Counted from the first letter of the stretch, positions 1 through 64,000 are shown. The stretch is 64,000 bases of DNA from the human T2T-CHM13v2.0 reference genome, Homo sapiens (GCF_009914755.1 NC_060927.1); one strand, 5' to 3'. The notes: a model not told the origin generated them from the sequence alone. Numbers and translations are program-made.

Positions 1-3000
1 ATAGTTTGAGGTCTTAGATTTAAGTCTTTAATCCATTTTGATTTTATTTTTGTATATGGTGAGATATAGGGGTCTAGTTTCATTCTTCCGGATATGCATA
101 TCCAATTTTCCCAGCATCATTTACTGAAGAGACTTTTTCCCCAGTGTATGTTGTTGGCACCTTTGTCAAAAATGAGTTCACTATATATTGTGTGGGTTTG
201 TTTCTGGGTTCTCTATGCTATTCCATTGGTCAATGTGTCTGTTTTTATGCCATTTCCATGCTGTCTTGGTTACTATACCTCTGCAGTATAATTTGAAGTC
301 AGGTATTGTGATTCCTCCAGTTTTGTCCTTTTGCTTAGGATAACTTTGTCTATTCTGGGTCTTTTGTTGTTCTGTATAAATTTTAGGATTGTTTTTTCTA
401 TTTATGTGAAGAATGTCATTGGAATTTGACAGAGATTGCATCGAATCTGTAGATTGCTTAAGGTAGTATAAACTTTTTAACAATATTGATTCTTCCAATC
501 TATAAACATAAAATATTTTTTCATTTTTTGGCATCTATTTACTTTCTTTTGTCAGGTTTTATAGTTTTTACTATAGAGACCTTTAGTTTCATTGGTTAAT
601 TCCTAGTTATTTAATTTTATTTGTGGCTATTATAAATGGGATTACTTTTATGATTTCTTTTTCAGATTGTTCACAGTTGGCATTTAGAAATGTTACTGAT
701 ATTTGTATGTTGATTTTGTATCCTGCTTTACTGAATTTGTTTATCAATTCTAATAGTTTTTTTGTGGAGGCTTTAGGTTTTTTAAAATATAAGATCATAT
801 CATATGAAAACAAGGAAAACTGTGTATTTTCAAATAGCTTGTCTTCAAGCTCAGCAAGTCTTTCTTCTGCTTGAGCCATTCTGCTATTTAAGGACTGTGA
901 TGCATTCTTCAGTATGCCAATTGCATTTTTCAGCTCCAGAATTTCTGCTTGATTCTTTTAAATTATTTCAATCTCTTTGTTAAATTTATATGATAGAATT
1001 CTGAATTCCTTCTCTGTGTTTTCTTGAATATCTTTTAGTTTCCTCAACACATATATTTTGAATTCTCTGTCTGGAAGGTCACATATCTGTCTCTCCAGGA
1101 TTGGTCCCTGCTGCCTTTATTAGTTCAGTCAGTGAGGTCATGTTTTCCTGGATGGTGTTGATGCTGGTAGATGTTCTTTGGTGTCTGGGCATTGAAGAGC
1201 TAGGTTTTTATTTTAGTCTTCACTGTCTGGGCTTGTTTGTACCTGTCCTTCTTAAAAAGACCTTCCAGGTATTTAAAAGGACTTGGGTGTTGTGATCTAA
1301 GTCATATCTACTTAGGGGGCACCCCAAACCCTGTAACACTGTGATTCTTATAGACTCTTAGAGGTACATCCTTGGTTGTCCTGGATAAGATCTATGAGAA
1401 TTCTCTGAATTACCAGACAGAGACTCTTGTTCTCTTCCCTTATGCTCTCCCAAACAAACAGAATCTCTGTCTCTGTTCTGAGCCAACTAAAGTTGGGGGT
1501 GGAGTGACATAAGCACCCCTGTGGCCATCACCACTATGACTGTGCTGGGTCAAACCTGTAGCTAGCACAGCACTGGGTCTCACCCAAGGCCTGCTACAAC
1601 CACTCCCTGGCTACTGCCTGTTTGCTCAAGGCCCTGGGGCTCTATATTCAGCAGGTGGTGAGGCTAGCCAGGCCTGTATCCTTCCTTTCAGGGTAGCAAG
1701 TTTTGTCAGGCCCTGGGTGGGTCCAGAGGTACCTGGCAATCAGTGACTAGGATCAAAAACCTTAGAAGTCTACCTGGTGTTCTATTGTATTGTGGCTGAG
1801 CTGGCACTCAAACCCAGAAGACACAGTCCTTCCCACTCTTCTCTCCCCTTTCCAAAGGCAGAGGAGCTTCACCCCAGGTCATGAGGAGTACTGCCAGACT
1901 ACTGCTGCCACCCCAGGCCACAAGGAGTACTGCTGATGTTTCCTTAAGGCCCCGGTGCTGTTAAGTCAGCTTGTAGTGAATGCTGCCTGGCCTGGGACTC
2001 ACCCCTCAGGGCAGTGGGCTCCCTTCTTTCCCAGGGCAGGTCCAGAGAAGCTGTCCAAAAGTCAAGTTCTTGACTTGGAGGCCCCAAGAGCTCACTTGGT
2101 GCTCTACCCCTCTGTATCTGTGCCAGTACCTAAGGTGCAAGAAAAAATCCACTTTACTTTTCTCTCTGCTTTTCTCAAGCAGGAGTTTGACCTGGTAGCA
2201 CCACAGCTGGTAATATGCTGAGTCTCACCTGAAGCCAGCAAGTCTCAGAGGCTCACCCAAGGCCCTTGAAGTAGTGCCGGGGTGTTGCGGGAAGTCAGGG
2301 ACCCTGAACAGAGGGACTGTCTGAAGCCATGGCAGAAGAACATAAATTGTGAAGATTTCATGGACATTTATTAGCTCCCCAAATTAATACTTTAATAATT
2401 TCTTATGCCTGTCTTTACTGCAATCTCTGAACATAAATTGTGAAGATTTCATGGACACTTACCACTTCACCAGTCAATACCCTCATGATTTCCTATGCCT
2501 GTCTTTAATCTCTTAATCCCGTCATCTTCGTAAGCTGAGGAGGATGTATGTCACCTTGGGACCCTGTGATGACTGTGTTAACTGCATAAATTGTTTGTAG
2601 AGCATGTGTGTTTGAACGATATGAAATCTGGGCACCTTGAAAAAAGAACAGGATAACAGCAATGTTCAGGGAACAAGAGAGATAACCTTAAACTCTGACT
2701 GCCGTTGAGCCGGGCGGAACAGAGCCATATTTCTCTTCTTTCAAAAACAAAAGGGAGAAATATCACTGAATTCTTTTTCTCAGCAAGGAACATCCCTGAG
2801 AAAGAGAATGCGTCCCTGAGGGTAGGCTTCTGAAATGGCTGCTTCAGGGGCGGCCATCTTTTACGGTCGCAGCTATAGGGATGAAATAAGCCCCAGTCTC
2901 CCGTAGTGCTCCCAGGCTTATTAGGAAGAGGAAATTCCCACCTAATAAATTTTGGTCAGACTGGTTGTCTGCTCTCAAACCCTGTCTCCTGATAAGATTG

Positions 3001-4340
3001 TTATCAATGACAATGCGTGCCGAAACTTCATTAGCAATTTTAATTTCGCCCCGGTCCTGTGGTCCTGTGATCTCGCCCTGCCTCCATTTGCCTTGTGATA
3101 TTCTATTACCTTGTGAAGCATGTGATCTCTGTGACCCACACCCTATTCGTACACTCCCTCCCCTTTTGAAAATCACTAATAAAAACTTGCTGGTTTTACA
3201 GCTCAGGGGGCATCATGGAACCTGCTGACATGTGATGTCTCCCCTGGACACCCAGCTTTAAAATTTCTCTCTTTTGTACTCTGTCCCTTTATTTCTCAGA
3301 CCGGTCGACACTTAGGGAAATAGAAAAGAACCTACATGAAATATCAGGGGTGAATTTCACCCAATATCTGGCTGAATTTCCCCTGATACCTCATGAAATA
3401 TCGGGGGTGAATTTTGCCCGATATCTGGCTGAATTTCCCAATACCGGGGTATCATTGCTGGTTTTTCAGGGCCCAAGGGCTCCTCAGTTAGCAGATGATG
3501 AATGCTGACAGGACTTGGCCCTTCCTTTCAAGACAGTGGGTTCCCTTCTGGCCCAAGGTGTGTCTAGAAATGTCATCTGGGAGCTAGGGCCTGGAATGGG
3601 GACCTCATGGCTCTGACTGGTGGCCTATTCTGCTGTGGCTGAGCTGGTATCCAAGATTTAACACAAAGTCCTCCCCACTCTTTCCTCTCCTCTCCTCTCC
3701 TCAAGTGGAAGTGCAGCCTAGGGTAAGGGGAGGAGTGATGCCAGCACTCCCATAGTTGCCCAGCTGGTGTCTCAGTAGGTCACATGCCACTCCAGTCCAC
3801 TGTCTCTGTGCCAGGTTCAGCCCTAGGACTCATCTAATAGTTGCAGCCCTTACAGCCTAGACTGCCTTTCAAGTTTACAGACTGAGAGCACTTTGGCCCT
3901 TGGTAGCAATGTTTGTGGGCACTCAAGTTCAGACTGCTGGGATTGGTGATTCCCCTCTGGCTAGTTCTGGTTTCAATGCTCCCTCCCTGCATGTGCTTCA
4001 GCTGAGTTTGGTCCAGTTGTCCTTTCTGCTCTAACAGGGCAGCACTGAATTCAATGTCTCACTATTGCTGTGCTCTCCCTCCCTTTTCCTCCAGAGCTAC
4101 CCTGGGCACCACCTGCCATTGCCAGGGATGGGAAAGGGGTGGTGATGCACTCCAGGACTGTTTTTTCTATCTCTTCAGTGCCTCTTTCAGTGATACAGAG
4201 TTAAAACCAGGTACCATGAGGGCTCATCTGATTTTCTGTTCTTATGAAGGTGTTTTTTTCTGTGTAGATAGTTGTTACATTGGTGTTCTTGAGGGAATGA
4301 TGATTGGCAGATCCTTCTATTCTACTGTCTTGCTCCTGAC
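1..4340 (-). mobile_element. Old LINE-1 (L1PB/L1MA-age): 5'UTR, partial ORF1 and ORF2 remnants, interrupted by a MER11 LTR
   Basis: Minus ORFs 181..534 ([14 protein letters not shown]...[14 protein letters not shown]) and 607..879 (ORF1-like AEERLAELEDKLFEN joined to ORF2-like SLFSYDMILY...KINIQ). About 1330-4340 resembles an old L1 5' region with internal diverged repeats. Confidence 0.85.
2283..3443 (+). mobile_element. MER11 solo LTR (HERV-K11/HML-8)
   Basis: Begins TGTTGCGGGAAGTCAGGGACCC and contains GAACATAAATTGTGAAGATTTCATGGACA twice. AATAAA near 3178. Flanked by 6-bp TSD CCGGGG (2277-2282, 3444-3449). Confidence 0.92.
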
Positions 4341-4344
4341 AAAT

Positions 4345-5416
4345 CTCTCTCCTATGTTTTCTTCTAGTAGTTTCATCATTTCAGGTCTCAAAATTAAGTC
4401 TTTAATTCATTTTGGTTAATTTTTGTGTATGCTGAGAGATATGGGTCTAGTTCCATTTTTATGCATATGAATGTCCAGTTTTACCAGCACCATTTATTGA
4501 AGATACTGTTTCTTCTCCAATGTATGTTCTTGGCAACTTTATCAAAAATCAGTTAGCTGTAAATAAATGCATTTACTTCTGGCTTCTGTATTCTGTTCAA
4601 CTGGTCTATGGGCCTATTATTATTTCAGTAGTATGCTGTTTAGCTTACTATAGTTTTGTAGTATATTTTGAAGTCTGACAGTATGAGGCCTCCAGCTTTA
4701 TTCTCTTTCTTAGAATTCCTTTGGCTATTCAAGGTTTTTTGTGGTTCCATATAAATATTAAGATTGTTTTTTCTATATTTCTGTGAAGACTGTCAGTGGT
4801 ATTTTGATAGGGATTCCATTGAATCTGTAGATCCCTTTTGGTAGTATGGTCATTTTCACAATATTTTTCCAATCTATGAATATATCTTTCCATTTTTTGT
4901 TTTGTGTCCTCTTCAATGCCTTTCACTAGTGTTTTATAGTTTTCCTTGTAGAAACCACTTACCTCCTTTGCTACATTTATTTCTAGATATTTAATTATTT
5001 TTCATAGTTATTGTAAATGAGATTGCTTTCTTAAAATTTATATGGAATCACAAAAGACCTTGAATAGCTAAAGCTGCAGGAGATCCCAGTGGTGAGGTCT
5101 GCAGGTGTCCAAGATGTTGATGGGGGTTGCTGGGATTATCTTGCTTACTTCATCACCATAGGGATAAGTTCCTTCTCATTCCCAACTGATCCTGTTTGGG
5201 AAATGGGGTGGTGGAGGGCCAGCATTCCCTACTGTTTTCTATGTGACCATCTCAACTTTCTATGCTCATTAGGGTTTTTTTTTTTTAACTCTTCTGAGAG
5301 TATTCCAGCACTCTCCCTGTTATTTTTATTAAAATATAGTTGTTTATTCATTGTTCTGGCTTTGTGAGAGGGATGAGCTCAAGGGGCTTCTAGTCAGCCA
5401 TCATGCTGATGTCACT
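4345..5416 (-). mobile_element. Further old L1 fragments (ORF2 region plus 5'-end piece)
   Basis: 4365-5030 is homologous to the ORF2 segment at 1-660; ORF 4729..4926 ends with L1-like [15 protein letters not shown]. Confidence 0.75.
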
Positions 5417-5573
5417 GGGGTCATTTTATAAGGGCAATAATCCCAATCATGAGAGTTCTGCCTTCATAATCTAATCACCTCCCAAAGGCCCCACCTCCTG
5501 TTACGATCATCTTGGGGATTTGAATTTTAACATATAAATTTTGGGGGAAGACACAAACATTCAGACTATAGCA
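5417..5573 (-). mobile_element. MaLR LTR fragment (MLT1A/MST-like)
   Basis: CTAATCACCTCCCAAAGGCCCCACCTCC...ACACAAACATTCAGACTATAGCA is typical of a reverse-strand MaLR LTR 5' end. Confidence 0.7.
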
Positions 5574-6514
5574 TCATGTGATTTACAATTTCAGAGGTCA
5601 TATTAACTAAGTCAGAATGCAGAGCATCTAGATTAATATTGCTTTTAGAGGAAGAACTCTCATTTTTGTTGCACTTATACCCATGGGTGATTCAACAGAG
5701 AAGCTGAGCACAACAGATAGTGTTCATAAGATACTACTCAAGCAAATGGCAGATCTAGCGGTCTCATGCTTTCAGAAATTACATGAACCTCACATGAGGT
5801 TATACAGCAACATCAGCTTTGGTAATGGCTGAAACTTTGCTTACAGTGTCAGATGTTTGCATGGTGGAACAGCTTTCAGCCATGCCATTTAACTCTCCAA
5901 TGAGCCTGCCACAGTGATAAAGCTCTTCAGATCCCTAGACTGGCAGGAAACAACAGCATCACACATAATTATCATCCTCAGAGAAAAGAGTCCATTAATG
6001 ATCTGGGCTGAAACAAGGTTTGAATGCTAATGAAAGGGTGGCCTTCTAGGATATTAATTAGGGGTGACACTTTCAGTGCAAGTTTGACTTTTCTTCTTCA
6101 GATTCCAGTTGAAACTGTGCATTGGATGTGAGCAAAATGCAGATCAGAATGAGAAAAGAAAAGAAGAAACAGCAGAGGACTGGCAAAAAAGCGACAAAAG
6201 GGAAAATAACCATGAAAAGCAAGTCAAGAAAATTTCAATCCTAAAACACAAAATGTAATTCAGGTGCTTATAACTCGGGTATTGGCTTCCCTTTCCCTAT
6301 CATTTGAGATTTAGTAAAAGTGGCTCCACCCTTCTTTCACGAGCTCTCTGGGTAGTGTAATACTTTATTGCAAGATATCTGAGAATCTCTAGGGTTTATG
6401 CCCTCAAAAATTTTTGCATTCTAAGTTTCTCAATCTGCTGAACATGATGTTTCTCCTGCATTTCTCATGCCTGTAATTCTTGCCTCTCTCCTTGACAGTT
6501 GAAGTATGGTCTTG

Positions 6515-6650
6515 AGATTGGTGTATTGGTAATACCTGGGTCTTGTTAGTAATGCAGACTTCCCCACCCCAGACCTACTAGATCAAAATCTGCAAGTTTA
6601 ACAAGATCCCCAGTGATTTTCATGCATATTAAAGTTTAAGAAGCTCTACT
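6515..6650. mobile_element. MER5-type hAT-Charlie DNA transposon remnant
   Basis: CCCCACCCCAGACCTACT...AACAAGATCCCCAGTGATT...AAAGTTTAAGAAGC motifs. Confidence 0.7.
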
Positions 6651-6832
6651 ATAATCAATGCAGACAATCTAGGTATGGAACACAGTTACTTCTTGGTTTC
6701 CCAGAAAAAGCATGGTAGGAATAACAGGTTTTATTACAGATTTGGTGCAGTGGAGGGGTTTATACAGAAGCAATGCCTATACTTTATAATTGCATATTAG
6801 CTGCCCCTAAATTTAGAAGTCCTTGAGCCATC

Positions 6833-7128
6833 TTTTTTTTTTTTTTTTTTGAGACAGGGTCTCAGTCTGTTGCCTAGGCTGGAGTGCAGTGGCGCAATCT
6901 CAGCTCACTGTAACCTCTACCTCCTGGGTTCAAGCAATTCTCCACCTCAGCCTCCCAAGTAGCTGGGACTACAGGTGTGCACCAACCACCACACCCAGCT
7001 AATTTTTGTATTTTTTGGTAGAGACAGGGTTTCACCATGTTGGCCAGGCTGGTCTCAAACTCCTGACCTCAAGTGATCTGCCAGCCTCGGCCTCCCAAAG
7101 TGCTGAGATTACAGGCATGATCCACCAT
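6833..7128 (-). mobile_element. Alu (AluS-type)
   Basis: Poly-T followed by GAGACAGGGTCTC...CCTCCCAAAGTGCTGAGATTACAGG. Confidence 0.95.
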
Positions 7129-7881
7129 GATAGTCTCTTTGGACCATCTTGACTGTTGCTTGACTATCTCTTTTTCTCAAATCTCACATCTCAATTCCTC
7201 TCATTTTAGTTTTCAGACTAATTTAGTTCTCCACCCACAACCAGGCTCTATGCTCACATTTGCATATATAAAGATTCATTTATGTCCTCCAATAAAAGAG
7301 TTATCTATTCTTGCTCTCAACCTTTGGTACCCCAGAAAAACTTACAGTGACTTTGAAGTTTCATCCTGTTCTGTCTTTCTTTCCTTCTGGCCTCTATGAG
7401 TAGAAGGAAGTTGTACAGACATATAATTTTTCTCTGATATGAAGTATGTCATCTCTACCCCACTTAAAAGGCGGAAACTGCTATAGTCACTTTGGATTTT
7501 GAAACAATTTTTTTATCCAACTACATGCCTAAATCTCAATTATTCATTGTAAAGCAAGATAAGAATAGCTTGGGTCATTCAAATCCACAGAGTCTAAACA
7601 CCATATGTGAGAAACCACTTTCAAATATTTTAACAGAATTACAGACAGGGAATGAGAATTATTCTGAGAACAAGTTCTAATTAGTTTTTCTTTATTTGAT
7701 CATTCTCTTTTGTCAAGACCAGCTATTATCTCTGACTTGTGTAACTCTGGCTGGAGTAACCTAGTATCACCTTCCTTATCCAAGTCATTGACTGCTTTTG
7801 GGTTTTAGGGGGATGTCTCTCTAGAATTGGTTAGAGTCCATAACTGGACATTACTAAACATTTCTGGCCAAGGTAGGTGTT

Positions 7882-10243
7882 TAATGTGGGTTGACTCTAT
7901 GTTCCCACCCAAATCTCATGCTAAATTGGAATCCCCAGTGTTGGAAGAAGGAACTGGTGGGAGGTGACTGGATCATGGGGGTGGATCTTCCCCTTGCTGT
8001 TCTCATGATAGTGAGTGAGTTCTCATGAGATCTGGTTGTTTAAAAGTGAGTAGCACCTCCCCCTTTGCTCTCTCTCTCTCCTGCTCTGCCATAATAAAAT
8101 GTATTTGTTTCCCCTTTGCTTTCCACTATGATTGTAAGTTTCCTGAGGCTGCCCAGCCATGCTTCCTATACAGCCTATGGAACTGTGACTCAATTAAACC
8201 TCTTTTCTTCATAAATTATGGAATCTCAGGTAGTTCTTTATAGCAGTGTGAGAACAGACTAATACAGAGAACTGGTACCAGAGAAGTGGGGCATTGCTAT
8301 GAAGATACCTGAAAATATGGAAGTAACTTTGGAACTGGGTAACAGGCAGAGGTTGGAACAGTTTGGAGGGCTCAGAAGTAGATAGGAAGATGAGGGAAAG
8401 TTTGGAACTTCCTAGAAACTTGTTGAATCGTTGTGACCAAATGATGATAGTCATGTGGACAGTGAAGTCCAGGCTGAGTGGTCTCAGATGGAGATAAAGA
8501 ACTTATTGGGAACTGGAGTAAAGGTCACTCTTGCTATGCTTTAGCAAAGAGACTGGGGCATTTTGCCCTGCTCTAGGAATCCATGGAACTTTGGAGTTGA
8601 GAGAGATGACTTAGGGTATGTGGCAGAAGCAATTTCTAAGCAGCAAAGTGTTCAAGATGTGGCCTGGCTGCTCCTAACAACATACATTCATATGCATTCA
8701 CAAAGAGATGGTCTGGAAGTGAAACTTATATTTAAAAGGGAAGCAGAGCATAAAAGTTGAAAAAATGTGCAGCCTGACTATGTGGTAGGAAAGAAAAACC
8801 CATTTTCTGGAGAGAAATTTAAGGCTGCAGAAAGTTACATAAATAAAGAGAAGCCAAATGTTAATAGCGAAGACAATGGGAAAAATGCCTCCAGGTCATT
8901 TCAGAGACCTTTGTGATAGCCCCTCCCATCACAGACCTGGAGGCCTAGGAGGGAAAAATGGCTTTCCAGGCCAGGCCCAGGGCCCCACTGCTCTGTGAGC
9001 TTCAGGACATGGTGCTCTGAGTCCCAGCCACTCCAGCTCCAGCCACGACTAAAAGGAGCTGAGGTACAGCTAGAGCCATTACTTCAGAGGGTGCAAACCC
9101 CAAGCCTCGGTGGCCTCCAAAAGGTGTTGGGCCTGTGGGTGCACAAAAGACAAGAGTTGAGGCTTGGAAGCCATCGCCTAGATTTCAGAGGATGTATGGA
9201 AATGCCTGGACGTCCAGGCAGAAGTCTGCTGCAGAGGCAGAGCCCTCATGGAGAACCTCTACTAGGACAGTGCAGAGAAGAAATGTGAGGTTGGAGACCC
9301 CACACAGAGACCCCACTGGGGCACTGCCTAGTGGAGCTGTGAGAAGAGAGCCACCATCCTATAGACCCCAGAATAGTAGATCCAGCGTTGAAGCCACAGG
9401 CACTCAATGCCAGCTAATGAAAGCAACCAAGGGGGCTATACCTTTCAGAGCCATGGAGGTAGAGCTGCCCAAGTCCTTGGGAGCCCACCCCTTGCATTAG
9501 TGTGCCCTGGATATAAGACATGAAGTCAAAGGAGATTATTTCGGAGCTTTAAGGTTTAATGACTGTCCTTCTGTGTTTTGGACTTGCATGGGGCCTGTAG
9601 CCCCTTTGTTTTGGCCAATTTCTCCCATTTGGAATGAGAGCATTTACCAAATCCCTGTACTTCCATTGTATCCTGGAAGCAACTAAATTGTTTTTGATTT
9701 TCAGGCTCATAGGCATAAGGGACTTGGCTTATCTCAGGTGAGACTTTGGACCTGAATTTTGGGTTAATGCTGGAATGAGTTAAGACTTTGTGGGACTGTT
9801 GGGAAGCATAATTGGTTTTGAAATGTGAGAAGGACATGAGATTTGGGGGTGGGGATCAAGGGCAGAACGATATGGGTTAGCTCTGTGTTCCCACCCAAAT
9901 CTCATGTCAAATTAGAATCCCCAGTGTTGGGGGAGGGGCCTGCTGGGAGGTGATTGGATCATGGGGCTGGATTTCCTCCTTGTTGTTCTCATGATAGTGG
10001 GTGAGTTCTCATGAGATCTGATGGTTTAAAAGTATGACACTCCCCCCCTTTCTCTCCTGCTCTGCCATAGGAAGATGTGCCTTGCTTCCCCTTCATCTTC
10101 CACCATGATTGTAAGTTTCCTGAAACCTCCCAGTCATGCTTTCTATACAGCCTGTGGAACTGTGAGTCAATTAAACCTCCTTTCTTCATAAATTACCCAG
10201 TCTCAGGTATTTCTTTAAAACAGTGTGAGAATTGACTAATAGC
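7882..10243 (+). mobile_element. Full-length MaLR provirus (THE1D/MSTA-like): LTR 7882-8266, internal 8267-9867, LTR 9868-10243
   Basis: Two ~380-bp direct repeats around a THE1/MST-type internal region; purine-rich tract before the 3' LTR; 5-bp TSD GTGTT (7877-7881, 10244-10248). Confidence 0.92.
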
Positions 10244-11351
10244 GTGTTTCCTTGGGATCAGATGATCAGGAACATAGGGAGTCATCAGACTTACTGAGAG
10301 AATGAAAAGAGGAAATGTTTCACCTATCTCCACATAAAGTGGAAGGAAGAGAATGTTTCACACATAGTAGATAGAAGGATAGACTGGGTGGGTGGCCTGC
10401 ATGACCAATAACACATCAGATTAATTTGTTTTATAATCAGCAACTTCTAGTATATACTAATCAACTTTGATCACTAGAAGTGTTGATAAAAATAGTCTTG
10501 AGTTCAATTGAGTTCCAATATTCAGATTCACAAACTTTTTTCAGCATCTACTATGTGCCATGTGTGAGGCCTGGAAAAACACAAATAATTATGAAATAGT
10601 TACCACCTTCAAGAAGCAAATAATTACAAAATGGTTCCCATCTTCAAGGAGCATAGTCACAGGACAAAATTAATTTGAATATGATATGTATATCCTATGA
10701 TAAGTATACATTATCTTATATAATCACAGAAGATTTATTTTCCTGTCTTGGGCAATCAAAAAAAGCTTCAGGAAAAGATATCTCCTAGGAAGAGATTTTT
10801 CTATTCTTCTGTGGTGGAGATTCCTATTTTCATCATATCCTTTCACCATGAAAGTTAGGTTTCTAAGATAAGCAACATAACTTTCCTGAAGTTTTGTCTC
10901 AGAGCTATTAAAATAGAGATGTTGAAAGAGTCAACAAAGCTGTAATGTGAATGTGAAGATCTACGGAAAACTGATGTTAGATTGTGAACTCCTGACATAA
11001 AATAATTTGGAGGATGACTACTAGACATCATTTCAAGCTGTGGTGACCTTATAAACTTATTGCCCAAATTAAGACACTCTGAGAGTAATTGAGGGACACT
11101 ATTAATAATTCCTAGGCTACAAATATAAACTGAGACTAACCTGAGTGAGCTGGTAATAGGGTCACTCTAGTGTAAGGCCATATTTCCAGTCATCTGGGAA
11201 ATAGTAAAGACTTCTAACAACATACTTTGTAATGACCACTGGTCTTCCATATCACATTGAGGTTAAACTGCTTGTGAGGGATTTTTGAATAATATTCTGA
11301 AACATAAGATTAATTTTTGGCCTTGAAATTAAGCAACTTTTAAATGTTAAG

Positions 11352-11699
11352 TGCTATTGTCTGAATGTTTTTCAGAATTCATATGTTGAAACTTAATCCC
11401 CATGGTGGTGTTGTTATGAGGTGGGGACTTTAGGAAGATGATTAGTCATTCCGGCTCTCCTCTCATAAACAGATTAGTGCCTTATAGAAGATCTGGAGGG
11501 AAGTGGCTTAGGGTCTTTTTGCCTTTTTGGCCCTGCAAATATGTGAGGACACAGCAAGAAGGCCCTCACCAGACACTGAATGCTGGTGCCTTTATCTTGA
11601 ACTGCCCAGCCTCCAGAACTGTAAGAAATAAATTTCTATTGTTTATAAATTACCCAGTCTGTCGTATTTTGTTATTAGCAGCACAAATGGACTAAAACG
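11352..11699 (+). mobile_element. MaLR solo LTR (MLT1A/MST-like)
   Basis: TGCTATTGTCTGAATG...CCAGCCTCCAGAACTGTAAGAAATAAATTTC...GCAGCACAAATGGACTAA. Confidence 0.8.
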
Positions 11700-14600
11700 A
11701 TGAGACTAAGATCACATCTGAATGGACCATTACTTAGAACAGGATGTGACCAGAGAGGAGGGTCCAGGAGAGCACTCAGCACAGCCACAGGGGACAGGCA
11801 CTGGGGAAACTGAATCAGCCACTAATGCCAACAAAGCTTCCTGATCTACAGCACTCCTAAATCTTAGCTCATGTAAATACTCACCAGTGGCTGAGAGAGA
11901 AAGAGGAGGAGGAGCACAGGTAAAATCGGAGGCTATCTCAATTGGTAGGCAGAGACAATTGAAAAAGAATACAGGATAGGTAAGACTCAACAAGTCAGGT
12001 CAGGAATCCAATATCTAGATGGTATTAAAGCCGAGCCACAGCCTTGAATTCTGCCTGGAGAGACCTAAATCACAAATTCAATTAGTGGTACTGTGGCACT
12101 GGGGGAATGCAATAGTCTTAAATACAATGTTGACTTTGCACACATTTTAAAATATGTATTTATAACAATGAGACATTTCAAATAATAGTGATAGTGGCTA
12201 GTGTGCATTGAATAATGTTTCAGTGACTGTTCTAAGTGCTTCACATCTTAAATGCTGTAAACTATTATCCTCATTTTGCACTTGAGAGACTGAAGTATTG
12301 AGATATGAGCTGTGAAGTCTTGGAGGACACGGGAAGCAATGCATTTACCATTGTTGCAATTTTGTCACTTAAAAGGTAGACTTGGACAGACAAGAAATAC
12401 AGCTCTTTTAAGGCAATGCCATTTACTTAAGAAGCACATAATGAAGGATTTGAGATTATCCTAGAGAGTGTCTCAAAGGGTAATATTTTTTAAATTTTTC
12501 CAACAATAGTGAGAATTTCCTGTTCACTTACACAATGCTAAGTTTGGTGCATTATTATAAATGCCCACTTTAATTAATACAATAGTACAATGTAGTTCAC
12601 CTAGAATTAATGGATGAGGTAGGAAGCAAACTTGCTCCTATTTCTCAAAGAGGTGTGGAGAGAGACAGAAGTTAGGGAAAACTTTCTAATAAAAAATCAG
12701 CTGTTGAAATCAAAGAAGCTTTAGCATGAACCAAATTGCTAAGAACCAATGGCAAATTAGAAGAGGTTAACTAGGTGCTGGGATCCTAAAAAGAGATCTA
12801 CCATCCAGAAACTCAGACTGGAATTTGATAACCTTCTGAGAAACATCAGATTATTGTTAAAGCACATTCCAATAAACTAGAGCTCCTATTTGGCTCAGGA
12901 TGAATGTTTTTAATTTTGAATACTGCTCTGAATTGCTTATCATGAAAATGTTTAATAATGCAATGTGGCTACAATGTAGGAAGCATTGTAAAGAGAGGCA
13001 GAAGGTGAATAATTGGGTAAAACGATCTCAATTTAAAATGAGCAGGGCAGCTGGTTCATAAAAGAAATACTGTGTACATGAGTGGAAGAAAATAGCTGGT
13101 GAAAAACAAAGAGAATCAAAAATAGTGTAACACAGAGAAAATGAACTGCAGTTCCTTTCTCTTTTAAGTCCTAAATAGAAAGCCATGTGATGTAAGCAGT
13201 GGGTTTCTATATTACCCAGAATCCCAAACAACAACTAAAGATCTAAAGATGTGCTTTTGGCAGTAGAGTTGGAGAAAAGAATAGATTCCAGATGACTTAG
13301 ATGATGCCCCTCACGGAGGCCCAGGAAATATTTGCCAAGGCGTCAGCTACATGGACAAGGTAAAAAACATCACAGTTGGCCACACAAGACATTTGGGCCT
13401 CTATATGAAATTTATGTTCGTTGTGTGCTGTTTCCAAGTAAAATTTCAAATTAACTATTTCTTTGATAAGAAATCGCCATAATTCTTAGAGTGCTGAAAG
13501 GGAGAAAATGAACCAACTATAGTCATGGACAATGAAATTAATTGCCTGAGAATTTCCTGTAAAAGAGCTCTGGATTAGGTCACAACACACTTATGTTAAA
13601 TGCCGTATAAGACATTCTCCAAAAAATATCCTAAATGGGGCCTAGATCTCCTGGCACTGTCATATAAGGAGTTCTGATGGGACTAAATTGAACAAATAGA
13701 AAGTAATCGTTATCTGTTAGAAAGGTGTAGCCAGGTCTTTCTGTACCCTTTCCAAAAGAAAAACTGCATATCTTCCATGAGAGACAAAAGTATGTACCAT
13801 CTGCAAATTCTTGCAAAGACCTGTATCACATAAAAATTACCCTTATTCTCTCCTTCGATATGTGGATTTCTATAAATAAATTGAGAGAAGCTAAGCCTTT
13901 GGTAAGCCAAAAAAGACAAAATAAAATTGTGACTGGATGTCACTATGAGCCCCCAGTTTCGGTCTAGAATAAATAAAAGGAATCTGTGTTTCTACGCCCC
14001 TTTTCTAGAACTGTTGCACATTTTCACCAGGCTGCCTGGTCGAGGAGAAAAGAAGTCTGGGAATGGGGATGCTATCTTTGTAAAGGCGTTGGAAAGAGGA
14101 TCTCAGCACGGCAGTGAGAAACCACATTGGTTCTCTATGGGAATTAAGCAGATTAAGTGTACAAACCTATAATTCCAGGGAAGTAACAGCCTTGTTGCTG
14201 CAAAGGGTAGAAGCTTCAGAGTGGAAGTCACTATTAATTCCTATGTGGTTTGCCACAAAGGGTGTGCTGTCAGCAACAACAACCCCTAGAGCTGCTAGCT
14301 TGAATTCTCAGGCCATGCTCACATGAACTACAGAATACTACAGTGACTCTAGAGACTGGTGTCCTTACGTCTCTCATTCTATGCTATGAATAACTGATTC
14401 CTGCCTCAGCTCATGGTATTCCCAAACATAAGGACTAGACAAGGGCACAGCTGTAGCACAAGTTTTAGAGTGTAGGTCTGAGATTAGAGGGAAGTCAGGC
14501 CAGGAAAGAATCCCTCAAGTGTTGAGGGTCAACATAACAACAAGCTCAGAAGCAAATGTAACAAGCTGCCAAATCTCCAAGGTAAAAGGTGGTAGCTGAA

Positions 14601-14758
14601 ATAGTTTAGAGAGATTCTGTAGGGAGAAAGACATATTTGAAGTGAAGTCCACAGATGAGGATTTCAGGATCTTGCAGGATACTGAAAGCAGGTTTTTTGT
14701 TTGTTCGGGTTCTATTTTTTTTTAAGCTACCATTGTATTAATGGTCTAACTGAGGATC

Positions 14759-15772
14759 TTTTTTTATTATTTATTTATTTATTTTCAATTTTTGTAGCTA
14801 TATAGTTGGTGTATATATTTATGGGGTACATGAGAAATTTTGATACAGGTATACAATGCATAATAATCACATTAGGGTAAATGGGGTATCCATCACCTCA
14901 AGCATTTATCCTTTCTATTACAAACAACCCAATTATACTCTTTTCGTTATTTTAAATGTACAATAAATTATTATTGACTACAGTCACCTGTTATGCTATC
15001 AAATAGTAGATCTTATTCATTCTAACTATATTTTTGTACCCGTTAACTATTTCCACTCCACCTACCACACTCACTACCTTTCCCAGCCTCTGGTAACCAT
15101 TATTCTACTCTGTATTATTTGTAAGCTTCATGGTAACCATAAAATTTAAAACAACAGATACACAAAAAAATAAAAAGCAAGAAATTAAAGCATACTACCA
15201 GAGAAAAACCACCTACACTAAAAGGAAGACAGGAAGGAAGGAAGGAAAGAAAGAAGACCACAAAACAACCAGAAAATAACAAAATGGCAGGAGTTAAGTC
15301 CTCACTTATTAGTAGTAACAGTGAATGTAAGTGGAGTACACTCTCCAATCAAAAGACAGAGTGGTTGAATGGATTAAAAAGCAAGACCCATTGATCTGTT
15401 GCCTATAAGAAATACGCTTCATCTATAAAAACACACACAGACTGAAAATAAAGGGATGGAAAAAGATATTCCATGCAAATAGAAACAAAAAAAGAGCTGG
15501 AATAGCTATACTTATATCAGACAAGATATATTTCAAGACAAAACTTTAAAAAGAGACAAAGAAGGTCACTATATAATGATAAAGCAGTAAATTCAACAAA
15601 AGGATATAACAATTATAAATATACATGCACCCAACACTGGAGCACCCAGATACATAAAGCAAATATTAGAGCTAAAAATAGAGACAGGCCCTAATTCAGT
15701 AATAGCTGGAGACTTCAACACCACACACTCAGCACTGGACAGATATCTAGACAGAGAAATGACAAAGACATA
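14759..15772. mobile_element. L1MA-type fragments: 3' end on minus (14759-15113) abutting a plus-strand endonuclease segment (15114-15772)
   Basis: T-rich tail and L1MA 3'UTR, followed by ORF2 N-terminus-like sequence (AAGCAAGACCCA, GCACCCAACACTGGAGCACCCAGA, GGAGACTTCAACACC). Confidence 0.8.
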
Positions 15773-16061
15773 CTTCATGATATCCTTACTTCTATTTTTA
15801 CCTGCGAACCTTTTTGAGACTCATTTTATAAATAGGGTACAGTTGAAACTGGATTGTTCCATCGTGCCCATATTTACGAGGTAGAGGCATGTAATCTTGA
15901 TGTTTGACTTTTCTATTGATAAAGAACAACAGGGAGCACACTTAGAGCGCTGTTCAGTAACTCTTTCCCAAAAGGGCTTTCAAGTGCTAATTGATCAGGA
16001 ATACACACCACTTCTTATCAAGGGCCAAAACCTATTGAGCCACAAAATTTAAAAAAAAAAT

Positions 16062-16682
<621 letters not shown>

Positions 16683-16797
16683 AAATACATTTAATTTTCA
16701 AGTTTCTCACATCTCTCTTGGCAATTATGGAATATAGGCTGTTCTGGTGATGGTATCAGGTAAAGAAGAGCATTATTTCTTTTTTAATGTTACACAT

Positions 16798-17016
16798 CAG
16801 GGGTTAGCAAACTATAGCCTGTGTGCTGAATCCAGCCAGTTCCCTGTTTTTGTAAATAGAGTTTTATTGGGACATAGCTATGTTCATTCATTTACATATT
16901 GTTTATGGGTACTTTTATGCTACAATGTTAGAAATGAGTAGTTGCAACAGAAACTGGTCCACAAAGCCTAAACTATTTTTCACCTGATCCTTTACAAAAA
17001 AGGTATGCCAACTCCT
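16798..17016. mobile_element. MER58A-like hAT-Charlie element
   Basis: CAGGGGTTAGCAAACTA...GTTTTTGTAAATAGAGTTTTATTGG...TGCCAACTCCT with degenerate terminal inverted repeats. Confidence 0.8.
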
Positions 17017-18582
17017 ACCCTAAAGTAAAAAAGGATTTGAACTTTGTAAAATTCTGTGACAGTTTAGTTCGGTGTGCAGGTCCTGATGAATTGCTTCTCC
17101 TGCAATATAAGTAAGCAACAAAAAGTCAGTTGAGTCTCTGGGGTTGCTGCGATTGTAGGGTAAAGGCAGAACCATCTGGCTTGCCGAATCTCAGGAGACA
17201 AGTGTCTTCAGAGGCACCACCCACAATTTCAGAGACCCAGGACTGGTTGCCAGTCTCATAAGCAGTTGTGGCATGTGGAGTGTGACCTAAAGGCATGTTA
17301 ACCTTGAAACTCTGAACACTGTGATAGCCAACTTAACAACCACTAAAACTAATTGTCATAAACCTTGCAAAGAAATAACCTTCTCCCCAAAGTGTTGGGC
17401 TTTCAACTCTATCTCAGACAACAGCAACAGCAAATGGGACTTTCGGAAGGCGAGAACTCTGGGAAGCAGACAGCCCAGGAAAGAGGAGCCCAGCTGCTTC
17501 TCTGAGCTCGCTGACCACTAAGGCAGAAAGGCCATTTCTACTTTTCACATTTGGGCAGGACAGCTCCTCTGAAATGCCCAGTACTGATTCCCTTACTTTT
17601 CTCTCATGGAAATCTCTAAACTCCTGTTTCTTCCACCTGCTGGTCAGCTGTGCAGTGGCTCTTAGCTACTTGGATGCAAACCCTCCAGAGTAGAGTGGAT
17701 TACTCTGGTCATTCTGCTACTGAACGGGTTTTGCTTACATTCTAGCTCATGCATCTGCATGTGAGGGAGGGAAGAGACAAGCCTTAGGGGTGTCCACGAG
17801 TTACTTTGTTGTGGATATGCTGCACTTCTGAAAATTTCCTGCTGCGTCTTCTCCTATCATTGCCTCTGATAAAGTAGCTATGTATATCCACTAAAGGTGG
17901 CTACCGGCCAGGGGACCCTAAACTCTGTGAAATTCATCTGGATGTGCCTGCTTTCTAAATGGATTAGGCATAACCTTCAAGGTGTTTGAACCTAAATGGC
18001 AACTTGATTATTTTCACTAGTTCTCAGCCCCTTTGTTGCCTCTCCTCTTCCAATTGCAAAAAGGCCCAGCCTCTTTTGAGTGTGAGCTGCCAGTCACCAT
18101 CTGCTTCTCTTCTTCTACCAACTGTATCTGATATGTAATCACACTAATTATAATTCTGCTCCATTACGTTCCTCGCAGGTTTGAGGAGAGGCTGGTTTTT
18201 GGGTGCATTTGGAACTAACCACTTCTCACCATGAGAGGGTCCTCCAGCTGGTTTTATGCCAACTTTGCTGCATGACGAGTGAATGCAGAGGAACTCCCAG
18301 TCCCAAAAGTAGATCCCAGTATTCGGTTCAATGCTGTCTATATCTCAGGGGCAAGGAACAAGAGCCACAGTTCCCCCCACACCATGACAGGGAAAACACC
18401 ACCTAGCATTAGGGACTTTAACAACGCTAAACCAGAAGGTCAGGTAATGAAGACTCTCTGCTACGGAAAGTACCTCAGGCTCATTAGCCTATCTATGTGG
18501 GGCTCATCTGTGTGTGCTGGGGGGGGCATGGCTGTGGTCGGGGGCATGGTTGACTCTTTCTCTCTCTCCTACTCCCCTTGGC

Positions 18583-18666
18583 CAATCCTCACTTGTCTAT
18601 CGGCCCCCATCACTTGTAAGGTAAACAAACAGCAAGTGATGGGGGCTGATAGACAGGTGAGGATTG
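18583..18666. repeat. 34-bp inverted repeat with 16-nt spacer (hairpin)
   Basis: Arms 18583-18616 and 18633-18666 are reverse complements at 32 of 34 positions. Confidence 0.95.
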
Positions 18667-19137
18667 AAGCGGACTGGGAGACAAAAGGATAGTGGTGCAG
18701 AGGATTACCTCTCACAAGCCTGAGAAAGGTATGAATAATTTTAAAAACAAAACCAAGCCTCTGCCAGTGAAAATGCTAAGAGCCCCACTCTGCCAGAGCT
18801 CCTCCCTTTCCATGATAGAGCTCTATGAGTGGGTCACTGTGCTGGAGAGTCACTACAAGTTCATCTTTATGGTAATGGAGAAAATTCCACCTCTGATCCC
18901 CCCAGGACTGAAGTTACCCTGTTCTTCCTATCACTATTGCATGGCAGATGATGAGAAGACCTGACCACCTCCGAAGGAGCAGACCTCGTCCCCCCAGCCA
19001 CCTGCTCCAGCCCCTTGCTACCTCCTTGTCATATCCCTCCATCCCTTGGTGTTTTGCTGCTCTTTCCCGTGCCTGCCACACTGTGGAGGTGGGAGAGGCT
19101 TTCTTATCACCAAGGTTCCAATGTTCTAACATGGTCC

Positions 19138-19535
19138 TGGTATGGAATAAATTGTGCATCCCCTGCCTCAATTCATATGTTGAAGCCCTAACCGAAATGT
19201 GACTGTATTTGGAGACAGGCCCTTTAAGGAGGTAATTAAGGTTAAATGAAGTTTTAAGGGTGAGCCCCTAATCGGATGGGACTCGTGTCCCTATAAGAGG
19301 AGGAAGAGACCCTGGAGATCACTCTCCTTCCATGTGCATACAGAAGGAAGGCCATGAGACGGCACAGGAGAAGGCAGCCACATGCAAGTCAGAAAGAGAG
19401 GCCTCCCCAGAAACCAATCCTGCTGCCACTTTGGTATTGGACTTCCAGCCTCCAGAACTGTGAGAAAATTAATTTCTGTTGTTTAAGCCACCAAGTCCAT
19501 AGCAGATTGTTATGGCAGCTGGAGCTGACAAATAT
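19138..19535 (+). mobile_element. MLT1B/MLT1A-like solo LTR
   Basis: ATTCATATGTTGAAGCCCTAACC...GGACTTCCAGCCTCCAGAACTGTGAGAAAATTAATTTCTGTTGTTTAAGCCAC. Confidence 0.85.
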
Positions 19536-20283
19536 GGTCTGACACAGGAGGGACATGCTTTGTCACTGGCTTCTAGTGTACCCTTCCATTGGTAACCTCC
19601 ATCTTCAGTCTCTTACAGTGCCTTCCACAGGAAGTTGAGAGACAGCCCTTTGGCACTAAGCCTCAGGAGCTACGAGAGGGAACATCAAGTTGTATTTGAA
19701 ACCATCCACCCTGCCCTGCCTGCCTAGCTTTGTCCAGAGTCTGAGCTGTAAGTTCCCTAAGTCCAATTCACGATTTCCCTCAGCTGGCCCATCTATTCTA
19801 TCACCACCCAAAAAGGACCCCAGCCCTTCTCTTGACCCTCTAGAAATCTTTCTTGGGAAGACAACACTGGCCTCTGCGGAACACTCACTCTGCAGTGACT
19901 GCTTTTTTCATTTAAAGGTCTCTTTTCCTGTGTGTCTCTGTGCTTCTCACAGCATCTTTCCTTGTCTCTTTCTTTTGAAAATATCCTTTTGTTATTCTTT
20001 CTCTGTCTCACTCTTGAGGTCTGTCCTCATCTCTTACTCCTAATGATTCCCTTTCTATTTCTTTCTTCTCTTTCACCCTTAACATTGAAGTATGTTATTT
20101 TTAACTTATTGAATATGGCTTGTTCTCTAATACTAATTTGATAAGTAAATGAGTCCAAAATATATGCCTCCTCTTGCATAACAACAAATAAGCAAACAGA
20201 GATAAAATTAACATAGCTTCTCTAATCCTTGACTCCACTTTTCCTGGGTTCCTCTGCTCAGCACTACTAACCAACATTTGTTG

Positions 20284-20302
20284 GTGCCACAAGGGGGCAG
20301 TG
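20284..20302 (+). promoter_or_regulatory. CTCF core motif
   Basis: GTGCCACAAGGGGGCAGTG matches CCASNAGRKGGCRS; occupancy unknown. Confidence 0.6.
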
Positions 20303-20950
20303 TGATCAAGCAGATTATTTAACCCAAGCAGCTATAAGAGAAGTCAGAGGAGGCAGGGAAAGGTAGAGGCAGAAATCAAGAAATTGCCTGCTTCTGTCAC
20401 TGGGGAAGAGCCATGGCAGGCAAAGAGCATGGAGAATGATTCCACTGGCTTTCTGACTCATCAGTTTTTATATCTGTGAAATGAGATTATACCCAACTAG
20501 AGGAACTTAAAGTTCATCCTGGCGCAAAAGTCTTTTGATTGGAAATCAAAAGGCAGGGGAGGGTGGTGAGGTCAAGGATGACTGAATCTTTCAGTACGGT
20601 TGAGCACAGGGACCTGGAGGCTTGCTTATGCACATATTGATTGTGTGGTAATGGAATGGATAAAGAGAAAGATCTAGCCGGTATCTGGAAATTTGTGCCT
20701 AGAACTCAGAAGAAAAATGAGGAAAAGAAATGTGATTTGGGAGGTCACAAAAGCCACTTACATGGAGAGCCAAATGTTCTGCGATCTCCACCTGATGACT
20801 TAGGCAAGACTCTGCTTCCCAGTCCTGTGTCTTCCTAACTTCCCAAGCTGGGACCCAATATGGGCCTGTCCTAACTCTGTCATTTGCAAGTGACAAAAAC
20901 TCAAGTCAAATTAGAATTAGTGAAAAAGGCGATTGGCTTTTGTCTCTGAA

Positions 20951-21262
20951 GCACTAGCCAATATAGTGTGAGACACATACATAATTTTAAAAGTGCTTAC
21001 CAGTAGACACACTTTGGAAAGCTGAAAGGTCAAGGTAAAATTAATTCTAGGAATGTATTTTTTAAATTCAGTATATCCAAAATTATTCTACTTTGAATAT
21101 GTAATCAGAATGTTAAAATTATTGAGACATTTGAAAATTTGTGTACAAAATCTTCAAAATGTGGTATGCATTTTACATTTCCAGCCATCTCAACTTGGCC
21201 TAGCTATATTTTATGTGCTCAATAGCCACATGTGCCAATGACAATCATATTAAACAGTGCAG
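20951..21262. mobile_element. MER33-like hAT-Charlie element inside an old MLT1 remnant (about 20860-21720)
   Basis: TAGCTATATTTTATGTGCTCAATAGCCACATGTG...ATATTAAACAGTGCAG terminus. Confidence 0.7.
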
Positions 21263-22585
21263 ATCTAAAGCTAGACCCTTGACATAGGGCTGGATCCAGG
21301 AACTTAAATAAATAGTATGGTGTGTGCTAAGTTTTGCATTTCTTTGCATGTTGGGCTCATCCTCTCCAAAAAGATACTTTGGGGAAGATGGCCCACATGT
21401 AGTTGCAGCTTATGTTGTGCTTACACCTCACAGTCACAGAAGAAAAGACAATGCAATTTCAATAGCTTTGATTGGTCCTGATGATGTCACATGATCCTCC
21501 ATGAATCAATCACTGAGGCCAGGGGAATGGAACCAACTCTAACCAACATTGTTTTCAATAGCTCAGGCAAACAAAGCTCTGATTGCCCAGGCCTGGCCAC
21601 ATGCTCCTCTCTGGACCTGAGGGTAGAATGAAGAGGCTGTTCAGCCCCACCCGAGCCACACAGAATGAAGGAAGATGGGTCTCCAAAAGAAGGGATGTGG
21701 CACACATCACATACATCCATTTAACTGCCACTTGTAGATTTAAACAGCCCAGAAACCCTGGATTCCATGCAATCCCAAGGCAAGGGAGATTAGGAAGGTA
21801 CTAATAGCTGTCCATCCAGTCACACCTTGATGACCAGTTCTTTTTCTACTTACACCATAATCATAGTATCACAGGAGTGGAATTCCACTGGATTCCCACT
21901 TCTGAATCTGCAAGTCCATTTAGCCAGCTTCTCAATGCTTGTGGCCAGATCCCGGATTCCTCTGAGGGTCTAACCTGTTCCTCCATCAGGCCCCTTGGAG
22001 CTTAGATTTAATTTTAACCACATGCCCTGTGCTTTTTCCCTTGTAGAGCTCACATTTGCTCTGAAGCTCAGATTTAGTAATCTTAGGCTCAGCTCCTTCA
22101 TTCAACTATAGTTGCCTTTGAGAGGCAACCTCAGTCCTCATGGTGCTTTCCTGACACTAAACTCTGATAATTTACATAGCAATAAAAAATTACACAGAGA
22201 TTGTATAGTATAAATAACAACAACATAAGACTATGGAGCCATATTGAAGCTGGGATTCAAATCCCAGCTCTGCCACTTAGTGTCTCTGTGATGTTGTGCC
22301 AATTAACCTTCCTATGCTTTTTTTTTTTTTTTTGTCTTCAACATATGGATAAAAGACAACTTACTTACCAGGCTTGTGGTGTAAGTTAGATCTATAAATA
22401 TATGCAAAATGCAAACCACTTTATGCACAGAATTTACAGAGCTTTTACATACACAATATTTAATCCACATAACAATCCAGTTGTGTAGGCAAGGTAGGGT
22501 TTAGTTAGAGAGCTAGAGAGTGGCACACAGCTGGCAATGTGATGATTCCAATCCAGTGCACCACCCAGTCGGCCCACTGCCTCCT

Positions 22586-22604
22586 CCACCACCTGGGGGC
22601 AGCA
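22586..22604 (+). promoter_or_regulatory. CTCF-like core motif
   Basis: CCACCACCTGGGGGCAGCA, with one core deviation (T for A). Confidence 0.45.
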
Positions 22605-25562
22605 CAGGGCACAGTGTGAGCACTCAAGTATAATTCATAACTGGCTTTCCGTTTACAGAAGCACATCAATTAAAGAAGAATGAGTATTCCATGGCACAGT
22701 GAAACTGATTTTCATGTGGGGCTTGTAGGATCTGTCATTACTAATTCATCACGCTTCAAATATTCAACCCAAATGTTGAATTTTTAAGGGTTGCAGTTTC
22801 ATAGAATTTGCAGTAAGTGTCACCCTACAGCTACTGAACAATCAATGCCCCAGATCTAAAAGTAACAAGAAAGTGAAAAAGTGTAATGCACATCCTATAA
22901 CATCACCTACATTTTAACCTAGATAAAACAACACAAAGCAAAAAGAAAAAAACAAAAAACATTGCACCATTTCATGTTACATTGCAGATGACTGTTTTTG
23001 CGGCATATTTCTTCCCACTGCATCCCCTTGACTCCCTATTTGTCAGGAAGTGTCTTTGGGACATGGTTATGTGCTAATTGCTGGAGACTGGCAGACTGTT
23101 AAAGTAGAATTTTCAAAAGCGTTACTTGTTCTGTTGTTTTGATATCCCCCAAGTCCTATGACTATCCCTCAGAGTTGGATCTTCTTGATGCAAAGCTGCC
23201 CCTAACAGCACACTGTCCTCTCCCTACCTTCTTTGCTCCTTCCCGGATCAACAGTCATGATGAACTTGGTTGCCTTTATAGCTGGACAAGCGTGTTTTAG
23301 GACTATTTAAAAACATGGGGGATAACAGTAACCTTGTATTTGTTTTACTCCTTGTACTTTTCAAAGAAATTTTTTTAAATATCTGTAATCTCACTTGAAA
23401 TTTATAACTACCTTGTATAATGAGTAGGGCAGATATTGTACTCATTTCAGAAAAGTGGAACTAGTCTAGAGAGGTTAAGTCAATTGACTAAGATTGCACA
23501 GCTGGTCAGCTGAAGGAAGTACTGTATTTCCCAAATCCAATCCCAGAACACATTCTGCTATTGTTAAAGAGGAACCAGGGTCTAATATGCATATTAGCAT
23601 AACTTAGGTGTGTTCCATACTAAGTAGATTTTGACTGAAAGAGAATAATCAGCTTCAACAGTCTCAATAGCCGCAAAATCATAATCTCCCATTTATCTAC
23701 AGTGTAGGATGGTAAAGAATAGAACTTTCTGGTTAGAGTGCCACACATATATCTATGATTTGATACTGCTAGAGTGGCTATCCTAATCTTGATCTATGTT
23801 AGGATTTCTAGAATGTAAGTTTATTTGAGGGGACAGAATTTGGTTTGCTTCCACATCTTCAGCACCTGGAACAGTCCCAGGCACATAGTAAGTGCTTAAT
23901 TTGTAGTTTTAAATATTTAAAAATCTTAAATATTTGTTGAAAAAATAAAATCCGGAGAAAAGCAAAGCAGAAAGGAAAAATAGTGAAAATGTGTGCACTG
24001 TGGCTTTGCACAATTCAGCTTTCCAGGTTTGCCTCAGTCACTTAATATATAGAGGTATATATCTTCCATTTTATATCTGATTCTGTTCAATAGACAGAAC
24101 TACAGAACAAATGAGACATTTAGCAGTTGGCATCCCTGCATTTTCCCTGAGCCCTTGTTATTTCCCCAGTATTCATAAATGCCATATTCAAATATTAAAG
24201 TCATTCACAGTCATCCAAATCAGAATCTTCAATCCACAAATGGATTTCCTGCCCCGACTCTCACCCCTCAGTCAAGTTAATAGTTTCCAAGTTTTGTCCA
24301 TCAGAAATGGCTGAGTTTTGAGCAGAATATACTGTGATTTTTTACGTGTGTTTTTCAACGGCCCTATACTTGGATTGTGTCCCATCCCATCATCAAATTG
24401 CTCCAGAAATATCACCAAACCCAGGCCATCAGAGGATTTCAACCACTGCGTTGGGGCTAGAGGCTAGAGAGCACTCTAGAGTCTCATGGAGTATACTGGG
24501 CAGTTTGTCATCTGATTTCTCCATTGGAAAGCAAGACTGGGTTCCCAGGCACATGCATTTCTTGCCTGAATTATTGAAATAATCACCCAGCTAGCTTATG
24601 AAACTTAGTTTCTCCTCCACTTTCTCATTCTGTAATATAGGGCTGACGTCATCACTTCACTTTCTGCTTTCAAACCTTATGGTGCTTCAGTTCCCAAGAA
24701 TAAAGGACAAAAACTTAGCAGTGCATGTAAAACCCCTGATCTCCGGCCCTAAACTATTTGACTATATTACTGCTCTCTTTCACCAACTATCCATGAACAA
24801 CACTACCTGCTATAATCAAAGTTAATAAACACTTTCAACAACCCCATCTCAATTCCTTGATTATTCTGATTTCTCTGCCCTGGAATGTGCATTGCTCCCT
24901 CCTCTAATGCCTGAGAATGTTCACTAGTCAGAGCCCAATACTAAAAAATTCACCTGAGCACATATGATGTTGCTGGTAGTATAACTTGCTATAATCTTTC
25001 TAGAAAATAATTTGGCAATAGATATCAGGAGACTAAAAGCTCATATTCTCTGGCCCAAATATTTTCCCTATCTATCCTTTCTAAGGAAACAAACTTAAGA
25101 AATTATCCCCTGGGAAATCCATTACAGTGTTATTTATAATAGTAAAAAATACAATGACCCAAATTTCCTCCTGTTGAAGAATGTTTAAAACAGCAACTTT
25201 CAAACTTTTTTGACCATGATCCTCAATAAGAAATAAAAGGTGTATTATAATCCAATTACACTATTCATTTATATCCACACAGTAAACATACATTTATGTG
25301 TGTGTGTCTGTGTGGAGAGATCTGAAGTAAAATCTTCATGAGACAATACATATTGTTAACTACATATAATGCATACAATTTCATTTTTTAAAATGTTGAT
25401 TACAACCCACTAAACCTACCAATTAATATGTTGTGAGCCACTGTTTGGAAAACAGTAGATTTAAAATATGATCGTAGTATAATGGAATAATACTTAGTTA
25501 CATAAATATTTCTTAAAATAATAATCGCCCAAGAATATAATAGTTATAGAAAGCAAGGTACT

Positions 25563-25881
<319 letters not shown>

Positions 25882-26076
25882 CTACACAGCGTGATTTTAA
25901 TATTTTTTGAAGTATATATGCATTGGGATAGTTCTCTGGGGCCATTGCTAAGACAGAGGGTACTCCACTGTGGTCAACAATTTGCCTAATATTTCTATGT
26001 CGCAGTTTCTTGCAGGGAGCATAACAGAAGAGCATGGCATTCAGACAGTCCTGGAGTCCTGTGTGCTCTTGGATTA

Positions 26077-26400
<324 letters not shown>

Positions 26401-29400
26401 AGTATTCATTTTATTCAATAAACACCATTGGCCATAAATATTATGTGCTCAGAACTAAAAAATGCGAAGGTGTTCCAAATCTATCACATGAAGGCAGACA
26501 TTTAAACAAATAAATGCACTAGTGTTTCAGATGATGGATGGATGATGTACAGTGGGGGCCAAAAACGAGAAAGAGAGTGCTCATTTCTATTGGGAGATAA
26601 TGCCTGACCTGAGACTAAATAAACATAGGTTTCCACCAGGAAGTCAAGGAAGAAACGAAGAGCAATCCAGGTAGAAAGAAGGAGCACAGAGAAGGGTGAA
26701 TCTTCGTGGTAAATTCAGGGCTTAGCAGGCATACTGCCATGATTGGAGCACAAGATAAGGTGGGGATGGGGCTGAAAAGTGAAATCTGGAGAATGGAGTG
26801 CAGGCAGAATCACGGAGGGCCTTGTGTGCAATGCCAAGGACTCTGGACACTCTGAGCCACTGATTCTTACAAGAATACACATAGCCTGTGCAGCTTTAAG
26901 GACGGCAGGTGCCTAGCTCACCCCCAGTAACACTAATTAGTTGGCCCTTGGTGAGATTTGCCATGTTTTATTTTTTTACTCAACCTCTTTGTGTAGGCAG
27001 TGAGGGGCCACTTAAGGAATGCAATAAGCAGAGGTGTAGTATCACAGTTTCAATCAGCTACAGTGTGGAGAATGGATTGGAGGTATACAAGATTGAAAGC
27101 AAGAGATCCAACTAAAGAGACCATCATGGTGGCCCAAGTGAATAAGGGCAAAAACACAGGCTAGAAAAAATGCAGGTGGAATACAGAGGAGAGGAAGGAT
27201 ATTGAAATGTCAAGTACACAGTCCAGACTTACTATAGAGGCAGGGATGGTGTGAAAGCGTGGGTTGGATCATGGGGTTGAAACTCCCATGATCTCCTGCA
27301 TCCCTCCTAAATGCACAGGTAAAATAAAAACAGATATTTTCTGTGCTAAAAGAATCACAGGAAAAATCCCCCGCCTTCCCTTCCTCCATCCTCCACACTT
27401 TCCAATAACTTGTTGCCTCTAAGTAGTTCTTCTTTCTGAAGTCATAATTAGTGTCTGGGGGCAAAGAAAGGAGACATAGAGGTGGAAAGGAATTAAGAAT
27501 GACTGCCTTTCCAACACTTCAGGGAAAGTAATACTTACCTCAAGGAGTGAGAAAAAATAAGATAATGTATGGATTGTGTCTGGCACATGGTAGGCTCTCA
27601 AAAAATCACTTCCTTTTCCTGGAAGGGAGTGACTGAAGCCCAAGCCCTCCCCTTGCCTGAGCAAAAATTTCTACCCAGCTCTGTTTTCCTCTCAAACATA
27701 TTTATAAGTTTTCTAGTGCAAGACTAAAATGACAAGATTTCACTTTTTCTCAGACAAGATTTTTTTTTTTTAATCCTATGGAATAAAGTCAGAACTGGAT
27801 GAAGGATTTTCCCCTTTCTGCTGTGTTCCATCAATTGAGAAGAAACTCTCTTTCCTGATAATCTTCTCTGAAATGTAATATTTTTTTTCATCCTTATACT
27901 CAATGGGGGAAAAAAAGTACTAGCAGCAACACATCTGAAGATTCCTTGTACCCATCTAAAAGTTAACTCCTCTTTAGTGCTTTGCAAGTAAGCAAAAACA
28001 CTACACTTCAAAAAAAAAAGCAAGCAAGCAAGCTGCAGAGGACTCTATGAAAGCTGTTCTTTTTACAGAAGTGTGGTCACAAATCAATGCATTGTTAATG
28101 AAGAGTTTCCTCTATAAAACTCTAGAGTTATGTGGAGACTCAAGACTTGCTTATGACTTCTCGCTGTGGGGAGGTGTGGGCTGAGTTTACACAATGGGGG
28201 CTTTCAGCCCCATTTACTTCAGAAGAGCTTTGCCCAAGAAGCCTGATGAGAGAATTGCCCTTTTCCCCTCCTTTCCAAAATGTCAGCCCGGATTGTTTCA
28301 AGAACTAGGGAGAGCAGTGTACTGATCTAAATCATTGAAATATTCCTTGAAAATTTAAAATTACCAGAAATGCACCGTTTCTTTTTCTTCTGAAAGCACA
28401 AACATTAGAAAATACTATATAGCAATTAGGAGCCAGGTTGCCTATATTTGAATCCAGGTCCCAGGTCTTCCCATATAAACTTAGGCTAGTTACTTATCAC
28501 TTGTACCTCGGTGTTATTATCTGCAAAATGGGATAGTGTTTGTACCTATCTCATACAGTGGTTGTGAGGATTAAAATGATTTAATAGATGTAAAATGCTT
28601 AGAGCAGCACCTGACACATAGTTTCCTGTTACTCGATACTATTCAGAAGAGGAGAGCTCCAAGCTGGATCCACCCATGAAGCTGCTGGAAACAAGTCTGC
28701 TTAATAACAGATATTGTAAATACTGGACCACAGGCCACACAGACCCACAGGAATGTATAATTAAGCAGGATTTAACTTAAAAAAATTCATTGCCGACATA
28801 TACAATCCAAGAGAGATACAAATAAGCATTTCTGGCTTCTCTTGAAGATTCAAGAGACCTGGCCATCCTGGACCCAAGTCCTACTGACCACTCTTGGTGG
28901 GAGCTGAGTAGCTGCTAACCTCTTTAGGCAGGGCATAAATCTCCAAGTCACCATGCTCCCCATCTGGCCCAGTTCTCTCATTTACTTTACCTTCACAGGC
29001 ATTTCAGGTTGTGATCTCTATACTAAAGGGATTGGGGCTCAGAAATCACAGCCTCGCCTCTACTTACATCATAATACAGGATCAGCACTGTGAAGTTGGA
29101 GGGGTGAACACACCTTGATCTCTGGATGACTGAGAGAGGGGAGGTGAAGAAAAGAGTTACAACCTGGTTGTATGTGAGACTCAGGTCTTCTCTAATCTCT
29201 CCAGTAGAACTTCCGTTTTTCTCCTTATAAAATTCAAATACATGACTTAAAAAGTAAACCAGTAACAGCTACAATTTATCTATACCATTTTATATACATT
29301 ATCTAATGGTATCCTCAGACCTATGATGTAGCAATTATAATCTCCATGTTATATCCCCAGAGAGGCTAAACAGCTTGCCTCAAGTCAGTAGGAAGTGACG

Positions 29401-30557
29401 GAGCTGGGACTCAAGTGCAGGCCCAGGGTAGCAAAAGGCATCCTTCTACGTAGAATTTCCTCCAAATTCACCATGTCTTCAAAGACCTCTGTGTTCCCCT
29501 CAAAACTTCTCGCCTACGGGAATTTCCTCAAACGCATCCTCCCCTGGCAATAGCTCTGACTGTAGAGCTGAAGGTGGTAAGGGAACTAGTGTTTTACACA
29601 AATTGCAAATGCCCTAGGAAACTGATGAGAAAGAATTAAACGGCTGTGAGACCCCCCCGAGTGTGCAGAAATTAAGAGGAGAAAAACTCAAAAAGCTTGA
29701 CCGCATGGAAAAAATTATTCTAATAGTCTTATAAGTCAGAGATGGTAATTTTATTAAATAATTTTTTTAATGGGCAAAGAATGACTAGAAAGAATAAAGA
29801 ACTCTTGTCTATGCCAGGCCAAATTTGAGGCAGTACCAAGACCTTTACTATTTATTGGCTATCTTAATGGAAGGACAGTATATGGCAACAGATGAGCAAT
29901 GCCCTTGGCTCTACATCTTACAAGCTTTATGACCTTGAGCAAGGTACTTAACCCATGAAAGCCTGTTCCTTCATCTGTAAAATTAGCATAATACAGTACT
30001 AAAATTGAAAGTGTTGAGGATTCTATGGGATATACACAAAGTGTCCAGTATGCTGTCTAGCATACAGTAGGTGCTCTATAAATGCTGATGTTCTCCCACC
30101 CTCTTAATTATCCTCAGCGATTTGAAATTGATAGTAATCAGAAGATAAGTGTGTTATTTTGGAACAAAATGTGAGGAAAAGGGAAATAGGAGAAAGTATT
30201 TGGGTAGACAATAATTACCGAGGCTTCTCCTTTCTCTTAAACAAAAAAATGTCCCAAATTGCTATTTTATATGCAGTAGCACTCAAATAGTACTTCTGGC
30301 AAAAAGAGTTGAAATACTGAGTAGGTGTAAATGACATAGCTATTGCCTAGAAATTTAAAGCTTCTGAACTACTACGAATAATGGCAAATATCAAGTGTTT
30401 ACTATCACCAGACACCATGATATTCATCTTATGTGCATTATTTCATTTAGTACTCACAATCTCAAAGATAACTATTATATTGTTTCTATTTTGTAGATGA
30501 AACTGAGCCTTAGAGAATTTTGTAGTTTGTCCAATGTAATGGACAACTGAAGCTCAT

Positions 30558-30573
30558 TCATATATATATATAT

Positions 30574-30604
<31 letters not shown>
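30558..30604. repeat. Compound (TA)n(CA)n(TA)n microsatellite
   Basis: Seen directly in the sequence. Confidence 0.9.
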
Positions 30605-32321
30605 GGCATACAATCTTGTCCAAGCCTCAAATGCAAAACTGCTGCAAATCTGATAAACTGAGGGAGCAACTGATGGATGATAGAGAAATATGGCTTCAAT
30701 GTAAGTTATAATAAGCTAAATTATCTATTCTAATCTGACCTCCTAAAATTAATCAGGTATCAACTGACCTCACTGTGTTAAATACATAGTAGGCACTATA
30801 CTTATTGCTTTGTTTAATAAACTTGTCTCTATCATTAATGTCTTATGATTAAGTCAGAATTTTGTGCCTTGCCTTTACCTAAAATAGGGAAATAATACCT
30901 TCTTCACAAGGAAGCTGTGAGGAAAAGCTATAAATAGCTGTATACACATAGAATTTACAAGTCAACTTTTCTCTGAATTGCATTTATTGTCTCAGCATTT
31001 TTTCTGTGAAGTTGAATATCATCTTACTTAACACAAGTGATTTGTCCAAAAGAGGGCTATTTGAAGGCAAAACGACGAGGATCCCAGATCTTTCTTTTTA
31101 GACATTGGTTCAGTCAGACAGAAATATCTACTGAGAAAAGCAACTGACAGATTACTGAATAGTCTGGGAAAAATGTTTAACCACCTCAGTTTCTGAACTT
31201 GTAAAATATGAGTGATGATAGCGTCCATGTAGAAGTGTGATAAAATTAAATAAATTAGTACTTGAAATGCATTTTTTCATGTACTGCCATGTAATAAGCA
31301 TAACAGATATTATTTTCACACAAAACCCTTCATAATTACTTAAGATTCTTCCAAACCACTGCATTAAGAATGTTATCTCCACAGCTTTCCCAAACAATAC
31401 TGCATCTCTAATATAACATCAAATGCCCCCAAGGAACTGGCACAATCATTTGCCACATGAGTAAATGACTCTGATGTGGCCTTGCTTTGGGAATATTCTA
31501 ATATTTGACTGCTACTTTTAACACTGAAGTTAAGAGACCAAATCATATATTTTCAGTTTCATGAATTTAGCGCATCCTTCAAGCACTTTCTCTGAATACA
31601 GCAACGTGTTAAGTGTTGTGACCACAACCAAGATATAGAAGTAGTAGTCCCATATGCTTGAACTTGCATAAACATCCACTCATATACTTACACGACTTGC
31701 AACTACTTGCTCACAGATGTGGATCCCTCCTGCAATATGGACTTTTTGAGAATATGGCTGCAGTTACTTCTCTGTTTTTACCTTCAACACCCAGAACAAT
31801 GTTTAGCACATAATTAAGGATCAAAAATGATTGTGGAATAACTCATTTTATAGTCCAGCAGGAGGGATCAATCATGTACACAAATACAGAAATATAATAC
31901 AAACTGTGGAAATTCCATTACAGGTAGTAAACGCTATACCTCTTTAGAGAGGACAGTCACTTCTCATTAGACTGAAAAAGAGAATTTATAGAGGACAATG
32001 TATTTGAATTGGACTTGTGGTACCAGAAGATTTGGGTGGAGATTATAGCTGGAAGCTGTAGCGGGGGGAAAAATGGAAACAAAAAGAAAAAAATTTACTT
32101 CAAGGGAAGGTGAACAGGTCTGGAGCAAAGTTTGCATGTAGAGGAGGCGCAGACGTTAAGAATGAAAGAGGCAGTGAACTATTTGTGGAAGAAACTGAGT
32201 AAGTCAAGGCAAGGAGTAACAATTTTATTTAATACACAATTGAGAATCCTTAAAGCTTTCAAATAGTAGGGTACTATGAGATTTGTTTAACTGATGATTA
32301 TTTCAAAAAGTAATGATTCAG

Positions 32322-35300
32322 GACTTCCGGTTCCAGCCAAGATGGGATAGGCCCATTACAAACTCCATTTTAAGACGGTCTAGCCTCTTAAAATTAACAC
32401 AAAATTGACATAACACAACAAGCGAGCATGGGAAGACCCTAAACCGTAGAGAGGCGGCAGACTTCCTGAGGAAGCTGGGATTCCCCCAGTGGGGAGCTGA
32501 GCCACTACTTGCACTTAGCATTAACAAGGTGGAAAGAGGTGGTGTAAGGCAGGGCAGGTGACACTGTTTCCTCCTTCCTCTGGTTTCTGCCAATGGGGAG
32601 AAACCCTTCACCCTTCACCTACCATCAATAAGCCCAAATGAAGGGGCACTCCACTTCCCTTCCCTGCTCCACTGGTGTCAGCAGGGAATCAGGACATTGG
32701 GTTTCTACCCTTACCCTATGACAACAAGTGGTGTGGTGTCACCAGGGCCCAGTTTGTATTTCCTCTTAGGAGCAACAATGTGGTGCAACTTGGTGCTCCA
32801 CTTTCACCAAGAAGGTATAAGCAGAGCCAAAGGAGAAGCCATCCTTCTACTGTGTTCATCTGCACTGAGGCAGTATAAACATTCCACTTCTGAGGGGGTG
32901 CTGTCAGTGAGACCCAATGGTAGACTCAACATGTACAGATCCAGAGTCCCATAATATCCGAAGTGTCAAAGAGAAAATAGTCACTCATCCCAAGAACTAG
33001 AAAAATCACAACTTCAGTGAGAAAGGACAATCCACATATGCCAACATCAAGATGAATCAGATGTTGAAAGTATCTGACAAGATATTTAATGCAGCCATAA
33101 AGTGCTTCAATTATAAATTCTCTTAAAACAAACAGAAAATTTACAAAATGTCAGTAAATAAATAGAAATGAAGTAATACATGCTACTATATATGGATAAA
33201 TGTAAAAATATTATGCTAAGTGAAATAAGCCACACACACACATAAAAACAAAACCTCACATATTATATGATACAATTTATAAGACAGGTCCAGAATAGGC
33301 AAATCTACAGAGACAGAAAGTAGGTTAGTAGTTTCTGAGGCTAAAGGTGGCATGGAATGAGGACTGTCTGTCAGTGGGTACAGTTTTCTTTTTGGGGTAT
33401 TGAAAATGTTCAAATATTAAACTGTGGTGATGCTTCTACAACTCTGCATACATATCAAAAACTACTGAAATGTATACTGTATACGAATTAACTTTATGGT
33501 ATGTAAACTATATTTCAGTATAATTTAAGTTAATAATCATATTTTATTTAAAAAAGGAATGTCATCAAACTAAAAAGTCCAGTAACTGAAATAATACCTT
33601 GCTGCCTGGGTTCAACAGTAGAATGGAAAAAACAGAGGAAAGAATCAGCAAATTTGAAGTCAGCTCAACAGAATTTACACGATCTCAATAACAGAGATAT
33701 AACAGACTGAAAAAAAATAAACAGGGATAATAACAAAAGATCCATCATTGGAGTCTGAGGAAAGATATGAGAGAGTATTTTAAAAGGTAATGGCTGAACA
33801 CTTCCCAAATTTTTCAGCTGCTGAAAGAAAAGAATTGTCAACCATGATTATGATATCCAGTGAGGGATGAAAGGGAAACAGAGACATTCTCAGACAAACA
33901 AAAACTAATAGAATTTGTTGCCAGTATAACTACTTTTAAAGATCGGCTGAAGGGTTTTCTTCAAAGGAAATGACAGAAAAAGAAATCTCAGACAATCAGG
34001 AAGGAAGGAAGAACAAAATAAACCCAGACGTATGGATGCATACACTGGACTTCTCCTCATCAGTTTTAAAAATCATCCCTGATCATTAAAACAAAAATTA
34101 TACAACATCTTATACTAAAGAAAAAGATATTTAAAATAGCGAAAGAAAAGGGATGTAAATGGAATTAAGTTTCCACACATCAAAGTGGTAAAACATTGAT
34201 ACAAATAGACTGGGGTATATTATGTGTCCATGTTTTAATACCTAGAACAAACACTAAAAATACATATGTATATACACAAAAGCAATATACTAAAAACACT
34301 ATAAATAAATCAAGATGGAATCCTACAAGTTATTCAAGTAACCCACAAGAAGGCAAGAGAAGCAAAATGGATAATGAGAAACTGAGGGAGAAAAACAGAT
34401 CATGCTCTGATTAAAAAGACAATAAGGAAATAATACAAACAATTTTATGCTCATAAAATTGACAGCCTAGAAAAAAATCACAAACCACAAACTAGATGAA
34501 ATAGTCAACCTTAATAGTCCTATAACCACTAAAGAAATGGTATTAGTCATTTAAAACCTGAAATAGAAATCTCCAAGCACAGATTTCACTCAAGATTTCC
34601 ATAAACACACACACAAAAATCCTCATCAAAATATTAACAAATCAAATCCAGCAATGTTTAAAAAGAATTATACACCATGACCAAATGGGATTTATTCCAG
34701 GTATGCCAGGCTGCTTCAACATTCAAACATCAAACAATGTAACCCAGCACATAAACACACCAGAGAAAAAAAATAATAATTATGTAAATAAATGCAGAAA
34801 AAAACATTTAACAAAATTCGACACCCATTCATGACTAAAACTCTCAGAAAACCAATAGAGGGAAACTTCCTCAACTGATAAAAAACATCTACCCAAACCT
34901 ACACCTAACATCATATTTAATGGTAAAAGAATGAATGCTTTCCCCCTAAGATTGGAAAAAGGGAACATCACTTTTATCTAGCATAGTACTGTTAAGTTCT
35001 GGTCATTGCAAGATGGTAAGAAAAAGAAATAAAAGGCACACAGTTTGAAGGGGAAGAAATAAAACTACACCTATTTTCAAATGACATGATATTGTATGTA
35101 GAAAATCCCAAGTAATCTATAAAGAAGTTTAAAAAAAAAACCTCAGAAGACATAAATCAGCAAGGTTGCAAAATACAAAACCAACCACATAGAATCCAAT
35201 CATTTAATCCAATCATAAAACCAACATTTAAAAAACAGAATCATTTACAATTGCTTCAAAAAATTAAATACTTACGTGTAAGTCCAATAAAACATGTATT

Positions 35301-37958
35301 ATATCTGTGTCATAAAAGTTATAAAATGCGAATGAAATAAAATTAAAGAAGACTTAAATGAAGAGACATTGTGTTCATGGCTAAGAAAACTCAACATAGT
35401 AAAGATGTCAATTCTTCTCAAAATGGATTCTATAGCCTTCAATGTAATTCACATATGAAAATGGCAAGGTGTTTTGTAGACACAGACCACCTTATTTCTA
35501 AAATTTACAAAGGCACAGACCTAGAATAGTTAATGTAACTTTGAAAAAAAAAGAACCAAGTGGGAGAAACCACTCCACCAGATTTTGTTAAGGCTTACTA
35601 AATTGCTACAGTTATCACCACAGTATTGATGGAGGGGCTGACACACACACACACACACACAAATCAATGGAACAGCTAGAAGACTCTGAAAGAGATTCAC
35701 ACAAATATGTCTAAGTGATTTTTTACAAAGGTGCAAAAGCAATTCACTGAAGGAAGGACAGGCTTCAACAAATGTTACTGGAGCAACTGGACATCTGTAG
35801 ACAAAAATATAAACCTCAACCTAAACCTTATTATTTTATAAATTAACTAAAAATGAATCACAGAATTAAATGTAAAACTCTAAAATTTTTATGAAAAAAA
35901 ACAAAAAATCTTCAGAACCCAGGCAGGTCTAGGCAAAAATTTAGACTTGACATCAGATGTACAACCCAAAAAAGGAAAAATTAAATTGCACCTCATCAAA
36001 ATTTAAAACTTTTGCTTTATGAAAAACTGAAGAGAATGAAAAAGCTATAAACTGGGAGAAAATTTTTGCAAACAATATATTCAATAAAGGATTTGTATCT
36101 AGAATATGTAAAAACCTCTCAAAACTCAACAGTAAAAAAAAAAGTGTTCTAGAAAATGGGCAAAAGACACAAGCAGATATTTATTGAAGAGGGTGTAGAG
36201 ATGACAAGCACATGAAAAGATGTGCTTAGCCATCAAGGAAGTGTGAATTTAAACCATTATCACAAATTTCCCATGTTCTCACTCACAGGAGTCAAAATGA
36301 GTTAAAAATTAACACAATTGTTCTCATAAAGATAGAAAGTAGAACGATGATGATCAGATGATGATCAGAGGAAGGGTGGCAGGTAGTGGGGGAAAGTGGG
36401 AATGGTTTAGGTGCAAAAATATAGTTAGAATGAATAAGATCTAGTATTTGATAGCATAACAGGTTGTCTATAGTCAACAAAAATTTACTGTTATCTTTTT
36501 AAATAACTAAAAGAGTAAAATTGGAATGTTCTTAACACAAAGAAATAATAAATGCTTGAGGTGATGGATACCCCAATTATCCCAATGTATCATACATTGT
36601 GTGCTTGTATCAAAACATCACATGTACTCCACAAATATATATAACTATTATGTAACAATAATAACTTAATAAAAGTTTTTAAAACCACCATAAGATACGA
36701 TATCACTACATACCTATCAAAATGGCTACATGTAAATTTTTGATAATATCAAATGCTGTCAAGGATTCAGGGAAACTGGGTCACTCAGACTGCTGAAAGA
36801 ATTGTAAAATTATATGGCCACCCCGGAAAATAGTATGTCATTTTCTTTCAAAACTAAACATGTACTTCCCACATGCAACCCAGAAACTGCACTCCTGGAC
36901 ATTTATCCCAGAAAAATGAAAACTTATGTTCACACACAAACCTATGCACACATTTATAGCAGATTTATTCCTGATAGCCAAAAACTAGAAACAACGCAAA
37001 TATCCTTCATATCATCCAATGGGTAAAATAAACCGTGCTACCTCTTCTGTACCATGGGAAACTACACGGCAATAAAATGGAATGGATTATTGATACATGC
37101 TACAACTTGAATGGATCTCAAAGAAATTATTCTGAGCAAAAAAATTTAAAAAAGCAAAAGCCAGTCCTCATACTGCATTCCACTTATATAGCATTCTCAA
37201 AATAACAAAATTACAGAGATGAAGAACAGACAGTGATTGGTAGGAATTAGGGACTTGGGAAGGAGGGTGGTGGCTATGACTATGAAAGGGTAGCATAAGG
37301 AATCCTATATCCTGACTGTGGTGTTGGTCACATGAAATGTACATGACATTATTGAAAGCTGAAACCCTAGGAACAGAAATCAGGTCAGTGATTGCTAGAG
37401 AGTGGTTGGGGAGAGTGGTTTAATTACAAGGTAAGGAGGGGATTTTTGAGGGTGATGGAAATATTCTGTATCTTGATTGTAGTGGCTGTTACATTCATCA
37501 TACATCGCACACACATCACTTTAAAATGGTGAATTTTACTGTATGCAAAATATGCCTCAATAAACAACAAAAAAAATCTGTTTGTAAATAAATGAATGTA
37601 AATACTCCAAAATGTTAAGAGTGGCATTCTGTAGGTGGGAGTATATTACTTGTTGATTTTTAAATCTTTTTTCAGTATTCTGTATTACTTTTTAAATAAA
37701 TAAAAACTAATAAAAGTTTTAAAAAAATCTACACGTGTGATAAACCTGTATATAACTAAATGTATACACACGACTGCATGTACAAGTGTGGAAATCTGAA
37801 TATGGCTGATAAATTATAACCATGTCAACTTGTGATACTGCACAATAATTATGCAAGATGTTACCATTGGGAGAAATAGGTAAAAGGTATATGACTTCTC
37901 TATTATTTCTTACAACTGCATGTAAAAGTATAATTATCTCAAAATAAAAAGTTAAAAC
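32322..37958 (+). mobile_element. Ancient near-full-length L1 (L1MC/L1MD-like) with nested L1 3' fragments (about 33165-33550, 36260-36680, 37340-37720)
   Basis: 5' GACTTCCGG...CCAAGATGG, decayed ORF1/ORF2 (CATGACCAAATGGGATTTATTCCAGG), L1MD-type 3' end, and a degenerate 15-bp TSD. Confidence 0.8.
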
Positions 37959-38369
37959 AAAGGAATGATCCAGTACACATCAAGAGCTACAATCATGCTC
38001 ATAACTCGACTTAGCAATTTCAATTCAGAAATCAGCATTTATCTACTCAACACCCACATGAGGCACCGTGGTAGGTGATGGAGATTCAGCGGTGAAAAAG
38101 GCAAGCATAGAGACTGTCTTCATGAACTTTCACTCTAGGAAATGGGAAAATAGCTCAATGTATGAAGAAGGTCATTAATCTTCAGTCATATGGGTAAGAA
38201 CTGGAATCAAACTAAATTTAAGAGAAAGATTAAGTCATTTTTGGAATAGCATGTGCCTGTTAAAATAATTATAAATATTATTTAACAGGATGGAGAAAAT
38301 CTTGTAACATTAAAGAGAATACTAAGTTTTAAAATGACATACTCGTTAGTATTGATAATTAATGACAAC

Positions 38370-40263
38370 TTATTTTATATGAATAAAATTTTATTGAATT
38401 TTAGATAATTAGAAAGAATAAAGAAATGCAAGATAAATGCTTTCTAAACAGCATCTGATAGCATCATCTTTTCAGTGTCATGGTATTTTCACTTTTCTTT
38501 ATAAAAAGTATAGACATTCATTTATTTAAATTTTTACAAAGTAAGAACCATCAAATGGAAAAAAAAATAAGTAATGCTAAAGTAAATTCAGCTTTTTATC
38601 AATACTGAAATGGTTGGCAATGGTTAGGTTCTGAGTGTAGCCTTCTTGGAAAAACAGTGTTTGCAGCAGCTGTTGGTTTCCATTCATTCACATAACTGAA
38701 AAAAATGTCAGGAAGCCACTCCCTGTGAAGACTACGCTTGCAGGAGAAGAGAGCAAAAAGTATGGTGGTAAGAGGGAGTAAGAGAACACATCCAGAAAGA
38801 AAAGACACTCTTATTGAGACATGGGATGAGTATCATAAGTAATCTAGGAAACAAATCTGAGAAGAAATTTGTGGGTTGCTTAAGTGTGGTTAAGGCAAGA
38901 CAGTCACTAATGCAAGTATGGCCAGATCTACATAGCACAAAATAAAGTGGGGGAGTTTGTAAATTAATCTGGTGAACCGCAAGGCCAGCCAAGCCAGGTA
39001 GTAACCACAAAAGTAATCTCTTTACAGTGATGTAAAATGCATCTGGGCAACACTGCAACCCTGAGCTGACACAAATGTAGGGTAGACACTTCCAGGAGCA
39101 CACCAGAAGATAACACCTTTAGTCTCAGTCTTACCTCTTTTGCAAAAAGCATTATTTTGAAAAACGAAACAGAACAAAAAAACATCTGCCCTCCCTGACA
39201 AGTAAGTTAACTTCTACTTGTCAAATAAGGAGAAAGTTACATACCTCAGTACAAAAGGCATCAGGTGCTGCCCTCATTAATAGTAACCTACTGTAATAGC
39301 AAGGGAGATCTGAACAACCTTGCTCTGAGAGGCTGCCCAGCAAGGCTACAACCCCTTAGCCCTACCTTCCTGCCCACACAACCTAGCTCGGTCATGATAT
39401 GATGGACCTCTATGAGCTCACTAAATACAACCATTGAACAAGGTATTATACAACAGTCTTTTCTTTCTTAGCCCAATGCCTCTCATGTATTTAAAAAAAA
39501 AAAAAAAGCCTTTTATAAAAAAATATTTTTCCAGGAAAAAATAAACAGTAATTGCCATGGACCTGTAACAGATCCTAGAATAACACAGACAGGCAAGAAT
39601 CTGTCAATATAGCAATATTCCACATATGAAATTCATGGTTCAGGAAGAGATAAATAAATAAATATGAAGGGGCTTCTCAAAGACGTTTCCTTTGTCTTCC
39701 CCCATTTCTTACTGAATTTTGCTCATGTAAAAAGTTTTGATTATATGATAGAAGAGTCAGCCCTGTTGGGACCAATATTAACCATTTATACCATTAAGCC
39801 CTCTATATAACGAGGGAATTGGGAGAGACGGAACATATCACAGGGTTGCTTGTTATTTTCTTAAAGACACCTACCTTTTAAAATAATTTCAATATTTAAA
39901 CTCCATCTGGCACTTTAATCTCTTAAAAATTATTAAGTTAGGCATGAAGAACAAGCCCATCTGGGCGGCAGTTTGGATTTTAAGTACTATTCTGCTCTTG
40001 TATCTTTTTCCTTGGCTTGGCACATCTTTGAGATCCAGCAGAATCCCAGGACATCTTTGGTGGGGAAGCAAGTCTTCATGATGGAGCATTTCAGTCCATT
40101 TTACACATCTTAGTGGCCAAGTAACAGCACTGCCTTCTTCTTTGTGCATTTTACTAATATAATTATAAGGAAGTGTTTCTTTCCCAGCACTCCCCACCCC
40201 ACCCTCCCCCTTGTATGAGGGCATTCCATTTATTCATTTCTGAACACAACATTTCCTCATGTC
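38370..40263 (-). other. IGSF11: IGSF11 3'UTR (distal end approximate)
   Basis: Stretch with no recognisable repeat between the stop codon and the AATAAA cluster; contains U-tracts and an ARE. Confidence 0.7.
38390..38395 (-). terminator. Candidate distal poly(A) signal of IGSF11
   Basis: TTTATT on plus (AATAAA on minus) about 1.9 kb past the stop codon; another lies at 38521-38526. Confidence 0.6.
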
Positions 40264-40705
40264 CTATACCAAGGACCCGGCCCGACTCTGGGCTGGTACC
40301 ATGACAGGTACTGCACCAATTCGTTCCAGTGTTGCGTGGCTGATGGTGTAGGAATGAGTGTGTGGAGGCCGAGGCTTCCTACTGACTGAGCCATTGCTCC
40401 TGGACATCACCTGTGGTGATGACCCTCTGTTGGCTGTCACTACCAGAGTCTTATGTTGACCCGGGACCAGATGGGTCCCATTAGCATAAATGGATGGTAT
40501 GTTGGCATTGCCTGAGTGGAAAGAGAAAGATTGGCCCAAGTCACTGAAGTGGCTGACTGACTCTGTGTTTCTATGAACTTTTGGATTGTTGCTCCAGTAT
40601 CGACTGTTGTAGGCATTGGAAGAGGTTAGTGTGTTGTTGTCCGAGGAGGAAATCTCAGTGTGAAATGCTTTGGCAGAAGAACACTTGGGTGGAAGATCAT
40701 CCTCT
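40264..40705 (-). CDS. IGSF11: IGSF11 last coding exon: cytoplasmic tail (R)[10 protein letters not shown]...[14 protein letters not shown]
   Basis: Acceptor TTTTGTTCCTTTCAG|A (phase 2), open to TAG at 40264-40266; CTX/CAR-family C-terminal class I PDZ ligand. Confidence 0.97.
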
Positions 40706-42391
40706 CTGAAAGGAACAAAATAAAGTCGTTGTTAGGATTTACTTCAAGTTAATCCTATCCTCCTACCCTGGAATCTTTCTTTTCATGTCAGGGCTTATAC
40801 ATCCAAAAAACAAATCCAGGAGAGACTACTCTATCGTGAAAGCAGGCATGGCAACCCTGGATGGCCTCAGCTTTGGTATCCATTCCCTTTGAGACAACGG
40901 TCAAGAAAATCTCTCCTCAGCTTCTCAGTCTCCAACAGTAGAAAAGGAAATCTCAGATCTCTCAGAGAATGTCTCTTCCAATACAACTTTTAAACATATA
41001 TGTAAATAACATTCACATAAATATGTTTATATATCATATAGTAAATATATAACAAATCTTGCTTTATATATATAGTAAATATTTAGTATCTTGCTTTATA
41101 TATATAGTATTCATATATAGTAAATATTTATTCACACATAAATATTTACTGTAAGTAGGAAATTAGTCCATGAAGAAATCTACTAAACTAGGTGCCATAA
41201 AATAGCTGGGAAATCAAACTATAGGTATGCAGAACTTAAAGAAATAATCAGAGTTGGCCTGATTGTATTACCCTTTGGAGTTTGAGAAATCACTGTGGGG
41301 TGCTGATGAGAGGTTTTCCTCAGTAATCTTATCCTGGGGTAGACTCTATCCCTGCATATGGCCCAAACGCTTAAGAATTACAACAGTCTAAAAGAAGTCA
41401 TTTATTTAATTTAAGATGCTAACCAATTCATTTAACATTTATTGGGTACACTTTACAATATGTTTCATGTAAAAAAGACACAAATCCTACACCTAAGAAA
41501 CCTATAGTCAATGAGGGTAGTAATCAGTGCAAGAATGTTTACGAGTCTGAAAGGTTAGGCAAGGGGCTAAAGACAACTTATGTGAGGAGGTGATGCCTGG
41601 CCTAATCTAGAATCAGATCAAGGAATTTAGTAAAGAGATGGATCAAATGAAAAGCATGGTCCAGGAAGAGAGCAGAGGCTTGAGCAAAAGCCCTGAGCAA
41701 TGGGAAAATGCAGGACAGACTGGAAGGCAAAGTGAGCTGAGAGTGATGAGAGAGAAGATACGCAGGCAAGAATCAGATCCTGTAAGGCTGTGGTATGTCT
41801 CACTATGGAGACTGGAGTCATTACAGCATTTTCAATAAAGATATGCCATGATGAAATCTGAGACTGAGCCCGAACCCTCAAATCTCCCCAGTATGACTAG
41901 AGTCACTTTTCTTTAAAGATGATGTTGGCATTGTTTTCTTAAGATGTTCATATTCTTGTCTGAACTACCTTTCTGAGCCATAGTGCTGTGGTCTGACTGT
42001 GTACAGGCACTGGTATGCTCTTACGGAGTTCCTTCTTGCTTTATGTTCACATCTATTATAAATGTCAATAGTAAACACGTTTTAGACACTACCTTTCCCA
42101 TTGTGGCAGCCACCTAACCCTGCCTACCCTGGAGACACGGAAGATAAGGAGAACTCTTCATTTGTATCCTCCTAGTTGGGCACATGCTGGACCTTTCCCT
42201 CCTTCATGATCCAGTGAATAAAGCTGAGTAGTACCATGAAGAAAAGTGATATACAAGAAAATACCATTTAGCCACTTTAATAGTCTCGGCCATCAGAGTT
42301 TTATGATTAGCAGATATATCTTAACTGACACAAATGAATAGAAGTACACAATGGCTATGCAGGACAAATTTTAAAAATCTGACATACAAAC

Positions 42392-42542
42392 CTTATTTCA
42401 TTAGGAATTTCTTCTTCTTCCTCCTCTTTATTTTTGCTTCTCCAGTAAAAGAATGCCCCTAAAATTAGTGCAATGCAAAAAATGATAATAACTGCACCAG
42501 TGCCAATGGCTCCAGCTATTAGTCCAATGTTCCTGGGCTGGG
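42392..42542 (-). CDS. IGSF11: IGSF11 transmembrane exon: (P)[49 protein letters not shown](R)
   Basis: TTTTGCAG|CC acceptor and AG|GTTTGT donor; 151 nt, phase 1 to phase 2; hydrophobic helix then basic and acidic run. Confidence 0.97.
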
Positions 42543-43339
42543 CTGCAAAATATATTTAAGATATATTTAAAGAAAAGAGAAAGAGAGAAATAGCATATAC
42601 CCATGCAACTGTAATAAGCACATAAGCTTACTAAATAATCTGCTTAAAACGTATAAAACTCTCTAAAATCTTTCATCTATATAAAGTTAAACCTCAATTA
42701 ACTTTCTATATTGTCAGTGGCTAGGACTAACACATAGTAGGCTCTGAACATATTTTGAATGAATAAACAATTAAATGACTTGCACATTTTAGGAGAACAA
42801 TACCCACATTAGGTAACAGACAGCACCAATCTAACTTGCCTGGTCTACCCTACATGAATGCTGGAAACTAGGGGATATCCTTCTACCTCAACCCAGCCAG
42901 ATCACTCCCTTTTGCAACTGGAATTCAAATATCCCAGAATTCTCAACTAAAGAGAAGTTTTCTACACTGCCATTTATAACCTAGACACCCCAAAATTTTG
43001 CAGATAAAAGAAACAAGGAAAAAACACAAGAAAGTCTTACTATACTCATAAGATTATTACCATTTTTATAATGTCTATAGCATTATACAATAAGAAACTA
43101 TCCAACTTTATTGATCCTGAGGAGAAAGATATTTTTTCATAAAGATTATCATATTGCTGAGGCTGGAAAGTATACTAAAACATTTATAAACAATTTTCAA
43201 TAATAATTAAAACCAAAACAATTTCTATTTAATCTTCAGATAACCTTAAGACAATTCAGCAGAACCCTTCATTTTCTGGTATAACAAAGATCTTAGAGTT
43301 TCAGACCCATGGTTGACATCAGAATTTCCATATGCTTAC

Positions 43340-43462
43340 GTGAAATAACCTGGAGATCCAGAAGACAGGTGCTGGTTCCAATAGCATTAGAAGCCACGCA
43401 CTGGTACAAACCTGAAGACAGGGCACTGATGTTCCGGATGGTGACTGTTCCCTGGACCTGGT
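43340..43462 (-). CDS. IGSF11: IGSF11 exon, second half of Ig C2 domain: (D)[40 protein letters not shown]
   Basis: TTTTTGTGACAG|AC acceptor and C|GTAAGC donor; 123 nt, phase 1-1; Ig GxYxC motif. Confidence 0.97.
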
Positions 43463-43935
43463 CTGTCACAAAAATAATAACCGAGTGAGGATTTGGCGGG
43501 ACTAATAGCAAAACCAAAGAAATCAGCGGAAGACCATAAAAACAGACGAACACTGGAGAGCTATCAATAAATTTCTTTTTTGTGGGGGTAGGGTGAGAAA
43601 TTATTGGTTCATGAATGTTAAAGACTAAAACTACTATATCACTTTAAAGACCTGGAACTTTGGAGCGCTGTCCTAAATCAGAACAATCTTAAAACTGAAT
43701 CTGCAGGTAAGCATGTAAAGTCCTAAATGTTAGTAGACTTCCCTGAGGAAATGGTAGCTAATACTTATCCTAGGGAATTTAAGGTAACACCAAATTCTAG
43801 TTCTGAGGAACTGCAATAACATAAAGATCATGTTAAACTTATAATAACTTTAACTTCATACCTGATGAAGAAAATATCAAATCTGTGCTCTAAGGTATAG
43901 ACTGTTACTCCCTAACAACAACAATTACAGTTGTT

Positions 43936-44397
43936 TGTGTTAGCTCAGATCCTCCAAGAAGCAGACACCAAGACAAGTGTGAGGTTGCCTGGAGGAAATA
44001 CCAGTAAAGGAAATGTGAGAGGAAGCTGCAGAAGGCAGGGAGAGCCTCAGACTTCGGTGTAGATCTCACCACTCACTGTCAAGGGGACAGGGAAGCAAGG
44101 AAGATTGGGTAGGAAGAGTCTCAGGCTGCAACACAGTTTTATGGAAGTGTCCACCAGGCAGATGGGGAGTCCCTGAGCCAAAGTCACCTGTTAAGGGAGT
44201 CCCATGCTTTGCAGAAATAGGCCTGCATTAGGCCCTAACCCTAACCCTAATTCCTCATCACTGGCTGGGAGCAGCCCAGGGGAAGCTTGGTCTTGGTGCA
44301 AAGCAGTGGTGGATCTACAGGGGAAGCAGCATGGCTTTCAGTCAATTATGTTCCCCACATCAGGAGTTTGAACAACAAATTTTCAAGGCCACTGCAC
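43936..44397. mobile_element. Old ERVL-type LTR (LTR16-like)
   Basis: AGAAGCAGACACCAAGACAAG...AGTCTCAGGCTGCA...CTGGCTGGGAGCAGCCC motifs; subfamily uncertain. Confidence 0.55.
44233..44250 (-). repeat. Short interstitial telomeric repeat (TTAGGG)3
   Basis: CCCTAACCCTAACCCTAA on the plus strand. Confidence 0.85.
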
Positions 44398-47300
44398 TGG
44401 TATTGCCAAGAAATGCTTCAATAGTTCACATTTTAGTAATTCATCAACATTAGCATAGTTTGATTATTTATTCCTATAAAATACAAATGACTTACAGGAA
44501 TAACTTTAAAAAGTTAATAGTTATTAGTATGTTCCAGGCATTGGGTAAGCTTTTATATGTATTATTTCAATCTTTACAATTACCCTGAGGTATTTTTATT
44601 ATTAATCTCATTGAACAGTCAAGGAGACTGAAGCTTTAGATGTTTAATAAGATTACACAGCTGGTTGTTAGGAAATTCAATTGGATGAAGGGGCTGTCTC
44701 ACCTCTAAGCTCTAGGCTTCACTGCCCTCCTTATGCAGGAAAGAGAATACATTCTGTCATCTCAACCATTCAAAATAGCTGCAAATTTAGAAGTAAATGG
44801 AAAAGCCTCCTAACAGGACAAGTAAAAAAATATTCTGACACAAAGTCCAAGTATGCCTGGGGCAACACCTAGAGCTATCCCCATCCTGGGTTACTTATTT
44901 TTACATGGAACTAAGATTTAGTTAACTGGTTTCTGCTGGCAATCATCATCTCTATCTAGATCAAAGGCAGAAGCAGACACGAGGAGTCAGCAAAAGCAGA
45001 TCTGAGTAAAGTGTGCAGCATTTATTAATTCATTCATTTAATAAATAAATATTTATTGAGCATCTTCCTTTGTGCTTGGTTTTCTGAGGATGGTGATAAA
45101 ATAATGAACAAGACAGGCCCAGTCCCTTACCCTAATGAGACAAGTATACACACAATTACAATATATGGAATAAGTGCCAGCCAGTGCTAGAGAACAGAGG
45201 GGGATAGGGGAGCATACAGGAGGGACATCTAATGAGGGATTGAGAAATCAAATAGACTACAGGGGAGGAGAAAATAATTGCTGTCTCAGAAATTGCCAGG
45301 CACACAGAAAGGTGCTAAATAAAAGTGATCAATAAATAAAAGTGCTGCCTACTCTTTAGCGTCTGTTGTGTACCACATACACTGCACTAACAGCATTAAA
45401 TATGCCTCATTTAATGTTCGTAACAAGCTTATGTTCTATATTCCCTACTTTTCAAAGATAACTCAAAAAAGCTATGAAATTTGTCCAAGATCACAGAGTA
45501 CACAAGTAGCAGCAATCTATAAAATGAGGTTTGTCCAAGTCCAAAGCTTATACTCACCATACATACACTTGGCACTCTAGTAAGGCATTTAAAACCACAT
45601 TATTCTAGAGGATGCACCTATAGAATATTTCCTGACCAATAAATGTTCCAATGCTGTTAGTAATATAAACTAAGCAATGTGCCTATCTCCCTCTTCATGT
45701 ACACATGTACTAATATCATCAACGCAAGAAAACCATAATCTCTGGGCAATCAACCACATAATTTGTGTTCCTGGGGTTTTTGTTGTTGTTGTTGGTAGTG
45801 GTGGTGGTGGGTTTTCCCCTAAGCTCTGGAATTCTAAAAATTTGATGAGCTCACACCAAACTGGTAATTTTGTTGACATTTCCAGAGACAATTTGGGAAA
45901 TTTTAAACAGCTCCTCTACGCAGCATTCTGGCATGTAGAAAGAGGTAAACTGTAAAGACTCTTGCTTTGAAAAGTTATTTTTAAAAGGTGAAGTCAATGT
46001 CTTCCTTTTGTCTCTATAGATGCCAATACTATGACCATGTTTCTGTAAGATAATATTATTAAATGAAGTTGATATACCATGGTAGATTTAACTTGGAATA
46101 TAATCAGGGAAGGAGACAGGTACATTGATAACAGAAGATTAACCAGAACAAAACAGCCCTGTTTATGTGACAAGGCAAAATAGAGAAGAGAGCAACTCCA
46201 GCAAACAGCAGACTGTTTGCAGCCACAAAGCACATAGCCCTTCCCAAAACTAGCAGGCTAATTCTGCCATCTGTCATTTCACTTGGTCTGCTCAGGCAGG
46301 GAAGTATTTTTCTGAAATAGAGAATAAATATATTTTTTAGCTTCTTTTAAAGAATAGGGAAAGTTCAATGGCATGAAACTACATAGTTTGGGGAACTCAA
46401 AGGACCTCACACTCCACTGTTTTAGTTCATAGCAACTATGCACTTGGTTCACCAGCTACGTATCTGGCACAGAAGGCCCTTCTGAATTAGAAAAAAACAA
46501 ATGTTAGTGTACATTTCCAGTTCCATCCTTTCTCCTTAGTTCCAGAATGCTGCCTCTGGCTGCCTAGTAGCTGATGTATCTGCTAAGAGCATGTTCCAGT
46601 TAGACAGCCTAAGTTTGAGTCTATTCTACCTACTACTGGTCATATGGTCTTGAGTGTGTTCCCTGTTCTTCATCTATATTTTAGTTTCCTCATCTGTAAT
46701 ATGGAGCTACCAAAGTGCCTACAAACTGTAGATTACTGTGAGGACTAAATGAAAGGTTAGTATAGTATATGGTAATGTTTCCATGTGGGAATTCCTTCCT
46801 GGTACTTCTAGGGGAACTGATATATTTTTCCGAATCATAAAAAAATTCAGTCAAGAAATATGAAAAATGTCTAGTGTCTCCCAATGGATATTAATTCCCA
46901 ATAGATATTGATCTTCAGGATTTGAAGAGTTAGATAAGAATTCTTAAATCATAATTATATATTTTCATATGACTTATATATTTTAAATAATGAGTAACTA
47001 TAATAAACTGAACATTTCTTATATAAAAGTTTCAGAAGTATTCTGTAGGCTATATAATAATGGATGTATACTTGTTATTTGAATGAATATGTTACATCAA
47101 AATTATATATTTCAATAATATGTAAAAATGATCCTAACCTGAAAAAGATATTTAATTTTTTAAAAATTGTAAATAAAGGGAAATACAAAATAAATGTCAA
47201 AAATCTGTGGAAAAACTTAAAGATGACATCACAAATACTTAATATCAAACTCTATTAAAGATAAATTTAAAATATAACATTGGACACAGAAAATTTTATT

Positions 47301-49177
47301 TCATTTTGTGTTGATGCTGGCTGAATTAAGGCATAGATGGAGAAGGGACAGGGAAAGAACCTGTTCCCATTAATAGAATTTCCAAGGGCACCGTCCAGAT
47401 GGATGTTAGGATACATCCTGCTTCACAGCAGCTCAGTGCCTTTAGACAATGATAAAAATATTTTGTCTGTTTGCCCTGATTTTGGTTTGGCATTGAAACA
47501 GATATTGCTTTTGCCAAATCAGATTTTAGATTCATTTCTGATGTCATGTTAGTATACTGCAGAGCAACATTCTCACCCTCTTCTATTTGTGTTTCTGCCA
47601 TTCAAGTATTCACAAGGAGCTGAAGCTTATAGCAAATATTCAAACTTGTGAAAATACCAATGAACATTACTCAGCATTATTTGAATAATGTAGTGTGTAT
47701 AAATACATTAGTATTTCTTTGCAAGAATGATTCATCATTAGCAACATACAAGAAGGCCATGACCACACACTTATCACATGGCAAAAGCTACAAGCAAGAC
47801 CAACTAATTAGATTTTGACTGCTTCTCTCCTACCCACTTCTGTTGACTCTGCTTTTAGGTTTAACTGGACATCAAGATTCTTCTGAATCAGTATATCTCT
47901 ATGTTGACTGTTGCTCTTTAATTCTCAAAGAATGGCACATGGTGTTCAAGAAATGTTACCATTATCATTATTTCAATCCCCATATAGAGGTCCCAGGAGA
48001 CCACTAACTCACTGCTTTCCTCAAGCAAACTTCTACAAATTTCTCTTCTGAGTTAAGATGGTTACTGTTGATTCAGTGCCCCACAACAGGAATCTGAGTT
48101 AACTCTGACTCTTCTGAGTTTAAACATCTAATCGAGCCCCATATATTGTAATATTTTCCTCAATCTCTCTTGAATCTTACCCTCCCCCACTGTGCCTTCT
48201 CCACCCCTGTCACTAGGGACTTAGTTCAGGTCCTTGTCATTTCTTGATGGGGCTATTAACAAAGCCTTCCATTTATGACTGGCTGCCAATCTTTCAGCCT
48301 GATTACTGACACAGTTTCTAAAATGCGTATCTGGTGATCTCTTGTTTATAAATGTCAGTGCATCTCTACAGTTAAAGATAACATCCAAACTCCTTGCATA
48401 TTATATAAAGCCTTTCACAATCTGGACTTCACCTTTTCCAGCTCCTCTCTGGTCAAATCCCCACGAACCTTTATGTCAGCTTCACAGATCTTCTCACTAA
48501 AAATGTCAAACTTTTACACTTGCAAGATTTTGCAAGCATAGTTCCCTGTATTTATAATACCCACTTTTAACCAGTAAAACTTCTATCCATCATTTAAGAA
48601 CCTTTTCCTGCTTGGGAATCCTTTTCCCTACAAAGTTCTTCCTGGACTCTTCAGGAACAAGTAATATTTCTATCATTTAAATTTTATAGCACTGCATACA
48701 TTTTCATAGCATTAACATGTAGTGCTATGATTTTCTCTTTATATCTGTCTCCTCCATTAGGCAGTGAGCTCTAGGATGGAGATATGTTTCCTTGTATTTC
48801 TCCACCTGCCCCAACACTCAACTCTGAAGCAGTTGCAGAGTAAGGTGTATGTTTATGTGTGTGTGCACACACACACACATATATGTAAAAATGAATGAAT
48901 ATATACACAAATTAATACAGTTATAACTGTTGACATTTAATCTTTTAAAAAAGAGGAAGTACTGAACACTATATGGGGTTTGCTTCATGTCAGAGGGCAA
49001 AAAAAAAGGGAGAAAAAACTCAACTTCAGTTAGAATAACATCTTGATGAAGGAGAAATAAGCACTTGTTTATTCAGCACTTTTAGTGGGTGAAAATTTTC
49101 TGCTCCCCATGAAAAAAATTATGGAACCACTCTTACTGGGAGGGGAAACAGCAGTGTCAGTTCAAGAAACAGAATCA

Positions 49178-49465
49178 GGCTGCGTGTGGTGGCTCACACC
49201 TATAGTCCCAGCACTTTGGGAGGCCGACGCATTTGAGACCAGCTTGGTCAGCATAGCAAGGCCCCATCAGGACACTAAGGCAGGAAGATAACTTGAGCCC
49301 AGGAGTGTGAGGTTACAGTAAGCTGTCATCATGCCACTGCACTCCAGCCTGGGTGGGTAACAGAGCAAGACTTTGTCTCTAAAAAATGAGAGAAGAGAGA
49401 GAGAGAGAACAAAGAGGAGAGAGGAGAGAGAAGAGATAGAAAGTGAGAGAGAGGAGAGGAGACAC

Positions 49466-49498
<33 letters not shown>
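49178..49498 (+). mobile_element. Internally deleted AluJ-like element followed by a ~110-nt (GA)n tract
   Basis: GGCTCACACCTATAGTCCCAGCACTTTGGGAGG...CACTCCAGCCTGGG, then purine repeat 49388-49498. Confidence 0.88.
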
Positions 49499-50596
49499 AT
49501 ATCAAGATTCCTGAGTGTTACAACCACGCCAAAAGAATTTTAGTCCTTCCTATCAGTTTTGGGCAAACCTGGTCTCTTCTAGGAGCCTCAGTCTTCTCCC
49601 TTGTAACATGAGAGTGGGACCATGGTGATATTTAAGATACTCTCCTGCTATAGCTATGATCTCTAAAGATCTACACAGAGTTCACAGGCAAGCACGAGAG
49701 ATAATCATCTCTCTTCACTGTATTAAATTATGAAAGGATGAGGAAAACAGAGGATTTCTTACAAACCATGAAAGAAAAACGTATAATCTAGTTTCAGAAA
49801 ATGTTAACCATTAATAATGAAAATAAATACACTATACTTTATATTTACCAAGATAAAAGAATGGATAGAAAATGAATTGCCATTATTTGCATATAATTTT
49901 TAAAAACACATTTTAAAGTTCTCTGTGCATCTTTAAAGTGTGAAGGTTATTCTCCCCTTTAAGTCAGAAGGGAGGTGTTTTTTTTCTAATTATCCCTCAG
50001 CTTTCCTTTCTGAGTTCAAGTTTTACTGACCATTGTGAGAAACAACTGTGCTTATCTCCATCCTTGGTTGCCAAGAAGCTGCAGGACTTGGAGAGTGGGT
50101 GTCATTCCAGGAAGGAATTCCACTCCATGGCTTGATATGCAGCTCCTGTGAGCTAGCTCCAGCCCTGGATTTTCAATTGCTGCAGGACAAATCCCGTGTT
50201 GCCTCACATCTCCAATCATCTCACTCACCAGTACAGGGCCCAGCCGCCCGACCACACTCACTGTATGGACAATCATCCCTTTCCTGTTTTGCTCATCCCT
50301 TCATCTTCCCAAAACCTCTAGAGCTGTTGGCAGAAACAAATAGAAAACATAACCTACAGCTTAGAGAAACTATAGAACAATCCAGGTGAAGCGTTCACAT
50401 GAGGGAAACAGGAAAGGAATATCACCATGAAGAAAAGTTAACTACACAACAAACAGGAGGATTAGCATACAAAGAGCATAAAGTTATGTGAAGGTCACTA
50501 TAAAATTAGTATGCTTAAAATTATTAAACATATACAGAATAGTCACCATAATAAAAGAGGATGATGCCATGAAGAGACAAAGGCAACATAGAAATA

Positions 50597-50765
50597 GCCA
50601 GGTGCTGTGGCTCACATCTGTAATCCCAGCTACTCGGGAGGCTGAGGTAGGAGGATTGCTTAAGGGCCAGGAGTTTGAAGTTGCAGTGAGCAGTGATTGT
50701 GCCACTGCACTGCAGCCTGGATGACAGAACGAGACTCCATCTCTTAAAAGAAGGAAAGAAAAGAA
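50597..50765 (+). mobile_element. Alu monomer (FAM/FRAM-like) within an old L1ME-type remnant (about 50260-51972, resuming 58119-59950)
   Basis: Single-arm Alu sequence; flanks translate to decayed L1 ORF1 (RLPADFSTET) and ORF2 (RPFSLVITDANIL). Confidence 0.75.
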
Positions 50766-52221
50766 GAAAATAAATTCAAAACTCAATGGATAAGCTGAAC
50801 AGCCATCAGAGTAGAAGAGAGAACAGGTGATCTGGAAAAATAAAAAACAAAAACAAAAAAAAAACCAGAATGCCACACAGAAAGGTAAAGAAGGTAAAGA
50901 CATTTACGGATAAGCAAAGGATTAAAAAAACATGGTTTACAGAATTAAAAGACTAAACCAAGAGCTAACAGGAAACAATAAAGAAAGAAGAGAAAAGGCT
51001 ATATTCAAAAATATAAGGACAGAGATTTTTCCAGAAGTGACAAAAAATACAATCTCTCAATTTAAGAAGCACCACAAGCCCATAGCAGGATTAATAAAAA
51101 TTAACACATACCTAAAATATATTCTAGGATCTACAGAACACCAAGTACAAAACAACTGCAAAAAGCAAAGGAAGGAAAACACAAATGCCTACAGACTACC
51201 AGCAGATTTCTCAACAGAAACAAGAAAGGTGGGAAGAAAATGAAACATTTTCAAATTCTTGAGAAACAATAACTGATAACCTAGCATTTATACTCACTAA
51301 ACTGCATTAAAGAGTGTAGGGAAAAAAGATATTTTCAGAAAAACAAACATGAGAACAACAACACTCATAGATCATCAATGTAATACCTACTGAAGGGTGT
51401 GTGTACTTTACTATAAGAAAATGGAACACAGAAAAAATGACTGTGATGAAAGAAGCAATGGAGCAAAAAAAATGGCAAACTTGTGGGTAAATCTAAATAA
51501 AACCGTAATGTATACGTAAACGATGATGAAAATGGGGATGATTAATATGGAGAAAAGTTAAAAATAAGGTGGAACAAATATACTAAAGCCAAGAAAATAA
51601 CTAAAATGCAGACAATACAAACACAGAAATTAAACATATCAGACAGAAGCTGAGAGTTATGGTGGACTGAATGAAAAGGTCCAAAAAATGGCTAATAGGA
51701 GAGAAGAGAAAGAACTGATGAGACGAAATATTCACAAGGATTAGGGAAAATGGAAGAAAGACAGCTTTCTATGGTCCTATTATTTGGATAGAGAGTAGAG
51801 TTTTTTTTTACTTCTAGACTACATTAAATCAAGTATGCATTTGAGAACTTTAAGAATAAGCACGAAGAGAAATACACTTATAACTCTGAAAGTAGAGGAG
51901 AAAAAATATTATAAAGAATATTCAAATAATCAGTAGAAGATATGGGAAGAGGGGGCATAAAGAAAAAAGCTTAATAAATAGAAAACCGGGGAGGAGCCAA
52001 GATGGCCGAATAGGAACAGCTCCGGTCTACAGCTCCCAGCGTGAGCGACGCAGAAGACGGGTGATGTCTGCATTTCCATCTGAGGTACCGGGTTCATCTC
52101 ACTAGGGAGTGCCAGACAGTGGGCGCAGGCCAGTGGGTGCGCGCACCGTGCGCAAGCCGAAGCAGGGCGAGGCATTGCCTCACCTGGGAAGCGCAAGGGG
52201 TCAGGGAGTTCCCTTTCCGAG

Positions 52222-52437
52222 TCAAAGAAAGGGGTGACGGACGCACCTGGAAAATCGGGTCACTCCCACCCGAATATGGCGCTTTTCAGACCGGCTTAAA
52301 AAACGGCGCACCACGAGACTATATCCCACACCTGGCTCGGAGGGTCCTACGCCCACGGAGTCTCGCTGATTGCTAGCACAGCAGTCTGAGATCAAACTGC
52401 AAGGCGGCAGCGAGGCTGGGGGAGGGGCGCCCACCAT
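52222..52437 (-). CDS. ORF0: L1 ORF0, intact 71 aa (MVGAPPPASLPPCSLISDCC...RHPFL)
   Basis: ATG at 52437 in GCAATGG context, open to the stop at 52222-52224; both internal donors present. Expression at this locus not shown. Confidence 0.8.
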   Translation of the reverse strand: MVGAPPPASLPPCSLISDCCASNQRDSVGVGPSEPGVGYSLVVRRFLSRSEKRHIRVGVTRFSRCVRHPFL

Positions 52438-52892
52438 TGCCCAGGCTTGCTTAGGTAAACAAAGCAGCCAAGAAGCTCCAACTGGGTGGAGCCCACCACA
52501 GCTCAAGGAGGCCTGCCTGCCTCTGTAGGCTCCACCTCTGGGGGCAGGGCACAGACAAACAAAAAGACAGCAGTAACCTCTGCACACTTAAATGTCCCTG
52601 TCTGACAGCTTTGAAGAGAGCAGTGGTTCTCCCAGCACGCAGCTGGAGATCTGAGAACGGGCAGACTGCCTCCTCAAGTGGGTCCCTGACCCCTGACCCC
52701 CGAGCAGCCTAACTGGGAGGCACCCCCCAGCAGGGGCACAGTGACACCTCACACTGCAGGGTATTCCAACAGACCTGCAGCTGAGGGTCCTGTCTGTTAG
52801 AAGGAAAACTAACAAACAGAAAGGACATCCACACCGAAAACCCATCTGTACATCACCATCATCAAAGACCAAAAGTAGATAAAACCACAAAG

Positions 52893-53909
52893 ATGGGGAA
52901 AAAACAGAACAGAAAAACTGGAAACTCTAAAATGCAGAGCGCCTCTCCTCCTCCAAAGGAACGCAGTTCCTCACCAGCAATGGAACAAAGCTGGATGGAG
53001 AAAGATTTTGACGAGCTGAGAGAAGAAGGCTTCAGACGATCAAATTACTCTGAGCTACGGGAGGACATTCAAACCAAAGGCAAAGAAGTTGAAAACTTTG
53101 AAAAAAATTTAGAAGAATGTATAACTAGAATAACCAATACAGAGAAGTGCTTAAAGGAGCTGATGGAGCTGAAAACCAAGGCTCGAGAACTACGTGAAGA
53201 ATGCAGAAGCCTCAGGAGCCGATGCGATCAACTGGAAGAAAGGGTATCAGCAATGGAAGATGAAATGAATGAAATGAAGTGAGAAGGGAAGTTTAGAGAA
53301 AAAAGAATAAAAAGAAATGAGCAAAGCCTCCAAGAAATATGGGACTATGTGAAAAGACCAAATCTACGTCTGATTGGTGTACCTGAAAGTGATGCGGAGA
53401 ATGGAACCAAGTTGGAAAACACTCTGCAGGATATTATCCAGGAGAACTTCCCCAATCTAGCAAGGCAGGCCAATGTTCAGATTCAGGAAATACAGAGAAC
53501 GCCACAAAGATACTCCTCGAGAAGAGCAACTCCAAGACACATAATTGTCAGATTCACCAAAGTTGAAATGAAGGAAAAAATGTTAAGGGCAGCCAGAGAG
53601 AAAGGTCGGGTTACCCTCAAAGGGAAGCCCATCAGACTAACAGCGGATCTCTCGGCAGAAACCCTACAAGCCAGAAGAGAGTGGGGGCCGATATTCAACA
53701 TTCTTAAAGAAAAGAATTTTCAACCCAGAATTTCATATCCAGCCAAACTAAGCTTCATAAGTGAAGGAGAAATAAAATACTTTACAGACAAGCAAATGCT
53801 GAGAGATTTTGTCACCACCAAGCCTGCCCTAAAAGAGCTCCTGAAGGAAGCGCTAAACATGGAAAGGAACAACCGGTAGCAGCCGCTGCAAAATCATGCC
53901 AAAATGTAA
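52893..53909 (+). pseudogene. L1 ORF1p, disrupted
   Basis: MGKKQNRKTGNSK...; premature TGA at 53280-53282 (CpG decay of CGA) and TAG at 53877-53879. Confidence 0.95.
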
Positions 53910-53972
53910 AGACCATCGAGACTAGGAAGAAACTGCATCAACTAACGAGCAAAATCACCAGCTAACATCATA

Positions 53973-57799
<3,827 letters not shown>

Positions 57800-58013
57800 A
57801 CAATGAGATCACCTGGACACATGAAGGGGAATACCACACTCTGGGGACTGTGGTGGGGTGGGGGGAGGGGGGAGGGATAGCATTGGGAGATATACCTAAG
57901 GCTAGATGACGAGTTAGTGGGTGCAGAGCACCAGCATGGCACATGTATACATATGTAACTAACCTGCACAATGTGCACATGTACCCTAAAACTTAAAGTA
58001 TAAAAAAAAAAAA

Positions 58014-58103
58014 CAATAATGTGTCAGACATGATACAAGATGATTTAAATAAAAGACCTCTTTAAATATCAAAAAATAAATAAATTAAATAAATAAATAA
58101 ATA
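58014..58103 (+). other. L1 3' transduction (57 nt) plus second A-rich tail
   Basis: Non-L1 sequence with its own AATAAA (58048-58053) lies between the L1 poly(A) and the 3' TSD. Confidence 0.85.
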
Positions 58104-60003
58104 AATAAATAGAAAACCTCCAATAAAATATTAGACATTGAACCATACCCATAATCAATGATTTCAGAGGACAGAAGCTCTCAGATGACAGATTGAAAAC
58201 CCATCTAAATCCAGATATATGTTGTTTATAAGCAATACACCTAAAACATAAAGCATGGAGAACTGAATGCCAATGAACCATACAATAGTAACGTACCAAC
58301 AAGAATTGACCAAAGAAAGCCACTGCATCTTTTAATTTTAATAATTAAAAATAACACAAAAAGCTTATTAAACACAGAGAAAAACGAAATATAACAAGCT
58401 TGTAAGCATCTAATGACACACACTCAAAATGGGTAAAGAAAATTGGCATAATTATAAGAACAAATTGACAAATCCACAGTCTTACAGTGTGATTTTTAAA
58501 CACATATTTCTCATAATAACATAGCTGAAGCATGTAAAATATTGCTAAAGATATAGCATATTGAATAATACAATTATAATGCTTCCTATGCAATGCATGT
58601 ACAAATACCCTAACACCTGCAATATAATGGCTCTTAAATTCTCCACCTTGCTGGCTGCACTCCAAACACACTGGCCTCTTTGATATTCATCAAGTACATG
58701 GGCACACGCCTGCCTCAAAGCCTTCATATGTCCATTCCCTCTACCTGGAATGCTCTCCAGTCCCCATATTCACATGGCTCATTCCTTCATTATCTTTAAA
58801 TATTTGTTAGAATATAATGAGGCTTACCCTAAGCACCTTACTCAAAATTGCTGCTCCTCATCCCCTAACTAATCTGTCTTACCCTGATCTAATTTTTCCC
58901 CACAGAACTTTTCACCTTGTAACAAATTCTGCAATTTGCTGATTATATTCCATCTCCACCCATTAGAATGTAAGCTCTACAAAGGGAAGAATATCTATCC
59001 TGTTCAGCAATGTATCTTCAGCACCTAGAACAGTTTCTGGCACCTGATAGGTGCTTAACAAACATCGGCGGGAGGGAGGAAGGAAATTTATGCAAGTTAC
59101 AAAAGGTTAGATAAAATCAAAATCTGAGTTTAGCAAGATAGATTTTAAAAATAGAGGAAAGGCACATATAAACAGTATTAGGAATGAAAAGGAGACTAAA
59201 TACAGAGTTTAAAACTTCATAAGAGAATAATGATGGTAATTTAAATATTAATATTTAGTAGGGACTTACACATGCCAGCTGCTGTTCTGCACATCTTACA
59301 TGCTTATTCATTCAGTCTTCATCCAACCATAAGTTAGTCACGATGATTGTCTCCATTTTACATATAAGAAAACTAAGACACAAGGGCACATACCCAGTGA
59401 TTCCTGGATTCAGGGTTCAAAACTATGTCCACTGTCTCCAGAACTTACACTCTTACATACATTATTCTGTTTTTGTATAGAGAATTCTATGAACATCTTG
59501 ATGGTGATATGTATAACTTGGACAAAAAACACATTTTCCAGAAAAATAGGGTAGAGAAAATCTGTACCATTACAGAAATTAAATCAGTAGTCAAAAATCT
59601 ACCAAAAAACATAAGAGCAAGGCAAATTTTAGTAGGCAAATTCTATAGAATCATCATGATGCCCAACTTATTCATACTATTTCAAAGAATAGAAAAAAGG
59701 AAAAGCTGCCAAACTCATAAAATTATTTGGTATTATATGATACTAAAATTGAACCAGGACAATAGAAGACAGAAAAAAAAAACCCATAGGCCATTCTCAC
59801 TGGTGATCACTGATGCAAATATTTTATTATAATATTGGCAAACCCAATGGAACAATTTATTTTTAAAAATCACAATCAAAAAGACTTTATTCCATAAATG
59901 CAGGGATGTTTTAGCAATAGAAAACGTTAAGTGTAACTTATTTATTGAAATTTGGTCCCAGATAATTATTTGTTGCGAGGGCTTTCCTTGTGCATTATGC
60001 AAT

Positions 60004-61960
60004 TGTTTTTCTTTCTTCCCCAGCTTTATTGAAGCACAATTGACTAACAAAAATTGTATATATTTATGGTATATATTTTGATATACATATATACTGTGAA
60101 AAGATTACCACAACCAATCTAATTAACATGTCAATCACATCACATAACTACCTTTGTGTGTGTGTGTGTGTGGCTGGGAACAGTTAAGATCTCCTCCCAG
60201 CAAATTTCTAGCATACAATACAGTAATGCTAAATATAGGCACCATAGTGTACATTAGATCTCCAGGATTTATTCATCCTGAATAACTGCAACTTTGTACC
60301 CTTTAACCCACATCTCCCCATTTCCCCCACTCCCCAGCCCATGGAAACCACCATTTTATTCTCTGTTTCTACCAGTTCAACTATTTTAGACTCCTCATTG
60401 TCTTATCTGTTTAGGCTGCTATAACAAAACACCATCAACTGGGTATTTTATAAGCAACAGAAATTTATTTCTCATAGTTCTGGAAGGCTGGGAGCTCCAA
60501 GATTAAGACCCCAGCAGATTCAGTGTCTGGTAAGAGCCCATTTCCTGGTTTCCAGATGATGATGTCTTCTTGCTGTGCCCTTTCAGGACAGTTCTTTGGG
60601 TGGTCTGGGACCAACTCAGTTCTTCCCACTTTCTTGCTTGCTGTTCTCAAGAATAACTATAGAACATGCTGGGAATGCAACATCCTGAGTTAAGAAGGAA
60701 CTGACTGGAACACCTCAGGCTCTGTTCCAGACCCTCCTAGAAACAGGATGTCCTTAAACACTTTAATGCAGTGATACTCAGGTATAAAACTCAGAGTGAG
60801 CTGCTTTCCGGGTTCTCTCAGCTGACGTGCAAGTGGACATGTGCATAAGAGACTCTATCTGTTCCAGGAAGCTTTTCTGAGCCTTGGGGAACTGGCTTTC
60901 AATGAATGCTAGGCTTCTGTTGTCCTTTGCTGCCTATTAAATAATAAATCCACTTCATGAAACTTGTTTTGTGTATGAATGCTCTGTCTCACCAGACTCG
61001 GGCAAGTAACCAGTGCACAGTAAACTTGCTTCACAGTCCTTACTTGGTGAAAGGAACTAGTTAGTGCGCTCAGTCTCTTTTATAAGGTTGAAGACATCAT
61101 GCCTTTTTACCACTAAGTACTTTAGTGAATACTTCCTAAGAACAAAGACACATTTTATGTAATGACAGTACACGTATCAAAGTCGAGAAATTTAACTCTG
61201 ATCTAATAGTATTAGCTAATCTATAGTTTATATTGTTTCATCAATTATCTCAACCATGTCCTTTATAGCTATTTCTTTTCCTGTTCAGATTCTAAGCCAA
61301 GATTCTTCATTACATCTAGTCATCTTAACCCACTTATGCCCAGTGTTCCATTATTGGAACGCTAAGCATGTGGGAGTTATTTACATCCTACTGCTCAAGG
61401 TCATCGCCAAGGTCTGATTGCAAAAAATAAAAAAATTGCAACCTCAGGGTTAACTCCCTAGTCTTTTTCAATTTGAACAGTTTTGCCTTCACGTTTGTTT
61501 GTTTGAGGTTTCCTCATAATGAGATTTAGCTTATGTGTTTTTGACAGCAATATCACAGAAATGATGTGTCCTTCTCAGTACATATATTAGGAGGTACGTG
61601 ATAGCAGTTTGTCACAATATTGGTGAAGTTTACTTTGATCACTTGGTTAAAGTGGTATCCAACAGGTCTCTCCCTTACGAAGTTACTTTTTTGTCATTAA
61701 TAAGCAATTTGTGGGGACATACTTTGTAACTAAATAGCCTGCTTCCCATCAAACTTTTGCTGTTTTCACCTCAATGATGATTTTCTAACTCCATGATTCC
61801 TTGTATACACATTAGTTGGCATCATACTGTGAAAAAAAACAGCTTGCCCTTTGACCCCATTTATTTATCAGTAGGGATTTGGTGATTCTTATTTTATTCT
61901 ATGGACTATATATTTAATGTTTGAATTGTCCTAGATTTGGCCAGAGCGAGTTCCCTCAAG
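60004..61960 (-). mobile_element. Nest of old repeats: L1MA-type 3' end (about 60004-60397), MLT1 (about 60399-61090) split by an ERV LTR (about 60582-61035), and an L1M 3' end (about 61090-61960)
   Basis: Recognisable L1 3'UTR and MLT1 (GGCTGCTATAACAAAACACCA) motifs; inner LTR has TATAAAA and AATAAA and ends ...TTCACA. Confidence 0.65.
61329..61449 (+). mobile_element. MER85 piggyBac-derived MITE
   Basis: TTAA TSDs (61325-61328, 61450-61453), 5' TIR CCCACTTATGCC, internal palindrome GTTCCATTATTGGAAC, GCTCAAGGTCATCGCCAAGG body. Confidence 0.93.
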
Positions 61961-63843
61961 CTAGTCTCTACATATAAGAGAAATTCAAATCTCAAAATAT
62001 TATTCCTCTGTCACCAATCAGACTTCCGGGATTCACTTTCCTGGTGTCAAATATTCTTTTTTCAGAAAATGCATCATGAGTTTATATTAATAATTTTAAA
62101 CATAATTAGTAAAGTAAATCTTCTGAAAAAAATCTAAATTATTTTAGAGCAATATTCTATTTTGAGATCAACTTTATTAATATGGGTATCAAGAGATAAA
62201 TTTAGATTAAAAATATTACCATTTAATGTACATGATTAATAGATATGGTTATCCAAAGTAACTTTGATAATCAATCCAGATTTTATAGAAGACAAAGTTT
62301 TCATCCGTCTCATTCAAGTTCACTTTTATACCTAAAGTTGCAAAGAGTATTCAAGTTGAAAAAAGGATATGATATCAAGAAATCTGACTGATATACACTC
62401 ATCCAGAAATAAAGAGGTTATGGAAGGCTCTTTCTACAGCTATTTCTCAACTTACATACAAATAACCACTGTCAATTGTTCACTTAAAATTCCAAACTCC
62501 AACCAATATTTCACAGAGATATTATAAATAAAAAAAGAAAATACTGCCACAGAGGACCTTGAGGATGATACCCCTTTATTTTTGTTTAAAAAAAAGCAAC
62601 AAGGGCCCAGAGAAGTGAACTGTTACAGAAACAGTGGAAAATCTAAAATTTGAATATAGTTTTCAGTATGTCAAGACAAGGGCTATTTTAATCATGTCAC
62701 TTACAATGGTGAGATTGACAAATCATTCCACAAAAGCAGCTATTTAGCCAACAATGTGGCTGAAACATTTAGCAATGAACAACAGTATTGCAGGAATCAC
62801 TCTTAAAGTAATAAAAGTTATTATGTTGAAAAGAAGTTTTTTTTAAATGATGAATTTGAGGCTAGGTTAATTAAAAGACTATTGTAAGGTCCATCAACAT
62901 TTGCTGGGATTACTAGCGGAAATTTATAGGCTCTTAAGAGGCTTGTGGCGCTGGCTCTTTAATGTGAATAATTTTACTACAACTTAGGACGTTCCTTTTC
63001 CATGACAGGTGTGGACTATCAACATGATTCAGACTTACAAGGCATAATTAAGGTTGTTTGTGGCCTCTCCATTAACTGCCAACACTTTATGGTTAACTTT
63101 CAGATTTGTAAATCTACCCTGAGAATACTACAAGAAACATTTTCTGTATTAGAGATGACGTAATATTCGAAGCTGCTAAATTTCATTTTCTTGACCTAGA
63201 GTATTTTATAATAAAATTCTATATCTTCCCCTCATTTTATTTGACAAAATCTCTTCAATTTTTTAAGGATGTCCTATTTAAAACTAAATTTAAGCAGCTG
63301 GGTTTACACGTAGAAATCATCCATGACCCTCAGTCTTCCTCCATTATTACCTGTTTGGTGTGACCAATTCCTGGATCTCCTGTGACCTGAGGCCTTTTCC
63401 TTTACTCTTTCTTATCTTCCTCCTCTAACCAGATTTGAGGCTGAAAGCAGGAGGATCAACCCTCCTGACACTATGCTCACGTTTCTCCTAGTAAAATAGG
63501 CAGCTCTACCTCAAGCAGGAAGTGTATTCTCAGATATAAATTTCAAGGATTATCTTACAGTTAACACAAAGAAGCTATCATTTAGGTGCTTTAAATCTTC
63601 ACGTGAATGGGAACAGTTTCCATATATAGTTACCACTGGATGAAATACATTTCATAAAGGCAATATAGAGAAGAGAGAGAAAATCTTTTATTCACTTTAA
63701 ATTTGAAAACACAAAATGATCCAGAAAGCTTTTTCAGCAGTTATAGGGTGTTATTTTTCAAAACCTATTAAAGTTAATTACTTTTTGAATATTAGAATTG
63801 TCCATGATAACTAATAAAATGGGTAAAGCAGCACTGTACATAC

Positions 63844-63999
63844 CCTGAGTAGCTGTTGGAGGTAGTTTGAGGGTATTGTCTAACTTCTCCCAAAGGTAAG
63901 TTGGTCGAGGAATGCCTTCCTCTGAGCTACAGAGCAGGATGACATCGCTGCCAATATCCTGGGATCCTTGGATTTGGCAGTGTGGGGCAGAAGGGGGAA
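63844..63999 (-). CDS. IGSF11: IGSF11 exon, first half of Ig C2 domain: (V)[51 protein letters not shown]
   Basis: Donor CAGG|GTATGT at 63844/63843; G+AC gives Asp with the next exon. The acceptor is cut by the window edge (64000 is probably the G of AG). Confidence 0.95.
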
Positions 64000-64000
64000 C

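What the first reader, a model, noticed from the sequence alone, without database searches (positions are those of the whole stretch)
40264..52437. Intronic L1 ORF0 is phase-matched to IGSF11 exons: predicted in-frame ORF0-IGSF11 fusion proteins
Seen: the L1 lies antisense to IGSF11, so ORF0 runs in the gene's direction, 8.9 kb upstream of the 43462 acceptor. ORF0 is intact although ORF1 and ORF2 are broken. Donor SD1 (CAG|GTGTGG, last base 52332) is phase 1. Joined to 43462 it regenerates GAC (Asp), giving 35 ORF0 aa + 238 IGSF11 aa = 273 aa with TM helix and PDZ tail but no signal peptide or V domain; it is also in frame with 42542. Donor SD2 (CAG|GTGCGT, last base 52247) is phase 2 and in frame with 40705, giving a 210-aa TM-less tail protein. 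Known: young L1 antisense promoters drive chimeric transcripts (e.g. L1-MET), ORF0 forms exon fusions through these donors, and IGSF11 is a reported VISTA ligand and PSD-95 binder. Inference: L1 demethylation in germ line, pluripotent or tumour cells could produce truncated, possibly dominant-negative IGSF11 or junction neo-peptides. Phase matches can arise by chance.
Basis: partly seen in the sequence, partly recalled or inferred. Interest (0 to 1): 0.85.

Follow-up and report, generated by a model that had tools for sequence, protein, structure and literature searches.

The report
Known L1 antisense promoter inside IGSF11
An old, coding-dead L1 retrotransposon in an IGSF11 intron points its antisense promoter and small ORF0 reading frame along the gene; the frame arithmetic is right, but the L1-IGSF11 hybrid RNA is already catalogued, the frame match is expected by chance, and no fusion protein has been shown.

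Summary
Observation confirmed. A full-length L1PA2 (+ strand, 51988-58013) lies antisense in IGSF11 intron 4. ORF0 (52437-52222, minus strand) is an intact 71-aa frame. SD1 (last base 52332, phase 1) is in frame with acceptors 43462 and 42542. SD2 (last base 52247, phase 2) is in frame with 40705. The products are 273, 232 and 210 aa.

None of this is unusual:
- 30 of 30 closest ORF0 copies in this genome have the same frame and donors.
- All four IGSF11 introns visible here are phase 1 or 2, so a match was guaranteed.
- ORF0 is a small target for mutation.

The chimeric RNA is already in print. Criscione 2016 Table S1 lists capped EST DA736218 (L1PA2 to IGSF11, NT2 cells), flagged as previously reported and detected in H1-ESC PacBio data.

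By coordinate arithmetic that EST starts near 52398, about 39 nt downstream of the ORF0 ATG. It is also absent from that paper's table of ORFs of 100 aa or more. It therefore gives no support for a fusion protein.

Verdict: a known L1 antisense alternative promoter. An ORF0-IGSF11 protein remains an unproven possibility, probably from a minority of transcripts. Low interest.

The parts
51988..58013 (+). Full-length L1 (annotated L1PA2 in hg19 by Criscione 2016 Table S1), antisense to IGSF11, in intron 4; short A-tail at 58002-58013
   Evidence: 5' end GGGGAGGAGCCAAGATGG read. 3' UTR and A-run read. Pfam Tnp_22_trimer, Exo_endo_phos and RVT_1 on its ORF pieces. Subfamily name. No target-site duplication of 7 nt or more found.
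51988..52892 (+). L1 5' UTR (905 nt) carrying the bidirectional promoter; CpG observed/expected 0.48 against 0.25 in the L1 body
52222..52437 (-). ORF0, intact, 71 aa (P0001); start context GGCAATGG (G at -3, G at +4); the only ATG on this strand between 52828 and 52175
   Evidence: The published ORF0 reverse primer (gene-specific 22 nt) matches 52222-52243 exactly: 1 match, 0 expected.
52326..52334 (-). SD1 donor CAG|GTGTGG, last exon base 52332, phase 1, 7 of 9 consensus positions
52241..52249 (-). SD2 donor CAG|GTGCGT, last exon base 52247, phase 2, 8 of 9 consensus positions
52178..52186 (-). Third consensus donor CAG|GTGAGG, last exon base 52184, downstream of the ORF0 stop. Its use would give stand-alone ORF0 and no fusion.
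52398..52398 (-). Inferred 5' end of capped EST DA736218 (hg19 chr3:118633577), about 39 nt downstream of the ORF0 ATG, L1 position about 411
   Evidence: Coordinates. Offset taken from the IGSF11 3' end (hg19 118619478 = window 38300). Inference that assumes collinearity of the two assemblies.
43340..43462 (-). IGSF11 exon 5 (123 nt, phase 1 at both ends): second half of the C2 Ig domain, including the GLYQC motif
   Evidence: hub annotation
42392..42542 (-). IGSF11 exon 6 (151 nt): transmembrane helix and juxtamembrane acidic run
40264..40705 (-). Coding part of the IGSF11 last exon: cytoplasmic tail ending ..GSLV, then stop
52893..57799 (+). Remains of L1 ORF1 and ORF2, interrupted by stops and a frame change (pieces of 129, 103, 122, 141 and 847 aa)

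Best explanation
A full-length but coding-dead L1PA2 sits in IGSF11 intron 4, in the opposite orientation to the gene. It is present in both hg19 and CHM13. Its 5' UTR keeps the L1 antisense promoter. When the element is unmethylated (embryonal carcinoma cells, embryonic stem cells), that promoter acts as a cryptic intragenic alternative promoter. It produces low-abundance RNAs made of L1 5' UTR antisense sequence spliced to IGSF11 exons 5-7. What these RNAs can encode depends on where transcription starts and which donor is used. Starts near L1 position 400, the reported main site and the apparent start of the one known EST, lie downstream of the ORF0 ATG and give essentially non-coding RNAs. 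Starts upstream of position 450 combined with SD1>exon 5 or 6, or SD2>exon 7, would encode 273-, 232- or 210-aa ORF0-IGSF11 chimeras. Other combinations end early or give free ORF0. The frame compatibility comes from ORF0's fixed donor phases (1 and 2) meeting the phase-1 and phase-2 introns of this Ig-superfamily gene, not from selection. Shown here: the sequence anatomy and the frames. Shown in print: the chimeric EST and the ESC long-read isoform. Inferred: the start-site position, low abundance, and lack of protein.
For: Anatomy and frames. L1 identity: Pfam domains on the ORF pieces. ORF0 identity: exact match to a published ORF0 primer and start codon at L1 position about 450, against 451 for the middle base in Garza 2023 numbering. 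[quoted passage not shown] The same paper states that the PacBio data are H1-ESC and confirm 124 of 988 transcripts. Start site: 'primary L1 ASP at ~400 bp', preceded by a YY1 site at 448-453. Starts at +300 to +500 and +150 to +250 are reported by Pinson 2022. The EST 5' end maps to about 52398. From there, 0 of 9 splice combinations give a first-ATG ORF above 24 aa, consistent with the EST's absence from the table of ORFs of 100 aa or more. Generic nature: 2,322 first-look ORF0-like candidates in the genome; all 40 scored are at least 98% identical. In 30 of 30 fetched loci ORF0 is intact with both donors. Only 30 of 648 single substitutions break ORF0, so the chance of it staying intact is 0.82-0.90 at 1-2% divergence, against 0.03-0.16 for a target the size of ORF2. 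Mechanistic precedent: loss of DNA methylation switches on L1HS, L1PA2 and L1PA3 antisense fusion transcripts of neuronal genes (Jonsson 2019). L1 silencing in iPSC removes about 100 L1-promoted isoforms (Adami 2025).
Against: The start-site mapping is arithmetic across two assemblies. I could not see the EST sequence or its exon blocks, so the donor and acceptor it used are unknown. Net length of the whole gene differs by about 36 bp between hg19 and CHM13; 39 extra bp or more in CHM13 within the first 14 kb would put the ATG inside the EST. ESTs from a single L1PA2 scatter by more than 100 bp in their 5' ends (AGMO and ALG1L rows), so some IGSF11 chimeras probably do include the ATG. ORF0's ATG is the first AUG for any start between L1 positions about 451 and 840 and has a strong context, so such RNAs would be translated by ordinary scanning. 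In-frame isoforms end at the native stop and would escape nonsense-mediated decay, which could enrich them. The 'previously identified' flag may come from the Denli 2015 list of 57 ORF0-exon fusions, which I could not read. If so, an ORF0-IGSF11 fusion transcript has been observed directly.
Confidence: 0.75

Rival explanations
1. A meaningful share of L1-driven transcripts starts upstream of the ORF0 ATG and uses the in-frame joins. Cells with demethylated L1s then make ORF0-IGSF11 proteins lacking the signal peptide and V domain. These would keep the membrane helix and PDZ-binding tail (273 or 232 aa), or the tail only (210 aa), and would act as dominant-negatives or as junction neo-antigens.
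For: Frames are correct. ORF0's ATG is the first AUG over about 390 nt of possible start sites and has G at -3 and +4. ORF0-exon fusions exist as a class: 57 of about 3,200 loci according to Criscione's summary of Denli 2015; reviews note that several involve neuronal genes. Protein increases were reported for some L1-fusion genes after DNMT1 loss. The locus is transcribed in NT2 and H1 cells. In-frame isoforms would escape nonsense-mediated decay (inference).
Against: The only documented EST appears to start 39 nt downstream of the ATG and has no ATG-initiated ORF of 100 aa or more in the authors' own table. The reported main antisense start (about 400) is downstream of the ATG (about 450). 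Only 42 predicted peptides in that survey contain ORF0 fragments, among 546 coding-potential ESTs of 2,015. A third, equally good donor lies after the ORF0 stop. The product would carry half an Ig domain and no signal peptide, so folding and membrane insertion are doubtful. Four literature searches linking IGSF11 with L1 or TE terms found no main-text report.
Confidence: 0.1
2. The main consequence is transcriptional interference rather than a product. When the L1 is active, its two promoters fire inside intron 4: the sense promoter runs against IGSF11 and the antisense promoter runs with it. This would lower or truncate full-length IGSF11 output, as proposed for L1-MET.
For: The bidirectional promoter is retained, with a CpG-richer 5' UTR. 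Criscione's background text describes L1-MET lowering MET protein and LCT13 silencing TFPI-2. Host/nested-gene work cites intronic L1s as a cause of premature polyadenylation and notes greater IGSF11 isoform diversity in testis.
Against: No data at this locus. Pinson 2022, judging by its title and abstract, finds that L1 chimeric transcripts follow the expression of their host locus rather than opposing it (listing).
Confidence: 0.1
3. The element is functionally inert. The single EST and the ESC isoform are promoter noise from one of thousands of young L1s, with no RNA- or protein-level consequence.
For: One EST only. In that survey, 609 of 988 such transcripts rest on a single EST, which the authors read as low expression. 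There are thousands of equivalent ORF0 copies.
Against: Two independent sources, a capped EST and H1 long reads, plus an earlier report. This largely overlaps the best explanation and differs only in degree.
Confidence: 0.05

Closest known systems
L1 antisense-promoter chimeric transcripts (Speek 2001; catalogue of Criscione et al. 2016, 988 genes)
   Same: Start inside the 5' UTR of a young L1 on the antisense strand, spliced to exons of the host gene in the gene's own direction, seen in embryonal carcinoma and ES cells. This very locus is a row in the catalogue.
   Different: Nothing structural. This is one of the catalogue's members, supported by a single EST.
ORF0 and ORF0-exon fusion proteins (Denli et al. 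2015, Cell 163:583; seen only through citing papers)
   Same: A 71-aa antisense ORF starting at L1 position about 450, with two internal donors that can join downstream exons.
   Different: No evidence here that the fusion is made. The known EST seems to lack the ATG. Whether IGSF11 is among the 57 published fusions could not be checked.
L1-MET (L1 antisense promoter in MET intron 2)
   Same: An intronic, antisense-oriented young L1 giving a 5'-truncated host transcript on demethylation (background text).
   Different: L1-MET is abundant, studied in many tumours and has reported effects. L1-IGSF11 has a catalogue entry only.
L1PA2 alternative promoters of ELAPOR2 and PPP1R1C in hiPSC (Adami et al. 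2025); L1PA2-driven LINC01876 (Garza et al. 2023)
   Same: L1PA2 antisense promoter used in pluripotent or neural progenitor cells to make hominoid-specific isoforms.
   Different: Those were validated by CRISPRi and direct long reads. In LINC01876 the ORF0 start codon is lost in humans, whereas here it is intact.

Membership tests
LINE-1, full-length primate-specific element (L1PA2) | About 6 kb with 5' UTR, ORF1, ORF2, 3' UTR and A-tail | tested here: met
   51988-58013. Canonical 5' end read. 3' UTR and A-run read. ORF layout.
LINE-1, full-length primate-specific element (L1PA2) | ORF1p and ORF2p (endonuclease and reverse transcriptase) domains | tested here: met
   Pfam Tnp_22_trimer 9.6e-11, Exo_endo_phos 6.7e-10, RVT_1 6.7e-47 on the ORF pieces. 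The frames are interrupted.
LINE-1, full-length primate-specific element (L1PA2) | Subfamily assignment to L1PA2 | tested here: inconclusive
   Named L1PA2 in Criscione Table S1. The 3' UTR reads GAG at the position I recall as diagnostic for non-Ta elements (the diagnostic is recalled).
LINE-1, full-length primate-specific element (L1PA2) | Target-site duplication | tested here: not met
   No exact direct repeat of 7 nt or more between the 60-nt flanks. A short or degenerate duplication is not excluded.
L1 ORF0 | Antisense ORF of about 70-71 aa starting near L1 position 450-452 | tested here: met
   71 aa. ATG at L1 position 450 of this copy. Literature: 70 aa, 71 aa, start-codon base at 451.
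L1 ORF0 | Two splice donors inside the ORF | tested here: met
   Exactly two GT sites with at least 7 of 9 consensus matches lie inside the ORF. 'Two splice donor sites' is stated. The published positions were not seen.
L1 ORF0 | Sequence identity with the ORF0 used experimentally | tested here: met
   The gene-specific 22 nt of primer OU306 (Honda 2020) match 52222-52243 with 0 mismatches. The ORF is 98-99% identical to the other 39 of the 40 copies scored in the genome. Pfam holds no model: 0 families.
L1 antisense-promoter chimeric transcript | 5' end antisense within the L1 5' UTR, spliced to a host-gene exon | tested here: met
   From print, not raw reads: DA736218 row and the paper's selection rules. 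The 5' end maps to L1 position about 411.
ORF0-exon fusion protein | Donor and acceptor in the same phase, reading into the host frame | tested here: met
   3 of 6 joins are in frame.
ORF0-exon fusion protein | Transcript contains the ORF0 start codon | tested here: inconclusive
   The one known EST maps to start near 52398, downstream of 52437, and is absent from the table of ORFs of 100 aa or more. The mapping is indirect and other start sites are likely.
ORF0-exon fusion protein | Observed junction reads and protein | not testable with these tools
   No read archives, CAGE, Ribo-seq or proteomes are on hand.

The most novel reading that the evidence does not exclude
In pluripotent, germ-line and hypomethylated tumour cells, a fraction of L1PA2-initiated RNAs starts upstream of 52437 and uses SD1>43462. 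This would yield a hominoid-specific 273-aa protein made of ORF0 (35 aa), half an Ig domain, the IGSF11 membrane helix and the PDZ-binding tail. Lacking a signal peptide, it would have to insert through its single helix as a signal anchor, with about 79 residues ahead of it and basic residues (R, K) just after the helix followed by an acidic run. It could compete for PDZ scaffolds without binding VISTA. It could also supply a tumour-restricted junction epitope in a gene already classed as cancer-testis antigen CT119. A side effect would be that 3'-biased RNA counts report 'IGSF11' where no ligand-competent protein exists.
Probability: 0.1. Interest if true: 0.6.

Novelty: already known. Interest (0 to 1): 0.22.

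Why it matters
IGSF11 is studied as a VISTA ligand and immune-checkpoint target, as a synaptic adhesion molecule, and as cancer-testis antigen CT119 (the VISTA and PSD-95 links are recalled, not checked here).

An L1-driven, 5'-truncated transcript carries only exons 5-7. Expression measured from the 3' end, as in 3'-tag single-cell RNA-seq or 3' arrays, could therefore overstate ligand-competent IGSF11 in ES, embryonal carcinoma or demethylated tumour cells. That is a practical caution rather than a discovery.

The mechanism, the class of ORF0 fusions and this locus's chimeric RNA are all in print. The frame match that made the finding look special is what the gene's intron phases guarantee.

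Tried and rejected
1. Reading Denli 2015 by DOI and by PubMed id, Matlik 2006, Speek 2001 and Macia 2011: none is held. I could not find out which earlier source first reported L1-IGSF11, nor see the published donor positions.

2. C-GATE supplements: the tool answered that it was closed. I made no further supplement requests. The supplements of Jonsson 2019, Pinson 2022, Lanciano 2024 and Adami 2025, which may list this locus, were therefore not seen.

4. Literature searches for IGSF11 together with each of the following:
- LINE-1 and antisense promoter: 0 papers.
- Transposable element and chimeric: 4 papers, 3 on fish pigment patterns and 1 immune-biomarker review, none on L1.
- LINE-1: 3 papers, unrelated by title.
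- Retrotransposon: 16 hold the terms, 14 listed, none on this L1 by title; I opened one, PMC11694760, which concerns IGSF11-AS1.
- Alternative promoter: 7 hold the terms, 6 listed, none on this L1 by title.
- Hypomethylation and testis: 5 papers.
These searches cover main texts only, so 'not in print' holds only for main texts of the held library.

5. Target-site duplication search: nothing of 7 nt or more.

6. I considered and rejected the idea that an intact ORF0 signals selection at this locus. The mutational target-size calculation and the 30 of 30 intact copies explain it. That sample is the best-scoring copies and is therefore biased towards intact ones.

7. I considered guessing the EST's splice pattern from its likely length. 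The candidate lengths of 423-845 nt do not discriminate.


Full report
**What is in the sequence**

On the + strand, a full-length L1 runs from 51988 (GGGGAGGAGCCAAGATGG...) to a short A-run ending at 58013. It lies inside the 20-kb IGSF11 intron between exon 4 (63844-63999) and exon 5 (43340-43462). IGSF11 is on the minus strand, so the element is antisense to the gene.

Pfam finds the L1 ORF1 trimerisation domain, the endonuclease and the reverse transcriptase on its open pieces. ORF1 stops after 129 aa, and ORF2 is split into pieces of 122, 141 and 847 aa with a change of frame.

On the minus strand, an ATG at 52437 opens a 71-aa frame that ends at 52222. The gene-specific 22 nt of a published ORF0 reverse primer (Honda 2020, PMC7746726, passages) match 52222-52243 exactly. 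That is 1 match in the window against 0 expected. The start codon sits at L1 position about 450, in line with position 451 given for its middle base by Garza 2023 (PMC10619931, passages). This is ORF0.

All of it is right.
- SD1 (CAG|GTGTGG) ends at 52332, 106 nt into the frame (phase 1).
- SD2 (CAG|GTGCGT) ends at 52247, 191 nt in (phase 2).
- Of the 6 donor x acceptor joins, 3 read into the IGSF11 frame: SD1>43462 (273 aa), SD1>42542 (232 aa) and SD2>40705 (210 aa).
- The other 3 joins stop at aa 61, 88 and 101.
- The stated junction peptides are reproduced.
- Exon 4 ends in G, so the native Asp codon is regenerated.
- The 273-aa product has one hydrophobic segment (about aa 80-113), about 79 residues ahead of it, no hydrophobic N-terminus, and ends in GSLV.

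**Is it more than chance? No, for three reasons**

1. The donor phases are a fixed property of ORF0. A search of the window's own assembly gave 2,322 first-look candidates. All 40 that were scored are at least 98% identical over the full 216 nt. In all 30 loci fetched (29 others plus this one), the 71-aa frame is intact and both donors are present at the same places. One copy has GTGCGG at SD1. This sample is the closest copies and is biased towards intact ones. The literature gives about 3,000-3,200 ORF0 loci.

2. The gene's intron phases guarantee a match. Exons 4 and 5 are 156 and 123 nt, both multiples of three, and exon 6 is 151 nt. Introns 3, 4 and 5 are therefore phase 1 and intron 6 is phase 2. 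An antisense ORF0-bearing L1 in any of these four introns would be in frame with the next exon through SD1 or SD2. The match to 42542 is an automatic consequence of the match to 43462. From general knowledge (recalled), roughly half of human introns are phase 1 or 2, and Ig-domain exons are typically bounded by phase-1 introns.

3. ORF0 intact while ORF1 and ORF2 are broken is a matter of target size. Only 30 of 648 possible single substitutions break ORF0. At 1-2% divergence the chance of staying intact is 0.82-0.90. The same per-substitution risk gives 0.38-0.62 for a frame the length of ORF1 and 0.03-0.16 for one the length of ORF2, before counting indels.

**What is already in print**

Criscione et al. 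2016 (BMC Genomics 17:463, PMC4908685) was read as passages, section 7 and Table S1. [quoted passage not shown]

The paper explains several points:
[quoted passage not shown] It matched 45 of 89 published transcripts and 37 of 228 C-GATE entries; 911 of 988 transcripts were new.
- The PacBio data are H1 embryonic stem cell isoforms, which confirmed 124 of 988 transcripts.

That prediction is correct, and it is already catalogued. I could not determine which earlier source listed IGSF11. Denli 2015, Matlik 2006, Speek 2001 and Macia 2011 are not held, and supplement access closed.

**Does the documented RNA encode a fusion?**

Probably not.

I took the IGSF11 3' end as the common anchor (hg19 118619478 = window 38300). 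With that offset the EST spans window positions about 40350 to about 52398. Its 5' end is then at L1 position about 411, some 39 nt downstream of the ORF0 ATG. This is coordinate arithmetic across assemblies. The whole 245-kb gene differs by only about 36 bp net between them, but I could not check the local alignment.

Two independent points agree with this placement:
- The authors place the 'primary L1 ASP at ~400 bp', just after a YY1 site at 448-453 that overlaps the ORF0 start.
- The EST and the gene name occur only in Table S1 among the 10 supplementary files. They are not in Table S3, which lists ESTs with an ATG-initiated ORF of at least 100 aa. That table covers 546 of 2,015 ESTs, of which 42 peptides contain ORF0 fragments.

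From a start at 52398, none of 9 donor x acceptor combinations gives a first-ATG ORF longer than 24 aa. From a start at 52500, the three in-frame joins give 273, 232 and 210 aa.

If the EST did include the ATG, its absence from Table S3 would imply an out-of-frame join or use of a third donor. That donor is CAG|GTGAGG with last base 52184. It lies after the ORF0 stop and matches the consensus as well as SD2 does.

**Against my reading**

- ESTs from a single L1PA2 differ by more than 100 bp in their 5' ends (AGMO and ALG1L rows). Antisense starts are reported from +300 to +500 and from +150 to +250 (Pinson 2022, PMC9396940, passages). Some L1-IGSF11 RNAs therefore very likely include the ATG.
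- That ATG is the only one on the strand between 52828 and 52175 and has G at -3 and +4, so scanning ribosomes would use it.
- In-frame products end at the native stop in the last exon and should escape nonsense-mediated decay, unlike the out-of-frame joins (inference).
- ORF0-exon fusions are real as a class. Protein increases were reported for some L1-fusion genes after DNMT1 loss in neural progenitors (Jonsson 2019, PMC6639357, passages).
- If IGSF11 is one of Denli's 57 fusions, the fusion transcript has been seen directly.

**Most likely mechanism**

The L1PA2 antisense promoter acts as a cryptic intragenic alternative promoter of IGSF11 when the element is unmethylated. It yields low-level 5'-truncated chimeric RNAs carrying exons 5-7.

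Most of these RNAs start near L1 position 400 and are effectively non-coding. A minority could encode the ORF0-IGSF11 chimeras. Such a protein would carry only the second half of the C2 Ig domain and no signal peptide, so its fate is uncertain.

Comparable, validated cases are the L1PA2 promoters of ELAPOR2 and PPP1R1C in iPSC (Adami 2025, PMC12791003, passages) and LINC01876.

**Novelty and score**

The kind is well known, and this locus is already a catalogue entry. What remains open is whether a protein is made, which only transcript-start, ribosome and peptide data can settle.

The practical point worth keeping concerns measurement. 3'-biased IGSF11 counts in ES, embryonal carcinoma or demethylated tumour cells may reflect L1-driven truncated RNA rather than ligand-competent IGSF11. 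IGSF11 is treated as cancer-testis antigen CT119 and as an immune-checkpoint ligand (PMC11522268, passages). Interest is low.

Literature searches for a main-text report linking IGSF11 and L1 found none. Supplements of the relevant genome-wide studies could not be seen and may list this locus.

Noticed in passing
L003 (G000:C3:121726781-121726996, + strand; equivalent to window position about 144781-144996, outside the window): A second young L1 5' UTR lies inside IGSF11, about 92 kb from this one. Its ORF0 is intact and differs at 2 of 216 bases. It points opposite to the gene, so its antisense promoter would drive transcripts antisense to IGSF11.
   Followed up: partly
window 52178-52186, minus strand: A third consensus donor, CAG|GTGAGG (8 of 9 positions), sits 38 nt after the ORF0 stop. 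Its use would give stand-alone ORF0 followed by IGSF11 exons as 3' UTR, a likely target of nonsense-mediated decay.
   Followed up: partly
window 42458-42460, minus strand: The annotated alternative exon 42392-42458 uses an internal acceptor (ttttag|G) that shortens exon 6 by 84 nt in frame. This removes 28 residues covering most of the membrane helix, giving a predicted helix-less IGSF11 isoform. SD1 would also be in frame with this acceptor (hub annotation).
   Followed up: partly
window 43412-43462, minus strand: The annotated alternative short form of exon 5 is 51 nt and uses the donor CAG|GTTTGT. It also keeps the frame.
   Followed up: no
window 51988-52892 against 52893-58012: The L1 5' UTR keeps 36 CpGs (observed/expected 0.48, GC 58%). 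The body has observed/expected 0.25 and GC 40%. This fits a promoter still open to control by methylation.
   Followed up: no
window 51930-52175 and 52588-52845, minus strand: Two further mechanical ORFs lie on the antisense strand of the L1 5' UTR: 81 aa, running out into the intron, and 85 aa. There is no evidence that either is used.
   Followed up: no
window 51930-51990 and 58005-58070: No exact target-site duplication of 7 nt or more flanks the L1. NCBI's repeat mask starts 19 nt before the canonical L1 5' end and ends 10 nt after the A-run (hub annotation).
   Followed up: partly
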